Assembly: GCF_051656405.1 (NCBI RefSeq)
Contig: NZ_JBOGBV010000053.1
Location: forward strand, 13,479 to 77,478
DNA from: Paraclostridium sp.
GTDB lineage: Bacteria; Bacillota; Clostridia; Peptostreptococcales; Peptostreptococcaceae
Length of the DNA stretch: 64,000 bases
Reading direction: 5' to 3'
Under the pieces are notes generated by a model. It made no database searches. It worked only from the letters and a program-made list of their open reading frames with translations, and was not told where the DNA came from. The position numbers were made by a program, and so were the translations under genes. This document shows positions 1 to 64,000 of the stretch, in pieces; position 1 is the first letter of the stretch; the number at the start of each line of letters is the position of its first letter.

Positions 1-1449
1 TATACCTTGCTCAACATATTCTTTTGCTCTTGTATGCCTTAATGAATGAAGTCTAAAATGGTATAATTCACCATTAATATCTCTAATATCTTTTTGTTTA
101 ATTAACCGTTTAATAGTATTTAATAAAGATGTTTTATTTAACGGTTTACCTTTTAATCTACCTTCATAAGTATTAAATAGATATTTCTTAGGATTATTCT
201 CTTCCGTACTTAATTCTTTTGCTTTATCAATAGACTTTTTAACCATTTCAGCGACTTTATCTCTTATTGGTATTTTAAGTTGTGCTATTCCTGTTTTAGT
301 TATTTCACCGCAAAGGTAGTAGTTATATCTTTCTTCTTTGCTATTCCATATTTGCTCTAAGCAATTATCATATCTAAGATTTAGAATATCAGTACCTCTC
401 CATCCAGTTTCACGAAGTAATATATAAATAGGTATAAACTTTGGTCTATCTAAATTCATAATATTACTATCTAATTGTTTTAATATAGGCTCTGGAATAA
501 ATTTAACTCTTTTCATTTCATCTTGTACTTGTTCTCTTTTAGGAATATCATCTTGAAATATTAAAAATGACACTTCTTTTTTAGGTACTTTATCATATTG
601 AGCCATTTGAATATATTCTAAAAACATCCTTATATAGGATATAAATTTGCTTTTATAAGCCACCGATTTATCTTTATAATCGTTATTTACCCAATATAAG
701 TAATTTTCTATATCTCTTCTTGATAAATTTTCTATAAAACCATCTGTATACCCATATGAATAAAATTTATCAAAAAAATAATTTAAATTATTTAATATTT
801 GAAAACAATGATTCCAACTCTTTTTTGTAATTATAGTCTTAAAATATCTTTTTACTATTTGTCTATAATAAATAGGAATCTTATTAAAGTTAATTTTATT
901 ATTATTACAGTGATTTACTCCACTTGCAGGTATTTTTGCACCTTTAATATTTTTTGAATACCATATATCTTTCTCAATTTCATCTCTACTATCATAGAAA
1001 TCTTTAATAAAATCTATCAACACATTAGTAAATGAAAAATATCTTGTTTCTTCTTTAACATATTTTATATCTTCATTAATTAAATAAAGTTTCCATCTGT
1101 TGAATATTTTTACTTTATTTAAATTTGAAAATGTAGTAAACTCACTTTCATTCAAAAATATAGCTAAATGCTTTAGTACACTACCTTGCCTTACGATAAC
1201 TTTATTAGTTAGTAGCCTTTCTTTAAACATATATAAAAAATAATATTTGACTTCATTTTTTATAACAGCATTATCTATATATGAAAAATTAATAGTTTTA
1301 TAATTATAAATAGATTTACCCATGAAAAAATCTTTTGTTATATCCCATTTATCATTGGCTAGCCAATATCCATTATCTTGACTAAGGTATTCTATTATTT
1401 CATCATACTTACTTTTTTGATTATTTTTTATCTCTTGTAATTTTTCCAC
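1..1449 (-). CDS. Tyrosine recombinase, Tn554 TnpB-like; 3' end runs off the window start; not in the ORF track
   Basis: GTG at 1449, 1 nt after the stop of the upstream recombinase. Hand translation starts VEKLQEIKNNQKSKYDEIIEYLSQDNGYWLANDKWD and near the window edge reads ELYHFRLHSLRHTRAKEYVEQGI in the same frame (HxxRH catalytic box); an ETGWRG box-I-like segment lies near 395-412. Confidence 0.85.
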   Translation of the reverse strand, partial: MEKLQEIKNNQKSKYDEIIEYLSQDNGYWLANDKWDITKDFFMGKSIYNYKTINFSYIDNAVIKNEVKYYFLYMFKERLLTNKVIVRQGSVLKHLAIFLNESEFTTFSNLNKVKIFNRWKLYLINEDIKYVKEETRYFSFTNVLIDFIKDFYDSRDEIEKDIWYSKNIKGAKIPASGVNHCNNNKINFNKIPIYYRQIVKRYFKTIITKKSWNHCFQILNNLNYFFDKFYSYGYTDGFIENLSRRDIENYLYWVNNDYKDKSVAYKSKFISYIRMFLEYIQMAQYDKVPKKEVSFLIFQDDIPKREQVQDEMKRVKFIPEPILKQLDSNIMNLDRPKFIPIYILLRETGWRGTDILNLRYDNCLEQIWNSKEERYNYYLCGEITKTGIAQLKIPIRDKVAEMVKKSIDKAKELSTEENNPKKYLFNTYEGRLKGKPLNKTSLLNTIKRLIKQKDIRDINGELYHFRLHSLRHTRAKEYVEQGI

Positions 1450-1450
1450 T

Positions 1451-2578
1451 TTATTCACCCTCTCCACTATAAATGTCTAAGTCTAAATTAGGTTGGGTTT
1501 TATTAAACTCTTTCGTAATCTCTTCATCAGAAGGGTGTATATAAGTGTTTAAAGTAGTATAAATATTTTTATGCCCTGCTCTTATTCTTAATAATTCAGG
1601 TTGCCATCCCGACATCCTTAACAATGTTAGTGAACTATGTCTAAACATGTGTGGAGTAACATATATTCCAGTCTTTCTCTTTAGTGTTCTGAATAAATTA
1701 TCTGCATCAGTATAATTCATAGATTTATACTTATTACTACCACTAATCTTAATGAATATATGGTTGGTTTCAACTTCTTCTGTGTGATACTCTGCTATAT
1801 ACTCCATAAACATATCTGCAAGATTTTGAGAGATATCTATTCTTCGAGGACTTGATACTGTCTTAATTTCAGCATTGTTTTCAAGTTCACCTCTGTCCTT
1901 TAAGTCAATGACCATATCACTTATGTCAAAGTCCTCAATCCATAAAGATAAGGCTTCGCCTATTCTCATTCCAGTTTCATATAACAATGTTAGCAAGAAC
2001 CTATCTCTAATGTTGTTGCAAGTTCTAATGAGTATTCCTATCTCTTCTTTAGATAATGTTTTTGGTTTAGTCTTAGGAACTTTTAATTTTAAGATGTTAC
2101 TTGTTACTTTCTTTTGTTCATATGCTATTCCATATAAGAACCCTTTAAAATTTCTACTTGGAGTAGATACAAACTTTTTAAGTCTATCAGAAATATTATT
2201 ACTATATTCTTCATGTCTTAGAATGTAATCATAAAATGCCAGTACAGTATTAACTATAATATTTACTGTCCTTGGACTTCTCGCTGTTTGTACTTGATGT
2301 GTAGGAATAACTTTCAGACTTTTATATGGATTTTGTAGCCAATTCACAAACAAGGCTAAATCATCAATAGTTACATTTTGAAAATCCAACTCTCTTTGTT
2401 GTAGATATTCAAAGTATAGTTTTAGATGTTGGCAATACATTCTTAAAGTATTTCTTGCATAATCTGTATTATCTTTAAATCTAATAAACTTTAATATAGG
2501 TTCTATTGGTAATCCATTATCATCTGCTACAAAGTATCGTTCTTTTTCATCTTCTGTTTTTACTTTCACTACTTCCAT
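1451..2578 (-). CDS. Tyrosine recombinase/integrase, Tn554 TnpA-like
   Basis: Complete catalytic set: TGMRIGE (R), IKT (K), PHMFRH, AGH, NTY; N-terminal SAM-like region; AGGAG RBS. Confidence 0.9.
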   Translation of the reverse strand: MEVVKVKTEDEKERYFVADDNGLPIEPILKFIRFKDNTDYARNTLRMYCQHLKLYFEYLQQRELDFQNVTIDDLALFVNWLQNPYKSLKVIPTHQVQTARSPRTVNIIVNTVLAFYDYILRHEEYSNNISDRLKKFVSTPSRNFKGFLYGIAYEQKKVTSNILKLKVPKTKPKTLSKEEIGILIRTCNNIRDRFLLTLLYETGMRIGEALSLWIEDFDISDMVIDLKDRGELENNAEIKTVSSPRRIDISQNLADMFMEYIAEYHTEEVETNHIFIKISGSNKYKSMNYTDADNLFRTLKRKTGIYVTPHMFRHSSLTLLRMSGWQPELLRIRAGHKNIYTTLNTYIHPSDEEITKEFNKTQPNLDLDIYSGEGE

Positions 2579-2764
2579 ACTTTAATACACACTCCTATAA
2601 ATTTATATTAATTACTATAAATACTATAATTTTTATAACTATATATTTAGTATTCCAAGTATTAAATTTATTATAAGCGTGTATTTAAACTACTATAAAT
2701 ACCATCTAATTATTTACACTATATTTCTTTTGTGTTATAAATTTATCATTTTGTTTAAATAGTT

Positions 2765-2809
2765 ATAGGGTCTGTCTTAAGAATATAAATATCTTAAAAC
2801 ATACCCTAT
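2765..2809 (-). terminator. Imperfect hairpin after hypD
   Basis: ATAGGGTCTGTCTTAAGA...TCTTAAAACATACCCTAT; weak U-tract. Confidence 0.5.
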
Positions 2810-2832
2810 TTCAATACTTTTTATAAAATATA

Positions 2833-5202
2833 TTAGAAGCTTTGCTCTGTTCTTCCTATTATTTCATCTTGAAGAGCTCTGCTTAAATTATTAAAGTGAT
2901 CACTATATCCAGCAACTCTAACTATTAAATCCTTATATTCATCTGGATTTTTTTGTGCTGCTAGTAATACATTTTTATCAAATACATTAAATTGTATGTG
3001 GTGTCCATCCATATTGAAATAAGCTCTAACTAAGTTAGACATGTTTTCTAGTCCTTCTTCTCCTTGTACTACAGCAGGTGCAAATCTTTGATTTAAAAGT
3101 GTTCCTCCTGTTTTTAAATGGTCCATTTTAGAACATGACTTGATAACAGCTGTAGGCCCATTCGTATCTCCACCTTTTTCCGGAGATATACCTTCAGATA
3201 ATGGTTTTTGACTTAACCTACCATTAGCACTAGCCCCCATAACTTCTCCAAAGTAAACATGGCATGTTGTAGGTAGCATATTTATTCTATACTCAGCTCC
3301 CATAGGAGACTTTCTTCCTGTGACTTCATTATAGAATGAATTAAATACATCTTGCATTAAATCATCTGCATAGTCATTGTCATTACCATACTTAGGAGTT
3401 TTGTTAACTACCATGTTATATATAGCTTCGTATCCATTAAAATTATTTTTTAAAGCTTCTAGTAATTCGCTCATGTTAAACTTTTTCTTATCAAATACAT
3501 TGTATTTGATAGAAGTTAAACTATCTGTTATAGTTCCTATCCCAACACCTTGTATATATTTTGTGTTATATCTTGCTCCACCTGCATTATAATCTTTTGC
3601 AGTTTTTATACAATCATCTACTATAACACTCATAAGTGGGGCTGGCATATGCTTTGAGTATATTCTTTCAATTACATTGTTTCCTTTTACCTTTATTTCT
3701 ACAAAGTGATTTAATTGAGACTTAAATGCATTAAATAACTCTTCGTAAGATTTAAAGTTATTAGGATCACCAGTTTCTATACCAAGTTTTTTATTTGTCA
3801 CAGGGTCTATCCCATTATTTAAAGTTATTTCAAGGATTTTAGGTAAATTTAAATAACCTGTAAGTATATATGCTTCCTTACCATAACATCCTGTCTCTAC
3901 ACAACCACTAGTTCCACCACATCTAGCATCTTCTATTGTTTTACCTGCTTCTAATAACTCTTGAATTATTGCTTCTGTGTTATAAAATGCAGGCTGACCC
4001 CAACCCTTTCTAGAAATTTCACATGCTCTTTTTAAGAACTTACTTGGAGTTTTTTTACTAATTTGTACATTTGAACTAGGTTGTAATAATTTCATTTCAT
4101 CCATTACATCTAGAATTATATAGCTTACATCATTAACTCCATCTTTACCATCTTCCGTTATTCCTCCTGTATTTATATTTGCAAAGTCAGTGTATGTTCC
4201 ACTTTCTTTTAGTGTAACCCCTACTTTTGGAGGTGCTGGTTGATTATTAAATTTAATCCATAAGCATTCTAAAATTTCTTTAGCCATATCTCTATCTAAT
4301 GTATCGTTTTCTATATCATTTTCATAAAAAGGATTTAAATGTTGATCAAATCTACCTGGACTAAATGCATCCCATATATTAAGTTCCGTAGTAACTCCTA
4401 TGTGAACAAACCAATACATCTGAACTGCTTGGTGGAATGTTTCTGGTTTATTTGCAGGTACTACCTCACAATTTTTAGCTATAGTTAATAAATCTTTTTT
4501 CTTAGCTTCATCAGTTTCTTTCTCTGCTAATTGCTTAGCATACTCATGATAACGTTTTCCGTATATAATTAAAGCATCACAAGCAATAGCCATTCCCTCT
4601 AGCTGAGCTTTTTTATCATACGCTTCTTTATCGTTAACAAAATCTAGTTTGCTTATTGCTATTTCAATTTCCTTCTTTAAGTCTAAAAATCCCTTTTTAT
4701 ATATTGTTCCACCACAAACTGTATGTCCTGGGGCTCTTTGTTCCATGAACTCTGTAAAAACTCCATTTTCATAACAATCTATCCATTCTTGTTCCATAGA
4801 ACTAACTATTTTTTGTCTTATTTGTCTATTTTTCCAAAAAGGTATTATTTCATCTTCGTGAATTTTCTTTATATCATCACTCACTTTAAAAGATATAATA
4901 TCTCGTTTATCCATTATATCTAAATCTTCCATTGTATGGCAGCATAATTCTGGATAAGTAGGTGTACTTTGTGGCGAATCTCCTTTTTCTCCAACTATAA
5001 GTTCTCCATCATTTATACAAAGAGTTCTATTTTCCATATAGTGTTTAAACGCTAAAGCTCTAAGTACTGGTATTTCAACACTTCCCTCATATTTCTTATA
5101 TCCTTCTGTCATAAGCCTAGCTCTTTCAATAGTTATAAAAGGTTGAGTCTCTATACTTTGCTTTCTAAGTTTTTTAGTCCTTTCAAAACTTCCTCTTTCC
5201 AT
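2833..5202 (-). CDS. hypD: Glycyl radical enzyme, trans-4-hydroxy-L-proline dehydratase
   Basis: RVAGY glycyl loop and GCVE Cys loop. Segments EQRAPGH, NIWDAF, ESGTYTDF and MLPTT match the C. difficile HypD active-site segments as recalled. Likely start is MERGSF at 5202 (GGGGGA RBS) rather than 5217. Confidence 0.92.
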   Translation of the reverse strand: MERGSFERTKKLRKQSIETQPFITIERARLMTEGYKKYEGSVEIPVLRALAFKHYMENRTLCINDGELIVGEKGDSPQSTPTYPELCCHTMEDLDIMDKRDIISFKVSDDIKKIHEDEIIPFWKNRQIRQKIVSSMEQEWIDCYENGVFTEFMEQRAPGHTVCGGTIYKKGFLDLKKEIEIAISKLDFVNDKEAYDKKAQLEGMAIACDALIIYGKRYHEYAKQLAEKETDEAKKKDLLTIAKNCEVVPANKPETFHQAVQMYWFVHIGVTTELNIWDAFSPGRFDQHLNPFYENDIENDTLDRDMAKEILECLWIKFNNQPAPPKVGVTLKESGTYTDFANINTGGITEDGKDGVNDVSYIILDVMDEMKLLQPSSNVQISKKTPSKFLKRACEISRKGWGQPAFYNTEAIIQELLEAGKTIEDARCGGTSGCVETGCYGKEAYILTGYLNLPKILEITLNNGIDPVTNKKLGIETGDPNNFKSYEELFNAFKSQLNHFVEIKVKGNNVIERIYSKHMPAPLMSVIVDDCIKTAKDYNAGGARYNTKYIQGVGIGTITDSLTSIKYNVFDKKKFNMSELLEALKNNFNGYEAIYNMVVNKTPKYGNDNDYADDLMQDVFNSFYNEVTGRKSPMGAEYRINMLPTTCHVYFGEVMGASANGRLSQKPLSEGISPEKGGDTNGPTAVIKSCSKMDHLKTGGTLLNQRFAPAVVQGEEGLENMSNLVRAYFNMDGHHIQFNVFDKNVLLAAQKNPDEYKDLIVRVAGYSDHFNNLSRALQDEIIGRTEQSF

Positions 5203-5206
5203 ATGA

Positions 5207-6118
5207 TTATCCCCCAATCTTTATTTCAAAATTATTTGCTTTGAAAATTTGTTTTATTTCCTCTAATTTCTCGTCTGAAGGTCGTTTTAAATTTTCTCCT
5301 TCATACTGCATATAAAGCTTTCTGTATTTATGCATTCCTATATTGTGGTATGGCAATATATTAACTTTTGCAATGTTTAAAGGCTTTATAAAATCTATTA
5401 TTTTTTTAATTTCTTCATTGTTATCATCTACATTAACACCTTCTATTAATGGTATTCTTATGTTTATATTTGCTCCTTTTTCACTTAGCATCTTTAAATT
5501 ATTTAGAATTAATTTATTTGATTTATTAGTAAAAAATTCATGTTTTTCATCACTTATTAATTTTATATCATATAAAAATGTATCCACAAATGGCAATATA
5601 GCTTCATAGTTATCAAACTTTGAATGTCCACATGTATCTATTGCTACGTTTATACCTTTTTGTTTTAGTGAAATTACTAGTTTTTTTATATATTCTATAT
5701 CCTGAGTCATTACTTCTCCTCCAGATAAAGTAACGCCTCCACCTGACTCTTCATAAAACGCCATATCTTTTATTAATTCTTTTACTAAATCTTTTATTTC
5801 ATATGTTTTCCCAACTATTTCCCTTGCATTATTTAAGCAACAATCTATACAAGTCTCACAAAATTCACACTTTTCTTTTTCTAATTCAATTACATTTAAA
5901 CCTTTATATATAGCTTCATTAGGGCATTTCTCTATACAAGTCCCACACTTTAAACATTTTTCATCATTGTATAAAACTTCTTTTTTGTAATCCTGACTTT
6001 CTGGATTATGACACCATATACATTCTAAAGGACATCCTTTAAAAAATACTGTAGTTCTAATTCCATCCCCATCATGCAAACTATATTTTTGTATATTCAA
6101 TATGAGTGGCTTATTCAT
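5207..6118 (-). CDS. Glycyl-radical enzyme activating protein (radical SAM with ferredoxin insert), HypD activase
   Basis: HDGDGIRTTVFFKGCPLECIWCHNPE (CxxxCxxC), two extra CxxCxxCxxxC clusters, SGGE; directly upstream of hypD. Confidence 0.92.
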   Translation of the reverse strand: MNKPLILNIQKYSLHDGDGIRTTVFFKGCPLECIWCHNPESQDYKKEVLYNDEKCLKCGTCIEKCPNEAIYKGLNVIELEKEKCEFCETCIDCCLNNAREIVGKTYEIKDLVKELIKDMAFYEESGGGVTLSGGEVMTQDIEYIKKLVISLKQKGINVAIDTCGHSKFDNYEAILPFVDTFLYDIKLISDEKHEFFTNKSNKLILNNLKMLSEKGANINIRIPLIEGVNVDDNNEEIKKIIDFIKPLNIAKVNILPYHNIGMHKYRKLYMQYEGENLKRPSDEKLEEIKQIFKANNFEIKIGG

Positions 6119-6138
6119 TTAATCACCTTCAAATAGTT

Positions 6139-6702
6139 TTAGTTATTATTAAAAGGATTCGGAGTTGCAACAACTATCATCCTTACCATTTTATTTGTAT
6201 AATTAGCCCAATTGTGATTTCTTGAAGAATTGTAGTGTATACTATCTCCAGGATATAATTCATGTTGTTCCCCATCTAAAAATAATGTTAGTGTTCCTTC
6301 TAATACATATACAAATTCTTCTCCTTCGTGAGAATATGACTGTATATCTTCATCTGTATTATTTGGAAGAATATCTAAAAACCTAGGAAGCATAATCTTT
6401 TCCTTTAAGTCATTAGATAAATTGTACTGGATACATCCAGATGTACATATATTAAAAACTTCTTTTTCATAACTTCTAATTATTGGTCTTTTCTTAGTTC
6501 TTGGCTTTAAAAAGAAATAAGATAACTCAACTTCAAATACATCTGCAATGCTTCCTAATGTGTCTGTTGCTATACTAGTTAATCCTCTCTCTAACTGAGA
6601 TAAAAAACCAATAGATAAGTTAGTTTTTTCACTTAAATCTTTTAATGTCATTTTTCTTTGTGTTCTCAAGCTTTTTATCTTAGCTCCTATATGCTCATTC
6701 AT
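6139..6702 (-). CDS. XRE-family HTH-cupin transcriptional regulator (PuuR-like)
   Basis: N-terminal HTH_3 (LSQLERG), cupin HEGEEFVYVLEG; start MNEHIG at 6702 with GAGGGG RBS; 20 nt from the activase start. Confidence 0.88.
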   Translation of the reverse strand: MNEHIGAKIKSLRTQRKMTLKDLSEKTNLSIGFLSQLERGLTSIATDTLGSIADVFEVELSYFFLKPRTKKRPIIRSYEKEVFNICTSGCIQYNLSNDLKEKIMLPRFLDILPNNTDEDIQSYSHEGEEFVYVLEGTLTLFLDGEQHELYPGDSIHYNSSRNHNWANYTNKMVRMIVVATPNPFNNN

Positions 6703-6853
6703 CTTCAACCCCTCTTTCGAAAACCATTTCCTCAATTTAAATATACTACATTGTTATAAATTTGTCTATCATATTTTTTAGTTATAATTAACTTTTTTTA
6801 GTTATATCAAATTTTTTATATGTCAAATTTAATATAAGAAAAGCTATAGGTTA

Positions 6854-8011
6854 TTAACCTATAGCTTTTTCATTTTTATTTTCCTTTTTTACACTACAAA
6901 CAATAAATCCTAAACAAGTTATTACTATCGATAGTATATATATAGTTTTTAATCCAAATACATCTATTCCAAATCCAACCGGTAACTTAATTAATGCAGA
7001 AGAAACACCTATTGCCATTGATGTTAATGTTAAAGCTGTAGCTTGAATCTCACTCGAAAATTTATCTTTTATATATCCAATATATGAAACTAACATTGTT
7101 GAAAATGCTAAAGCTGTAAGCGGAGCTGTAAGTATAAACATCATTGGAGAAGTTGCAAATAAGCAAGTTATCCATCTTATTAAAAATGTAAGTATACCTA
7201 TTTTAAATACTTTTTTATATCCATATTTTAAAACTAACGAATTAATTTTTGACATAAAAAATATTTCAGGTAAAGCTGTAAAGATTACTAGTATACCTAT
7301 ATCACCTTCACTTGCACCTAAGTCAATTAAATATAAACCTTGATATGCATTAGTTACTTCACTAATACTTATAGTACATATAACAATAGCTAAAAGCCAT
7401 AAGTATGATTTATCTTTTATAAGCTCTTTTAAATCTTCTTTCATCGTTGAGCCTTTTAATTTTTCTTCTTCATCATATTTTTTAGAATTTAAAAACGGAA
7501 GTACTATTAAAGAAACCACAAATAAAATTATATAAACTAAGAAGATAATCTTAGAATTTGATGTTACTTTTATAAGTTGCCCTGTTAAAAAACTTATAAG
7601 TGCAAAACCTACAGACCCTCCACTTCTTATAACTCCATAATTTAAATTTTTATGCTTACAATAATCTGTAGTTATATTATCGGCTAAAGGTGATATTGCA
7701 TATCTAAATGCCTCTGCCAACGTAGCTACTATAAGTAATACAGGGAATAATTTTACACTTGAGTACATCCCCATTATTAAACAGTTTATAGCTACACAAA
7801 TTCCAAGTATTTTTTTATCTTTTTTAGTTATATCGGTTATAATTCCCCAAAGTGGAACAACTAATATACCTATTATTGATGGTATAGATGTTATGATTCC
7901 TATTTGCGTAGCAGATAAATTTAATGATCCTTCTAAATATGGAACTATATATGGTATAAATGCTCCTAAACCACCATATATAAGCACATAGTATAAATAG
8001 TATTTTGTCAT
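6854..8011 (-). CDS. MFS transporter (LacY/nucleoside-permease-like)
   Basis: About 12 hydrophobic segments; PLWGIITD and YGVIRSGGSVG motifs. Confidence 0.85.
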   Translation of the reverse strand: MTKYYLYYVLIYGGLGAFIPYIVPYLEGSLNLSATQIGIITSIPSIIGILVVPLWGIITDITKKDKKILGICVAINCLIMGMYSSVKLFPVLLIVATLAEAFRYAISPLADNITTDYCKHKNLNYGVIRSGGSVGFALISFLTGQLIKVTSNSKIIFLVYIILFVVSLIVLPFLNSKKYDEEEKLKGSTMKEDLKELIKDKSYLWLLAIVICTISISEVTNAYQGLYLIDLGASEGDIGILVIFTALPEIFFMSKINSLVLKYGYKKVFKIGILTFLIRWITCLFATSPMMFILTAPLTALAFSTMLVSYIGYIKDKFSSEIQATALTLTSMAIGVSSALIKLPVGFGIDVFGLKTIYILSIVITCLGFIVCSVKKENKNEKAIG

Positions 8012-8120
8012 GTCTTGCTCCCTTCAATCTGTTAAATACACTCCATTATATCATATTTTTGTATTGAAATGACAAAAAAAGACCTAGATATAGATGAAAA
8101 TCTATATCCAGATCTCTTCT

Positions 8121-9368
8121 CTAGTTAGATTTAGAAATCAACCAGTTTTTACCTTCAACTAACCTAGCAACCATCATCGCACAAACAGTGTTTCCTGCTG
8201 AATTTAATAGTGTTGCTGGTGCATCTATAACTGTTCCTAAAACAGTTATTATCGGTAGCATTTCTGGAGAAAATCCAAATACACTAAGTATTAACATTTC
8301 TCCAATTACTCCCCCACCTGGTATAGCACCTACAACAGCACCTACTAAAAACGAAACTACTAATATACTTAATAGTGTTGATGGGTTAGTTATATCCATT
8401 CCGAAAATTCCCATTAAGAATGTTATTTTTAATACTCCTCCAATTACAGACCCGTCTTTATGAATATTAGCACCTAGTGGTACAACTGTTTCAGCTATAT
8501 CATCTGGCACTCCCATATTTTTAGCTGAAACTAGATTCACTGGTATGCATGCTGCACTTGAACAAGTAGCTACCGCTGTAACTGTTGGTCCAACTGCATT
8601 TTTCCAGAAAATTTTTATACCTTCTTTTCCTCCAGCTAAATAAGCATATATTGTATAGAATCCAAAGTAGTATATAACCGTTATTCCTAAATATAATAAA
8701 AATGCAGTTACATAACCAGAAAGTATTTGAGTTCCTAATTCACCTATAACAGATGCAAAGTAACACCCAAGACCTATCGGTGCATAATACATTATTATCT
8801 TTATAATGTTTCCTATAACTTCTGATCCTTCTTCCACAAATTTTGCTATACCTTTTGCCTTTTCTCCAGCCATTGCAGTCGCAAGCCCAAATAGTACCGC
8901 AAATACTATAAGTTGTAACATATTTGACTTTGAAAATAACATGTTAAAATCATTAACTGTTACAGTTTTTACAATTTGATCTAAGAAACTAACTTTTTCA
9001 GCTTCTACGATTTCTCCACTTCCTATTATAGAAGTAAACATGCTAGAATCTAATCCTTTAGTTGGGTTTAAAATTATAGCTCCTAAAATACCTATTAATG
9101 CTGCTATGAATGCTGTTGATAAAAATACTATAACAATATTACCCATTATTTTCCCTAATCTTTTCATAGTGTTCATATTTGCTATTGCTGATGAAACACT
9201 GAAAAATACAAGAGGCACTAGTGACATAAATAATAAATTTAAAAATAAGTCCCCAAAAGGCTTTAGCATGGTAGCTTTAGGTCCTAAAACTACACCTACA
9301 ATTCCTCCGATTAATATTGCGCCTAGTAATATTAATGATGATTTATAATTTTTCAAAAATTTTTTCAT
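8121..9368 (-). CDS. Dicarboxylate/amino acid:cation symporter (DAACS)
   Basis: TCSSAACIP serine-rich motif, PLGANIHKDGS, GAIPGGG. Confidence 0.9.
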   Translation of the reverse strand: MKKFLKNYKSSLILLGAILIGGIVGVVLGPKATMLKPFGDLFLNLLFMSLVPLVFFSVSSAIANMNTMKRLGKIMGNIVIVFLSTAFIAALIGILGAIILNPTKGLDSSMFTSIIGSGEIVEAEKVSFLDQIVKTVTVNDFNMLFSKSNMLQLIVFAVLFGLATAMAGEKAKGIAKFVEEGSEVIGNIIKIIMYYAPIGLGCYFASVIGELGTQILSGYVTAFLLYLGITVIYYFGFYTIYAYLAGGKEGIKIFWKNAVGPTVTAVATCSSAACIPVNLVSAKNMGVPDDIAETVVPLGANIHKDGSVIGGVLKITFLMGIFGMDITNPSTLLSILVVSFLVGAVVGAIPGGGVIGEMLILSVFGFSPEMLPIITVLGTVIDAPATLLNSAGNTVCAMMVARLVEGKNWLISKSN

Positions 9369-9579
9369 TTGTCTTCTCCTTTTAATACTATCGCTTTAAT
9401 GCACAATGAATTTTATTATATTATTATTTTTTTACCATGTACATTGCGTAAAATGCCCTATGCATTGTAAAAAGTGCTATACTATATATAGACGATTACA
9501 ATTTATCTTATTTACGGTATATTAAATTGTAAATATTTTTAAAGTTATTACTATTATTTGAATATGAGAGGTTGTTTTT

Positions 9580-10464
9580 ATGGATATAAATAAAGAAAAT
9601 ATAGATAAGGTTGGATATCTTGATGATAATTTTAAAATATTTCATATAAAGGATATGAGGGATATAAAGTTTGACTATCATCATCATGACTTTAATAAAA
9701 TTACAATTTTAATCTCTGGTGATGTAGATTATTTAGTAGAAGGAAAATCATATAAATTAAAACCTTGGGATATTTTATTTATAAATAATACTGAAATACA
9801 TAAACCTATTATAAATCCTAATAAATATTATGAACGTATAGTTATATGGATAAATCCAGAATATATAGAAAAACATAATATATACGGAGATGATTTATTC
9901 ACTTGTTTTAATATATCAAGTAAAAATAAATCTAATTTGTTAAGACTTAATCCAAATGACTTAGAAAATTTAAAAAATATTTTATTTAAAATTAAAGCTG
10001 CTGAATCTTCTGATGAGTTTGGCCATATTATACTTAAAAATTCTTTATTTATACAATTCTTAGTTTTAATTAATAGACTATTTTTAAAAAGCGATGATAC
10101 TTCAGAGGATGTTGAGTACGATGAAACAATTCAACAAATTTTTAGTTATATAAATGATAATTTAAATAAAGATTTATCTATAGACACTATAGCTAATAAA
10201 TTTTTCATGAGCAAGTATTATCTAATGCGTAAATTCAAGTCTCAAACCGGAAGCTCTCTACATAGCTATATAGTTCAAAAAAGACTTATTTATGCTAAGT
10301 CATTAATAAAAAAGGGATATCTTATGAGTGATGCTTGTATAGAATGTGGATTTAAGGATTATTCAAGTTTTGTTAGAGCTTTTAAAAAAGCTTACGGAGT
10401 TTCACCTAAACATTATTTAGATAGGATAAGTGAATTCGAAAAAAATCCATTTGATATAGAATAA
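9580..10464 (+). CDS. AraC-family transcriptional regulator, divergent from the DAACS gene
   Basis: N-terminal cupin (HHHDF), C-terminal CGFKDYSSFVRAFKK. Confidence 0.92.
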   Translation: MDINKENIDKVGYLDDNFKIFHIKDMRDIKFDYHHHDFNKITILISGDVDYLVEGKSYKLKPWDILFINNTEIHKPIINPNKYYERIVIWINPEYIEKHNIYGDDLFTCFNISSKNKSNLLRLNPNDLENLKNILFKIKAAESSDEFGHIILKNSLFIQFLVLINRLFLKSDDTSEDVEYDETIQQIFSYINDNLNKDLSIDTIANKFFMSKYYLMRKFKSQTGSSLHSYIVQKRLIYAKSLIKKGYLMSDACIECGFKDYSSFVRAFKKAYGVSPKHYLDRISEFEKNPFDIE

Positions 10465-10503
10465 AAAAACATGTCTAAAGTTTAAACTTTAGACATGTTT
10501 TTT
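10463..10503. terminator. Bidirectional intrinsic terminator
   Basis: AAAAAACATGTCTAAAGTTTAAACTTTAGACATGTTTTTT between convergent genes. Confidence 0.85.
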
Positions 10504-11467
10504 ATAATTCAATATTTTGACCTATTTTTTTCTCTAAAGATTTTTTATAAATTTTATCAGCTACTACCATGTCAAACAGCCCCATTCCAACCGACTTGTA
10601 CAGAGTAGTTTTTTCTTTTAAGTTCACGTTATTATTTTCTTTGAAAAATTCTCCCATGTTCTTAATATCATCTGATTTTATCAATCCTTTTTGTATCGGT
10701 ACATATAAATCTCCACTTTCTTCCTTCGCAAAATCAGTGTCTACTACTACAAGATCTGCAATTTCAAGTAATGCATCTGGTAACTCTCTCATGTCAGGTT
10801 TATAAGAGCCTATTGCTATTATATGTTTTCCTCTAAACAATTCTTTATCTTCTTCTATAACTGGTTGGTATGAAGTTGTCGCTGTTACTATAACTTCACT
10901 TTTTTGAACTAATTCTCTAGAAGTTTCTACTATATGTATATTAATATTTTTTAATTCTTTCTCTAGTTCATTTTTTAAATTAACTGCTTTTTCTTTTGTT
11001 CTATTATATAAGTAAACATTCTCTATATTTCTTGCCTTACATGCATATATAATTTGATAAAACCCTTGAACTCCTGTACCTATCAATCCTATATTTTTCA
11101 CATCTGCTCTTGTTGTATGTCTAACTCCAACACCACCTACTGCTCCAGTTCTAATTGCTGTAAGTGTTTTCCCATCCATCATGCAAACAACTTCCCCTGT
11201 ATCTATATCATTCACTAACATAATTCCATCAATTATAGGTTTGTTTATTTTTGCATTATTAGGTGCCACTGTAAGTATTTTCGTACCAAATGATTCTTTC
11301 GTAAAACAAGGCATATATAAAGAAGTTAAATCATTATTCTCAACTTGTAATCTATCTGGCATATTATACTCATTGTTTACATACATTCTATATGCATCTT
11401 CTATAGCATCCATACACTCATCTAATGTTATAGACTTTATTATATCTTCACTATTTAAATAAATCAT
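10502..11467 (-). CDS. Ornithine cyclodeaminase / mu-crystallin family protein
   Basis: LTAIRTGA, Rossmann GTGVQG, AIGSYKPDMRELP, YKSVGMGLFD. Confidence 0.88.
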   Translation of the reverse strand: MIYLNSEDIIKSITLDECMDAIEDAYRMYVNNEYNMPDRLQVENNDLTSLYMPCFTKESFGTKILTVAPNNAKINKPIIDGIMLVNDIDTGEVVCMMDGKTLTAIRTGAVGGVGVRHTTRADVKNIGLIGTGVQGFYQIIYACKARNIENVYLYNRTKEKAVNLKNELEKELKNINIHIVETSRELVQKSEVIVTATTSYQPVIEEDKELFRGKHIIAIGSYKPDMRELPDALLEIADLVVVDTDFAKEESGDLYVPIQKGLIKSDDIKNMGEFFKENNNVNLKEKTTLYKSVGMGLFDMVVADKIYKKSLEKKIGQNIEL

Positions 11468-11572
11468 AAAAAATCTCCTTCCTAATTTTTATTTATATAA
11501 TTATATCATTTTAACAAACAAGAGTATATAAAACTATTTTTTGTTAGCTTTTATATACTCTTGTTTTAATTC

Positions 11573-13639
11573 TTATCCTATTTTTATATAATCTCCTGAT
11601 ACGTATCCGTATCCTCCATTATACTTTATCTTGTGCCATCCATTTTTACTTTCTACTATTTCTACTTTTGCTCCATTTGATAATGTCCCTATCTTTGAAT
11701 AACCTGATCCGTAACCACTTCTTACATTTAATGAAGTTGCTGTTACTACTCCTGTTTTTGTTGTAGATGGTGGGTTTGTTGTGCTCCCTCCTATTTTTAT
11801 ATAATCTCCTGATACGTATCCGTATCCTCCATTATATTTTATCTTGTGCCATCCATTTTTACTTTCTACTATTTCTACTTTTGCTCCATTTGATAATGTT
11901 CCTATTTTCGAATAGCTTGATCCGTAACCACTTCTTATATTTAATGAAGTTGCTGTTACTACTCCTGTATTTTTAACTGTTTCTCCTGGATTTGTTGGTG
12001 GTGTTGTACTTCCATCCACTTTTATATAATCTCCTGATACATATCCGTATCCTCCATTATACTTTATCTTGTGCCATCCATTTTTACTTTCTACTATCTC
12101 TACTTTTGCTCCATTTGATAATGTTCCTATCTTTGAATAGCTTGACCCATATCCACTTCTTACATTTAATGAAGTTGCTGTTACTACTCCTGTATTTTTA
12201 ACTGTTTCTCCTGGGTTTGTTGGAGGAGTTGTACTTCCATCCACTTTTATATAATCTCCTGATACGTATCCGTATCCTCCATTATACTTTATTTTATGCC
12301 ATCCATCTTTACTTTCTACTATCTCTACTTTTGCTCCATTTGATAATGTTCCTATCTTTGAATAGCTTGACCCATATCCACTTCTTACATTTAATGAAGT
12401 TGCTGTTACTACTCCTGTATTTTTAACTGTTTCTCCTGGATTTGTTGGTGGAGTTGTACTTTCATCTACTTTTATATAATCTCCTGATACGTATCCATAT
12501 CCTCCATTATATTTTATCTTGTACCATCCATCTTTACTTTCTACTATTTCTACTTTTGCTCCATTTGATATTGAACCTATAACTCCATAACTAGTTCCAT
12601 ACCCACTTCTTACATTTAATGAAGTTGCTGTTACTACTCCTGTTTTTGTTGTAGATGGTTGTTCTGGATCTACAGGTTTTTCTCCACTGCCATTTATTTC
12701 TATATTTTCTTTCAAGTATTTTTCTACTCCATTTGCAATTCCCGTAGCTAATTTATCTTGGTATGATGAACTTGCTAAATTTGCAGATTCATTTTGATTA
12801 GTTATAAACCCACTCTCAAATAAAGCTGCAGGCATATTAGTTTCTCTTAAAACAGCGAAGTTTGCACTTTTAACTCCTCTATTTCTAGCATTTGTCTCAC
12901 CTATTGCCTTAGTTTGAACATCTTGAGCATATGGTTTGTGATCACTTTTATTCGTATGATAGTATGTCTCTATACCATTTGCACTAGTTGCATCTGCAGA
13001 GTTTTGATGAATTGAAACAAATACATCAGGAACATAGCTGTTTGCCATCTTAGCTCTATCACCTAAAGATATAAATTCATCACTAGTTCTACTCATTTTT
13101 ACTTCTATACCCTTAGCTTCAAGTTTTTGTCTAACTTTATTTGCAACTTGTAAATTTAGTTCATCTTCATAGTTTCCATGTCCAACTGCCCCACTATCTT
13201 CTCCACCATGTCCAGGATCAACAAAAACTTTATAGTGATCTCTATCTACTTTTGGCATAGCAGCAAAGCTATATGCTCTTATCTTATTTTGAGGAACGTA
13301 TACTTCTAATATATGTACCTTGTCATCTATCTTCTGGCTTAAAAATACAGTCCCTGAATTTACAGGCGTTACAATTCCATCTTCACTTATTTTAACTGTA
13401 TCATTATCTGACATCTCCCAATTAGGATTTTTTGATAAATTTAGAGTTTCTCCTTTTCTTAAAGATACCCCATCATCTACTACGACTTCTTCATTTTTAT
13501 GTTTATCCATAACCGCTGAAAACTCAGCTTCTACATTTTCATTAGCACTTACAGGAACTATACTTCCAACTGCTGTTGTTGCTGATATTATTCCGAATGT
13601 TACAATATATTTTATAAGTTTTCTATTTCTTCTACTCAA
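11573..13639 (-). CDS. Secreted N-acetylmuramoyl-L-alanine amidase (Amidase_3) with five C-terminal SH3b domains
   Basis: Signal peptide; DPGHGG, E, SIHQN and FESGF zinc-amidase motifs; five LN(V/I)RSGYG...GYVSGDY repeats. Confidence 0.92.
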   Translation of the reverse strand: MSRRNRKLIKYIVTFGIISATTAVGSIVPVSANENVEAEFSAVMDKHKNEEVVVDDGVSLRKGETLNLSKNPNWEMSDNDTVKISEDGIVTPVNSGTVFLSQKIDDKVHILEVYVPQNKIRAYSFAAMPKVDRDHYKVFVDPGHGGEDSGAVGHGNYEDELNLQVANKVRQKLEAKGIEVKMSRTSDEFISLGDRAKMANSYVPDVFVSIHQNSADATSANGIETYYHTNKSDHKPYAQDVQTKAIGETNARNRGVKSANFAVLRETNMPAALFESGFITNQNESANLASSSYQDKLATGIANGVEKYLKENIEINGSGEKPVDPEQPSTTKTGVVTATSLNVRSGYGTSYGVIGSISNGAKVEIVESKDGWYKIKYNGGYGYVSGDYIKVDESTTPPTNPGETVKNTGVVTATSLNVRSGYGSSYSKIGTLSNGAKVEIVESKDGWHKIKYNGGYGYVSGDYIKVDGSTTPPTNPGETVKNTGVVTATSLNVRSGYGSSYSKIGTLSNGAKVEIVESKNGWHKIKYNGGYGYVSGDYIKVDGSTTPPTNPGETVKNTGVVTATSLNIRSGYGSSYSKIGTLSNGAKVEIVESKNGWHKIKYNGGYGYVSGDYIKIGGSTTNPPSTTKTGVVTATSLNVRSGYGSGYSKIGTLSNGAKVEIVESKNGWHKIKYNGGYGYVSGDYIKIG
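11585..12650 (-). repeat. Five near-identical SH3b-coding tandem repeats (spacings 213, 225, 225, 225 bp)
   Basis: TATATAATCTCCTGATAC recurs at 11585, 11798, 12023, 12248 and 12473. Confidence 0.9.
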
Positions 13640-13802
13640 TTTTACGTCTCCTCTATAATTAACATTTTGCTATCTCACATTGTTTATACGGATATATTCT
13701 AACATATTTTATACATTTTTTACAATATTTTGCATTTTTTGTCAATTAGTCAACAACAAAAAAGTATCAATTATATTTTAATGTAATTGATACTTTTCAT
13801 TT

Positions 13803-14477
13803 TTAATTATTAATAATGTTCACTAATTTTTTTAATTTTACTTTATCAATTTCTCCAAACGGATTTTTATCAACTCTAACTGCTGTTCCAAAGTGGAAAT
13901 TTTTGTTATTTGTTAACTTTTTTATTTGCTCTATATTTTCAAAATTTAAGCCGCCTCCTAATAATACCTTTGCATGCTTAGATTTATTTTTCAAAGTATT
14001 TATATAGTCAATATTATCTATTATCTTTCCTTTACCTCCAGATGTTAAGATATTTGTAATTTCATTATGTCTATTTATCACATCTATAGAATTGAGTAAA
14101 TTTGTTTCATCTATCGCTCTATGAAATGTAATTTCTAATCCTTTAGAAGCACTTATTATAGTTTTTAGCTGATTTTCTTGTATATTATTTTGTTCATCTA
14201 ACATTCCAATAACTATACCATTGGCTCCTAGTTCTTTTACTTTTTCGATGTCTTTTAGCATGATACCTATATCTGAATCACTATACATAAAGCTTTTAGC
14301 ATGATGTCTTATCATCACATTTACTGGTATATTTACACTTTTTATAACTTCATCTATTAACCCAAAACTTGGTGTAAGTCCACCTTCTGTAAGAGCACTT
14401 ACAAGTTCAATTCTATTTGCTCCACATTCTTCAATACTTATAGCATCTTCTACGCTCATAGCTATAATTTCTAGCAT
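13803..14477 (-). CDS. cutC: CutC-family TIM-barrel ('copper homeostasis') protein
   Basis: GANRIEL, EGGLTPS, VMIR, TFHRAID, ILTSGG; overlaps the upstream gene's stop. Confidence 0.9.
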   Translation of the reverse strand: MLEIIAMSVEDAISIEECGANRIELVSALTEGGLTPSFGLIDEVIKSVNIPVNVMIRHHAKSFMYSDSDIGIMLKDIEKVKELGANGIVIGMLDEQNNIQENQLKTIISASKGLEITFHRAIDETNLLNSIDVINRHNEITNILTSGGKGKIIDNIDYINTLKNKSKHAKVLLGGGLNFENIEQIKKLTNNKNFHFGTAVRVDKNPFGEIDKVKLKKLVNIINN

Positions 14478-15499
14478 TGCTCCTCCTTATCTAATTTACA
14501 AATTATATCTGCAAATATTTTAGTATTTAATATAATATCATCTATAGTCATAGATTCATCACTAATATAAGCTATTTCATTTTTCACATTATTACCAACG
14601 TTAAATTCAATAGCTATTTTTCCTTTTTCAAAATTTAAGTTATCTAAATTTAACTGTTTTTTTGAATTTTCATTAGTAAACAATTCTTTTTTTTCATAAA
14701 AATATTTATTTATTAATAAAAAACATTTATTTAGTTTTTTATGTTCAATAAAATTTTCTTCTACTAAATAGTTTACTAAATTGATTATAACATTATTTCC
14801 ATATATACCAGTTTTAGCAATATCACTATTTATAAAAGATTTTATAATTACATGATTTTCATTTATTTTAATATTTATATTTTTATATGTACTTATAATT
14901 CCTTCTTCGGAATTTGCCTTATTTTCTAAATAACATATTATATCCTCATATATGTATTCTTTAGGAACTTCAATACAGCAATATTTGATATTTTTATCTA
15001 TTACTAAATCTTGGTGAATTCTTATATTTTCTATATCTAAATAATTTTGTATAGTAAATTTACCAATTATTTTGTCTCCGTATACTACAGGGTATTTACA
15101 ATCTGATTCAAATGTCTCTATAGTCGACTTCTCTTTTCTCAAGTAATTTTTAATATGTTTAAATCCAGATTCACCATTCATTGCAAATATTATCCTAACT
15201 TTTCTATTCAATTTAATTTTAGATTTTTCTATAGTTTTTAGTGCATATAATGAACTTATTATTGAATGTTTATTATTCAATACGCCTATTACAAATATGT
15301 AATCATCTCCGATTCCATATTCAGCATATCCAATATCTCCATCAATATTTTCAGTTTTAAACCCTAGCTTTTTAGCAATTTCCAATGTTTCTTCTAATGT
15401 CATACCTACTTCTTTCTCAAAAGTATTTTTCTCACTCTCTATAATATCATTTATCAAGTCTCTTTTTAATTCTTTTATTTTATCATCCAGGATATTCAT
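14471..15499 (-). CDS. Degenerate PepV/Sapep-like M20 dipeptidase lacking metal ligands (pseudoenzyme or decaying gene)
   Basis: PepV-like scaffold (LGFKTENIDGDIGYAEYG, RKVRIIF, DCKYPVVYGDK) but HLD reads VLN, DDKGP is missing, NEE reads NGE and the C-terminal His is lost; probable start MNILDD at 15499. Confidence 0.7.
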   Translation of the reverse strand: MNILDDKIKELKRDLINDIIESEKNTFEKEVGMTLEETLEIAKKLGFKTENIDGDIGYAEYGIGDDYIFVIGVLNNKHSIISSLYALKTIEKSKIKLNRKVRIIFAMNGESGFKHIKNYLRKEKSTIETFESDCKYPVVYGDKIIGKFTIQNYLDIENIRIHQDLVIDKNIKYCCIEVPKEYIYEDIICYLENKANSEEGIISTYKNINIKINENHVIIKSFINSDIAKTGIYGNNVIINLVNYLVEENFIEHKKLNKCFLLINKYFYEKKELFTNENSKKQLNLDNLNFEKGKIAIEFNVGNNVKNEIAYISDESMTIDDIILNTKIFADIICKLDKEEQC

Positions 15500-16469
15500 A
15501 AAATTCCTCAATTCTTATTTGTTCTATAGGTGCTTTTATTCTTAAAGAGTATGCATCTAACCATTCTTTTGATGCTACTTTGTGAACACTCTTCCCGTTG
15601 ATACGACTACTTAAATATACTGTTGGCTTATGATATTGAGTTGCAATAGAAAAACTAAAACTATCTATATTTGTTGCCACTCCCCATTCACCTTTATTAT
15701 TCATAGCAACTACTGATAAATCTCCAGCTTTCCCTCGTCTATTTAGAAGTTTTGTATCTAGTTCAAAAATAGCTTTATCACAAGCTTCTTGTGGACTCAA
15801 CCCACTTTTCATTAGTCTAACTATTTCATAAGATATACAGCCTTTCATAAGATCTTCTCCTAAACCTGTCGCGGTTGCTCCTCCGATTTCACTATCTACA
15901 TAAAATCCAGAGCCAGATAATGGAGAATCTCCTACTCTTCCATTTTTTTTCATAAATAATCCACTAGTCGATGTTCCTGCACACATTTTACCATTACAAT
16001 CTAGAGATACCATTCCAACCGTATCATGGCCTATATATGGACTTAATCCTTTTTCTAATATTTCTCTTTTTCTTTTATTATAATGTTTTTTAGCTCTTTC
16101 ACTTAACATATATTTTCTTTCAAATCCATTTTTGTGAGCATATTCTTCTGCTCCTATTCCTATTAAAAAACAGTTTACTTTTTCACTACTTAACTTTCTA
16201 GCTATTGATATCGGATTTGCAAAATTTTTCATTCCAGCAATAGCCCCAATAGATAATGTGTTTCCATCCATATATGCTGCGTCTAACTCTACTTCACAAT
16301 TTTCATTAGGAAGACCCCCATATCCTACTGACTTGTAAAATGGATAGTCTTCTACTATTTTTATAGCGCTTTCAATTGCATCTCCTGCATCTATTCCTTT
16401 ACTTAAAGCTTGAGCACTTTCATCAATTCCCTCAATTGCCGTTCTCCAAGTAGCTATTATCCCCCACAT
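15483..16469 (-). CDS. N(4)-(beta-N-acetylglucosaminyl)-L-asparaginase (Ntn hydrolase)
   Basis: SVGYGGLPN, ELDAAYMDG, autocleavage site GHD/TVG, GTSTSG, GRVGDSP, ATGLGE; start MWGII at 16469 with GGAGGG RBS. Confidence 0.9.
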   Translation of the reverse strand: MWGIIATWRTAIEGIDESAQALSKGIDAGDAIESAIKIVEDYPFYKSVGYGGLPNENCEVELDAAYMDGNTLSIGAIAGMKNFANPISIARKLSSEKVNCFLIGIGAEEYAHKNGFERKYMLSERAKKHYNKRKREILEKGLSPYIGHDTVGMVSLDCNGKMCAGTSTSGLFMKKNGRVGDSPLSGSGFYVDSEIGGATATGLGEDLMKGCISYEIVRLMKSGLSPQEACDKAIFELDTKLLNRRGKAGDLSVVAMNNKGEWGVATNIDSFSFSIATQYHKPTVYLSSRINGKSVHKVASKEWLDAYSLRIKAPIEQIRIEEFYEYPG

Positions 16470-16491
16470 TATTAATCCCTCCATATTTTTA

Positions 16492-16522
16492 ATAAAAGCC
16501 TTGGTTTCCCAAGGCTTTTATT
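16492..16522 (-). terminator. Intrinsic terminator between PTS IIB and the asparaginase
   Basis: ATAAAAGCCTTGG-TTTC-CCAAGGCTTTTAT. Confidence 0.7.
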
Positions 16523-16599
16523 TTTAGACTAAAACTTCTAATTTTAATATATTTACTTTATTTTTAACCCACTTATATTCCCTTGAATTTATGCTATGA

Positions 16600-16926
16600 T
16601 TATTTAGCTTGGCGAGCTTTTATCATCTTTATAGCTGTCTTTAAAACTTTCTCTCCATTCATAGCTCCATAATCAAGACTATTTATAACATCTACTGGAG
16701 TTTTTGCATCAAATTTTTCTTGAACTTCTTTTAGCATAAATTTAACTTGAGGCCCAAGTAGTATGCAGTCCGGATTTTTTTGTTCTACTATTTTGTCTAT
16801 ATCAGCATATGGAAATGCTTCTACCTCTATTGGTAAATTATGTTGATTGGCAACATTTTGCATTTTACTTGCTAATAAACTTGTTGACATCCCTGCACTA
16901 CAAAATAAGTATATTTTTTTATTCAT
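16600..16926 (-). CDS. PTS lactose/cellobiose/chitobiose-family EIIB
   Basis: CSAGMSTS phosphorylation loop, LLGPQV. Confidence 0.92.
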   Translation of the reverse strand: MNKKIYLFCSAGMSTSLLASKMQNVANQHNLPIEVEAFPYADIDKIVEQKNPDCILLGPQVKFMLKEVQEKFDAKTPVDVINSLDYGAMNGEKVLKTAIKMIKARQAK

Positions 16927-16975
16927 TTTAATTTCCTCCTAAAAGTCTAATATATTTTTATTTTAATATTGTTAA

Positions 16976-17290
16976 TTACTTATTTAATTTAAGCTCTTTT
17001 CTTAAGTCTATAATTTCTTTTACTAAATTTCTCTCACTTAAACATGTCATTAAATGATCTTGTGAGTGAATTAAAAGCATGCTTATTTCGACATTTTTCC
17101 CATCAGCATCTTTGTTTATTAAACTAGTTTGAATTTTTTGAGCTTCTAAAATTTCTTCATTTGCACTTTCCATATATTCATCGCTTTTTTTAAAGTCGCC
17201 TTTTTTAGCACAATGTAAAGCTTCATATATATGTGATTTAGCATTTCCTGCATGAATTATAACCTTTAGTATTTTATCTTGATAATTCAT
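16976..17290 (-). CDS. PTS lactose/cellobiose-family EIIA
   Basis: HAGNAKS, IHSQDHLM. Confidence 0.92.
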   Translation of the reverse strand: MNYQDKILKVIIHAGNAKSHIYEALHCAKKGDFKKSDEYMESANEEILEAQKIQTSLINKDADGKNVEISMLLIHSQDHLMTCLSERNLVKEIIDLRKELKLNK

Positions 17291-17322
17291 ATTTTCACCA
17301 CCTTACTAAGGTCTTTTGTTTG

Positions 17323-17338
17323 TTGTTAACGTTTTCTT
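17323..17338 (-). promoter_or_regulatory. cre (CcpA)-like site upstream of the PTS IIA-IIB genes
   Basis: AAGAAAACGTTAACAA on the minus strand; 2 mismatches to the clostridial cre RRGAAAANGTTTTCWW. Confidence 0.55.
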
Positions 17339-17642
17339 TAACTATATTTTACAATAGACTTTTAAAAAAGGAAATAGTAAATTGTATTTTTTTAAAAAAA
17401 TTTTACAATTAATTTTTATTTTACATTTTATTTCTTATTTTCAGTTTATTTTTCAAGGGTTTTTTCTATTTTTGTCTTAATTACTAGGGTTATATATATA
17501 TTATAGCGTATTTTGCATTTATGTAAAAAAAAATTTCTTTATTAATTTATATTTTTTCAATTAGTTTCAAACTGTATGTCTATTGCATATAGATATAATG
17601 ATAGGGTATGCCTATTAATTAAAATATATATGAGGTGTTTTT

Positions 17643-18548
17643 ATGCAAAAAAAATATGACTGCAACTTTTGTAAACAAAAAAAATGTACATCGGAATATT
17701 GTGAATGTGACAATTGTAACCTAAACAAAAGTTCCTCAAATTTATTTGAACTTGAAACTTATGATTGTGACAACTATCCAGACAAAAACTATAATTGTAA
17801 CACTTGCCAAAGTAACACTTTAAATTGCGATGAAAGCCAAATGTTTTTTTATTATGCTTGTGATTTAGATTTATATAAAAATTTGGTTGGATGCGTAGGT
17901 AGAATACTTGGTTTTAAACTTTCTAATAGCGATTGTATTTTAAGGTTAAAAGTAAAAAAAATTACTCCATGTAGTATATATGGAACTACACCTTCAGGAA
18001 AAGGTCCTATATGTATAAAATTATCAGCTATTGACTATGTTGATTTTGGTAAAGAAGTATATGTTAATCCATTGTGTAATATAAATAAGTCTGAAATATT
18101 AACATTACCTAGCACTCAAGGTCCTAAGGGCGATACCGGTGCTACTGGTCCTCAAGGTCCTAAGGGTGACACTGGTGCTGCTGGTCCTCAAGGTCCTAAG
18201 GGTGACACTGGTGCTGCTGGTCCTCAAGGTCCTAAAGGGGATACTGGTGCTGCTGGTCCTCAAGGCCCTAAAGGTGACACTGGTGCTGCTGGTCCTCAAG
18301 GCCCTAAAGGTGACACTGGTGCTACTGGTTCTCAAGGTCCTAAAGGTAGCACTGGTGCTGCTGGTTCTCAAGGTCCTCAGGGTGATAAGGGTTCTACTGG
18401 AACTTCCGGTTCTCAAGGTCCTAAGGGTGATACTGGTGCTGTTGGTCCCCAAGGCCCTAAGGGTGAATCTGTAGAAGTTCCTAATAAGGTTAATCCTGTA
18501 CCTTACAAACCTAACAAGAAAAAAATAGCTCCATCCAGCAAAAAATAA
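17643..18548 (+). CDS. Cys-rich, collagen-like protein; probable spore exosporium/coat protein
   Basis: Cys-dense N-terminal ~150 aa, 39 contiguous Gly-X-Y triplets, basic tail, no signal peptide; GAGGTG RBS. Confidence 0.75.
18120..18470 (+). repeat. Collagen-coding tandem repeat with a 36-bp unit ([12 protein letters not shown])
   Basis: GGTCCTCAAGGTCCTAAGGGTGACACTGGTGCTGCT and variants. Confidence 0.95.
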
Positions 18549-18556
18549 TCTTACAC

Positions 18557-18612
18557 AAAATGATAAAAAATAAAAGCGCTTATTAATAAGCGCTTTTATT
18601 TTTTATCATTTT
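18557..18612. terminator. 56-bp perfect palindrome; bidirectional terminator
   Basis: AAAATGATAAAAAATAAAAGCGCTTATT|AATAAGCGCTTTTATTTTTTATCATTTT between convergent genes. Confidence 0.85.
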
Positions 18613-18932
18613 TCTAACTTACTATATATAAATTCATACATATCAATAAATTCTTTAGCTAATTGTAAAAAATTCATAGTTGTCATTAAATGGTCTTGAG
18701 AGTGAACTAATACAACTCCCATTTCAGTTTTTTCTCCGCTAGCCTCTGCTTGAATTAACTCAGTTTGGAATCTATGAGCCTTAGTTAATGTTTCATTAGC
18801 TTCTTTTAATAACTCTCTTGCCTTTTCAAAATTTCCTAATTTAGCTTCACCTAACGCTTCATGTGCTGTACTTTTAGCATCTCCCGCATGACCTATTATA
18901 CCAAATGATATTTCAAAAATTTTTTCATTCAT
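18606..18932 (-). CDS. Second PTS lactose/cellobiose/chitobiose-family EIIA
   Basis: HAGDAKS, AHRFQT, VHSQDHLM. Confidence 0.92.
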   Translation of the reverse strand: MNEKIFEISFGIIGHAGDAKSTAHEALGEAKLGNFEKARELLKEANETLTKAHRFQTELIQAEASGEKTEMGVVLVHSQDHLMTTMNFLQLAKEFIDMYEFIYSKLEK

Positions 18933-18934
18933 AA

Positions 18935-19684
18935 TTAAATACCTTCACTTTCCCCTATATTGTTATAATTAATTAAGTTTATATTATTATCTTCAAAAAA
19001 CTGTTTTAGTTCAAATGAAGTTAATATTTCATGTTCTAATGTTCGTTGTATAGAATATGAGGTTGATTTTGATAAAAAAGCATCTACAAATGCAGGATGG
19101 CTCATTATATCCACAACTTTAAATTTTTTTATATCGTCAATGTTATTATTAAAATAATCATCACTTATATTATCCCCATAAAAACTATCTATAAGCGGAA
19201 CTACTTTATCATAACTAATTTCATATTCAAATCCACCTCGTATAGGCAAATTATACTTTTTTAATATTTTCTCAATTACTGGTCTAAACTCTTCAAGTGT
19301 ATGTATATGATGATGACTATCTAAATGACTTATTTTAACTCCAGCACCTATAGCTTTATCTATTTGTGAGCAAAGTTCTAGATATACCTCATCTAAATCA
19401 AATTCCATAGCCTTTTCTTTTGTTATTCTCCTAAAGAAGTATCCACTTTCATCTACCAAAGTTTTATGTGTATCTAAAACCGGTTTATAACAACTCAAAG
19501 TCATATGAACTCCACAGCCAAGCCCTCTGTTTTCATTTAAAAGCTTCACAGCTTGATTAAAACCAGGCATACCCGCCATTATACTACAAGAAGTTACAAC
19601 GCCATTTTTATAGGCTGAAATAATACCCTGATTTACACCTTCACAGTAGCCAAAATCATCTGCATTTATTATTATATTTGTCAC
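18935..19684 (-). CDS. chbG: ChbG/YdjC-family carbohydrate deacetylase
   Basis: NADDFG, GVH, HLDSHHH, MSHP. Confidence 0.88.
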   Translation of the reverse strand: MTNIIINADDFGYCEGVNQGIISAYKNGVVTSCSIMAGMPGFNQAVKLLNENRGLGCGVHMTLSCYKPVLDTHKTLVDESGYFFRRITKEKAMEFDLDEVYLELCSQIDKAIGAGVKISHLDSHHHIHTLEEFRPVIEKILKKYNLPIRGGFEYEISYDKVVPLIDSFYGDNISDDYFNNNIDDIKKFKVVDIMSHPAFVDAFLSKSTSYSIQRTLEHEILTSFELKQFFEDNNINLINYNNIGESEGI

Positions 19685-19716
19685 AAATACCCCTCTCCCC
19701 TCTTTCGCTTCCTCCG

Positions 19717-19730
19717 GTAAAACGTTTACA
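19717..19730. promoter_or_regulatory. cre/LacI-type site upstream of chbG
   Basis: GTAAAACGTTTACA with central CG. Confidence 0.5.
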
Positions 19731-19875
19731 TATTTAAAATAACATTTTCATATACAAAAATCAATATTATTTTTAAATTTTATTTTTAATTTTATTTTAA
19801 ATTTTATTTACTTTTAGTATTCAAAGTCTATTTCAGCCTATAATTATACAAACTACTACTTAATAATTTTTGAAA

Positions 19876-20184
19876 TTATAATTCGTCTAACACCTCTAAC
19901 CTATATTTTTTATCATCCACTTTATATTTATCATATAGTAAACTAGGATTATTTATAAGTTTAGTTTTATTTAACCTTGTAAGCTTTTTCAAAAAACATT
20001 CTAGCTTCATTGCATCACTGCGAGAATTACTACTCCAGTATATTTCTAAATTTTTAAATCCTCTTGCTCTAGTATATTTCGAGTTCTTTCCTATTTTATG
20101 TTCATTAATTCTTCTTTCAATATCGCTAGTGTAGCCAATGTAATAAGTTTCATCTTTACAAGTTATTATATATGTATAATACAT
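19876..20184 (-). CDS. Small GIY-YIG nuclease (UPF0213/YazA-like)
   Basis: YTYI...YYIGYT, RRINEH, SKYTR, conserved E. Confidence 0.88.
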   Translation of the reverse strand: MYYTYIITCKDETYYIGYTSDIERRINEHKIGKNSKYTRARGFKNLEIYWSSNSRSDAMKLECFLKKLTRLNKTKLINNPSLLYDKYKVDDKKYRLEVLDEL

Positions 20185-20229
20185 TTTTCCTCCAAAAAAT
20201 AAATTAAGCAGCTAAAAGCTGCTTAATAA

Positions 20230-20967
20230 TTAATATTTAACAGAATATAAGTATAGACCTTTAGCTGGAGCAGTATCTGATGATTTACTTCTATCTTTTG
20301 CGTCCAACATAAGTTTTATATCCTCAGGAGTTTTTTTATTTAACCCAACCTCTATTAAAGCTCCTGCTATTATTCTTACCATATTGTATAAAAAGCCATT
20401 ACCTTCTACAAATATGTCTATCATATCTTTATTTTTATTTATAGTTATACTGTGTATCTCTCTTACATTAGATTTCTTTTTTGATTTAGACGATGCAAAG
20501 CTTGTAAAATCATGTTCTCCCACTAAATACTCACTAGCTTTTTTCATCAATTCTATATCTAACGGCTTTTCTATATAAGTACTATATTTTCTCAAAAACA
20601 CATCTTGAGTTTTTGAATTATTTATTTTATATAAATAAACCTTTTGTTTTACATTATATCTTGAATGGAATCTTTCATCAACTTCTTCAACAGTTTTTAT
20701 AACTATATCCTCTGGTAAATAGTTATTTAAATAATCATTAATTTTTTTAACTGATAAATTAGAGTTTGTTTTAAAATTAGCTACTTGATTGTAAGCGTGA
20801 ACACCCATATCAGTTCTTCCTGATCCAATAATTTCTATTTTTTCATCTGCCATTTTACTAAGTACATCTTCAATCTTTCCTTGTATCGTATTATCGTTAT
20901 CTTTTAATCTTTGAAATCCCTTGTATCTTGATCCGTCATACTCAATAGTCATTTTAATATTTCTCAT
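20230..20967 (-). CDS. truA: tRNA pseudouridine(38-40) synthase
   Basis: YDGSRYKGFQ, GSGRTDMGVHA, GFLYNMVR, APAKGL. Confidence 0.95.
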   Translation of the reverse strand: MRNIKMTIEYDGSRYKGFQRLKDNDNTIQGKIEDVLSKMADEKIEIIGSGRTDMGVHAYNQVANFKTNSNLSVKKINDYLNNYLPEDIVIKTVEEVDERFHSRYNVKQKVYLYKINNSKTQDVFLRKYSTYIEKPLDIELMKKASEYLVGEHDFTSFASSKSKKKSNVREIHSITINKNKDMIDIFVEGNGFLYNMVRIIAGALIEVGLNKKTPEDIKLMLDAKDRSKSSDTAPAKGLYLYSVKY

Positions 20968-20980
20968 TTTTATCCTCTTT

Positions 20981-22402
20981 CTATACAGACTCCAGTAGTG
21001 TATTTTTCAATGTAAATATAATACATGTGCCTTCACCTTTTTTACTTTTTATTTTCATTTCTCCACCATGTAGTTTTACGATTTCGTTACTTATAGCAAG
21101 TCCTAAACCACTACCTGCTTTATTATAGTTTTCTTGGAAAAATTTATCTAATACCTTTTCTAAATTATGTTCTTCTATACCTTCTCCATTATCAACAACA
21201 CTAATAGTTGTATAATCTTCTTCTTGGTGAACTAAAACCTTTACATATCCATTTTCTTCTGTAAACTTTAAAGCATTTTGTACTAAGTTTATAAGAACTT
21301 GTCTTAATCTGTTTTTATCTCCTTGTATCGATCTCATTTGATGGTCTTCAACTTCACAACTTAATGAAATATTCTTTTCTTGTGACTTAACTTTCAATTG
21401 ATTAACAACTCCAAAAGCTAATTGTTGAATATCAACCATATCTATTTGAAGTTTAATTCTATCAGATGATAATCTTGAAAAATCTAAAAGCTCTTCAACT
21501 AGTTTAATAAGTCTTTCTGTTTCATCTTGAATTATTCCTAGTCCTAAATCTAACTCTTCTTTTCCAATTCCTTCAAATCCTAAAGTCTCACTCCATCCTT
21601 TAATTGATGTTAAAGGTGTCCTTAATTCATGTGAAATTGATGATATAAATTCTTCTTTTAGCTTTTCACTTTTGTCAATTTCTTTTGCCATATGTTCGAA
21701 TGTTTCTGCTAATTCTCCAATTTCATCATCAATTATAGCTCTTGGTTTTAATCTTATATTGTAATTACCATGAGCTAATTCATTTGCAAACTTTTTAAGT
21801 TCACTTAATGGATCAATCAAAGTATATGCAAATTTTAAACTTATAGATATTGCTATTAATAAAATAAATATACCTGCAAGTATTAGCCCTAAAACTATCT
21901 TAAATATAGTTCTATCAATGTAATCTAGTGAAACAGTATATCTTGCGACTCCTTCAATTTGATTATTAGATTTTAAAGGTACTGAAATACTCATAACATG
22001 TTCTCCAGTATCTTTTATTCTATATGTGCTTGTTGTTGTTTTATTTTTTAGAGCTTCATTTACATCTTCATAATGAGCTTTTTCTCTACTTCTAAACCCA
22101 TATTGATCAATTATAATATTCTTCTTTTTGTCTATTATCTCTAATGCCATTTTTGAATCACTATCTATATCTCTTTTATCATACAAATTATTAACCTTTT
22201 GCTCAAATGAACTATCTCCCATATATCCACTATATATGCTATCAGTGTTACTAGCTTGATGCATAAGTGTTCTTCTTATCGAGTCATAATAATAATTTTG
22301 AGCATAGAATATAAATAGTCCTTCAAATAGTGTTACAGTTATAATAATTATTATAAAATAATTTTTTATTATTTTTTTTCTAAGTCCTGCAAAGTGTATC
22401 AC
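20981..22402 (-). CDS. HAMP-domain sensor histidine kinase
   Basis: Two TM segments, SHELRTPL, NALKF, DNGEG, GSGLGL; probable GTG start at 22402 overlapping the response-regulator stop. Confidence 0.92.
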   Translation of the reverse strand: MIHFAGLRKKIIKNYFIIIIITVTLFEGLFIFYAQNYYYDSIRRTLMHQASNTDSIYSGYMGDSSFEQKVNNLYDKRDIDSDSKMALEIIDKKKNIIIDQYGFRSREKAHYEDVNEALKNKTTTSTYRIKDTGEHVMSISVPLKSNNQIEGVARYTVSLDYIDRTIFKIVLGLILAGIFILLIAISISLKFAYTLIDPLSELKKFANELAHGNYNIRLKPRAIIDDEIGELAETFEHMAKEIDKSEKLKEEFISSISHELRTPLTSIKGWSETLGFEGIGKEELDLGLGIIQDETERLIKLVEELLDFSRLSSDRIKLQIDMVDIQQLAFGVVNQLKVKSQEKNISLSCEVEDHQMRSIQGDKNRLRQVLINLVQNALKFTEENGYVKVLVHQEEDYTTISVVDNGEGIEEHNLEKVLDKFFQENYNKAGSGLGLAISNEIVKLHGGEMKIKSKKGEGTCIIFTLKNTLLESV

Positions 22403-23103
22403 TATTGTTCTTCCTTTCTCCAACAGTAACCATATCCCCAAACCGTTTGTATAAATTTAGGTTTTGATGGATCATCTTCTATTTTATTTCTTATTCTTCT
22501 GATATTTACATCAACTATCTTAAAATCATATAAATAATTAGTTCCCCATACTTCATCTAAAATTTGATCTCTACTTAAAGATTGTTTTTCATTTGTTATT
22601 AAAAACTTAACGATTGAAAATTCTGTTGGAGTTAACTCTATATCTGAATTATTTTTAGTTAACTTTCTTTTTTCTAAATCTAATATGAAAGGTCCACTTT
22701 CTATTATACTTTTATTCTTTGCATTTGCCTCTCTATTAATTCTTCTTGAAAGAGCACTTACTCTCATAAGCAATTCCTTTATACTAAATGGTTTAACCAT
22801 ATAGTCATCTGCTCCAGATATAAAGCCTTCTATTTTGTCTTCTTCCTGAGATTTAGCTGTAAGCATTATAATCCCAACTGAATCAAAATTGTTTCTTATA
22901 TGCTTACATACATCTATTCCACTCATATCAGGTAACATAACATCTAACAATGCTATAGATATATTTTTTTCATTTGTTATTTTATCTATAGCTTCTTGTC
23001 CTGTTCCCGCTTCTATAACTTCATAGCCTTCTCTTTTTAAATTTATGCTTACAAAACTTCTTATACCTATTTCATCTTCTAAAATCAAGATTTTTTCATT
23101 CAT
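22402..23103 (-). CDS. OmpR-family response regulator
   Basis: LLDVMLP, LTAK, GADDYMVKPF, TVWGYGY. Confidence 0.95.
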   Translation of the reverse strand: MNEKILILEDEIGIRSFVSINLKREGYEVIEAGTGQEAIDKITNEKNISIALLDVMLPDMSGIDVCKHIRNNFDSVGIIMLTAKSQEEDKIEGFISGADDYMVKPFSIKELLMRVSALSRRINREANAKNKSIIESGPFILDLEKRKLTKNNSDIELTPTEFSIVKFLITNEKQSLSRDQILDEVWGTNYLYDFKIVDVNIRRIRNKIEDDPSKPKFIQTVWGYGYCWRKEEQ

Positions 23104-23122
23104 AATACTTCCTCCCTGTAAC

Positions 23123-24493
23123 CTAATAAATTGGTAAAAAATACCCTTTTATTGCTTCATTTGATATATCTAATTTTTTTAATACTTCAGGACTATTTAC
23201 AAGCAACATAAATGATGCCTTGTCATTTTCTAAAATTATATATCCTCCATTATTAGTAGTCGAATTAGCACTTTTACTTTCATCAACATTATTTTTATTT
23301 ACCTTACTAATAGTAAATAACTTTATAGGTTCTGTATGTTGAGTATCATAATACATAAATTCAAAATAAAGTTTATTATCTTTTGGAACTTCTTCAATAT
23401 ATATTTTATTGGCTAAATTATTAGGTATAAGCAATTTAAAATTATTAGAGTAATTGTAATAAACTTGACTTACAAAAACTAAATTTGATTCTTCATTCTC
23501 TTTTCCATTCCAACCATACCAACTTACATTAGCAGATGTTTTTTTATTGTATCCTCTAGTATTATTATTGATTATAGGTATCTCCACAACTCCATCGTGA
23601 TTAATATCTTCTGGAGCCATATAATATGGATTCTTTGTTTTTATATCATTCTCATCAAATGCTTTCATCAATTTATTTCCACTCAAATACAGTATTTGAG
23701 TAAAATAAGATTCTCCACCTGTAAAAGGCTTGTATCCTAAAATAATTGCTTTTTTATCTTTTCGTACCTTTTCTATATCTATATATACATTATCTAAACT
23801 TTTTACATCGTTTATTATTGTATAATCTTTAAGCCTTATGTATTTATCGAAATAAGTTAAACTCACTATCATTTTATGAGTTTCTGGATTTAAACTACAT
23901 ATAACCATATCAGGCGTTCCATCATTATCTAGATTATCTATATATACCTTTGTATCAGTATATTCATTTGAATCCTTTATCCAATTTGGATCAAATCTAT
24001 ATAGCCTAGTTATCTTATTATTCTTAAATTGGCATATATCTAAATTACTCTTATTTCCATTTTTAGTTAATAATATTATTTCTTTATTCCCATCATTATC
24101 TAAATCAGAAAAGTATGTATACTCAATACTTTCTCCTGTAACTAAATATTCATCTACAACCGAATATACACTATCTTTTCCATAGTTCATTATGGAAAAG
24201 CCAACTTTTACACTTCCTTCATCTATATCTTCATTTTTTTGAAATACAACTAATTCATTTACTCCATTTTTATCTAAGTCAACTTCATTTATAGAGGATA
24301 CATCTGAAGAATTTTTAGGTAGTAATGGTTTTGCTCCCTTTAAGGCACTCTCTATATTAACTTTTAACCTTAGTTTTTGTTCATTATAAGTAGGCTTTTC
24401 GATTAATTGTTCAGGTGATGCTGTACTTGTAGTACATCCTACATTTAAAAATCCTGCAAATAAAATCAATACAATTAATTTAAATAGCTTCAT
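23123..24493 (-). CDS. Lipoprotein with FG-GAP/VCBS-like Ca-binding repeats
   Basis: Lipobox LNVGC; DLDKNGVNE, DLDNDGNKE, NLDNDGTPD, DINHDGVVE. Confidence 0.8.
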   Translation of the reverse strand: MKLFKLIVLILFAGFLNVGCTTSTASPEQLIEKPTYNEQKLRLKVNIESALKGAKPLLPKNSSDVSSINEVDLDKNGVNELVVFQKNEDIDEGSVKVGFSIMNYGKDSVYSVVDEYLVTGESIEYTYFSDLDNDGNKEIILLTKNGNKSNLDICQFKNNKITRLYRFDPNWIKDSNEYTDTKVYIDNLDNDGTPDMVICSLNPETHKMIVSLTYFDKYIRLKDYTIINDVKSLDNVYIDIEKVRKDKKAIILGYKPFTGGESYFTQILYLSGNKLMKAFDENDIKTKNPYYMAPEDINHDGVVEIPIINNNTRGYNKKTSANVSWYGWNGKENEESNLVFVSQVYYNYSNNFKLLIPNNLANKIYIEEVPKDNKLYFEFMYYDTQHTEPIKLFTISKVNKNNVDESKSANSTTNNGGYIILENDKASFMLLVNSPEVLKKLDISNEAIKGYFLPIY

Positions 24494-25129
24494 TTATTTT
24501 TCCTCTCTAGTTTTTAAATAAGCTTTAAACTTCTCTAGATTTTCTAGCTCTTTTTCCCTAATTTCACTAGTAATATTTCCTCTCCCTAATCTATCTGCCA
24601 TCGATATTAAGGCAACCTCATTATAATCAATTTCTTTTATCATTTCTTCACAGCTAAAAAAAGGTAAGTTCTTATCAAAAAATAATGGTTGCATATGATA
24701 TCTAACTAATTTAGAAACTGTATATTTTAATTCTTCATCATCTGTAAGCTTGTCCAAAATTTGTTTAGAAATTTGTTCACCTTCTACATCATGATTATAA
24801 GAAGTAATCCTTCCCTTTCTAATCTTAGTAGTAGTAATCTTTCCAATATCATGAAGAAGTGCTGCCCACATAAAAGATAAACTATCTTTAGAAATTTTTT
24901 TTATTTGAGCTGCATTATCTAAAACTAATAACACATGGTTTAAAACATTTCCCTCTGGATGATATTTTGGGTTTTGATCTATTGTTTCAAGCTTTAAAAG
25001 TTTGTCTTTAAGTTCAAAAGAATATCTATCATCCGAAATTATTTTTTTTATATATAAAGAAGGTGTTTCATCTTCTATTAAATGATTACTCATTTCTTTA
25101 AAAGTTAATTTTTGACTCATAGTGTACAC
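24494..25129 (-). CDS. HD (HDIG)-domain phosphohydrolase, similar to the CCA-adding-enzyme HD domain
   Basis: QNPKYHPEG, LLHDIGK, YNHD, RYHM, ADRLGR. Confidence 0.85.
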   Translation of the reverse strand: MYTMSQKLTFKEMSNHLIEDETPSLYIKKIISDDRYSFELKDKLLKLETIDQNPKYHPEGNVLNHVLLVLDNAAQIKKISKDSLSFMWAALLHDIGKITTTKIRKGRITSYNHDVEGEQISKQILDKLTDDEELKYTVSKLVRYHMQPLFFDKNLPFFSCEEMIKEIDYNEVALISMADRLGRGNITSEIREKELENLEKFKAYLKTREEK

Positions 25130-25195
25130 ATCCTTATGTTAGTTTTTAAATTTCCAAAACAAGAGCTTATTAAAATAAGCTCTTGTTTTGAATTT

Positions 25196-25594
25196 TTATT
25201 CTTGTGAGTTATCTATTTCATCTATAACTTTTGTTTCTTCTTCAATTTTTTCAGATTTCTTATTTTTTGCTAATTCCTCATTTTTTATAACTTTATTATT
25301 TCTAGACTTGTTACTTGAGGTACTAACTTTATTGTTTTTTGGAAATAAATTAAAATTTAGCTTAATTCCATTTTTTTTCTGATTATTATTTGAATTAGCT
25401 TTTATACCATACTTTGATTTATCTCTTTCTGGAACTAAATCATTTAATACTATTTCAGCTTCCTTATCTTCTTTATCCATAATGTCATTTAATACTACTT
25501 CTTCCTTTAATACTTCTTTTGCTTGGTTATGTTTATTCTTGTTAGTTCTTTTCCTTGGCTGAGCTTTACTATTTTTTTTGGCTGACAATCTCAT
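25196..25594 (-). CDS. Hypothetical low-complexity Lys/Asn/Glu-rich protein
   Basis: ATG with GGGGGGA RBS, followed by a terminator-like hairpin at ~25156-25189. Confidence 0.6.
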   Translation of the reverse strand: MRLSAKKNSKAQPRKRTNKNKHNQAKEVLKEEVVLNDIMDKEDKEAEIVLNDLVPERDKSKYGIKANSNNNQKKNGIKLNFNLFPKNNKVSTSSNKSRNNKVIKNEELAKNKKSEKIEEETKVIDEIDNSQE

Positions 25595-25651
25595 TTATAT
25601 CCCCCCTTAAATTTATTACTACACTATATTTATATTTAAGAGGGCTTGTAA

Positions 25652-26809
25652 TTATTTATTATTATTCATATATTTAGGTGGCTTAGGTCCTACATATTGA
25701 TATATATAAGTTTTTAATCTACCATTATATAATTTTCTCTTTTTAGTAGCTTTTTTATTAAATGCATTTTCAAAGTCTTCATACGAAGTAACCATGTAAT
25801 AAGACCATGTTTTAAGCTCTTTAAATGCATAACCTAAATCTTTGTATAGTTTTTTTACAGTTTGCTTATCTTCTAACCTTTCTCCATAAGGAGGATTTGT
25901 AACTATAAATCCAAATTTTTCTTCACTTTCAAAGTTTTTAGCATTGAAAACTTTAAACTCTACATACTCTTCTACACCTGCAAGTTCTGCATTTTTTTGA
26001 GCTATCATAACAGCTTCTTTATCTATATCATATCCTTGAATTTTAAAATCTACATCTGTATTCATTTTTTCAAATGCTTCTTTTCTTACATCCCACCATA
26101 TATTTTTATCCATAGTAGTCCACTTTTCAGATATAAACTCTCTATTAAGTCCAGGAGCCATATTCAGTCCTAACATAGCAGCCTCTATTACTATAGTTCC
26201 TGATCCACACATAGGGTCAACAAAAATTCTTCCTGGCTGCCAAGGAGTTAACTGTACCATAGCAGATGCCATAGTTTCTCTTAATGGAGCCTTTGTTGAT
26301 ACTTCTCTATATCCTCTTTTATGAAGTGCCATCCCACTTGTATCTAATGTTATAGTTACTATGTCTTTATGAATAAACACTTGTATTGGATATTTTTCTT
26401 TAGTTTCTGGTAACATACCATCTTCTTGATAACTAGTTTTTAAACTTTCTACTACAGCTTTTTTTACAATTGCTTGTATATCTGAAGTTGAAAATAATTT
26501 AGATTTTATTGAAGATGCCTTTGAAACAGGGAATTCTCCACCATATGGAATGTATTTTGCCCAATTTATAGCTTTTGTGCTTTCAAATAAATCATTAAAA
26601 GTTTTAGCTTCAAACTCAGCAACTTTTAAAAGAACTCTTTCAGCAGTTCTTAGCCATATATTAGACATTGCTATTCCTTTTTCATCTGTTTTATACGTTA
26701 CTCTTCCATCTTCAGTTTTTATTATTTCATAACCTAAGTTTGATATTTCATTTTTTAATATTTTTTCTATACCGAAAAAACACGGTGTTATTAATGTGTA
26801 ATTTTTCAT
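25652..26809 (-). CDS. THUMP-domain RNA methyltransferase (RlmL/YpsC-like)
   Basis: LHKRGYR, APLRET, DPMCGSGT, TNPPYGER. Confidence 0.92.
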   Translation of the reverse strand: MKNYTLITPCFFGIEKILKNEISNLGYEIIKTEDGRVTYKTDEKGIAMSNIWLRTAERVLLKVAEFEAKTFNDLFESTKAINWAKYIPYGGEFPVSKASSIKSKLFSTSDIQAIVKKAVVESLKTSYQEDGMLPETKEKYPIQVFIHKDIVTITLDTSGMALHKRGYREVSTKAPLRETMASAMVQLTPWQPGRIFVDPMCGSGTIVIEAAMLGLNMAPGLNREFISEKWTTMDKNIWWDVRKEAFEKMNTDVDFKIQGYDIDKEAVMIAQKNAELAGVEEYVEFKVFNAKNFESEEKFGFIVTNPPYGERLEDKQTVKKLYKDLGYAFKELKTWSYYMVTSYEDFENAFNKKATKKRKLYNGRLKTYIYQYVGPKPPKYMNNNK

Positions 26810-26818
26810 GTCTTCCTC

Positions 26819-27628
26819 CTATTGCTTAATGCTATCATTCATATTGCCCATTCGATAACCTAATAAATCTAAAGTTATATACCTAAATCCAATATCTTTA
26901 AACTTATCATGTGTAGTTTTTAATAAATTTTCATCAAAAAATTTATGTATCTCATTTTCTTCTACTTCTATTCTCGCTAAATTGCCATGTACTCTTACTC
27001 TAAATTGTTTAAATCCTAAATCTTGTAAGTATTCTTCACTTTTTTCAATCATTCTAAGCTTATCATTGGTTATAACTTCTCCATAAGGTATTCTTGTAGC
27101 CAAGCATGCAAATGCAGGCTTATTAAATGTAGGAACATTAAGTTCTTTTGATAAGCTTCTAATTTCTTTTTTCGTTAATAAACTATCCTTTAAAGGGCTT
27201 TTTATATTTAACTCTTCCAATGCTTTTAAGCCTGGTCTGTAATCTCCTAAATCATCTAAATTTGTTCCATCTAAAACATAATTTATATTATTGTCGTTAG
27301 CTATATTTTTTATATTCGTAAATATAGTTTTTTTACAGTAGTAACATCTTTTTTCATCATTTTCGATAAATTCTTTAACGTCAAAGTCATCAATTTTTAT
27401 AACTATATGTTTTACACCTAATGCTTTTGTAAATTCCTTAGCTTCTTCTATTTCTCTATTTGAATGCATCATAGCATGTATTGTAACCGCTATGCATTTA
27501 TCTCCTAACACATCATGTGCTACTTTTAATAAAAAAGTACTATCTACTCCACCTGAAAATGCAATTATAACACTTTCCATTTCTTTAAGTTTATTCTTTA
27601 GAATATTTAGCTTATTTGAAGTATCCAT
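26819..27628 (-). CDS. larE: LarE ATP-dependent sulfur transferase (nickel-pincer cofactor biosynthesis)
   Basis: PP-loop SGGVDS, RCYYCK, DGTNLDD, DYRPG, ACLATR, RVRVH; probable ATG at 27628 with GGGAGG RBS. Confidence 0.9.
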   Translation of the reverse strand: MDTSNKLNILKNKLKEMESVIIAFSGGVDSTFLLKVAHDVLGDKCIAVTIHAMMHSNREIEEAKEFTKALGVKHIVIKIDDFDVKEFIENDEKRCYYCKKTIFTNIKNIANDNNINYVLDGTNLDDLGDYRPGLKALEELNIKSPLKDSLLTKKEIRSLSKELNVPTFNKPAFACLATRIPYGEVITNDKLRMIEKSEEYLQDLGFKQFRVRVHGNLARIEVEENEIHKFFDENLLKTTHDKFKDIGFRYITLDLLGYRMGNMNDSIKQ

Positions 27629-27711
27629 TCCCACATACCTCCCCCATTTTCTAATACATTTAATTATATACAATATATAGTTTTTTATCAAACATTTTAG
27701 AAGATGTGTCG

Positions 27712-27745
27712 ATATTGTAATATTTTGTTTTTATTTGAGTTTTTT
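27712..27745 (+). repeat. 34-bp direct repeat, copy 1 (upstream of larE)
   Basis: ATATTGTAATATTTTGTTTTTATTTGAGTTTTTT; 33/34 identical to 28501-28534. Confidence 0.85.
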
Positions 27746-27842
27746 ACCTTTTTGTATAATTAAAACAAAAAGAGTTGTCTTAATTTCTAAGACAACTCTT
27801 TTTGTTTTACCTTAAAATACTTTCTACTTTAAATATATAAAT

Positions 27843-28361
27843 TTAATAAGTTCTTTTTCTATTTTTATGCTTTAATAATTCTTGTTTATAAAGTTCTCGC
27901 CTTTCTCTTTTTATTTGCAATTCTCTCTCTCTTCTTGCTTCTTTTTTCTTTTTAGATTTAATTGTATAAGCCCCAATACCTTTTAAAGTTGATACCACTC
28001 CTATAGCTATAGATATCTTAGGTAATAGTTTAACTATCTCTAAGTTAGTAAATAGCGTTTCTAACATGTTGTTGTCTATAAAAGTTGGTACTAAAAAAAA
28101 CGGAGTCCATGATGCTAAAATACTTAGCAATGTAGAAAAAATTGAGTTTTCTTCATCTTCAATAGCCTTAAAAGATATATAAAATGCTATCATATATATA
28201 ATAGGCGGTATCATAAAAAACATTATGTCATTTGTTGCATTATTAGAATTACTTTTTAAGTTTACATATACCATCGTATATGTAACTATTTCTATTGAAA
28301 ATAGTACTGCAATTATAATTGAAAGAGATTTTATCATAGAGCTATTTTGTTTTTCCCCCAT
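27843..28361 (-). CDS. Hypothetical membrane protein (about 4 TM, basic C-tail)
   Basis: Hydrophobic segments; GGAGG RBS; own terminator at ~27762-27808. Confidence 0.75.
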   Translation of the reverse strand: MGEKQNSSMIKSLSIIIAVLFSIEIVTYTMVYVNLKSNSNNATNDIMFFMIPPIIYMIAFYISFKAIEDEENSIFSTLLSILASWTPFFLVPTFIDNNMLETLFTNLEIVKLLPKISIAIGVVSTLKGIGAYTIKSKKKKEARRERELQIKRERRELYKQELLKHKNRKRTY

Positions 28362-28500
28362 CAGCTGCCTCCCTATTTAGATTTTAAAAACAATATAGTT
28401 AACTAAAACTTTTAATTACATCTAAAATATTATCATATGATTCTGAATTTTAATACTAAAAATATCCAGTTTTTATTCAAAATTTTTATAAAATTTATTC

Positions 28501-28534
28501 ATATTGTAATACTTTGTTTTTATTTGAGTTTTTT
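28501..28534 (+). repeat. 34-bp direct repeat, copy 2 (upstream of the membrane-protein gene)
   Basis: ATATTGTAATACTTTGTTTTTATTTGAGTTTTTT. Confidence 0.85.
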
Positions 28535-28575
28535 GTATATATATTATATTATAAACTTATCAGGGAGGGGATATT

Positions 28576-28815
28576 GTGACTTTAGATTTTAAACATTTAA
28601 ATGACTTGCTTAGATGTAATAAAAATATAAAAATCGGTTTTATAGAAAATACTAATACATTAGAAATTAAGAACTTATCTAAATTACTTTCAACATTAGA
28701 ACTTAAAAGTAATAGTATTGAAGATAATGCTAAATTTATTTATGATACTATTACAAACTTAGAAAATATAACTTTGTACATACCAAAAATTTATATACCA
28801 GAAAAAAGGGATTAG
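28576..28815 (+). CDS. Small hypothetical protein
   Basis: GTG start with strong GGGAGGGG RBS; hairpin GGGATTAG..CTAATCCC at the stop. Confidence 0.7.
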   Translation: MTLDFKHLNDLLRCNKNIKIGFIENTNTLEIKNLSKLLSTLELKSNSIEDNAKFIYDTITNLENITLYIPKIYIPEKRD

Positions 28816-28834
28816 TTGTACTAATCCCTGAACA

Positions 28835-29488
28835 TTATTTTATTTCTTTATCTTTATATAATTTTAAACTTATTATCATAGATATTGTTATCATAAATAA
28901 ACTTATTATAGTTGTAACCATAGGAAACCCTACTGAACTTATTATGTTAATAATAGTATCCATAAATTCTTTATCTGAACTAGCCCCTTGTATAATACCT
29001 GTTCCTACTCCAATTAGTAAAAAAACCACTAAAAAATTTATTATTTTTCCTTTGGTTACTCCAAGCTTTAAAACTACAGGTATTATAACCGATATAACTA
29101 ATACTGATGACAATACCCCTGTTATTATCAATAATTCTAAAGACACATCAGTTTTATTAACTTTGCTTATACTAAAGTATACTCCTAATAATAAAACCAT
29201 AGATATTATTACCCCAAATATTCCTAAAACATATCTAGATATTACATACTCACTTCTTTTTACTGGAAGTGTTGATATAAGATTGTCTATACCATGCATA
29301 TCCTCATATGCCATGGTTTGATATACAATTAAATATGAACCCATACAAAATAGCATACTTAAAAATGACGGAGAAAATATCGATACTATAATCCATATAC
29401 AAAATACAAGCCCAATACTTTTTATAACCGAACTTAAATTATTTAAACTCATTTTTGTAAGATTTATTATATTTACCATATCTAACAC
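28835..29488 (-). CDS. ABC-2 type transporter permease
   Basis: About 6 TM segments; TLPVKRSEYVISRY motif. Confidence 0.88.
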   Translation of the reverse strand: MLDMVNIINLTKMSLNNLSSVIKSIGLVFCIWIIVSIFSPSFLSMLFCMGSYLIVYQTMAYEDMHGIDNLISTLPVKRSEYVISRYVLGIFGVIISMVLLLGVYFSISKVNKTDVSLELLIITGVLSSVLVISVIIPVVLKLGVTKGKIINFLVVFLLIGVGTGIIQGASSDKEFMDTIINIISSVGFPMVTTIISLFMITISMIISLKLYKDKEIK

Positions 29489-30336
29489 CCCTTTGTATAA
29501 TACATTAATATATCTTCTAAATTTGCATTATCATATACTACTTCTTCACCAAATACTTCATAAGCATTTTTAACATTAGATGTCATACCATTAAATCCAA
29601 AAGAATTTTCAGTATATGACATTAATTCTTTTTTTGTATCTACATCTAATAACTCTTTATTTCCTCTTATTATTTTGTGATTCTCAAGTATATCCTCTTT
29701 ATTTCCTGAAAGGATTATATTCCCTTCGTATATAAATACAAGAAAGTCTGCTACTTTATCTAAGTCAGATGTTATATGAGTTGAATAAAATACCGTAGCT
29801 TCTTCTTTTTCTATATGTTCTTGTAAAATTTCAAGAAATTCATTCCTTACTAATGGATCTAAGTTAGCTGTTGGTTCATCCATTATTATTAACTTTGGAT
29901 GATGTGATAGTACCATTACAAGCTCAAATTTCTTTTGTTGCCCTTTTGAAAGTTCTTTATATACTTTGTTTTCATTTAACTTAAATTTTATTATATATTT
30001 TTTATATAGTTGTTCATCCCAATTTTTATAAAATGGTTTTATTGATTTTTTTATATTTTTCAATTTATTTTCTTTCATATAACCGGATACATCTCCTATG
30101 TACCCTATAACTTCTTTTGTTTCAATATCATCTACTCTCCTTTCTTTACCAAATACTTTTATAGTTCCGCTGTCTTTTTTCAGCATATTCATAATTAACT
30201 TCATAGTTGTTGTTTTACCTGATCCATTAGGCCCTATAAATCCAGTTATATATCCTTTTTTAATTTCAATATCATTTATTTTTAAATTAAAATCTCCTAG
30301 AGTTTTATTTAAGTTTTTTATCTCTATAGCATTCAT
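29482..30336 (-). CDS. ABC transporter ATP-binding protein (YtrB-like)
   Basis: GPNGSGKTT, LSKGQ, DEPT, STH. Confidence 0.93.
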   Translation of the reverse strand: MNAIEIKNLNKTLGDFNLKINDIEIKKGYITGFIGPNGSGKTTTMKLIMNMLKKDSGTIKVFGKERRVDDIETKEVIGYIGDVSGYMKENKLKNIKKSIKPFYKNWDEQLYKKYIIKFKLNENKVYKELSKGQQKKFELVMVLSHHPKLIIMDEPTANLDPLVRNEFLEILQEHIEKEEATVFYSTHITSDLDKVADFLVFIYEGNIILSGNKEDILENHKIIRGNKELLDVDTKKELMSYTENSFGFNGMTSNVKNAYEVFGEEVVYDNANLEDILMYYTKGC

Positions 30337-30348
30337 ACATTAACCTCC

Positions 30349-30723
30349 TTAAAGTTCTACATATAAACTTTTAAATATTTCTATACCTTCTTCTAAAGTT
30401 ATACCAACTGATTTTGCTTGTTTTATAACTATTTCAAGTTTATTTTCTATCTCATATAAAGCAGTTTCTCTTAACCTATCTTTATTTTGCATAGATACAA
30501 ATGTTCCTTTACCTGCAATCGTCTCTATAAATCCTTCTTTTTCAAGTTCCTCATAAGCCCTTTTTATAGTTATAATGCTTACCTTTAGTTCTTTTGCAAA
30601 ATTTCTTATAGAAGGTAATCCCTCCCCTTGCTTTAGTGTAGAATCTAAAATTTGATTTTTAGTTTGATTTTTAATTTGTTCATAAAGTGGAATTGTAGAT
30701 GTATTGCTTATATTTATATTCAA
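30349..30723 (-). CDS. GntR-family regulator, YtrA subfamily
   Basis: PLYEQI, LPSIR, RAYEELE, GKGTFV; short C-terminal domain. Confidence 0.92.
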   Translation of the reverse strand: MNINISNTSTIPLYEQIKNQTKNQILDSTLKQGEGLPSIRNFAKELKVSIITIKRAYEELEKEGFIETIAGKGTFVSMQNKDRLRETALYEIENKLEIVIKQAKSVGITLEEGIEIFKSLYVEL

Positions 30724-30758
30724 TTTTACACCTCATTTCTTTATATAATATGTATAGT

Positions 30759-30801
30759 GTGTATAAACTGTGTATATTATATATATACACTTTATATACA
30801 C
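30759..30801. promoter_or_regulatory. YtrA-type palindromic operator
   Basis: Nested GTGTA...TACAC inverted repeats (inner pair 30770-30790) upstream of the gntR gene. Confidence 0.7.
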
Positions 30802-30869
30802 CATTGTCAACTTTATCTTCTTCAAATTTAATAAAATAAAAAAAGAACCTTTATATAAAGGTTCTTTTT

Positions 30870-31229
30870 TTATTTTATTAAAAGTTTTTCTTTCCATTCA
30901 TCTTCTTTAAATCCTATAAGTACATTTTTTCCATCAAATGCTATAGGTCTTTTTATAAGCATTCCATCACTAGCTAAAATTTCTAGTAATTTATCATCAC
31001 TTTCGCTTTTAACTATATCTTTAAGCCCAAGTTCTCTATATTTAACTCCACTAGTGTTAAAGAATTTTTTTAATTCATATGTACCTGTTTTATACATAGT
31101 TTCTAATTCTTCTTTGCTAGGAGGATTTTTTACTATTTCTATTTCCTCAAAATCTATATTATTCTCATTAAGCCAAACCTTGGCTTTCCTAACTGTAGAT
31201 CATCTAGAATATCCATAAAATTTTAACAT
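30870..31229 (-). CDS. ArsC/Spx/YffB-family thioredoxin-fold protein, probable selenoprotein (Sec10), 119 aa
   Basis: ATG at 31229 with AAGGAAAGTG RBS; MLKFYGYSR-UGA-STVRKAKVWLNENNIDFEEIEIVKNPPSKEELET continues in frame into the 75-aa ORF (FFNTSG, MLIKRP, IGF); the UGA sits at the family's first Cys. Confidence 0.85.
31170..31186 (-). other. Bacterial SECIS-like hairpin
   Basis: AAGCCAA-GGU-UUGGCUU, starting 13 nt after the UGA at 31200-31202, with G first in the apical loop. Confidence 0.75.
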
Positions 31230-31308
31230 ATATATCACTTTCCTTTACTGTATTTTTTATATTATTACACAGTTTTCTACATGTTAAAACATTTTCTTAA
31301 AATAAAAT

Positions 31309-32613
31309 TTAATCATTCCACGGAACAACTTCAACTTCTCCATAGCATCTATCATTTAAACGGTTAGAATACTCACCTTTATAATTAATGATATATAGAA
31401 CTACTAATTCCACGTATCTAGTCCCTATTTGAAGTATATTCCACATATCTTCAACTGTTAAATTAGCTCTTTTAGTTTTTCGAGTCGGATGAACAACTTT
31501 ATTTCTAAAATATGTAAATATATCAACTCCATCATTGAACTTGTTATATATATACTCATTGAATAAATTTAATTCTTCTTTTCCATAATATATACTGCAC
31601 TCATCTAATAAGATTCTTATATTGTCAGAGGCTGTATTCTTTTCAAACTCTACATCAGTTAAAATTTTATTTTTTTCAACAATAACAACATAAGACAATG
31701 TTTCTAGTGCAATTTGTAAGGATACAACATTATTTTCTATACTTATATTATCTATAGATTCTATGTACCAGTCTACTACATGCTTTAACGCTGGACCATA
31801 GTAAGAATCATGTAATTTTCTGCACATTAAGTTCATATATTTTTCAATATTATGATGATTTGCTATAGTGTCAGACCATGTAGGAACATATTTAAATGGA
31901 GTTGTTAAAGACTCCTTCCATAGCCTAAATGTATTTTGATTGTCTTTATAGCCCATTACCATACATATACCTATGTATCTTCCAGCTAAAAAGCTAAGCG
32001 TATCTGATATCTCATCTAATAGTTTAAATATATATGTTGACTTAAATACTTTATTATCTTTTCTTTTTATTCTTCCTATATGTGTAATTATGCTACCATT
32101 TTTAAACCTTAACTCTTCATATAGTTCTTTTTTATAATCGTATCTTTTATCAATTATTATCTCATATCCACTTATTTCAAACTCAATTCTTCCAGCAAAC
32201 AATTTATCCATATACTTTATAAGGGTTCCTTGCTTTTTGTCAAAATTTACAATATGAAAATCTATGTAATCCACATATCTATTTTTTGATTTTATTATTC
32301 CGCTGCTAACGTATCCATCTACATAATTTTTTTGTATACTATTTATATTAACTTGGAAAGGTTGATATCCATGGACTTCTATAACCCCTTCCAGGTAATC
32401 ATCTTTAAGAATTTCTAAATCTATATTTTTATGACCTAGTACTTTAGCTTCAAAATTTATACATACGGGAGGACTAATTCTATAGTAGATCCGGCCCTTA
32501 CATTTATATAGCTTGTCTAGGTAAATGCAAAAATTTCCTTCATGAATAACTATATCTTCATCGACTCCATATTCTAAATAAGGAGAAGATATAGCTTCTT
32601 TTACTACCTTCAT
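31309..32613 (-). CDS. Uncharacterised protein with a C-terminal HEPN-like Rx4H motif (ApeA/YopA-like)
   Basis: beta-rich N-terminus; helical C-terminus with ALETLS and FRNKVVHP. Confidence 0.55.
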   Translation of the reverse strand: MKVVKEAISSPYLEYGVDEDIVIHEGNFCIYLDKLYKCKGRIYYRISPPVCINFEAKVLGHKNIDLEILKDDYLEGVIEVHGYQPFQVNINSIQKNYVDGYVSSGIIKSKNRYVDYIDFHIVNFDKKQGTLIKYMDKLFAGRIEFEISGYEIIIDKRYDYKKELYEELRFKNGSIITHIGRIKRKDNKVFKSTYIFKLLDEISDTLSFLAGRYIGICMVMGYKDNQNTFRLWKESLTTPFKYVPTWSDTIANHHNIEKYMNLMCRKLHDSYYGPALKHVVDWYIESIDNISIENNVVSLQIALETLSYVVIVEKNKILTDVEFEKNTASDNIRILLDECSIYYGKEELNLFNEYIYNKFNDGVDIFTYFRNKVVHPTRKTKRANLTVEDMWNILQIGTRYVELVVLYIINYKGEYSNRLNDRCYGEVEVVPWND

Positions 32614-32679
32614 TTTTAGCCCACCTTCATTTTACATAGTTGTCTTAATATTATAACATATAAGACAAATAAACAACAT

Positions 32680-33231
32680 TTATTTGTCTTGTTTCAAAAT
32701 TGAATATAGTTTTAAATCTGTATACATACCCTTATGAGGTCTATCACTTCTTAATATCCCATCTAAACGCATTCCATTTTTTATCATAACTTTTTCAGAT
32801 GCAGAATTTCCTGATATACATTTAGCTTCTATTTTATTTAAGTTCATATTTTTAAACCCAAAATCTATAACACTACAAAGAGCTTCTGTTATTATTCCTT
32901 TATTCCAATAGTCACTATTTAATATATATCCAACCTCAGCTTTGTTATTTAATTCACTATAACTTGAAAATCCACACATACCAATTAATTTTCCATCTTC
33001 TTTTAAAGTAACTCCCCAAGGAGTAGCCTTATCATTTTCATATCCATTTATTATCATATCTAGCATCTTCTTTGTAGTGTTTATACTTTTATCAAAATCT
33101 ATTAACATATATTTTGATAGATAATCATTCGATAGGCATCTATGTAATTCATTGATATCATTTCTATAAACTTTTCTAAGTATTAACCTTTCAGTATGTA
33201 AACTTGGTAAATCTCTAAATACGTATATCAA
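32680..33231 (-). CDS. GNAT N-acetyltransferase, RimJ/RimL-like
   Basis: TERLILR, AEVGY, YWNKGI, NSASEKV. Confidence 0.9.
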   Translation of the reverse strand: MIYVFRDLPSLHTERLILRKVYRNDINELHRCLSNDYLSKYMLIDFDKSINTTKKMLDMIINGYENDKATPWGVTLKEDGKLIGMCGFSSYSELNNKAEVGYILNSDYWNKGIITEALCSVIDFGFKNMNLNKIEAKCISGNSASEKVMIKNGMRLDGILRSDRPHKGMYTDLKLYSILKQDK

Positions 33232-33434
33232 CAGCCGATCCTCCTTATTAAATTTTTAAAATTACATATTCCAATTCTTTACAACCTTACATTATTCGCC
33301 AAATGTTTTTTTAATCCCTTTATATTATAATATTAAATTTGGTAATAATATCTATTTTTAATTTTATATAATTTATTGTTAAGTACTTTTATAGGAAATA
33401 ACTAAAAAGAAGATGTAGTTTATACATCTTCTTT

Positions 33435-36400
33435 TTACATTGTTTTAAATGATGTGGACAACATAAGTTTAATCCTATTAATTTGATTTACTTCACTTGC
33501 TCCTGGGTCATAGTCAATTGGAACAATATTTGCATTTTTATAAATTCGTTTAAGTTCCTTAATAACCCCTTTACCTGTTATATGATTTGGTAAACAAGCA
33601 AAAGGTTGCATACATACAATATTTCCTACTCCACTTTCTATAAGCTCTACCATTTCAGCTGTTAATAGCCATCCCTCTCCTGCTTGATTTCCAATCGAAA
33701 CTATCTTAGAAGCTTTACTAGCTAATGTTTCAATACTCTCTGGCATATTAAATCTTTTACTATTTTTTAATGCTTTTAAATAATGTTTTTGATACATCTC
33801 TATTGTGTCTTTCATTAACTTTCCGCCTAATTTTTTATATTTTTTATCTAACAAATACTCTGACTTATAATAAGTATTATAAGCACAACTTAAGAAGAAA
33901 TTCATCAGTTCTGGAACAACAACCTCGACTCCCTCAGCCTCTAAAACATCTACAATATTGTTATTTGCCAGTGGGTGAAATTTAACCAAAATTTCTCCTA
34001 CCAATCCAACTCTAGGTTTATTTTGTTCATTTATAGGAAATTCATCAAATTCTTTAACTATGTTATATATATTTTCTTTAAAGTTAGATAAACTAGCCTT
34101 TTTTAAACTAGCCTTACAAATTTCTAGATGCTTTTGATATAGTTTATTTGCACTACCCTTATATTGTTCATACGGTCTTACTCTATGTAAAACTTTCATA
34201 AGTAAATCTCCATAAATAGCTGCCATCATCACTCTATTTATAAGCCCTAATGAAAATGCACTATATAAATTTCGTTTTTCTTCTCCATTTAAAGATAATG
34301 ATATTACTGGAATATCACCATAACCTGCATCACTCAATGCCTTTCTCAAGAAGCCAATGTAATTTGTAGCTCTACAAACACCTCCTGTTTGTGTTATCGC
34401 AACCATAGTTTTGCTTAAATCATATTTTCCACTTTTTATAGCTTTAATCAACTGCCCTATAACAATTATCGCAGGATAACAGGCATCATTATTAACATAT
34501 TTCAATCCTTCTTCTATAGCTCCGTCATAGTCTTTAAGCACTTCAATGTTATATCCACAAGATTTAATTCCATGTTCTACTAACTCAAAGTGAATAGGAG
34601 ACATTTGCGGCATTAATATAGTATAATTTGATTTTGTAGATTTGTTTATTTTTCCTTTTATATATGTTTTTTTCCTTTTATCTATCTTTAACCCATTAAT
34701 ATCTCTTTCTTCTATAGATGCTTTTAATGATCTTAATCTTATTTTTGCTGCTCCTAAATTATTACCTTCATCTATTTTTATGCATGTATAAATTTTACCT
34801 TCACCATTTAAAATTTCTTGAACTTGATCAGTTGTAACCGCATCTAATCCACATCCAAAAGAATTTAATTGTACAAGTTCTATGTTTTTTACAGACTTTA
34901 CAAAATTTGCAGCTCTGTAAAGTCTTGAGTGATATGTCCACTGATCAACCACTCTTAAAGGTTCTTCTAACTTTCCTAAATGTGCAACACTATCCTCTGT
35001 TAAAACTGCCATGTCTAATGAATTTATCAACTCTGGTATTCCATGATTTATTTCTGGATCTATATGATATGGTCTTCCTGCTAACACAATGCCTCTTTTA
35101 TTATTTTTATTTATTATTTCTAGAGATTTTTCTCCCATATACCTCATATCTGCTTTAAATTTTTCATATTCTTCAAATCCTAATTCTACACTTTTATCTA
35201 TCTCTTCTTTGCTAATTTCTAAAAAATCTTTATCATAATTTTTTATTTTATTTAATTCTTCTAAAAGTCGTTTCTTTAAAGAATTTTTATTGTGTATAGG
35301 TAAAAATGGGTTAATATAATTTATTTTATTTTCTTTAATCTCACTAATATTATTTTTAATTACTTCTGAATAAGACATTACAACAGGACAATTAAAACTA
35401 TTGTTGGCATTTTTAAATTCTTTACTCTCACTCCTAATACATGGATAAAATATATTTTTGATACCTTTTTTTATTAAATTTTGTATATGACCATGAACTA
35501 GTTTTGCAGGATAACATGCAGATTCTGATGCAATAGAGTCCATTCCCTGCTCATAAATATCCTTTGAAGATGCATCCGACAAAACAACACTAAATCCTAA
35601 ATTTGTAAATATAGTATGCCATAAAGGATAATCTTCATATATATTTAAAACTCTAGGAATTCCAATTACTTTTCTTATTGCGCTTTCTTCATCTAAATTT
35701 CTGTAATTAAATACTCGTTTATATTTATAATCAAATAAATTTATATCAACTTTTTCTTTTCTATATAAACCCATACCCTTTTCGCATCTATTTCCAGATA
35801 TGAATTTTTCTGAGTTTCCAAAATCATTTACAGTAAGCAAGCAATTATTTGAACACCCCTTACATCTTGATGTACTTATTTTTAAATTTATAGAGTTCAT
35901 AGATTCTTTATTTAAAAGAGTCGTTATATAACCTTCTTTATACTTTTCTTTTGCAATTATACTTGCACCAAAAGCTCCCATTATACCGGCTATATTCGGT
36001 CTTACAACTTCTCTACATGTTAAATTTTCAAACGATCTTAAAACCGCATCATTATAAAAAGTACCACCTTGTACAACAGGATACTTTCCAATATCCTCAG
36101 ATGATTTCATTTTTATAACTTTGTACAATGCATTTTTTATAACAGAATAAGAAAGACCTGCACTTATATCTCCTACCGAATTCCCTTCTTTTTGAGCTTG
36201 CTTTACTCTAGAGTTCATAAAAACTGTACATCTTGACCCTAAATCAACCGGATGTTTTGAAAATAATGCCTTTGTAGCAAATTCTTTTATATCTAGATTT
36301 AATGACTTAGCAAATGTTTCTAAAAAAGATCCACATCCAGATGAGCAAGCTTCATTTAAGATAATAGTTTCAATTACCCCTTGATTTATTTTTAAGCATT

Positions 36401-37676
36401 TCATATCTTGCCCGCCTATATCTAGTATAAAATCAACTTTCGGCGAGAAAAATTTAGCTCCTTTATAGTGGGCTATAGTTTCTATCTCTCCAAAATCAAC
36501 TTTCAAGGCACTTTTAATTAATCCTTCTCCATATCCTGTTACTACAGAATTCACGATTTTCGCTTCACTTGGTAATTTACTATATAGATTATTTAAAATA
36601 CCTATAGTTGATTTTAAAGGGTTCCCTTCATTACTTTTGTATTCTGAAAATAATAAATTTCCACCTTCATCTATTAATGCAACTTTTGTAGTTGTAGACC
36701 CAGCATCAATACCTAAAAAACATTTACCTTTATAGCTTGATATATCTGTTGATTTTACTACATTTTTTTTATGTCTATTTTCAAAGATTTCATATTCTTT
36801 TTCGTTATCAAACAATGGTTTAATGTTAGAGCTAACTACATCTTCTATATCTTTTAAACTTTCTATGTTTTTTATTAAATCACTAAATAACATATAGTTA
36901 TTTTTATATGATAATGCAGCACCCATAGCTATGTACAACTGTGCATTTTCAGGAAATATAATATTATATTTATCTAGTTTTAGTACATCTATAAATCTAT
37001 TTCTTAGTTCTGATAAAAAATATAGTGGTCCTCCTAAAAATGCAACATTACCTTTAATTTTTCTTCCACATGCCAATACACTAATTGTTTGAACAACTAC
37101 AGCATGAAATATGCTAGCAGCTATATCTTCTTTCCTAGCTCCTTCATTTATAAGTGGTTGTATATCTGTTTTAGCAAATACTCCACACCTAGCAGCTATG
37201 CTATATATATTTTTATAGTCTTTAGCTAAATCATTTAGCCCTTTAGCATCAGTTTTTAATAATATTGCCATCTGATCTATAAAAGACCCTGTACCACCAG
37301 CGCATATTCCATTCATTCTCTGCTCTATACCATTGGTCAAATATATTATTTTAGCATCTTCTCCCCCAAGTTCTATAACCACATCAGTTTCTGGATTATA
37401 AGTTTCAATCGCCTTTGTACTTGCTATTACTTCTTGAACAAATTCTACATTTAATTTTTTTGCTAATTTCATACCTCCAGATCCGGTTATAACAACAGAT
37501 ATTCTATTATCACCTATACTATCATAAGCTTCATTTAATAAACTTATAACTGAATTTTTTATATCTGATAAATGCCTTTTATATGATTTAAATACCATAT
37601 TTTTGCTATCATCTAATACAATAACTTTTACTGTAGTTGATCCAATATCGATACCTATATGGAAATCATCTATCAT
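33435..37676 (-). CDS. CoA-substrate-specific enzyme activase fusion (two BadF/BcrAD ATPase domains plus DUF2229/dehydratase-like C-terminus)
   Basis: GIDIGSTT and [14 protein letters not shown] and [25 protein letters not shown]; probable start MIDDF at 37676. Confidence 0.85.
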
Positions 37677-37880
37677 AAAATCTCCCCCCATTATTTAGGC
37701 CAAATTGATTATCACTATAAAATATGAATTTTTACTTCATCATATTACATATACTATTTTTAGTTACAGTATTTAAAATTATCACAATACGAATTTTTTT
37801 TATATTTTAATTTTAATTATACGTACATTATAATTAAATTAGCAATTATTATAATTTTTTACACATATCAGGAGGTATTT

Positions 37881-39155
37881 ATGGTTCAAATATATAAGGG
37901 GAATATATTATTCACGAAAATTAAAGATAAATTTGAAATAATAGCAAATGGTTTTATAATAGTTGAAAATGGAAAAATATTAAATTTATTTAAAAACTTA
38001 CCAAGTGAATATCAAAATTTTGAAGTTATAGATTTTAGTGATAATTTAATAATTCCAGGAATGAATGATTTGCATTGTCACGCCCCTCAATTTAGAAATT
38101 TAGGAATGGCTATGGATAAAGAGTTAATACCTTGGCTTGATAATTACACATTCCCTGAAGAAAGCAAATTTAAAAGCATAGAATATGCAGATAAAGTTTA
38201 TAAAAATTTCATAAAAGAGGTTTGGAGACATGGAACCACTAGAATAGCTGTTTTTGCCACTGTTCATAAAGAGTCTAGCATAAGACTTATCGATTTATTT
38301 AAGCAAAGCGGGCTTGGTGCTCTTGTGGGAAAAGTCAATATGAATATAAACTGCACAAACGACTTATTAGAAAGCACAAAAAAATCAATTTCTGATACTG
38401 AGTATATATTAGAAAACTATTATAATGATAATGCACTGGTTAACCCTATAATTACACCAAGATTTATACCTAGCTGTAATAGTAAACTTTTAAAATCATT
38501 AGGAGATTTAGCAATTAAGTACAATATACCTACTCAATCTCATCTCTCTGAGAATTTAGGAGAAATAGATTGGGTTAGACAACTTCAGCCAGAATCTGAA
38601 TTTTATGGAGATGCTTATAATAGATTTAACTTGTTTGGTCAAACTAAAACTTTAATGGCTCATTGTGTTTATTCTTGCGATAAAGAATTAGAACTTATGA
38701 AAAAAAACAACGTCTTTGCAGTTCACTGTCCGAATTCAAACTTAAATTTAGGAAGTGGTATTATGCCTGTTAGAAAATTTTTAGATAATGATATTAATAT
38801 AGCACTAGGCTCAGATATTAGTGGAGGTCATGATTTATCTATATTCAAAGTTATGGTAAATGCTATACAGTGTTCTAAACTTTTATGGGTTAATTCAGAT
38901 AATCAAGTAGATTTCTTAACTCTTTCAGAGGCTTTTTATATGGCTACAAAATGTGGCGGAAGCTTCTTTGGAAAAGTCGGTAGTTTTGAAAAAGATTATG
39001 ATTTTGACGCCTTGATTTTAGATGATAGCAATTTAAATCCTGAAAGTTATAGCTTAATTGAAAGGTTAGAAAGATTTATATATATAGGTGATGATAGAAA
39101 TATAATTCATAGATATGTCAGAGGAAAAGAAATCTCAGCCCCTAAATTTTATTAA
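37881..39155 (+). CDS. guaD: Guanine deaminase (amidohydrolase)
   Basis: HCHAPQ, WLDNYTFPEE, ITPRF, QSHLSEN, HCPNSN, LGSDISGG. Confidence 0.88.
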   Translation: MVQIYKGNILFTKIKDKFEIIANGFIIVENGKILNLFKNLPSEYQNFEVIDFSDNLIIPGMNDLHCHAPQFRNLGMAMDKELIPWLDNYTFPEESKFKSIEYADKVYKNFIKEVWRHGTTRIAVFATVHKESSIRLIDLFKQSGLGALVGKVNMNINCTNDLLESTKKSISDTEYILENYYNDNALVNPIITPRFIPSCNSKLLKSLGDLAIKYNIPTQSHLSENLGEIDWVRQLQPESEFYGDAYNRFNLFGQTKTLMAHCVYSCDKELELMKKNNVFAVHCPNSNLNLGSGIMPVRKFLDNDINIALGSDISGGHDLSIFKVMVNAIQCSKLLWVNSDNQVDFLTLSEAFYMATKCGGSFFGKVGSFEKDYDFDALILDDSNLNPESYSLIERLERFIYIGDDRNIIHRYVRGKEISAPKFY

Positions 39156-39257
39156 ATTTTACATATATTTTCTACTATTAAAAAACTCTAAAAGTAAATA
39201 CTATGTGTAAATAAACTATTTATAGTTTATTTAAATATAACTTAAAGGAGTTTTTAT

Positions 39258-39467
39258 ATGTCAAAATTCACAGGCGTAGTTAAATGGTTTGATAACGATA
39301 GAGGCTATGGATTTATATCAGCTAACGATGGAAACGATGTTTTTGTTCATTTCTCTAATGTTAAGGAAAATGGACATTGTAAGGATTTACATGAAGGAGA
39401 AGAAGTAGGTTTTGATGTAATAGATGAGCCAAAAGGTTTATCCGCTATAAACGTTCATAAAATGTAA
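39258..39467 (+). CDS. Cold-shock domain protein
   Basis: GVVKWFD, RNP1 GYGFI, RNP2 VFVHF. Confidence 0.93.
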   Translation: MSKFTGVVKWFDNDRGYGFISANDGNDVFVHFSNVKENGHCKDLHEGEEVGFDVIDEPKGLSAINVHKM

Positions 39468-39469
39468 AT

Positions 39470-39512
39470 AAAAAATTCTTACTGTATAATATATGTTACA
39501 GTAAGAATTTTT
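39470..39512. terminator. Bidirectional terminator
   Basis: AAAAAATTCTTACTGTA...TACAGTAAGAATTTTTT. Confidence 0.8.
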
Positions 39513-39534
39513 TTGTTGCAATCTTCGTTTTTTT

Positions 39535-40200
39535 CTAGTGTCTATTGTGAATTTTATCTGATATATCATTTTTTATACTATCTATCTTGTTTTTAGTATC
39601 TTCTATTTTATTTTTCGTATCATCAACTTTATTATTAACTTTATCTTTTTTATTGTTTATATCTCTATCTATTTCATTAACTTTATCTTTGGCATTATTT
39701 ACATCTTTATCTGCTTTATTTATTTTATCACTTACTTTATCTTTTGCACTATCTGCTTTATTTTTTGCTGTGTTTAACTTATCTGATGCTGAATTCACTT
39801 TATCTGTAGCATTATCTATTTTAGAATTTACTTTATGTCTAGCTGAATTAACATCTCCTCTAGCACTACTTATTTTGCTATTTGCATCATTAATTTTAGA
39901 GTCTAACCCTGCAGTTAAATCTCCTGCTGAATCCAACGCATTATTTGCATCTTTTAATGTAGATTTGGCAGAATCAACTTTATCAGAAAAACTATGTGCA
40001 AATTCAGTTAAAGAACTTATATGAGAATCTGTATCCAGTTCATCAAATTTATCTCTTATTTTTCCTGCTACATCAATATCTACGCTACTTTCCTCAGTAG
40101 TTGTTTTTTCTTCCTTTTTTTCTTTTATATTATCATTTGAACAACCTGTTAAAATCATAGTAGAAATTAATGCAGTCATCAAAAATATTCTCTTTTTCAT
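39535..40200 (-). CDS. Lipoprotein with amphipathic 7/11-residue coiled-coil repeats
   Basis: Lipobox ILTGC; repeated K(I/V)(N/D)x(A/T)KD units. Confidence 0.75.
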   Translation of the reverse strand: MKKRIFLMTALISTMILTGCSNDNIKEKKEEKTTTEESSVDIDVAGKIRDKFDELDTDSHISSLTEFAHSFSDKVDSAKSTLKDANNALDSAGDLTAGLDSKINDANSKISSARGDVNSARHKVNSKIDNATDKVNSASDKLNTAKNKADSAKDKVSDKINKADKDVNNAKDKVNEIDRDINNKKDKVNNKVDDTKNKIEDTKNKIDSIKNDISDKIHNRH

Positions 40201-40413
40201 AATTTCCTCCTTATTTACTTAGAATTCTAACCTTTTTTTACTATTTCATTATTTTACTACATTTTTTTCATTTTGTATACAATTAAATTAATTTATTTTT
40301 ATTATTTTAATATAACTAAGTTTCATAGGCTATACACTTTTTTAGTAATCAGAATTTTCCTAAACGTAAAAAAAGTCGATTATTTAAAATCGACTTTTTC
40401 TGTATATAAAGTT

Positions 40414-41805
40414 TTAATATATTTTTCCTGGATTTAATATATTCTTAGCATCAAACGCTAATTTTATATTTTTTATTATATCCATATATGATTCACTTTG
40501 AGATTCACTTAAATATTCTTTTTTTGCATATCCAATTCCATGCTCTCCTGAAACTTGGCCTCTAAGTTCTCTAGATTTTTCATACATCTTTTCAAAAGCT
40601 TCTTTTAGCTTTGTATCCCATTCAGATTTATTTAATTCATCTCTTAATATATATATGTGTAAGTTTCCATCTCCTGCATGCCCAAAACTTTTAATTCTTA
40701 CATTCAATGTCTCTTGAAGTTCATTTGTAAACTTTATAAATTCTGCAACTTTATCTCTTGGGACAACAACATCACATTCATCCATTTCAGTTGTAGTTGC
40801 TTTTATAGCTTCTAAAAATGCACCCCTAGCTGACCATATAGATTCATTTCTTTCTTGCGTATCTGAGATAAATACATCATAAGCTCCACACTCTAAACAA
40901 AGTTTTGCCACTTGGTCATATGCCTTTTCAATTTCTTCCTTACTATTTCCATCAAATTTTAACAATAAATATGCATCTGATGTATTATCTGGGAATTTTT
41001 TACCTAAAAATTCTTCTGCCGCAAGTATAACATCTCTTTCCATAAATTCAATAGCAGTTGGAATACACTTAGATTTTATTATCTTAGGAACTGTATCAAT
41101 TGCTGTTCCTAAATCTGGGAATGGAATAAGTAAACTTATATCCTTTTTAGGTAATGGCAATAATTTAAGTATAGCTTTAGTTACTATTCCTAAAGTCCCT
41201 TCTGATCCAACTAATAAATCTTTTATACTATAACCTGAACTGTTTTTTACAACTTTTCCTCCAACATTAATTACTTCTCCATTTGCAAGTACAACTTCCA
41301 ATCCTCTTACATAGTCTCTTGTAACTCCATATTTAACAGCTCTCATTCCTCCTGCATTGGTGTTTATATTTCCACCAATTGTTGCACTTTTTTCTCCTGG
41401 ATCTGGAGGATAAAATAGATCTTTTTCACTTACATATTGACCTATAGTCATAAGTAATACCCCAGGTTCTACTGTTAATGTTAAGTTTTCTTCATCTAAC
41501 TCTATTATTTTATTCATTTGACTTAAATTTATCATTATTCCACCATAAATAGCTACAGCGGCCCCCACTAATCCAGTTCCTTGTCCTCTTGGCGTTACAG
41601 GTATATTATTTTCATATGCATATTTCATTATTTTAGAAACTTCTTCTGTGCTGTGAATATTTACTAAAACTTCAGGGTATTTTTCAACTCCTCCTAATTC
41701 ATCATGAGAGTAATCTTCATTTATTTCCTCTCCTACTAAAATATTTTCAACTCCACATACGCTTTTTAAGAATTCAATATCTTTTTCATCTATTTTTTTA
41801 TACAT
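40414..41805 (-). CDS. lctD: FAD-linked D-lactate dehydrogenase (GlcD/LctD family)
   Basis: [47 protein letters not shown]; downstream of etfBA and larA. Confidence 0.85.
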
Positions 41806-41823
41806 TGTATTTTCCCCCGATCC

Positions 41824-43053
41824 TTATTCTAATGTAGCTACAACTTCATCCATTACTTCATAATCATTTGATTTTTCAAGTTCTAAATCCTTAATAAGTC
41901 TAGGTATTACATCATATACATCTCCTACAATTGCATAATGAGCTGTATCAAAAATAGGAGCTTTTTCATCTTTATCTATAGATATTATACACTCTGATCC
42001 ATTCATACCTGCAACAAACTGTATAGCTCCTGATACCCCACAAGTTATTATTAACTTAGGCTTTACAGTTCTACCACTTAATCCAATTTGTTTTTTAGCA
42101 TCTATCCATCCAGATTCTACTAAAGGTCTTGTTCCTGCAACTTGCCCTCCTAGTAAATCAGCTAATTTATATAGCATTTCCATGTCTTCTTTTTTCTTAA
42201 TAGCTCTACTTCCAACTATTATAACTTCTGCATCTTCTATTCCTACTTCTTTAGTTTTATTGTTAATTTCTAAAACCTCTATATCAGATTTCAATTTATT
42301 TTCATCTATATTGCATAAAGTAACCTTACCTGTTGGATGGTCAACTTTTTCTGGAGCTGAAAATATTTTATATCTAACTGTAGCAAACTGTGGTCTATGA
42401 TTTGGTGTATGTATATGTGCCATTATATTACCACCAAAAGCAGGTCTTATTTGGTCTAAATCAGTATTTTCTTGAACATCAAGTATTGTACAATCTGCTG
42501 TTAGTCCAGTTTTAAATCTAGCTGCAAGCCTTGGAGCTAAACTTCTACCAATTGTAGTTCCTCCAAATAGTAATATAGTTGGTTTTACTTCTTTTATAAA
42601 ATCCTCTACGCATGCAGTATATGGCTCAATCTTAAATTCTTTTAAATCTTTGTAATCATATACAAATACATTGTCTACACCATAAGAAAGTAATGCATCT
42701 GTTTTGTCTTCTAAATTACTTCCAACAAATATACAGTAAACCGGTTGATTTATTTTCTTTGCCATTTCTTTAGCTTTTCCTATTAATTCAAATGTTACAG
42801 GATGGATATCTCCCTCATGATGATCAACATATACTGCTATACCCTTCCATTTATCTTTATCTATTTTTATAACTTCATCTTCTACGAATTCAAATACACC
42901 CTTTGGTCCAGTTTTTACACATATCTTACACATTTTACACCCTGCACCAATTTCTAATTTTCCATCATTTAGCTCTATAGCACCAAAAGGACATATGTCT
43001 AATACTTTTTTCATTTCTGTAACTTTGTCTTGATTTATAACTATTTTAGCCAC
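41824..43053 (-). CDS. etfA: Electron transfer flavoprotein alpha subunit with N-terminal ferredoxin-like domain
   Basis: ICPFGA...CKMCKIC, GLTADC, RPAFGG, QIGLSG, GVSGAIQF. Confidence 0.93.
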   Translation of the reverse strand: MAKIVINQDKVTEMKKVLDICPFGAIELNDGKLEIGAGCKMCKICVKTGPKGVFEFVEDEVIKIDKDKWKGIAVYVDHHEGDIHPVTFELIGKAKEMAKKINQPVYCIFVGSNLEDKTDALLSYGVDNVFVYDYKDLKEFKIEPYTACVEDFIKEVKPTILLFGGTTIGRSLAPRLAARFKTGLTADCTILDVQENTDLDQIRPAFGGNIMAHIHTPNHRPQFATVRYKIFSAPEKVDHPTGKVTLCNIDENKLKSDIEVLEINNKTKEVGIEDAEVIIVGSRAIKKKEDMEMLYKLADLLGGQVAGTRPLVESGWIDAKKQIGLSGRTVKPKLIITCGVSGAIQFVAGMNGSECIISIDKDEKAPIFDTAHYAIVGDVYDVIPRLIKDLELEKSNDYEVMDEVVATLE

Positions 43054-43066
43054 TTTAAATTCCCCC

Positions 43067-43849
43067 TTATATTAATTTTAGCTCTTTTATTTTATTTAAT
43101 AATAAAGATGATACTTCTTCACCAGTCCAAGTTTCTTTTTCTACATTTGAAGTAGGTGGGAAAATTTTTAAAACTTGAGTTGGAGATCCATTTAATCCAT
43201 AATTTTTTTCATCTTTGTCTTCAAAATCATTAAGGCTAATCATTGGTATTTCTCTATCTTTAGTTTCAAGTTTTAATTTAAAAGAAGGTAATCTTGGTTG
43301 GAAAATCTCTTTTTCAACTGTTATTAAACAAGGAAATTTAATTTCACAAATTTCACGAGTATTAGGCATATCTACTTCTACTACTATACTTTTTTCTTTA
43401 GTTTCAATTAATTTTGTTACATTTGTTACATGAGGTATATTTAAAAACTCAGCTATTTCTGGTCCAACTTGCGCAGTATCCCCATCAGTTGTTTGCTTAC
43501 CACAAATAATTAAATCAGTATTCCCTAGCTTTTTAATTCCTTGTGAAATTGTATATGAAGTTGCAAGTACATCAGCTCCTGCAAATTTTCTATCACTCAC
43601 TAATGAACCCTCATCAGCACCCATCATGAATGCTTCTTGAATTACTTGTTTTGCTTGTGGTGGCCCCATACTTAAAACTTTTATTTTAGCATCATTTTCT
43701 TTTTTAATTCTTAATGCTGTTTCAAGAGCGTACAAGTCATATGGATTCATTTTAGAATCGACTCCATCTCTTTTTAAAACCCCTGTCTTTTCATCTACTT
43801 CTACTTCAGATGTTCCTGGAACTTGTTTTATACATACTAATATTTCCAT
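43067..43849 (-). CDS. etfB: Electron transfer flavoprotein beta subunit
   Basis: [38 protein letters not shown]. Confidence 0.93.
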
Positions 43850-43862
43850 ATTGCTTCCCCCT

Positions 43863-45134
43863 TTACTTTACTATCACTGATACTCCATCAGGTATAACAG
43901 CTATTTTTGAGTTTTTACCTTTTATGTCAAAAGCCATTTTTAAAGCTTCATCAAAACTATGTGCATGTTTCATGTGCATATTTTTAATCATATTAGGGTC
44001 ACATAAGTTTGTAACCATTATCACTGTAAACTTTTCTAGAATTCTTGCTAATATTTGAAACTCCCATTGGTCTGGAATAGTTTTATCTTTGGAAATTTTT
44101 CTTACTTTCTCTAATATTTCACTAGGTGAAGATGCATTTGCTACGCTATCATAAAAAGATTGACCTCCATGGCCATCATTACATGCAGATATCATAATTA
44201 TTACTCCACCGTCTTTGCATGTAGCCTCTGCTGCAGTCATCCCTTTTACAGTTTGATATATATTTTGATCTAATGGATAACCTCCATTTGTACTAACTAC
44301 AATGTCAGCATCAACTTTATCAACTTTTGATAATTTAGTTACAAATTCACAGCCTACCTCATGAGCTTCTTTAACATCTCCTGCAAAGGCACCTATAACT
44401 TTTTTATCTTTATCTATGACTACATTTAAAATAAAGTCTAAATTAACGCTTTGCGCTGCATACAACATATCTCTATGAATCGGATTGTTTTTTAGGTTTC
44501 CTGTTCTAGCATAAGGACTATCTATAAATTCAGAACAGTGATTATACATTATCGTTTTCGCAGATGCAACTCCTGGAAGGACGCTTTTTCTTCCACCTGA
44601 AAACCCTGCAAAGAAGTGTGGTTCTATGAATCCTTCAGCTATTAATAAATCAGTTTCTATAATTGCTTTATTTACAATTAAGTCTCCTCCAGATGGAAGC
44701 GTTCCAACTTTGACCATAGATTGTTCATCTGTTGAAAAGTGCATAATTATTTGCTCATTATCCACTATTTCTTCTCCCATTTTATATATAAGTTCTTCTC
44801 TTGTACTCGGTCTATGAAACCCTGTCGATATTATTATTTTTATATCTATATCAGGATTTGAATTTCTTATCTTTTTAAGCATTATAGGTAACGTTATCCT
44901 ACTTGGTACAGGTCTAGTATGATCGCTAGTTATTATAACCATGCTTTGTTTCCCCTTAACTAGATCTTCTAATTTTTCACTTCCTATAGGATTATCTAAA
45001 GCTTGTTTTACTATCTCACCTTCACTTAATCGAGATTTAAAATCATGAGCTTTGGATTGCAAAACTTTTATCATGTTTTCATCTGGTATATTTATGTTCA
45101 TACCAGTTTTTGAATAAGGTACTTTTAACTCCAT
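43863..45134 (-). CDS. larA: Nickel-pincer-dependent lactate racemase
   Basis: [34 protein letters not shown]. Confidence 0.92.
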
Positions 45135-45229
45135 TTATGCCCCCTCCTCTTGAAATGCAGCGCTACTTAGTAGCGTATAGTTTTAGGTTTGTTTAATCGT
45201 TTTCCTACTTTTTATCAACATTGGTATTA

Positions 45230-45240
45230 TGGTCATACCA
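45230..45240. promoter_or_regulatory. FadR/LldR-type operator upstream of larA; cre-like AGGAAAACGATTAAAC on the minus strand at ~45191-45206
   Basis: Perfect TGGT-CAT-ACCA palindrome matching the FadR-subfamily TNGT-N3-ACNA consensus. Confidence 0.75.
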
Positions 45241-45401
45241 GTTTGTAATTTCATGATAGTAAATTTTCTAAAGATTTACAAGCATTGTTTTTATTTTAAC
45301 AAAATATATATTATTATTTGATTTTTAATTTACTTTTTTATTCATTTTTAAATTGATAAATATCTTCAAATAAAAAAATATAGATTTCTAAATTTAGAAA
45401 T

Positions 45402-46097
45402 CTATATTTTTTCCATAGTAAATTTTATTAAGTCTAAGTGCTCTTTCATGTATTTGTATGCACTTTCAGGATCTCTATCTATGATAGCATCACAGATTTT
45501 TCTGTGTTGTGAATTTAAAGTTTCTTCTTCATGGTAAAATTCTACTATCTTTTGTCTCGAATTTATAATAAAATTTTCTAATAAATTTAATGATATTGTA
45601 TATAAACTTTTTATCAAAAAGTTCTTACTCATGCAAGTAATTTTATAATGTATTTCTTTATCAATTTCGCCTTTATTATAAATTTCATCTTTTTTTGTCA
45701 ATCTTTGTGAAATCATTTTCAACTCTTCAAGTTCTTCGTCTGTCCCTCTTATAGCTGCTAATTTAACTGCTTCTAGTTCTATCATCTGTCTTAATTCGAT
45801 TATATCTTTATAGTCTCCATTATTTAAAGTAAACATCATCGATAAAGGTTGCATTAATGATGTTTCAATTTTATTACAAATAAAATTCCCTTCACCTTGT
45901 CTACTTTCTATTATCCCCATAGTTTCTAAAACTCTAAGCGCTTCTCTTATCGATGTTCTACTTACTCCCATTTTTTGAGATAATTCACGTTCTGACATTA
46001 GCTTATCTCCGTTTTTAAGCTTTCCTTCTAATATCATATTTTGTATCTGATTTATAACTTGTTGATATATCTTTTCATTAGTTATATTATTAAACAA
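45402..46097 (-). CDS. FadR/GntR-family lactate regulator (LutR/LctA-like)
   Basis: SEREL, VSRTSIREAL, RQGEG, FCD domain. Confidence 0.9.
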   Translation of the reverse strand: MFNNITNEKIYQQVINQIQNMILEGKLKNGDKLMSERELSQKMGVSRTSIREALRVLETMGIIESRQGEGNFICNKIETSLMQPLSMMFTLNNGDYKDIIELRQMIELEAVKLAAIRGTDEELEELKMISQRLTKKDEIYNKGEIDKEIHYKITCMSKNFLIKSLYTISLNLLENFIINSRQKIVEFYHEEETLNSQHRKICDAIIDRDPESAYKYMKEHLDLIKFTMEKI

Positions 46098-46247
46098 TTC
46101 AATATCTCCTTATATTTAAGTATTTCATTTATATTATACTATAAAAAAATTTGATTTGCTTGAACGACTTTTTAATATTGATATATACATTTTTAAAAAA
46201 TAAAAGATGCTATTTAAAATAATTTCAAATAGCATCTTTCATTTTTT

Positions 46248-47492
46248 CTAATTTTCATTAAATTCTATTATAAATATAACGGAGTTTTTTCCGTTTTTTA
46301 TATTATATTTAAACCCGTGCTCTCTAAGTATTTGACTTACTATATAAAGCCCCAATCCACTTCCTCCAGTTTTTCTATTTCTTGATTTTTCTACTCTATA
46401 AAATGGTTTAAATAATTTATCTTTATGTTTTTCATCTATTGTAATACCTGTATTTTCTATCTCTAAAATTGCATTTTCTTTCTTGTATAAACGTATTAGC
46501 AAGTCCGCATTTTCCGGTGAATACTTAATAGCATTGTTTATTAAATTATTTATAGCTTTTGCTATTCTCTCTTCATCCGCATTTATAAATATTTCACTTT
46601 GATATTTTACATCTAATTTCAATTCTTTCTCTTCAATTAAGTACATTTGTCTTTTTATAAGCTTGTTTATTAAATTATTTAAATCAAATTCTTTAGTTTC
46701 AGATTTTTTTTCCAAAATTTCAAATTTAGATACCTGAATCATTTCTTCAACTAAAGTTTTTAATTCTTGAGTCGAGTCATATGATTTTTGCAAGTATGTA
46801 TCACGATCTTTATATTTACCAATATTGTAAATCATACCTTCTAATTGTCCACTTATAATGGTTATTGGTGTTTTTAGTTCATGAGATATAGTTGCTATAA
46901 ACTCTTTTCTTTTAGCTTCTTGCATTCTTTCACTTTCAATTATATCAATAAGAGGTTTTGTTACCCATTTTGAGAATGCATATGAAGTTATTATAGATAA
47001 TACTATAGCAACACCTATTATTATAGGCATTAAATCTAATATTACAGTAGTTGCTTCATCTACTGGTTGAAGCGGCATACTTATATCCAAATAATATGGG
47101 GCATTACTGTCTCTTATGTACAAAGCTACCGTTTTTTGATAGTTGTCATAAGAGTCACTAATATTATTAGAATATGGCAAAAATGAAAGTTCTTTATTTC
47201 CATATTCAACTTTTCCATTTGAGTCTCTTAATAATACCCCTACATTTTCATGTTGTGAAATTTTATATAAATGTTGTTTTAATCCCTCTAAGTCATCTCT
47301 TCTTGATCTAGCTGCTAAAACTGTCAATCTATCATTTAAAGACTCCACCTTGTATTTTTCATAATATGGAGGTAATAAGAAGTATAAAATTAGGTATATA
47401 GTTACTATAAGCCCGATAGATAATGTTGTTATTATTAAAAATATTTTTGTACTTATAGCTAATTCTTTCCATTTGTTTCTAATTCTTATCAA
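46248..47492 (-). CDS. Sensor histidine kinase (VncS-like)
   Basis: Two TM segments, SHELKTP, NAIKY, GSGLGL. Confidence 0.9.
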   Translation of the reverse strand: MIRIRNKWKELAISTKIFLIITTLSIGLIVTIYLILYFLLPPYYEKYKVESLNDRLTVLAARSRRDDLEGLKQHLYKISQHENVGVLLRDSNGKVEYGNKELSFLPYSNNISDSYDNYQKTVALYIRDSNAPYYLDISMPLQPVDEATTVILDLMPIIIGVAIVLSIITSYAFSKWVTKPLIDIIESERMQEAKRKEFIATISHELKTPITIISGQLEGMIYNIGKYKDRDTYLQKSYDSTQELKTLVEEMIQVSKFEILEKKSETKEFDLNNLINKLIKRQMYLIEEKELKLDVKYQSEIFINADEERIAKAINNLINNAIKYSPENADLLIRLYKKENAILEIENTGITIDEKHKDKLFKPFYRVEKSRNRKTGGSGLGLYIVSQILREHGFKYNIKNGKNSVIFIIEFNEN

Positions 47493-48150
47493 GACTGTAT
47501 CCTATTCCTTTCACTGTTTTTATATATTGAATTCCGATTTTTTTTCTTATATTTTTTATATGAGCATCTACAACTCTAGTATCTCCATAGTAATCATAAC
47601 CCCATACACTATCTAATAAATTCTCTCTAGTAACTACGTGAGGATAATTTTCTATTAAAGTCTTTAGTATGTTAAATTCTTTTAATGTCAATTCTATTAC
47701 TTCATTATCTAAGAACGCTTGATATGTGTTTAAATCTAAACTTAACTTTTCAAAAGTTAATGTATTAGACTCATTGTATTTGGTACTTCTTCTTAAAACA
47801 GCCTCTACTCTTTTCATTAATAAAGTAAATGAAAAAGGTTTTGTTATATAATCATCGCACATTAACTCAAATCCTTTAACTTGATCACTCTCTTGATTTA
47901 ATGCCGTTAAAAATATTATAGGTACATCTGAACTTTGTCTTATCATCTTGCATACAGCATGTCCATCTAAATTAGGCATCATTACATCTAGTATAACCAA
48001 ATCAAATCCACCTTTTTTAAAGGCTTGTATACCCTCTATTCCATCATTTGCATATTCTACACTATATCCTTCTGCACTTAAAAATTCTACTATCAATTCT
48101 TGTATATTACTATCATCTTCTATTACTAATATATTTTTATTTTTCATCAT
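47479..48150 (-). CDS. OmpR-family response regulator
   Basis: ILDVMMP, FLTA, DDYITKPF, TVKGIGY. Confidence 0.93.
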   Translation of the reverse strand: MMKNKNILVIEDDSNIQELIVEFLSAEGYSVEYANDGIEGIQAFKKGGFDLVILDVMMPNLDGHAVCKMIRQSSDVPIIFLTALNQESDQVKGFELMCDDYITKPFSFTLLMKRVEAVLRRSTKYNESNTLTFEKLSLDLNTYQAFLDNEVIELTLKEFNILKTLIENYPHVVTRENLLDSVWGYDYYGDTRVVDAHIKNIRKKIGIQYIKTVKGIGYSLDKN

Positions 48151-48322
48151 AAATCTCCTCTAAATTTCAAAATCACTTATACATATATTATAATTTACAT
48201 ATGAATTTTCTATGAATATATTTTTTTATATTGTACAAAATTAGTTTATATATAAATTTTAGCATAAAAAATATGAGTATAAAAATAATTCATATTATTT
48301 TTATACTCATATTTTACTTTCT

Positions 48323-50200
48323 TTACTTCGTTATATTTATATATTTTTTAGTACTTATTATATAAAAAATTAAGTATATAAAGCTAAATATAATCAAAGA
48401 TACTCCTATAAGTTCTAAATGATCTGAGTTAAACATAGAATTAACAGCATATCCTGCGACAATACCATGTATAGACCCAACTATAACAGGAAGTATGAAA
48501 AATATTCCTAATTGTTTAAATACTGCTTTATTTATATATTCTTGACTTACTCCAATTTTTCTTAAAGTATTAAACCTTTCTTTATCTATACTAGCATCTT
48601 GAATACATTTAAAATACATTATACTGCCTAGCGATACTGTAAATACAAGTGCTAAGAAGCAACCTACAAAATATACTCCATTTATAGCATAATATGCACT
48701 TTTATCAAATTGATCAGCACTGTAAATTTCATTTTTTGAATTTTCTCTCATGTATTGAGCTATTGAGTTAGTATTTTCAAATTTTTTAAGTGTAATGGCT
48801 TTAAAATATAATTCTTTTTTATTTAACTTAGTTTTTAATTTTTCGTAATCATTATCATTTAAGACTAGTGTACCATTAGCTGATTCTCCCATTATATTAG
48901 AAGGTATATTTTTATTTATTTTTATTGATTCATTATTTATTTTTAAATTATCATTTATTTTAAATGCATTCATAACTCTTGTGTCTATTAATAAAATTGC
49001 CTCACCTTTTTGTGGTTTGTTTTTTTCTATATCTTTCTCATGTTTTACTTTTCCATGTTTTAATAACTTTTCTATATCTGAATATTTAGCTAAATACACA
49101 TCATTTATATACATACTTAAATTTGATTTGTATGGAATTAAATCTACAGTAGTTTCATCCTTAACATCTTCATTGCCTAAATTCACAGCCATATCTAAAG
49201 CCTTATCATCATCTTTATTTTCACTTGTATAATATATACTATATGGGTATTCATTTTCAAATCCTGACGAAAAACACGAACTCATACAAAATGCAACCAT
49301 GATGCAAGTCAAACTACAAGCTATTAATATCGCAGCTTGAGCTAAAGTTTTATTATTATCTTTTATTCTAAAAATAATATTATTATAACTTACAATGTTT
49401 GTTTTTGAGTATAATCTTTTTTTATTTTTTATAATATTTCTTATAAAAATCGAGAAAAATCCTCTGAATAAAAAATGAGTTCCTATAATAGTCATGATTA
49501 CCGTTGCCATTATAGCTATCGGAAATGCCACATTAGCTTCTTTATATTTTAATATTAGTAAGTATCCTAGAAGAATTATTATAAATCCTACGACTCCTTT
49601 AGTATTGTTTAACTTGTTATTTTCTAATTGGTATATTTTTTTTGCATTTATAAGTTTACTTATATCTGTTTTTATTAAACAAATATATTCTTTTATAAAA
49701 ACACCGATTAATATAATCAAAAATATTAATAAAGTCTGAATTACTGATATAAAATCTATTTCAAAATTTATTACTTTATTTACATAAGATAATTTAACTA
49801 AAATCATTAAAAATATCTTATTCAAAAGTATTCCAATTCCCATGCCAATTATCATTGATATTAATCCAATTATAAGTGCTTCCAATGAAAACATAAGTGC
49901 AATCTGCTTATTTTCAACACCCATAAATGTGTATATTCCAAACTCTTTTTTTCTTTGTTCTATAAAAAATTTACTTGAGTAAGAAATAAAAAATATAAAG
50001 AAAAACATTAGAACAAAAGCGCACATTCCTCCTGCCATAGACACTACATTTAAGTCTTTTATTTCAGTGAATTGTTTGCTTGAAATTAAAGTTATGAAAT
50101 TGTAAAATACAGCAATTGAGAAAACCATAGAAAAAATATAAACTCCATAGTTTTTTATACTTTGTCTTATATTCATTAAACTTAGCTTAAATAAATTCAC
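48323..50200 (-). CDS. BceB-type (FtsX-like) ABC permease
   Basis: QRKKEFGIY, about 10 TM segments with a large extracellular loop, LRKIG. Confidence 0.9.
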   Translation of the reverse strand: MNLFKLSLMNIRQSIKNYGVYIFSMVFSIAVFYNFITLISSKQFTEIKDLNVVSMAGGMCAFVLMFFFIFFISYSSKFFIEQRKKEFGIYTFMGVENKQIALMFSLEALIIGLISMIIGMGIGILLNKIFLMILVKLSYVNKVINFEIDFISVIQTLLIFLIILIGVFIKEYICLIKTDISKLINAKKIYQLENNKLNNTKGVVGFIIILLGYLLILKYKEANVAFPIAIMATVIMTIIGTHFLFRGFFSIFIRNIIKNKKRLYSKTNIVSYNNIIFRIKDNNKTLAQAAILIACSLTCIMVAFCMSSCFSSGFENEYPYSIYYTSENKDDDKALDMAVNLGNEDVKDETTVDLIPYKSNLSMYINDVYLAKYSDIEKLLKHGKVKHEKDIEKNKPQKGEAILLIDTRVMNAFKINDNLKINNESIKINKNIPSNIMGESANGTLVLNDNDYEKLKTKLNKKELYFKAITLKKFENTNSIAQYMRENSKNEIYSADQFDKSAYYAINGVYFVGCFLALVFTVSLGSIMYFKCIQDASIDKERFNTLRKIGVSQEYINKAVFKQLGIFFILPVIVGSIHGIVAGYAVNSMFNSDHLELIGVSLIIFSFIYLIFYIISTKKYINITK

Positions 50201-50942
50201 TTACTTCACCTCCCATAGAAGTTAATAAGTTCATTATTTGCTTAAAGAAATCTTTTCTATTTCCATTACTATCTATTCTAGTGTTTAACCTACCATCTTT
50301 TATGAAAATAATTTTATCTGAGTAACTTGCTGTAAATGCATCATGTGTAACCATTATTATAGTTACATTAAATTTTTTATTCATCTCTTTTAAACAATTT
50401 AAAAGTTCTGATGCAGATTTTGAATCTAATGCTCCTGTAGGTTCATCCGCAAATATAATAGATGGTGAAGTTATTATGGCTCTTGCTGCTGCAACTCTTT
50501 GTTTTTGTCCACCTGATAATTCATATGGATAGCTTTTTAAATGTTTTTTTATACCAAAGAAACTAGCTAGTTTTTCAACCTCTTTTTGTATTTTATCAGG
50601 CTTTTCGTTTGCTATAACAAGAGGTAGTGCTATATTGTCTTCTATGCTCATGTTATCTAACAAATTATAGTCTTGAAATATAAAACCTATATTATCACGT
50701 CTAAACCTAGATAATTCTTTATTTTTTAAAGAATGAACATCTTCATTATCATAGTAAACTTTTCCTTCACTAGGTCTATCAATAGTAGACATTATATTTA
50801 AAAGCGTAGTTTTTCCTGCTCCCGAAGGACCCATAATACTTATAAATTCTCCATCTTTGACCTCTAAGTTTATATTTTCTAGAATTTTAAATGTATTTTT
50901 ATTATTTTTAATACTTTTATTTAAATTTATTACTTTTAACAT
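50187..50942 (-). CDS. BceA-type ABC ATPase
   Basis: GPSGAGKTT, LSGGQKQR, ADEPTGALDS, VTHD. Confidence 0.93.
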   Translation of the reverse strand: MLKVINLNKSIKNNKNTFKILENINLEVKDGEFISIMGPSGAGKTTLLNIMSTIDRPSEGKVYYDNEDVHSLKNKELSRFRRDNIGFIFQDYNLLDNMSIEDNIALPLVIANEKPDKIQKEVEKLASFFGIKKHLKSYPYELSGGQKQRVAAARAIITSPSIIFADEPTGALDSKSASELLNCLKEMNKKFNVTIIMVTHDAFTASYSDKIIFIKDGRLNTRIDSNGNRKDFFKQIMNLLTSMGGEVSEFI

Positions 50943-51017
50943 ACCTTACCCTCCAAATTGTAATTATTTTATACTTATATTGTATAAGCTAATTACCTTG
51001 TAATCTATCCATCTACA

Positions 51018-51052
51018 TTACAGTTCAGAGGCTTAATATTACACTTATGTAA
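51018..51052 (-). promoter_or_regulatory. BceR-type binding sites upstream of the ABC genes
   Basis: TTACA-CTTA-TGTAA (51039-51052) fits TNACA-N4-TGTAA; a second TTACA half-site lies 21 bp away (51018). Confidence 0.8.
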
Positions 51053-52058
51053 CATTGAAGTAATCTGATAATTTATAGAATGTTATACATACATTACAAA
51101 ATTCATTTTCCTTTGATTCTATACTTATATCATGGCTTAATTTATTTAATATTTTTTTTGATATATATAATCCCATTCCTGTAGATTTGGTTATTTCGTT
51201 ATGTTTGCCTACATAACCTTTATCAAATACTCTATTTATATCCTCTGTTTTTATACCAATTCCATTATCCTTAATGTGAAGTTCTATTCCAATTTCTGAA
51301 TTTTGTAAGTAAATTTCTACAACACCATCTTCTTTAATATATTTACATGAATTATTTATTATTTGTTCAATTATGTGCATTAACCATTTTTTATCACTTA
51401 ACACGTTATAATTTAAATTTCCTATTCTTAACTCTATCTTATTGTATATAAATAAATATTTATTTTTTTTTATAATTTCTTTTACTATTTTTTCTAAATT
51501 TATTTCCTCTATTAAAAAGTTGGAACTGTAATCTCCACTTTTACTAATATATAGAGCTTGTTGAACTAAATTGTCAATTCGTTTAAGTTCAATATTTATT
51601 TGTTTGTGTAACTCATAATTACCAAAATATTTGTTTTCTAGCTCTTTTACTCTTTGACTAATAATTTCTAAAACAGCAATAGGAATTTTAATCTCATGTA
51701 TCCATTTAGTCATATAGTCATTTATTTCTTCAATTTCTTTTTTCAAACTTTCTACTGTATTTTCATTTTCTAATAATTTGTTATCTATAACTTCTTTTAA
51801 TTTATTATTTTTAAATTCTCGTGTTTTATTATTATTTATATATTCAAATAAGCTTTTATAGTTTTTTATGTATAAACGATATCCTAATATAAAAAAAGCA
51901 ATACATACAGTTAAAATCATCGTATCTATATAAATTAAACTATTCAAAACCTTTTCTAATCTAAGATCTGCAATTATATTTATATTAACTATAACCACTA
52001 TAAATATAACTAAGTATATAGATAGTTTAACTTGTTTTATATAACTTTTTAAATTCAT
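51045..52058 (-). CDS. BceS-type intramembrane-sensing histidine kinase
   Basis: Two TM segments with a very short loop; WIHEIKIP, DKKWL, STGMGLY. Confidence 0.9.
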   Translation of the reverse strand: MNLKSYIKQVKLSIYLVIFIVVIVNINIIADLRLEKVLNSLIYIDTMILTVCIAFFILGYRLYIKNYKSLFEYINNNKTREFKNNKLKEVIDNKLLENENTVESLKKEIEEINDYMTKWIHEIKIPIAVLEIISQRVKELENKYFGNYELHKQINIELKRIDNLVQQALYISKSGDYSSNFLIEEINLEKIVKEIIKKNKYLFIYNKIELRIGNLNYNVLSDKKWLMHIIEQIINNSCKYIKEDGVVEIYLQNSEIGIELHIKDNGIGIKTEDINRVFDKGYVGKHNEITKSTGMGLYISKKILNKLSHDISIESKENEFCNVCITFYKLSDYFNVT

Positions 52059-52732
52059 TGTATATAATACCCCTGACCTTTTTTAGTAACTATAAAATCA
52101 CTCAAACCTATATTCTCTAAAGTTTTTCTAAGCCTATTTATATTTACAGTTAAAGTATTTTCACTTATAAACTCTTCGCTATCCCATAATTCTTCTATTA
52201 TTGTATCTCTACTAACTATACTTCCTTGATTGTTCATTAATATATTAATTATTTTAAACTCATTTTTACTAAGTTCAACAAACTGATCATTAAAATAAAT
52301 CTTACTTTCTAAAATATTTAAAATTACATCTTTATATTTTACAATATCAGATTTTAAGGAATTGTTGTATGAGTATGTTCTTCTTAATATAGCTTGTACT
52401 TTTGCAACTAATACCTGAGTTGAGAAAGGTTTTATTATATAGTCATCGGCTCCCATATTTATAGACATAACAATATCCATATCGTTATCCCTAGATGAAA
52501 TAAATATTATCGGTACTTTTAATATATTTCTTATTTTATTGCACCAGTAAAATCCATCATAAAATGGTAAATTTATATCCATCAATACCAACTTAGGATT
52601 TATTGCTATAACTTCTTCTGCTATATTATCCAAATTTTTTGCTTCATGTGTCCTATATCCCCATTTACTTAAACACATATGAATTTCTCTACTTAATGCT
52701 TTGTCATCTTCTACTAAAAAAATGTCAATCAT
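52055..52732 (-). CDS. BceR-type response regulator
   Basis: MDINLPFYDGFYWC, FISSR, NTLTVNINRLR. Confidence 0.92.
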   Translation of the reverse strand: MIDIFLVEDDKALSREIHMCLSKWGYRTHEAKNLDNIAEEVIAINPKLVLMDINLPFYDGFYWCNKIRNILKVPIIFISSRDNDMDIVMSINMGADDYIIKPFSTQVLVAKVQAILRRTYSYNNSLKSDIVKYKDVILNILESKIYFNDQFVELSKNEFKIINILMNNQGSIVSRDTIIEELWDSEEFISENTLTVNINRLRKTLENIGLSDFIVTKKGQGYYIQ

Positions 52733-52874
52733 AATACCCTCCTTTTAAAACATAATATATATTTTGCCAATTATATATTATAGCACACTTTAAAATTTCA
52801 TAATTTGATATAATATTCATAGTTATGATAATATATTGTAATAAAATTTACTTAAAATAAAATGAGGTAATAAT

Positions 52875-53714
52875 ATGATTATTTTTAATACGTTTATAGA
52901 AAGCTTTTTAAATTTAGCTAGTATTTTAGGAGTTTTTATAGTGTTTGGTATTTTATTAAACTTAATTGAATCTAAAAATAATGAACTCATACAAAACTCA
53001 CTTGGAATAAACTTTATAGTATTTACTGGTTTTATAGGAACTGTAGTTCATGAGTTAAGCCATATGCTAATGGCGTTTATATTTAACCATAAAATAGTTA
53101 AAGTTGAATTGTTTAGACCACTTAAATATAAGGAAGATGGAGTCTTAGGATATGTAAAACATACTTATAATTCTAGTAACCTATATCAACAAATTGGGAA
53201 TTTCTTTATAGGCATTGCTCCCATGCTTTTCGGTACTTTGTCTATATGGATACTTTTAATTTTATTTTCTAATGATACATACCAAATCCTTACAAATAAT
53301 ATACACATTGATTTATATATTAAATACCTTGAGTCAACTGACTATTTAAAAGTTTTTAATCTTTTAATTAATGATACTTTATTAATATTAAAGAGTATGT
53401 TATCACTAAAATATTTAGCTGATTTTAAACACTTAATTATGCTATTTTTCATATATTCCATAGCTACACATATGAGTTTAAGTTTAGCTGATTTAAAAGG
53501 AAGCTTTAAAGGTTTTGTAGTGTGTTTTATTACTGTTTTTATATTTACTCTTTTTATCAATGTATTTAATCAAGCTAACTTTTTTAAAAACATTTTGATA
53601 TTTAAGTTTAATGTTTATGTTTTTTTATTTTTAACTGTAGGTTTAATTTTTTCATTATTAACACTTTTTGTATCATTTTTGATAAATATTATAAAAAATT
53701 CACTTTGTTCATGA
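52875..53714 (+). CDS. Membrane zinc metalloprotease, M50-like
   Basis: GTVVHELSH (HExxH) within a TM segment, GYVKH, IGIAP, SLADL. Confidence 0.65.
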   Translation: MIIFNTFIESFLNLASILGVFIVFGILLNLIESKNNELIQNSLGINFIVFTGFIGTVVHELSHMLMAFIFNHKIVKVELFRPLKYKEDGVLGYVKHTYNSSNLYQQIGNFFIGIAPMLFGTLSIWILLILFSNDTYQILTNNIHIDLYIKYLESTDYLKVFNLLINDTLLILKSMLSLKYLADFKHLIMLFFIYSIATHMSLSLADLKGSFKGFVVCFITVFIFTLFINVFNQANFFKNILIFKFNVYVFLFLTVGLIFSLLTLFVSFLINIIKNSLCS

Positions 53715-53892
53715 CGCCAACGATCTTAAAAAGCAGATCCGTTGCTCAAGTTTATCAGTTATAAATTATATTTATCCATAATTCAGGATAAAGTATAATT
53801 TCCATAAGAATAAAAAGGTGAGTAATTGTTATAATATAGAAAATAATATATAATGATATTTCGTATTTTAAAGTTTAGAAAGGGTTGATATT

Positions 53893-54354
53893 TTGGAATT
53901 AATATTGATTTTAATAGCATGTATATTAGGATTTATGTTTATTAAATATTTATTTAAAAAGGTTATGCTATGTTTGTTCATTTTAGCTTGTTCAGGGGGA
54001 GTAAGCTTTATATACAAAATTCCATATAGTATAAGTGTTTTTTTAGTTTCAGTAATAATTTATTCATTTTATTCTATTTTCTCAGAAATGAAAAATATGG
54101 GCTGTAAGCTTTTTAAATCGCGAAAATTATATTTAGATGGTTGGTCTGAAAAATTAGTAGATTTACTATTTAGTATAAATTACATAGTTTTTATGATTAC
54201 TTCTTATATGATATTTATGAGAATGAGTTTTTCTATGATAGATATATTTGAGTTAGGTATAGCCTTTTTTATAACATTGTTATGTATATGGATAGTTGGT
54301 CATAGTAAAAATTTTGTTTTAAAATTTATAAGGCCTAAAGAGTTTGAAATATAG
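53893..54354 (+). CDS. Hypothetical membrane protein
   Basis: TTG start with AGGGTTG RBS; 4-5 hydrophobic segments; followed by a terminator. Confidence 0.65.
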   Translation: MELILILIACILGFMFIKYLFKKVMLCLFILACSGGVSFIYKIPYSISVFLVSVIIYSFYSIFSEMKNMGCKLFKSRKLYLDGWSEKLVDLLFSINYIVFMITSYMIFMRMSFSMIDIFELGIAFFITLLCIWIVGHSKNFVLKFIRPKEFEI

Positions 54355-54363
54355 ATTAAATAT

Positions 54364-54398
54364 AAAAAAGCAGGTAAATACTATTTACCTGCTTTTTT
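54364..54398. terminator. Bidirectional terminator
   Basis: AAAAAAGCAGGTAAATA-C-TATTTACCTGCTTTTTT. Confidence 0.85.
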
Positions 54399-54402
54399 AT
54401 AT

Positions 54403-55359
54403 TTAATCTATATTATGACACGCAACAAAATGCTCACCATCTGTTTTAATCATAATCGGTTCCTTTTGTTCACAAATCAAAGTTTTATACTTGCACCTAG
54501 TTCTAAACCTACAGCCAGAAGGTGGATTTATAGGGCTCGGTACATCTCCATCTAAAACTTCGCTTTTTGTTTTTTCTCCAATAATTGGAATACTACTTAA
54601 TAAAGCTTTTGTGTATGGATGTCTAGGATTATTATATATATCTTCACTACTTCCGATTTCTACTATCTTACCTAGATACATAACTCCAACTCTATCAGAT
54701 ATATGTTTTACCATAGATAAATCATGTGCTATAAATAAGTAAGTTATACCTAACTCTTCTTGCAAATCTTCGAGTAAATTGATAACTTGAGCTTGTACTG
54801 AAACATCTAATGCTGATATAGGTTCATCACAAAATATAAAATCCGGCTTCACTGAAAGTGCTCTAGCAATTCCAATACGCTGTCTTTGTCCTCCACTAAA
54901 CTCATGTGGATATCTGTTTGCATGCTCTTTTTTTAGTCCAACTTTTTCAAGCAGATTATATACAATATCTTTTTTCTCACTCTTAGAATAATTCGTATGT
55001 ATATCTAATGGTTCACAAATGATTTCCATTACATTCATATTAGGATTTAAAGATGCATATGGATCCTGAAAAATTGTTTGTGTTCGTTTTCTAAATTCTT
55101 TTAAATGCTTTTCATTTTTTTTAGATATATTTTCTCCATCAAATAAAATTTCACCCTCTGTAACATCATATAATCTTATTAAAGTTCTTCCTAATGTAGA
55201 TTTCCCACAACCACTTTCTCCAACCAATCCTAACGTTTCACCTTTTTTTATATAAAAACTAACATCATCTACAGCCTTAACTTCCTTTACATCTTTTTTT
55301 ATTAAACCACTTTTTTGAATAAAATATTTTTTTAAATTTTTAACTTCTATTAAATTCAT
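54403..55359 (-). CDS. Oligopeptide/nickel ABC ATPase (OppF/AppF)
   Basis: GESGCGKST, FSGGQRQR, HPYT, GCRF..RC. Confidence 0.92.
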   Translation of the reverse strand: MNLIEVKNLKKYFIQKSGLIKKDVKEVKAVDDVSFYIKKGETLGLVGESGCGKSTLGRTLIRLYDVTEGEILFDGENISKKNEKHLKEFRKRTQTIFQDPYASLNPNMNVMEIICEPLDIHTNYSKSEKKDIVYNLLEKVGLKKEHANRYPHEFSGGQRQRIGIARALSVKPDFIFCDEPISALDVSVQAQVINLLEDLQEELGITYLFIAHDLSMVKHISDRVGVMYLGKIVEIGSSEDIYNNPRHPYTKALLSSIPIIGEKTKSEVLDGDVPSPINPPSGCRFRTRCKYKTLICEQKEPIMIKTDGEHFVACHNID

Positions 55360-56338
55360 TTTTTCCTCCTGAATATTTCCAACAGTCTACTTTATGATTT
55401 TCATTAATTAGTTTTGTTTCAGGTCTTTCAATACACATGTCCATTTTTTCATTACATCTATCATAAAATGGACATCCCTTAGGAGGTTTTAGTAAATTTG
55501 GAGGTGTACCCTCTATAGATGTTAATCTTTCTTTTTTAGTGTTCACCCCTCTTGGAATTGATTTTAACAATCCTATGGTATATGGGTGCTTTGGATTTTC
55601 AAAAATCTCATCTACCGTCCCTATCTCCATTATTCTACCGCCATACATAACAACTACTCTATCACAAGTATTGTAAACTACTCCCAAATCATGTGTTATT
55701 AGCATTATAGAGCTATCTTTATCTTTATTTAAATCTTTTAAAAGATTTAGTATTTGAGCTTGTATAGTAACATCTAATGCTGTTGTTGGCTCATCAGCTA
55801 TTAAAAGTTTGGGATTAGAACTTATAGCCATAGCTATACACACCCTTTGTCTCATTCCACCACTAAACTCATGTGGATACCTATTTACTCTATCTTCAGG
55901 TGATGGTATTCCTACTTTTCTTAAAATTTCAATAGATTTTTTTCTAGCTTCATTTTTATCTAAATGTTGATGCCTAATTATAATTTCTTGTATCTGATTT
56001 CCAACTGTTATAAGCGGATTTAGGGCAGTCATAGAATCTTGAAATATCATAGATATTTTATTGCCTCTTATTTTCCTCATATCTCTAGTACTTAATTTTA
56101 ATAAATCTATTTCTTCAAAAAGTATTTCGCCATCTTTTATTTTTCCTGGTTTCTCTATAATTCTCATTATTGATTTTGATGTTATACTTTTTCCACTTCC
56201 ACTTTCACCAACAATTCCAACAGTTTCTCCTTTAAATACATCAAAGCTAACATCCCTAACTGCTTCAACTTCTCCTTCTTGTGTAAAGAAAGAAGTTTTC
56301 AAGTTTTTGACTTCTAATATTTTTTCCACATTTCTCAC
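55340..56338 (-). CDS. Oligopeptide/nickel ABC ATPase (OppD/AppD)
   Basis: GESGSGKS, FSGGMRQR, DEPTTALD. Confidence 0.92.
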   Translation of the reverse strand: MRNVEKILEVKNLKTSFFTQEGEVEAVRDVSFDVFKGETVGIVGESGSGKSITSKSIMRIIEKPGKIKDGEILFEEIDLLKLSTRDMRKIRGNKISMIFQDSMTALNPLITVGNQIQEIIIRHQHLDKNEARKKSIEILRKVGIPSPEDRVNRYPHEFSGGMRQRVCIAMAISSNPKLLIADEPTTALDVTIQAQILNLLKDLNKDKDSSIMLITHDLGVVYNTCDRVVVMYGGRIMEIGTVDEIFENPKHPYTIGLLKSIPRGVNTKKERLTSIEGTPPNLLKPPKGCPFYDRCNEKMDMCIERPETKLINENHKVDCWKYSGGKNEFNRS

Positions 56339-57184
56339 CTACCTGTCATTTGCTTTTGGATCAAATACATTTCTTAACACATCTCCAATTAAATTAAAAC
56401 TAAGTACGGTCAATAATATAAACATACCTGGGAAAAATGCTAAGTAAGGCGCATCCATCAAATAACTTTGAGCATCTTTCAACATGCTTCCCCATGATGC
56501 ATTTGGCTGAGTTACTCCAACACCTAAGAAACTTAATGATGATTCTAATAGTATTGCAGTTGCTATATTTATAGTAGCTGAAACAATTATAGTTGGTAGT
56601 ATACTTGGAATTATATGCTTAGTTATTATTTTAAAAGAGCTTTGTCCCGACGCTTTTGCATATAATACATATTCTCTTTCTTTTACCGATAGTGTCTCTC
56701 CCCTTACAATTCTAGCAATTGACATCCATCCTAAAAATCCAATTATAAGTATTAAGTTTTTAACTGATGCCCCTAAATAAGAATTTATAACCAAAATTAA
56801 GAAAAATGTTGGAATACACATAAGAATATCTATACTTCTCATTATAAAATCATCTATTTTACCTCCAAAGTATCCACTTATAGCCCCTATAATAGTTCCT
56901 ACCAATGTAGATATTATCATTGCCATAAATCCTACCATAAGTGATATTCTTCCACCATAAAGGGATCTAGTAAAATAGTCTCTACCTACATCATCTGTTC
57001 CAAATAAATGTGTTAGGCTCGGTCTTAAAAGCCTATTAATCGGATCTATCTGGTTAGGGTCATAAGGTGATAAAAATGCAAAAACTGAAGCGATTGTAAA
57101 AATCACAATAATTGCAATGGCTAGTATTGCTAGCTTATTTTGTTTTAAATTTATCTTTAAGTTTTTAATTACTCTATCATTCAT
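56339..57184 (-). CDS. Oligopeptide/nickel ABC permease (OppC/AppC)
   Basis: HLFGTDDVGRD, ESSLSFLG, SWGSML. Confidence 0.92.
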   Translation of the reverse strand: MNDRVIKNLKINLKQNKLAILAIAIIVIFTIASVFAFLSPYDPNQIDPINRLLRPSLTHLFGTDDVGRDYFTRSLYGGRISLMVGFMAMIISTLVGTIIGAISGYFGGKIDDFIMRSIDILMCIPTFFLILVINSYLGASVKNLILIIGFLGWMSIARIVRGETLSVKEREYVLYAKASGQSSFKIITKHIIPSILPTIIVSATINIATAILLESSLSFLGVGVTQPNASWGSMLKDAQSYLMDAPYLAFFPGMFILLTVLSFNLIGDVLRNVFDPKANDR

Positions 57185-57198
57185 TTTACTACCCTCTC

Positions 57199-58143
57199 TT
57201 ATGATTTAATTCTAGGATCTACCATTGCATATAGTATGTCGGCTATCAAGTTCCCGATTATAAGCATTGCAGATGAAAATAACGTTATTCCCATAACTAC
57301 TGGGTAGTCATATCCAAAAATTGCATTTACTCCTAATTGTCCCATTCCTGGCCATCCAAAGATAGTTTCTGTTATAAAGGCCCCTGTAAAAATACTAGGA
57401 AGTGACATTCCAAATATAGTTATCACAGGCAATAAAGTATTTTTTAGTACATGTTTAAAAAGTATATCTTTCGTGCTAGCTCCATATGCATATTGAGTAG
57501 TGACATAATCTTGTTTTAATTGTTCTATAGTACTTGAACGAATGTATCTTATATACACTGATAAATTATAAAAACTTAAAACTGTAACGGGTAAAATTAA
57601 ATGATTTATTAAATCTAAAGTTGTATCTACTCCAATAGTTCTCATACCTACACTAGGAAATATATTTAATTTTATTGAAAAAACATATATTAGCATCATA
57701 GCAAACCAAAAACTAGGTATAGAAATTCCAACATATGAAACTACATTTAACACCTTATCTATTATTGAATTTTTCTTATAACCTGATATAAGTCCTACTG
57801 GTATTGATATCATAATAGATATTATTAATGCACTTCCAGAAAGTAAAATAGTTGGCCCTAATCTTTCTAATATAAGATCTAATACAGGCTTACTATTAAC
57901 CATTGAGTATCCTAAATTACCTTGTATAGTATTAAATAGCCATTTAAAATATTGAACTATTATTGGGTCATTAAGTCCTAAACTTTCTCTAATCCTTTCT
58001 ATATCTTCTACATTCATATCTGGCGATATATATGCCTGTAGTGGGTCACCTGGTGCTAAATGCATTAATATAAATGATATTATAGTTATAAAAAATAACA
58101 TCGGTATCATATTTAAAAGTCTTTTTATAATTTTTTCTTTCAT
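57199..58143 (-). CDS. Oligopeptide/nickel ABC permease (OppB/AppB)
   Basis: LAPGDP, IPSFW, ETIFGWPGMG, DPRI. Confidence 0.92.
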   Translation of the reverse strand: MKEKIIKRLLNMIPMLFFITIISFILMHLAPGDPLQAYISPDMNVEDIERIRESLGLNDPIIVQYFKWLFNTIQGNLGYSMVNSKPVLDLILERLGPTILLSGSALIISIMISIPVGLISGYKKNSIIDKVLNVVSYVGISIPSFWFAMMLIYVFSIKLNIFPSVGMRTIGVDTTLDLINHLILPVTVLSFYNLSVYIRYIRSSTIEQLKQDYVTTQYAYGASTKDILFKHVLKNTLLPVITIFGMSLPSIFTGAFITETIFGWPGMGQLGVNAIFGYDYPVVMGITLFSSAMLIIGNLIADILYAMVDPRIKS

Positions 58144-58173
58144 ACTGTCACCCCAATCTAAGCTTACTTGAAA

Positions 58174-58201
58174 AGAGCTGTTTCTATTATGAAACAGCTC
58201 T
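58174..58201 (-). terminator. Intercistronic hairpin after the substrate-binding gene
   Basis: AGAGCTGTTTC-TATTAT-GAAACAGCTCT. Confidence 0.65.
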
Positions 58202-58222
58202 AAAATTTATATATCATTTTCA

Positions 58223-59809
58223 CTACTTCTTATTTAATTTAGATAAATCTTGGAACATATATATTGGAACTAATTTAGCTTCATCTACTCCTGTGTATTG
58301 TTTATCTATAGCAACCATAGATTTAGGGTATGCTATCGGATATAATGAAACATCTTCAACTATTTTTTGTTGAATTTTTTTATATAGTTCTTCTCTTTTT
58401 GCACTATCTGTCTCTATAGATGCTTCTTTAAATAGTTTATTTACTTCTTCATTTGAATAACCTTGTACATTATTTGACTCTTCATTTGTAAATATAGATG
58501 CATATCCTGCTGGTTCATTCCCCATAACATACCCATTTATAGCCATATCAAATGTTCTAGTAGATAAATCCTCTGTAAATAATTGTCCTAAGAATGCACT
58601 TCTTTCTAAAGGAACTAAATCAACTGTTATTCCTATTTCTTTTAAGTTATTTTGTATTACTAGTGCTATTGATTCTAAAGTTTTATCCCCATTAGTATAT
58701 CCCAATCTTAATTTTAAGTTTTCAGCTCCTGCAGATTTTAATAATTCTTTAGCTTTATCTTTGTTATAATCATATTTTTCAACATCATCTGTATAATATA
58801 ATGTATTTGGTGCAAATAATGAATAAGCTTTTTTAGCGTATTTGTCTGATCCGTAAGCTGATGTCATTATTTGATCTTTATTTATTGCATAAGCTATAGC
58901 TTGTCTCACTTCTTTTTTAGCTAAATCTTTATTTTCTTCACATAAAACTAAATTGTCTACCATTCCCTCATCAAACATTTTCACATCTAAATTTTTATTT
59001 TTTGATACAGTTTCAACTTGGTCTGGTTTAACATAGTTTGCTTGAACTTCTCCATTTTGAAGCGCCATAGCAGCTGAATTTCTATCTGAAATTATTCTAT
59101 ATGCTACAGTATCTAAATTTGGATCTCCCAAGAAATAATCTTTATTCTTATCTAGTAAGATGCTTTCTCCAGATTTTACTTCTTTTATTTTATATGGTCC
59201 AGAACCTATTGGTGAATTATTTTTTTCACTCTTAGCTATATCTTTTTCTCCTTCAAATATATGCTTTGGTATAGGTCTTAAAGAACTTAATGTATCTTCA
59301 AATGACATTAAAACTGATGGTAATTTAACTTCAAAGTTTTGATCATCTATTTTTTTGAATTCAACAGGTTCTCCATTTACTAAAAAATCTGCTCTTCTTA
59401 TTGAATTTTGATTTTTATCCATAATAGCATCATATGTATATATAATATCGTCTGTAGTTATAGGCTTTCCATCATGCCACTTTAAATTATCTCTTAATTT
59501 AACCTTATAAGTTAAATAATCATCTGATACATCAACTTTTTCAGCTAAATAGAACGTTTTCTTCTCACCTTCAATAACATATAATGGTGAATAAATAGCA
59601 TTCATAAGCGTCATTGATGCTCTATCGTTAGCATACAATGGATTTGTTGTTTGTGGATTTCCTCCTGCTACTAAAGTTATAGATTTACCACTTGAAGCAC
59701 TGTTTGTTTTCCCTGAATCTTTGCTTTCAGAACCTTTAGATGAACATCCTACAGTAAACAACATCGTACTGATTAGTCCTAGCGATATTAATCGTTTTGC
59801 AATTTTCAT
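58223..59809 (-). CDS. Family-5 ABC substrate-binding lipoprotein (OppA/AppA)
   Basis: Lipobox FTVGC, KWHDGKPITTDD, PIGSGPY, VRQAIAYAIN. Confidence 0.92.
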   Translation of the reverse strand: MKIAKRLISLGLISTMLFTVGCSSKGSESKDSGKTNSASSGKSITLVAGGNPQTTNPLYANDRASMTLMNAIYSPLYVIEGEKKTFYLAEKVDVSDDYLTYKVKLRDNLKWHDGKPITTDDIIYTYDAIMDKNQNSIRRADFLVNGEPVEFKKIDDQNFEVKLPSVLMSFEDTLSSLRPIPKHIFEGEKDIAKSEKNNSPIGSGPYKIKEVKSGESILLDKNKDYFLGDPNLDTVAYRIISDRNSAAMALQNGEVQANYVKPDQVETVSKNKNLDVKMFDEGMVDNLVLCEENKDLAKKEVRQAIAYAINKDQIMTSAYGSDKYAKKAYSLFAPNTLYYTDDVEKYDYNKDKAKELLKSAGAENLKLRLGYTNGDKTLESIALVIQNNLKEIGITVDLVPLERSAFLGQLFTEDLSTRTFDMAINGYVMGNEPAGYASIFTNEESNNVQGYSNEEVNKLFKEASIETDSAKREELYKKIQQKIVEDVSLYPIAYPKSMVAIDKQYTGVDEAKLVPIYMFQDLSKLNKK

Positions 59810-59855
59810 TTTAATCCCCCTTGAAATTGTATAAATATTAGATATTAGTCCCAGG

Positions 59856-59891
59856 TCTATTGTATGAAAATTGTATAAATATGTAAAATTG
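59856..59891 (+). repeat. 36-bp exact repeat, copy 1 (upstream of the oppA-like gene)
   Basis: TCTATTGTATGAAAATTGTATAAATATGTAAAATTG. Confidence 0.9.
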
Positions 59892-60014
59892 TTATTTTCT
59901 ATTTCTTGCTATTCATATATAGATAAAAACAATTACATTAAATAAGGTATTTAAGACAATTTTTAGTAAAAAACAAAAAAGGACTTAAATAAGTCCTTTT
60001 TTATTTTTTTAATT

Positions 60015-61355
60015 TTAACTAGCTCTACTTTCTTTGTTAGCTTCTTTTTTAAAGCTTAATTTAGGAAACTCTACTACTAAAGAGATACTTGCAAATATTA
60101 ATAGAAGTATTGGATAATATAAAAATTTAATAACTCCTATAGATGAAACTCCAGCAATTCCTACAGCCGTTAATATTTGAGCTCCGTAAGGAATCATACC
60201 TTGCCAACATGATGAAAATAAATCTAATATACTTGCAAGTTTTCTTGGATCAAGACCATACTTTTTCCCAATATCCTTAGCTAATGGTCCTGCTGTTATT
60301 ATAGTTATAGTGTTGTTTGCTGTACATAAATCTATTATACTAGCAATTAAAGCTATTCCAAATTTAGCTCCAGTTGGGCTTTTTATCTTACTTGTTACAA
60401 AATTAAGTATAAAATCTATACCCCCATTGTGTTTTATTAGCCCTATTACCCCACCTACTATTACTACTAATATACATAACTCTTGCATTCCAGCCATACC
60501 TTTAGATACAGCATCTATAAATTGCCACATATCTAATGTTCCTGTAAAAATACCTATAGCTCCTGCAAATACAACTCCTCCTGCAAGAAGTACAAAAACA
60601 TTCGCTCCAGCTAGAGCTCCAACTAACACTGCAACATATGGTACAACTTTTATTACTTCATAATGTCCAGCTTCTGCTGAAGCTGCTGTCCCTGCTGTCA
60701 TTACAGCTATTATTATAAAGCTTAGTAGTGCTGCTGGAAGTATAACAAAGAAGTTCATTTTCACCTTATCTTTCATCTGACAACCTTGTGTACTTGCCGC
60801 TGCTATAGTTGTATCAGATATCATTGATAAACTATCTCCAACCATAGATCCCCCAACTATTATTGCTACTAATAACTCTAATTGTATTCCAGTTTTTTGC
60901 GATACTCCTATAGCAATAGGTGTTAGTGCCGATACAGTCCCAACAGATGTTCCCATTGATGTAGATATAAAACATACCATTAAAAATAAACCTGGCACTA
61001 ATAAACTTGGTGGTAAAATTGCTAAGCTTAGATTTACTGTAGAATCCACACCTCCCATTGCTTTAGCTACACTACCAAAAGCTCCTGCTAATAAAAATAT
61101 AACAATCATTATCAGAATATTGCTATCACCTGCATTCTTTAAAAAAACGTCCATTTTATTATCTAAAGATTCTTTAGGATTGATTATAAATGCCACTACA
61201 GCTGCAATTACAAATGCTGTTAATGCTGGCATTTTATAAAAGTCTCCAGTTAAAATCCCGCTACCTAAAAATAATATTAAAAATACACCTATAGGAAGTA
61301 ATGCTATAGCACTTCCCCTTTTTTGATTCAGACTATTATCGTCTATATTTTCCAT
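60015..61355 (-). CDS. NhaC-family transporter (MetT-like amino-acid transporter subgroup)
   Basis: TSMGTSVGT, GDSLSMISDTTI, CTANNT, IPYGAQ. Confidence 0.85.
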   Translation of the reverse strand: MENIDDNSLNQKRGSAIALLPIGVFLILFLGSGILTGDFYKMPALTAFVIAAVVAFIINPKESLDNKMDVFLKNAGDSNILIMIVIFLLAGAFGSVAKAMGGVDSTVNLSLAILPPSLLVPGLFLMVCFISTSMGTSVGTVSALTPIAIGVSQKTGIQLELLVAIIVGGSMVGDSLSMISDTTIAAASTQGCQMKDKVKMNFFVILPAALLSFIIIAVMTAGTAASAEAGHYEVIKVVPYVAVLVGALAGANVFVLLAGGVVFAGAIGIFTGTLDMWQFIDAVSKGMAGMQELCILVVIVGGVIGLIKHNGGIDFILNFVTSKIKSPTGAKFGIALIASIIDLCTANNTITIITAGPLAKDIGKKYGLDPRKLASILDLFSSCWQGMIPYGAQILTAVGIAGVSSIGVIKFLYYPILLLIFASISLVVEFPKLSFKKEANKESRAS

Positions 61356-61401
61356 AATTTTTTCCTCCCTTTATATTATGAATAAGCTTCTTAACCCAAC
61401 A

Positions 61402-61437
61402 TCTATTGTATGAAAATTGTATAAATATGTAAAATTG
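61402..61437 (+). repeat. 36-bp exact repeat, copy 2 (upstream of the NhaC gene)
   Basis: Identical to 59856-59891. Confidence 0.9.
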
Positions 61438-61596
61438 CAAATATCTATGTACTAATTTGTAAATATAGAGAAAATCAATTATGTTAAATTTTAAACACTT
61501 TTTTCAGTAATTATAATTTCATTAAGTGTAAAAAAAAGCAAGTGAATATTAACATTTATTCACTTGCTTTTTTATTTAATTTGTATATTTTTTATT

Positions 61597-62109
61597 CTAA
61601 GAATGAGCTTTAAACATTTTAACATATTTCACTTTGCTTAGAGAATATGAAAGCGGAATAGCTATTACCATACTTACTATTCCTTGTATTAAGTTAGCAG
61701 GTATAGAAGCTGCGGAAATTATAGCACTACCTTTTAATACTATTCCAGCTATAAAATATCCTATTACCATTGTTAAAGTTCCTATTCCTGTTGAAAGTAC
61801 ACTTTTTATAATTGTATTATGATTTTTCATTATAATTCCAACTAAATATCCTTCTAATCCTTTTATTATAAGAGTAAATATTGCCCAATGAGCATATCCA
61901 CTTAATATGTCCGCAAAAGCAGAACCTATTCCGCCCGCTATCATACCTGTTATAGGTCCAAACAATATTGATGAAATGAAAATCACGCTATCTCCAATAT
62001 TAATGTATCCATCAGTTCCAGGTATTGGTATTTGTATGGCCATAGTAGCAATACAAACTAAAGCTATCATAAGACCCTTAAGCACTGTTTTTCTTGTATC
62101 CTCATGCAT
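61597..62109 (-). CDS. ECF transporter S component (HmpT/PdxU-like)
   Basis: PIPGTDGYINIGD, GGIGSAFAD, FTLIIKG; start MHED at 62109 with GGAGGG RBS. Confidence 0.85.
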   Translation of the reverse strand: MHEDTRKTVLKGLMIALVCIATMAIQIPIPGTDGYINIGDSVIFISSILFGPITGMIAGGIGSAFADILSGYAHWAIFTLIIKGLEGYLVGIIMKNHNTIIKSVLSTGIGTLTMVIGYFIAGIVLKGSAIISAASIPANLIQGIVSMVIAIPLSYSLSKVKYVKMFKAHS

Positions 62110-62168
62110 ATTATATCCCTCCACAATCAATTTCTTATGCTTTTATTATAAAGAAACGTATTCAAACA

Positions 62169-62220
62169 TACAATAATTATTGTACCCATACAATTATTAT
62201 TTTGATTGTATGGGTACAAT
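62169..62220. promoter_or_regulatory. Array of five ATTGTA/TACAAT hexamers (putative PdxR/MocR-type operator)
   Basis: TACAAT 62169, ATTGTA 62179, TACAAT 62189, ATTGTA 62205, TACAAT 62215. Confidence 0.65.
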
Positions 62221-62323
62221 GATTATCATATACATATATACTTATTACCCTAAATTTTTCATAATTAAATTTTAATTTACTTAAGCATAAAAAGAATAGC
62301 CTAATTTGGCTATTCTTTTTTTA

Positions 62324-64000
62324 TTATTTATATGCTTTAAAGTTTTTTAATCTTAATGCATTACTAACTACAGATACTGAACTTAAACTCATGGCTGCTG
62401 CTGCTATCATAGGATTTAGTAACGGTCCTCCAAATAAATATAATATTCCTGCTGCTACAGGTATACCTATAGTGTTGTACCCAAATGCCCAGAATAAATT
62501 TTGCTTAATATTTTTAATTGTTTCTTTACTTAATTTGATAGCTGTCGGAACATCCATAAGGTCACTTTTCATTAAAACAATATTTGCAGATTCAATAGCA
62601 ACATCAGTCCCACTTCCTATTGCAATTCCGATGTCAGCTTTAGCTAGTGCAGGCGCATCATTAATGCCATCACCTACCATAGCTACAAAATTACCTTTTT
62701 CTTGAAGTTTTTTAACTTCATTTGCCTTATCTTCTGGTAATACTTCAGCTAAAACAATATCTATACCAACTTCATTTGCTATTGCATTTGCTGTCTTTTT
62801 ATTATCTCCAGTAACCATAGCAACTTGAATTCCCATTTCATGCAATCTTTCTACTGCTTTTTTGCTATTTTCTTTGACTATATCAGCAACAGCTATTATA
62901 CCTGCTAATTGATTATCGATAGAAATATACATAGGAGTTTTACCTTCACTAGCCAACTTATCTGAAGATACTTCCAATTCGCTAGTACTTATATTTTTAT
63001 CATCCATAAGTTTCTTATTTCCTAATAATATTTGTTTTTCATCTATTATAACTTCTATACCATGCCCTGTTATAGAGTTAAAGTTAGTTACATTTAAAAC
63101 TTCTAATTTTTCTTCCTCACCTTTTTTTACTATAGCCTCTCCAAGTGGATGTTCTGAACCTTTTTCTGCACTTGCTGCAAATTGAAGAAGTTCATTTCCA
63201 CTAACTATATTAGTAGTTAAAATATCTGTTACAACAGGCTTTCCTTCTGTTATAGTTCCTGTTTTATCAAATATTATAGTATTTATTTTATGTGCAGACT
63301 CTAGCGCTACTCCACCTTTTATTAATATACCATTTTCTGCACCTTTACCTGTTCCAACCATTATAGCTGTTGGTGTTGCAAGTCCTAATGCACATGGGCA
63401 AGCTATAACTAAAATAGATATAAAAATAGTTAAAGAAAATACTAAATCTTTTCCGCCTACAAAGAACCAAAGTAGAGCACTTATTGCAGCTATTGCTAGA
63501 ACTGTTGGAACAAAATACCCTGAAACAGTATCAGCCAATTTTGCTATTGGAGCTTTACTTCCTTGTGCATCTTCAACTAATTTTATAATTTGAGCAAGAG
63601 CAGTATCACTTCCTACTTTTTCTGCTTTAAATTTTATATTACCATTTTTATTTATACTAGCTCCAGTTATCTTATCTCCAACTTTCTTCTCAACAGGCAT
63701 ACTTTCTCCTGTAAGCATAGATTCATCTACTAAAGTATGTCCTTCAATTACTATACCATCTACAGGTATCTTACTTCCTGGTTTTACTACTATAATGTCA
63801 TCTTCTTCAACTTCATCAATTGGTATTTCTAACTCCTGTGAATTTTTTATTATTATAGCAGTCTTTGGCTGTAATCCCATAAGAGTTTTTATAGCTTCAG
63901 ACGTTTTTCCTTTAGATCTAGTTTCCAGATATTTCCCAAGTAATATTAGTGCTATTATTATACCAGCACTTTCGTAATATAATTGATGATCATGTCCACC
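62324..64000 (-). CDS. copA: Copper-translocating P1B-type ATPase; 5' end beyond the window
   Basis: Frame open to the window end ([13 protein letters not shown]...); [26 protein letters not shown], and P..AAAAMxxSS. Confidence 0.92.

Follow-up and report, generated by a model that had tools for sequence, protein, structure and literature searches.

A gene on the minus strand of Paraclostridium sp. DNA (positions 30870–31229) very probably encodes a 119-residue selenocysteine protein. The window, that is, the whole stretch of DNA that was analyzed, is 64,000 nucleotides long, and all coordinates refer to it. On the identity, motif, and phylogenetic evidence given below, the gene is identified as the single-copy orthologue of the Clostridioides difficile regulator OseR (CD1777). 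We consider it probable that in this 119-residue orthologue selenocysteine (Sec) takes the place of the sensing Cys and serves as a selenol redox switch.

Reading frame, flanking signals, and neighborhood of the gene

The full gene, an OseR-type member of the YusI/Spx/ArsC family with the motif U10-S-T-V13, comprises 119 codons and a TAA when its TGA is translated as U. Its start codon is the ATG at 31229–31227 (minus strand), and the encoded protein begins M-L-K-F-Y-G-Y-S-R, followed by the TGA of codon 10 (31200–31202, minus strand), which is the sole interruption of the frame. After the TGA, 34 sense codons lead into the 75-aa open reading frame (30870–31097) of the mechanical ORF list. The predicted 119-residue protein contains no Cys. 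A Shine-Dalgarno-like stretch read from the sequence (31234–31246, minus strand), with AAAGGAAAGTG in all same-genus loci, lies 4 nt before the ATG. The sequence-only reading, which had preceded this analysis, gave the start codon with its ribosome-binding site, the UGA, the 34 codons, and the length of 119 residues correctly in every coordinate and count. Its statement that the ORF track holds just the 75-aa fragment and that gene calling misses the rest also applies to NCBI nr, IMG, and ENA, in which the same fragment is present on 229 contigs.

A consensus scan placed a putative promoter region at 31259–31291 (minus strand), where a sigma-A-like site (TTAACA-17-TAATAT), 30–58 nt upstream of the ATG, lies over a degenerate sigma-B-like box (TGTTT-N16-GTGTAAT). 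A terminator scan found an intrinsic-terminator-like hairpin with a T run (30832–30877, minus strand) that overlaps the stop codon; 2 terminator-like sites were found against 0.1 expected. Because the gene has a promoter-like site of its own and a terminator overlapping its stop codon, it is predicted to be monocistronic and to stand alone.

The upstream neighbor is a 434-aa gene (31309–32613, minus strand) that has no Pfam or NCBIfam match, and the genomic context therefore gives no functional clue. The C-terminal codons of this gene (...G-E-V-E-V-V-P-W-N) precede the oseR-like gene in 16 of the 24 loci printed, from many genera, and it looks more like a conserved core neighbor than a mobile defense gene. 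The other neighbor is a GntR-ABC transporter operon with a TTG start at 30723. The proteins of neighboring genes fall into 90%-identity clusters together with Paraclostridium bifermentans proteins, which identifies the organism as a Paraclostridium. No ars gene is nearby, in agreement with the earlier remark that the gene is not in an ars operon. A 21-nt AT-rich inverted repeat (30770–30790; GTGTATATAT-A-ATATATACAC) is located in the interval that separates the selenoprotein gene's terminator from the TTG with which the GntR-ABC operon starts, and it is a likely operator for the GntR regulator.

Codon 10 alternates between TGA and cysteine codons

When 112 species genomes of the family were searched in all six frames and all copies were extracted, full-length orthologues were found in 71 of the genomes. 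Sixty-nine orthologues form a clade with the motif C/U-S/T-T/S-V/A, and their codon 10 is TGA in 40 and TGT or TGC in 29, so that the TGA/TGY alternation predicted for the Peptostreptococcaceae was indeed found. Trp never occurs at this codon in the 69 clade orthologues. All 9 matching genomes of the same genus have TGA at codon 10, as do orthologues from many other genera, and one genome (G113) carries 2 Sec-form copies on different contigs (L063 and L067). The replacement of the second Cys by Val and the lack of any remaining Cys, both pointed out earlier for the Paraclostridium protein, extend to all 40 Sec forms of the clade and to 28 of its 29 Cys forms. On the protein tree, Sec and Cys were switched about seven times (at least 5–7). 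Among the relatives, codons 1–9 vary synonymously and the ribosome-binding site is conserved.

A class-wide search returned approximately 24 matches flagged as containing one TGA, but this number is unusable as a tally of Sec forms: TGA was located at codon 10 in only 7 of the 18 matches fetched, and the rest were terminal stops within the match.

A SECIS-like hairpin accompanies the TGA forms

The putative SECIS hairpin (AAGCCAA-GGT-TTGGCTT; 31170–31186, minus strand) has a 7-bp stem and a GGU loop and begins 13 nt past the UGA, exactly the distance given by the sequence-only reading. Its loop of 3 nt is small, which counts against recoding. By itself, the hairpin is not above chance: the z-score of the 66-nt fold is −0.46, and 59 of 200 shuffled sequences were equally stable. 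An Rfam search at E ≤ 10 over 31050–31300 gave no SECIS or other credible family. Since the single-sequence fold is uninformative, the significance of the hairpin has to be judged by comparison among relatives.

Among the clade orthologues of the family, at least 6 inner pairs together with a loop that starts with G were found in 39 of 40 Sec forms and in 0 of 29 Cys forms; a Fisher value for this association of hairpin and codon overstates the case because the relatives are not independent. Codon 16 of the Sec forms is GCC (36) or GCT (4), and codon 17 is AAG in all 40, whereas the Cys forms encode Ala16 by GCA or GCT and Lys17 mostly by AAA. Residue 18, the codon of which (31176–31178) lies within the loop, is encoded by a codon starting with G (Ala, Val, or Asp) in 35 of 40 Sec forms and is Lys or Asn in 28 of 29 Cys forms. 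The codon choice at positions 16–18 thus differs between the 2 forms and limits the G-first hairpin to the TGA forms, and the comparison indicates that the SECIS constrains the protein sequence at residue 18.

The evidence for the stem consists of biased codon choice and G-U wobble, and double compensatory changes are absent because the stem lies within coding sequence. The hairpin covariation expected earlier holds in that only orthologues with TGA retain the hairpin, but the term was too strong in view of the missing double changes. In a recent reversion (locus L024), codon 10 is TGT and a change of GCC to GCA breaks a stem pair, whereas the sister locus (L025) is a Sec form. In a distant Sec form (L039), the hairpin is of another kind, has a GGA loop, and is located further downstream of the UGA. 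Two other genes of the source genome have comparable elements: in grdB, the hairpin, 12 nt after the UGA, consists of a 7-bp stem and a GGU loop, and in selD, where the distance from the UGA is 14 nt, it consists of a 5-bp stem and an A-GGU-A loop. The GGU is located 20–21 nt from the UGA in both genes, matching the OseR-like gene.

The source genome encodes the selenocysteine machinery

The source assembly (83 contigs, 2.74 Mb, 88.5% complete) contains selA, selB, selC, and selD, the 4 genes that the sequence-only reading had proposed to look for, and each scores over its curated cut-off. The genes selA and selB are adjacent, the tRNA-Sec gene (selC; 69.9 bits) is on the same contig, and selD carries an in-frame TGA of its own. 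An in-frame TGA also occurs in grdA (C-F-V-U) and, with the motif U-G-T-C, in grdB and in a prdB-like gene. As a stop codon of this genome TGA is rare, closing 50 of 1404 long frames, and the frame lengths are normal under table 11; thus, the genome does not use genetic code 4. The gene selB scored above its cut-off in all 5 genomes tested, Sec-form and Cys-form alike. Loss of the Sec trait was therefore rejected as the cause of the Cys forms, and the use of Sec or Cys at codon 10 is a gene-specific choice.

In Logan, ENA, and one NCBI record, the gene also occurs as near-identical 117–119-aa versions (P0002–P0017) with Trp at position 10. These versions were rejected as Cys forms; their Trp10 stems from code-4 gene calls on short contigs. 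Such entries hide the selenoprotein and may distort alignments. The gene is probably mis-called in the 40 species genomes of the family that have the TGA form.

Two readings of the UGA compete with recoding. If selenium played no part in the decoding and the codon was passed by near-cognate read-through or translated as Trp in the manner of code 4, the hairpin would arise incidentally from the conserved K-A-K-x-W-L codons, which are in fact partly self-complementary and allow 7 pairs in 3 of the 29 Cys forms; the public full-length versions with W at position 10 point the same way. These versions, however, are an artefact of table-4 calling, long frames are normal under table 11 with few of them ended by TGA, codon 10 is exchanged with Cys and not with Trp, the Sec machinery is complete, and the G-first loop with the GCC and AAG codons is specific to the TGA forms, all of which leaves decoding without selenium very improbable. 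We assign slightly less probability still to the reading that the TGA is a nonsense mutation or a sequencing error, or that the gene is a pseudogene in decay, by which the 75-aa ORF or nothing would be made. Gene callers and public databases do hold just the fragment, but 40 genomes from many genera share the TGA at this codon, nothing else interrupts the frame, codons 1–9 are under purifying selection, and the ribosome-binding site is conserved, and the comparative sequence data can be said to have refuted this explanation already. The Sec machinery, the TGA/TGY alternation, and the TGA-linked hairpin together uphold the earlier proposal of a hidden ArsC/Spx-family selenoprotein, and it is almost certain from these data that the gene is a real selenoprotein gene in which UGA codon 10 is recoded, with Sec insertion as the inferred outcome.

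The protein belongs to the YusI/Spx branch of the ArsC fold

The protein matches the Pfam ArsC family (5.6e-19), and TIGR01617, which represents the Spx/MgsR/YusI subfamily of the ArsC fold, is the only NCBIfam model that it matches above cut-off (109.3 bits, cut-off 75.05). The scores were below cut-off for TIGR00014 (arsC; 50 bits, cut-off 106), the YffB model (46.6 bits, cut-off 121), the Spx models NF002459 (60.9 bits, cut-off 123) and NF009210 (51.8 bits, cut-off 159), and NF041106, named "ArsC family (seleno)protein" (24.9 bits, cut-off 85). No other ArsC-family gene is present in the source genome. The U-x-x-V motif, E52, and the model scores under cut-off place the protein outside canonical Spx, and the score for TIGR00014 and the lack of an ars operon context place it outside the glutaredoxin-coupled ArsC proteins of that model.

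In the AF2 model (pLDDT 94.2), residue 10 is located between a strand (residues 2–6) and a helix (residues 11–22), which is the active-site position of the thioredoxin fold. The TM-scores of the model are 0.87–0.92 with YusI-type structures (0.92 with 3GKX), 0.85–0.88 with Spx, 0.81 with YffB, and 0.76 with E. coli ArsC. The nearest solved structures by sequence (E 2e-31 to 9e-25) are the YusI-type proteins 2M46 (S. aureus SACOL0876), 3FZ4 (S. mutans), and 3GKX (B. fragilis), which are also nearest by fold and carry no assigned function. 2M46 and 3FZ4 have a C-x-x-C motif with Cys, whereas the Paraclostridium protein has U-x-x-V.

Spx and MgsR of Bacillus subtilis and other Bacillota share with the Paraclostridium protein the fold, the TIGR01617 match, the redox residue at position 10, and the R-P-I motif. 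Comparison revealed the following differences: (i) the C-x-x-C disulfide switch of Spx and MgsR is absent from the Paraclostridium protein; (ii) Gly52 of Spx is replaced by E52; (iii) the hydrophobic cluster through which Spx contacts the alpha-CTD is unconserved, as reported for OseR; and (iv) the C-terminal helix of Spx is missing.

The gene is an orthologue of the oxygen-responsive regulator OseR

CD1777 of C. difficile was named OseR in 2024 and described as a Spx-type protein of the YusI subfamily with a mapped sigma-B-dependent promoter (Caulat et al., mBio 2024, PMC11481553). Deletion of oseR derepresses fdpA, fdpF, revrbr1, and revrbr2 in anaerobiosis (PMC11481553). In OseR, the CXXC motif is replaced by CXXV, the Cys is exposed at the surface, and Gly52 of Spx is exchanged for D52; the protein lacks a DNA-binding domain, the residues by which Spx contacts RNA polymerase are not conserved, and no operator motif was found (PMC11481553). 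Its targets were later extended to the rbr-perR-sor operon, with H2O2 and air as signals (mBio 2025, PMC11980386), and oxidation of the single Cys was put forward as the sensing step (PMC11980386). The regulatory role was established by genetics only, in C. difficile (PMC11481553, PMC11980386).

Clostridioides has one homologue of the Paraclostridium protein, which is 74% identical and has C10-S-T-V13, D52, and no other Cys. Two published CD1777 primers match this Clostridioides copy (locus L031) with 1 and 2 mismatches. In the tree, the Paraclostridium and Clostridioides copies are in one C/U-x-x-V/A clade with an SH-aLRT support of 93. The Paraclostridium protein, with U10-S-T-V13, E52, and no Cys, fits the traits of the OseR group, namely a single redox residue, x-x-V, and a residue other than Gly at position 52. 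Thus, the identity, the primer matches, the shared clade, and the motif lead us to regard the gene as a Sec-containing OseR orthologue. The 2 proteins have in common their length, fold, single copy, one redox residue in x-x-V, an acidic residue 52, and the K-R-P-I motif; they differ in the sensing residue, which is Cys in OseR and predicted to be Sec (UGA and SECIS) in Paraclostridium, and in the upstream neighbor of the gene.

A GATT/GGTT-N15-16-GGGTAWA box, which corresponds to the sigma-B pattern of C. difficile, is present upstream of most orthologues from other genera, in Sec and Cys forms alike and in Clostridioides. In the genus Paraclostridium, the box reads TGTTT-N16-GTGTAAT, with a degenerate −10 element, and overlaps the predicted sigma-A-like site; regulation of the gene may therefore differ from that in C. 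difficile. The source genome contains an rsbV-rsbW-sigB operon and at least 6 genes of the rubrerythrin family, which are possible targets.

Relation to catalogued ArsC-family selenoproteins

Selenoproteins of the ArsC family have been catalogued several times: an "arsenate reductase" with UxxS, assigned to TIGR00014, from the Sargasso Sea in 2005 (PMC1088965); "ArsC-like" selenoproteins listed in 2006; an "arsenate reductase 2" with UxxC, assigned to the CDD model cd03032, from GOS in 2008 (PMC2398784); an "arsenate reductase-like" protein with UxxC, assigned to NF041106, in reviews of 2022 and 2026 (the latter PMC13188914); and a YusI-like "arsenate reductase" with U-T-T-C in the deep-Sep supplement (PMC12013277). 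These proteins are of the same Pfam family as the Paraclostridium protein, have Sec as the first residue of the N-terminal redox motif and an in-frame SECIS close downstream, and their genes are likewise routinely truncated by gene callers. The cd03032 model is presumably the Spx subgroup. The Paraclostridium protein differs from the UxxS and UxxC forms in having U-x-x-V, without a resolving Cys or Ser, and in scoring below the TIGR00014 and NF041106 cut-offs, and its clade includes an experimentally characterized regulatory member.

The searchable literature and catalogues, a search to which BSepDB and RefSeq records did not belong, contained no U-x-x-V form for the ArsC family, and UxxV was listed only for TsoY. 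Literature that joins selenocysteine with Spx, YusI, MgsR, or OseR reported no Sec form; one apparent match was rejected, since it concerns selenocysteine used as a toxic Cys analogue. A link between ArsC-family selenoproteins and a characterized regulator was likewise not found in the searchable papers or catalogues. Sec in proteins of the ArsC/Spx fold is therefore already known, and the U-x-x-V OseR-type form, which we found in no paper, is apparently unreported in the searchable literature.

UxxC Sec forms of TIGR01617 were found in other families of the Clostridia. For 5 of them, TIGR01617 is the only model above cut-off, and NF041106 is absent from the families listed at E ≤ 1e-8. The UxxC Sec forms (L110, L111, L119–L122, L125, L039, and L041) have an additional Cys four residues before the Sec (F-I/L/V-C-Y/F...U), at which the OseR clade has Gly; this Cys is a possible alternative resolving residue. 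The "arsenate reductase" selenoproteins of the Clostridia fall into the YusI/OseR subfamily. Because only one member of this subfamily has been studied and it is a regulator responsive to O2 and H2O2, their designation as arsenate reductases is probably incorrect.

A predicted selenol redox switch

In the proposed working of the protein, SelB and tRNA-Sec would insert selenocysteine at UGA codon 10 under the direction of the in-frame hairpin that follows after 13 nt. By analogy with OseR, the reduced selenolate would be the active, repressing form and would keep genes for the defense against oxygen and peroxide switched off. In C. difficile, the flavodiiron, reverse-rubrerythrin, and rbr-perR-sor genes are repressed anaerobically and released by O2 or H2O2 in the OseR model (PMC11481553, PMC11980386). 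In Paraclostridium, O2 or peroxide would oxidize Sec10 to a selenenic acid or, with an outside partner, to a selenenyl-sulfide or diselenide. Because the protein has no second Cys, resolution of the oxidized Sec would depend on an external thiol or a second subunit. The oxidized form would cease to repress, and the oxygen-defense genes would be derepressed. Compared with Cys, Sec has a lower pKa and a higher nucleophilicity, and its oxidized forms are more easily re-reduced; a switch with Sec should thus be more sensitive and more reversible than one with Cys, and it would act faster. We infer Sec insertion, the transfer of the OseR role to Paraclostridium, the role of residue 10, and the redox chemistry from the comparisons above.

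The alternative at the level of function accepts the selenoprotein but takes it for an enzyme, a mono-selenol ArsC-fold reductase that acts on arsenate or another oxidized substrate and is recycled by an external thiol; the OseR phenotype would then arise indirectly through the lost redox chemistry. A precedent for such a reductase exists in glutaredoxin-coupled ArsC, which has a single catalytic Cys and uses an external thiol. The ArsC Pfam domain, the predicted location of Sec at the active-site position of the thioredoxin fold, the label of putative arsenate reductase on all of the closest solved structures, and the cataloguing of the Sec relatives under the same name are consistent with an enzyme. 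So is the fact that no contact of OseR with DNA or RNA polymerase is known; since OseR has no DNA-binding domain, conserved polymerase contacts, or known operator motif, the phenotype of the C. difficile mutant could be indirect. To our knowledge, moreover, nearly all known selenoproteins are enzymes, which counts against a sensor. Against the enzyme stand the scores far under cut-off for TIGR00014 and the YffB model, the lack of an ars gene nearby, and a fold nearer to YusI-type proteins and Spx (TM-scores of 0.85–0.92) than to E. coli ArsC (0.76). Two of the 3 catalytic arginines of E. coli ArsC probably have no counterpart in the Paraclostridium protein, and the sole experimental data on any orthologue are regulatory. 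We therefore consider the enzyme unlikely. The orthology to the characterized regulator OseR favors a sensor over a redox enzyme, and the gene product is most likely a selenol-based redox sensor and not an arsenate reductase. The sequence-only reading had named a redox enzyme or sensor and left the substrate open; the redox role is retained, and the choice between the two now leans to the sensor through OseR.

Implications of a possible signaling role of selenocysteine

Close relatives that keep SelB use either Sec or Cys at one sensing residue, which makes them a natural experiment, and the benefit of Sec over Cys becomes testable in a sensor rather than in an enzyme. Oxygen-sensitive selenoproteins also include the main energy enzymes of these anaerobes, the glycine and proline reductases. 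We put forward tentatively, as a possibility that falls short of being probable, that the protein is the first Sec-dependent redox-sensing regulator, that is, a selenoprotein that serves signaling and not catalysis, with a lower threshold for O2 and H2O2 and a more reversible response than the Cys of OseR. If so, the repeated Sec/Cys exchanges among Sec-competent relatives would tune the threshold to the habitat. A repressor that is made only when the UGA is decoded would, moreover, cease to be synthesized at codon 10 under selenium shortage, so that the oxygen-defense genes would be derepressed and the supply of selenium would be coupled to the readiness for oxidative stress.
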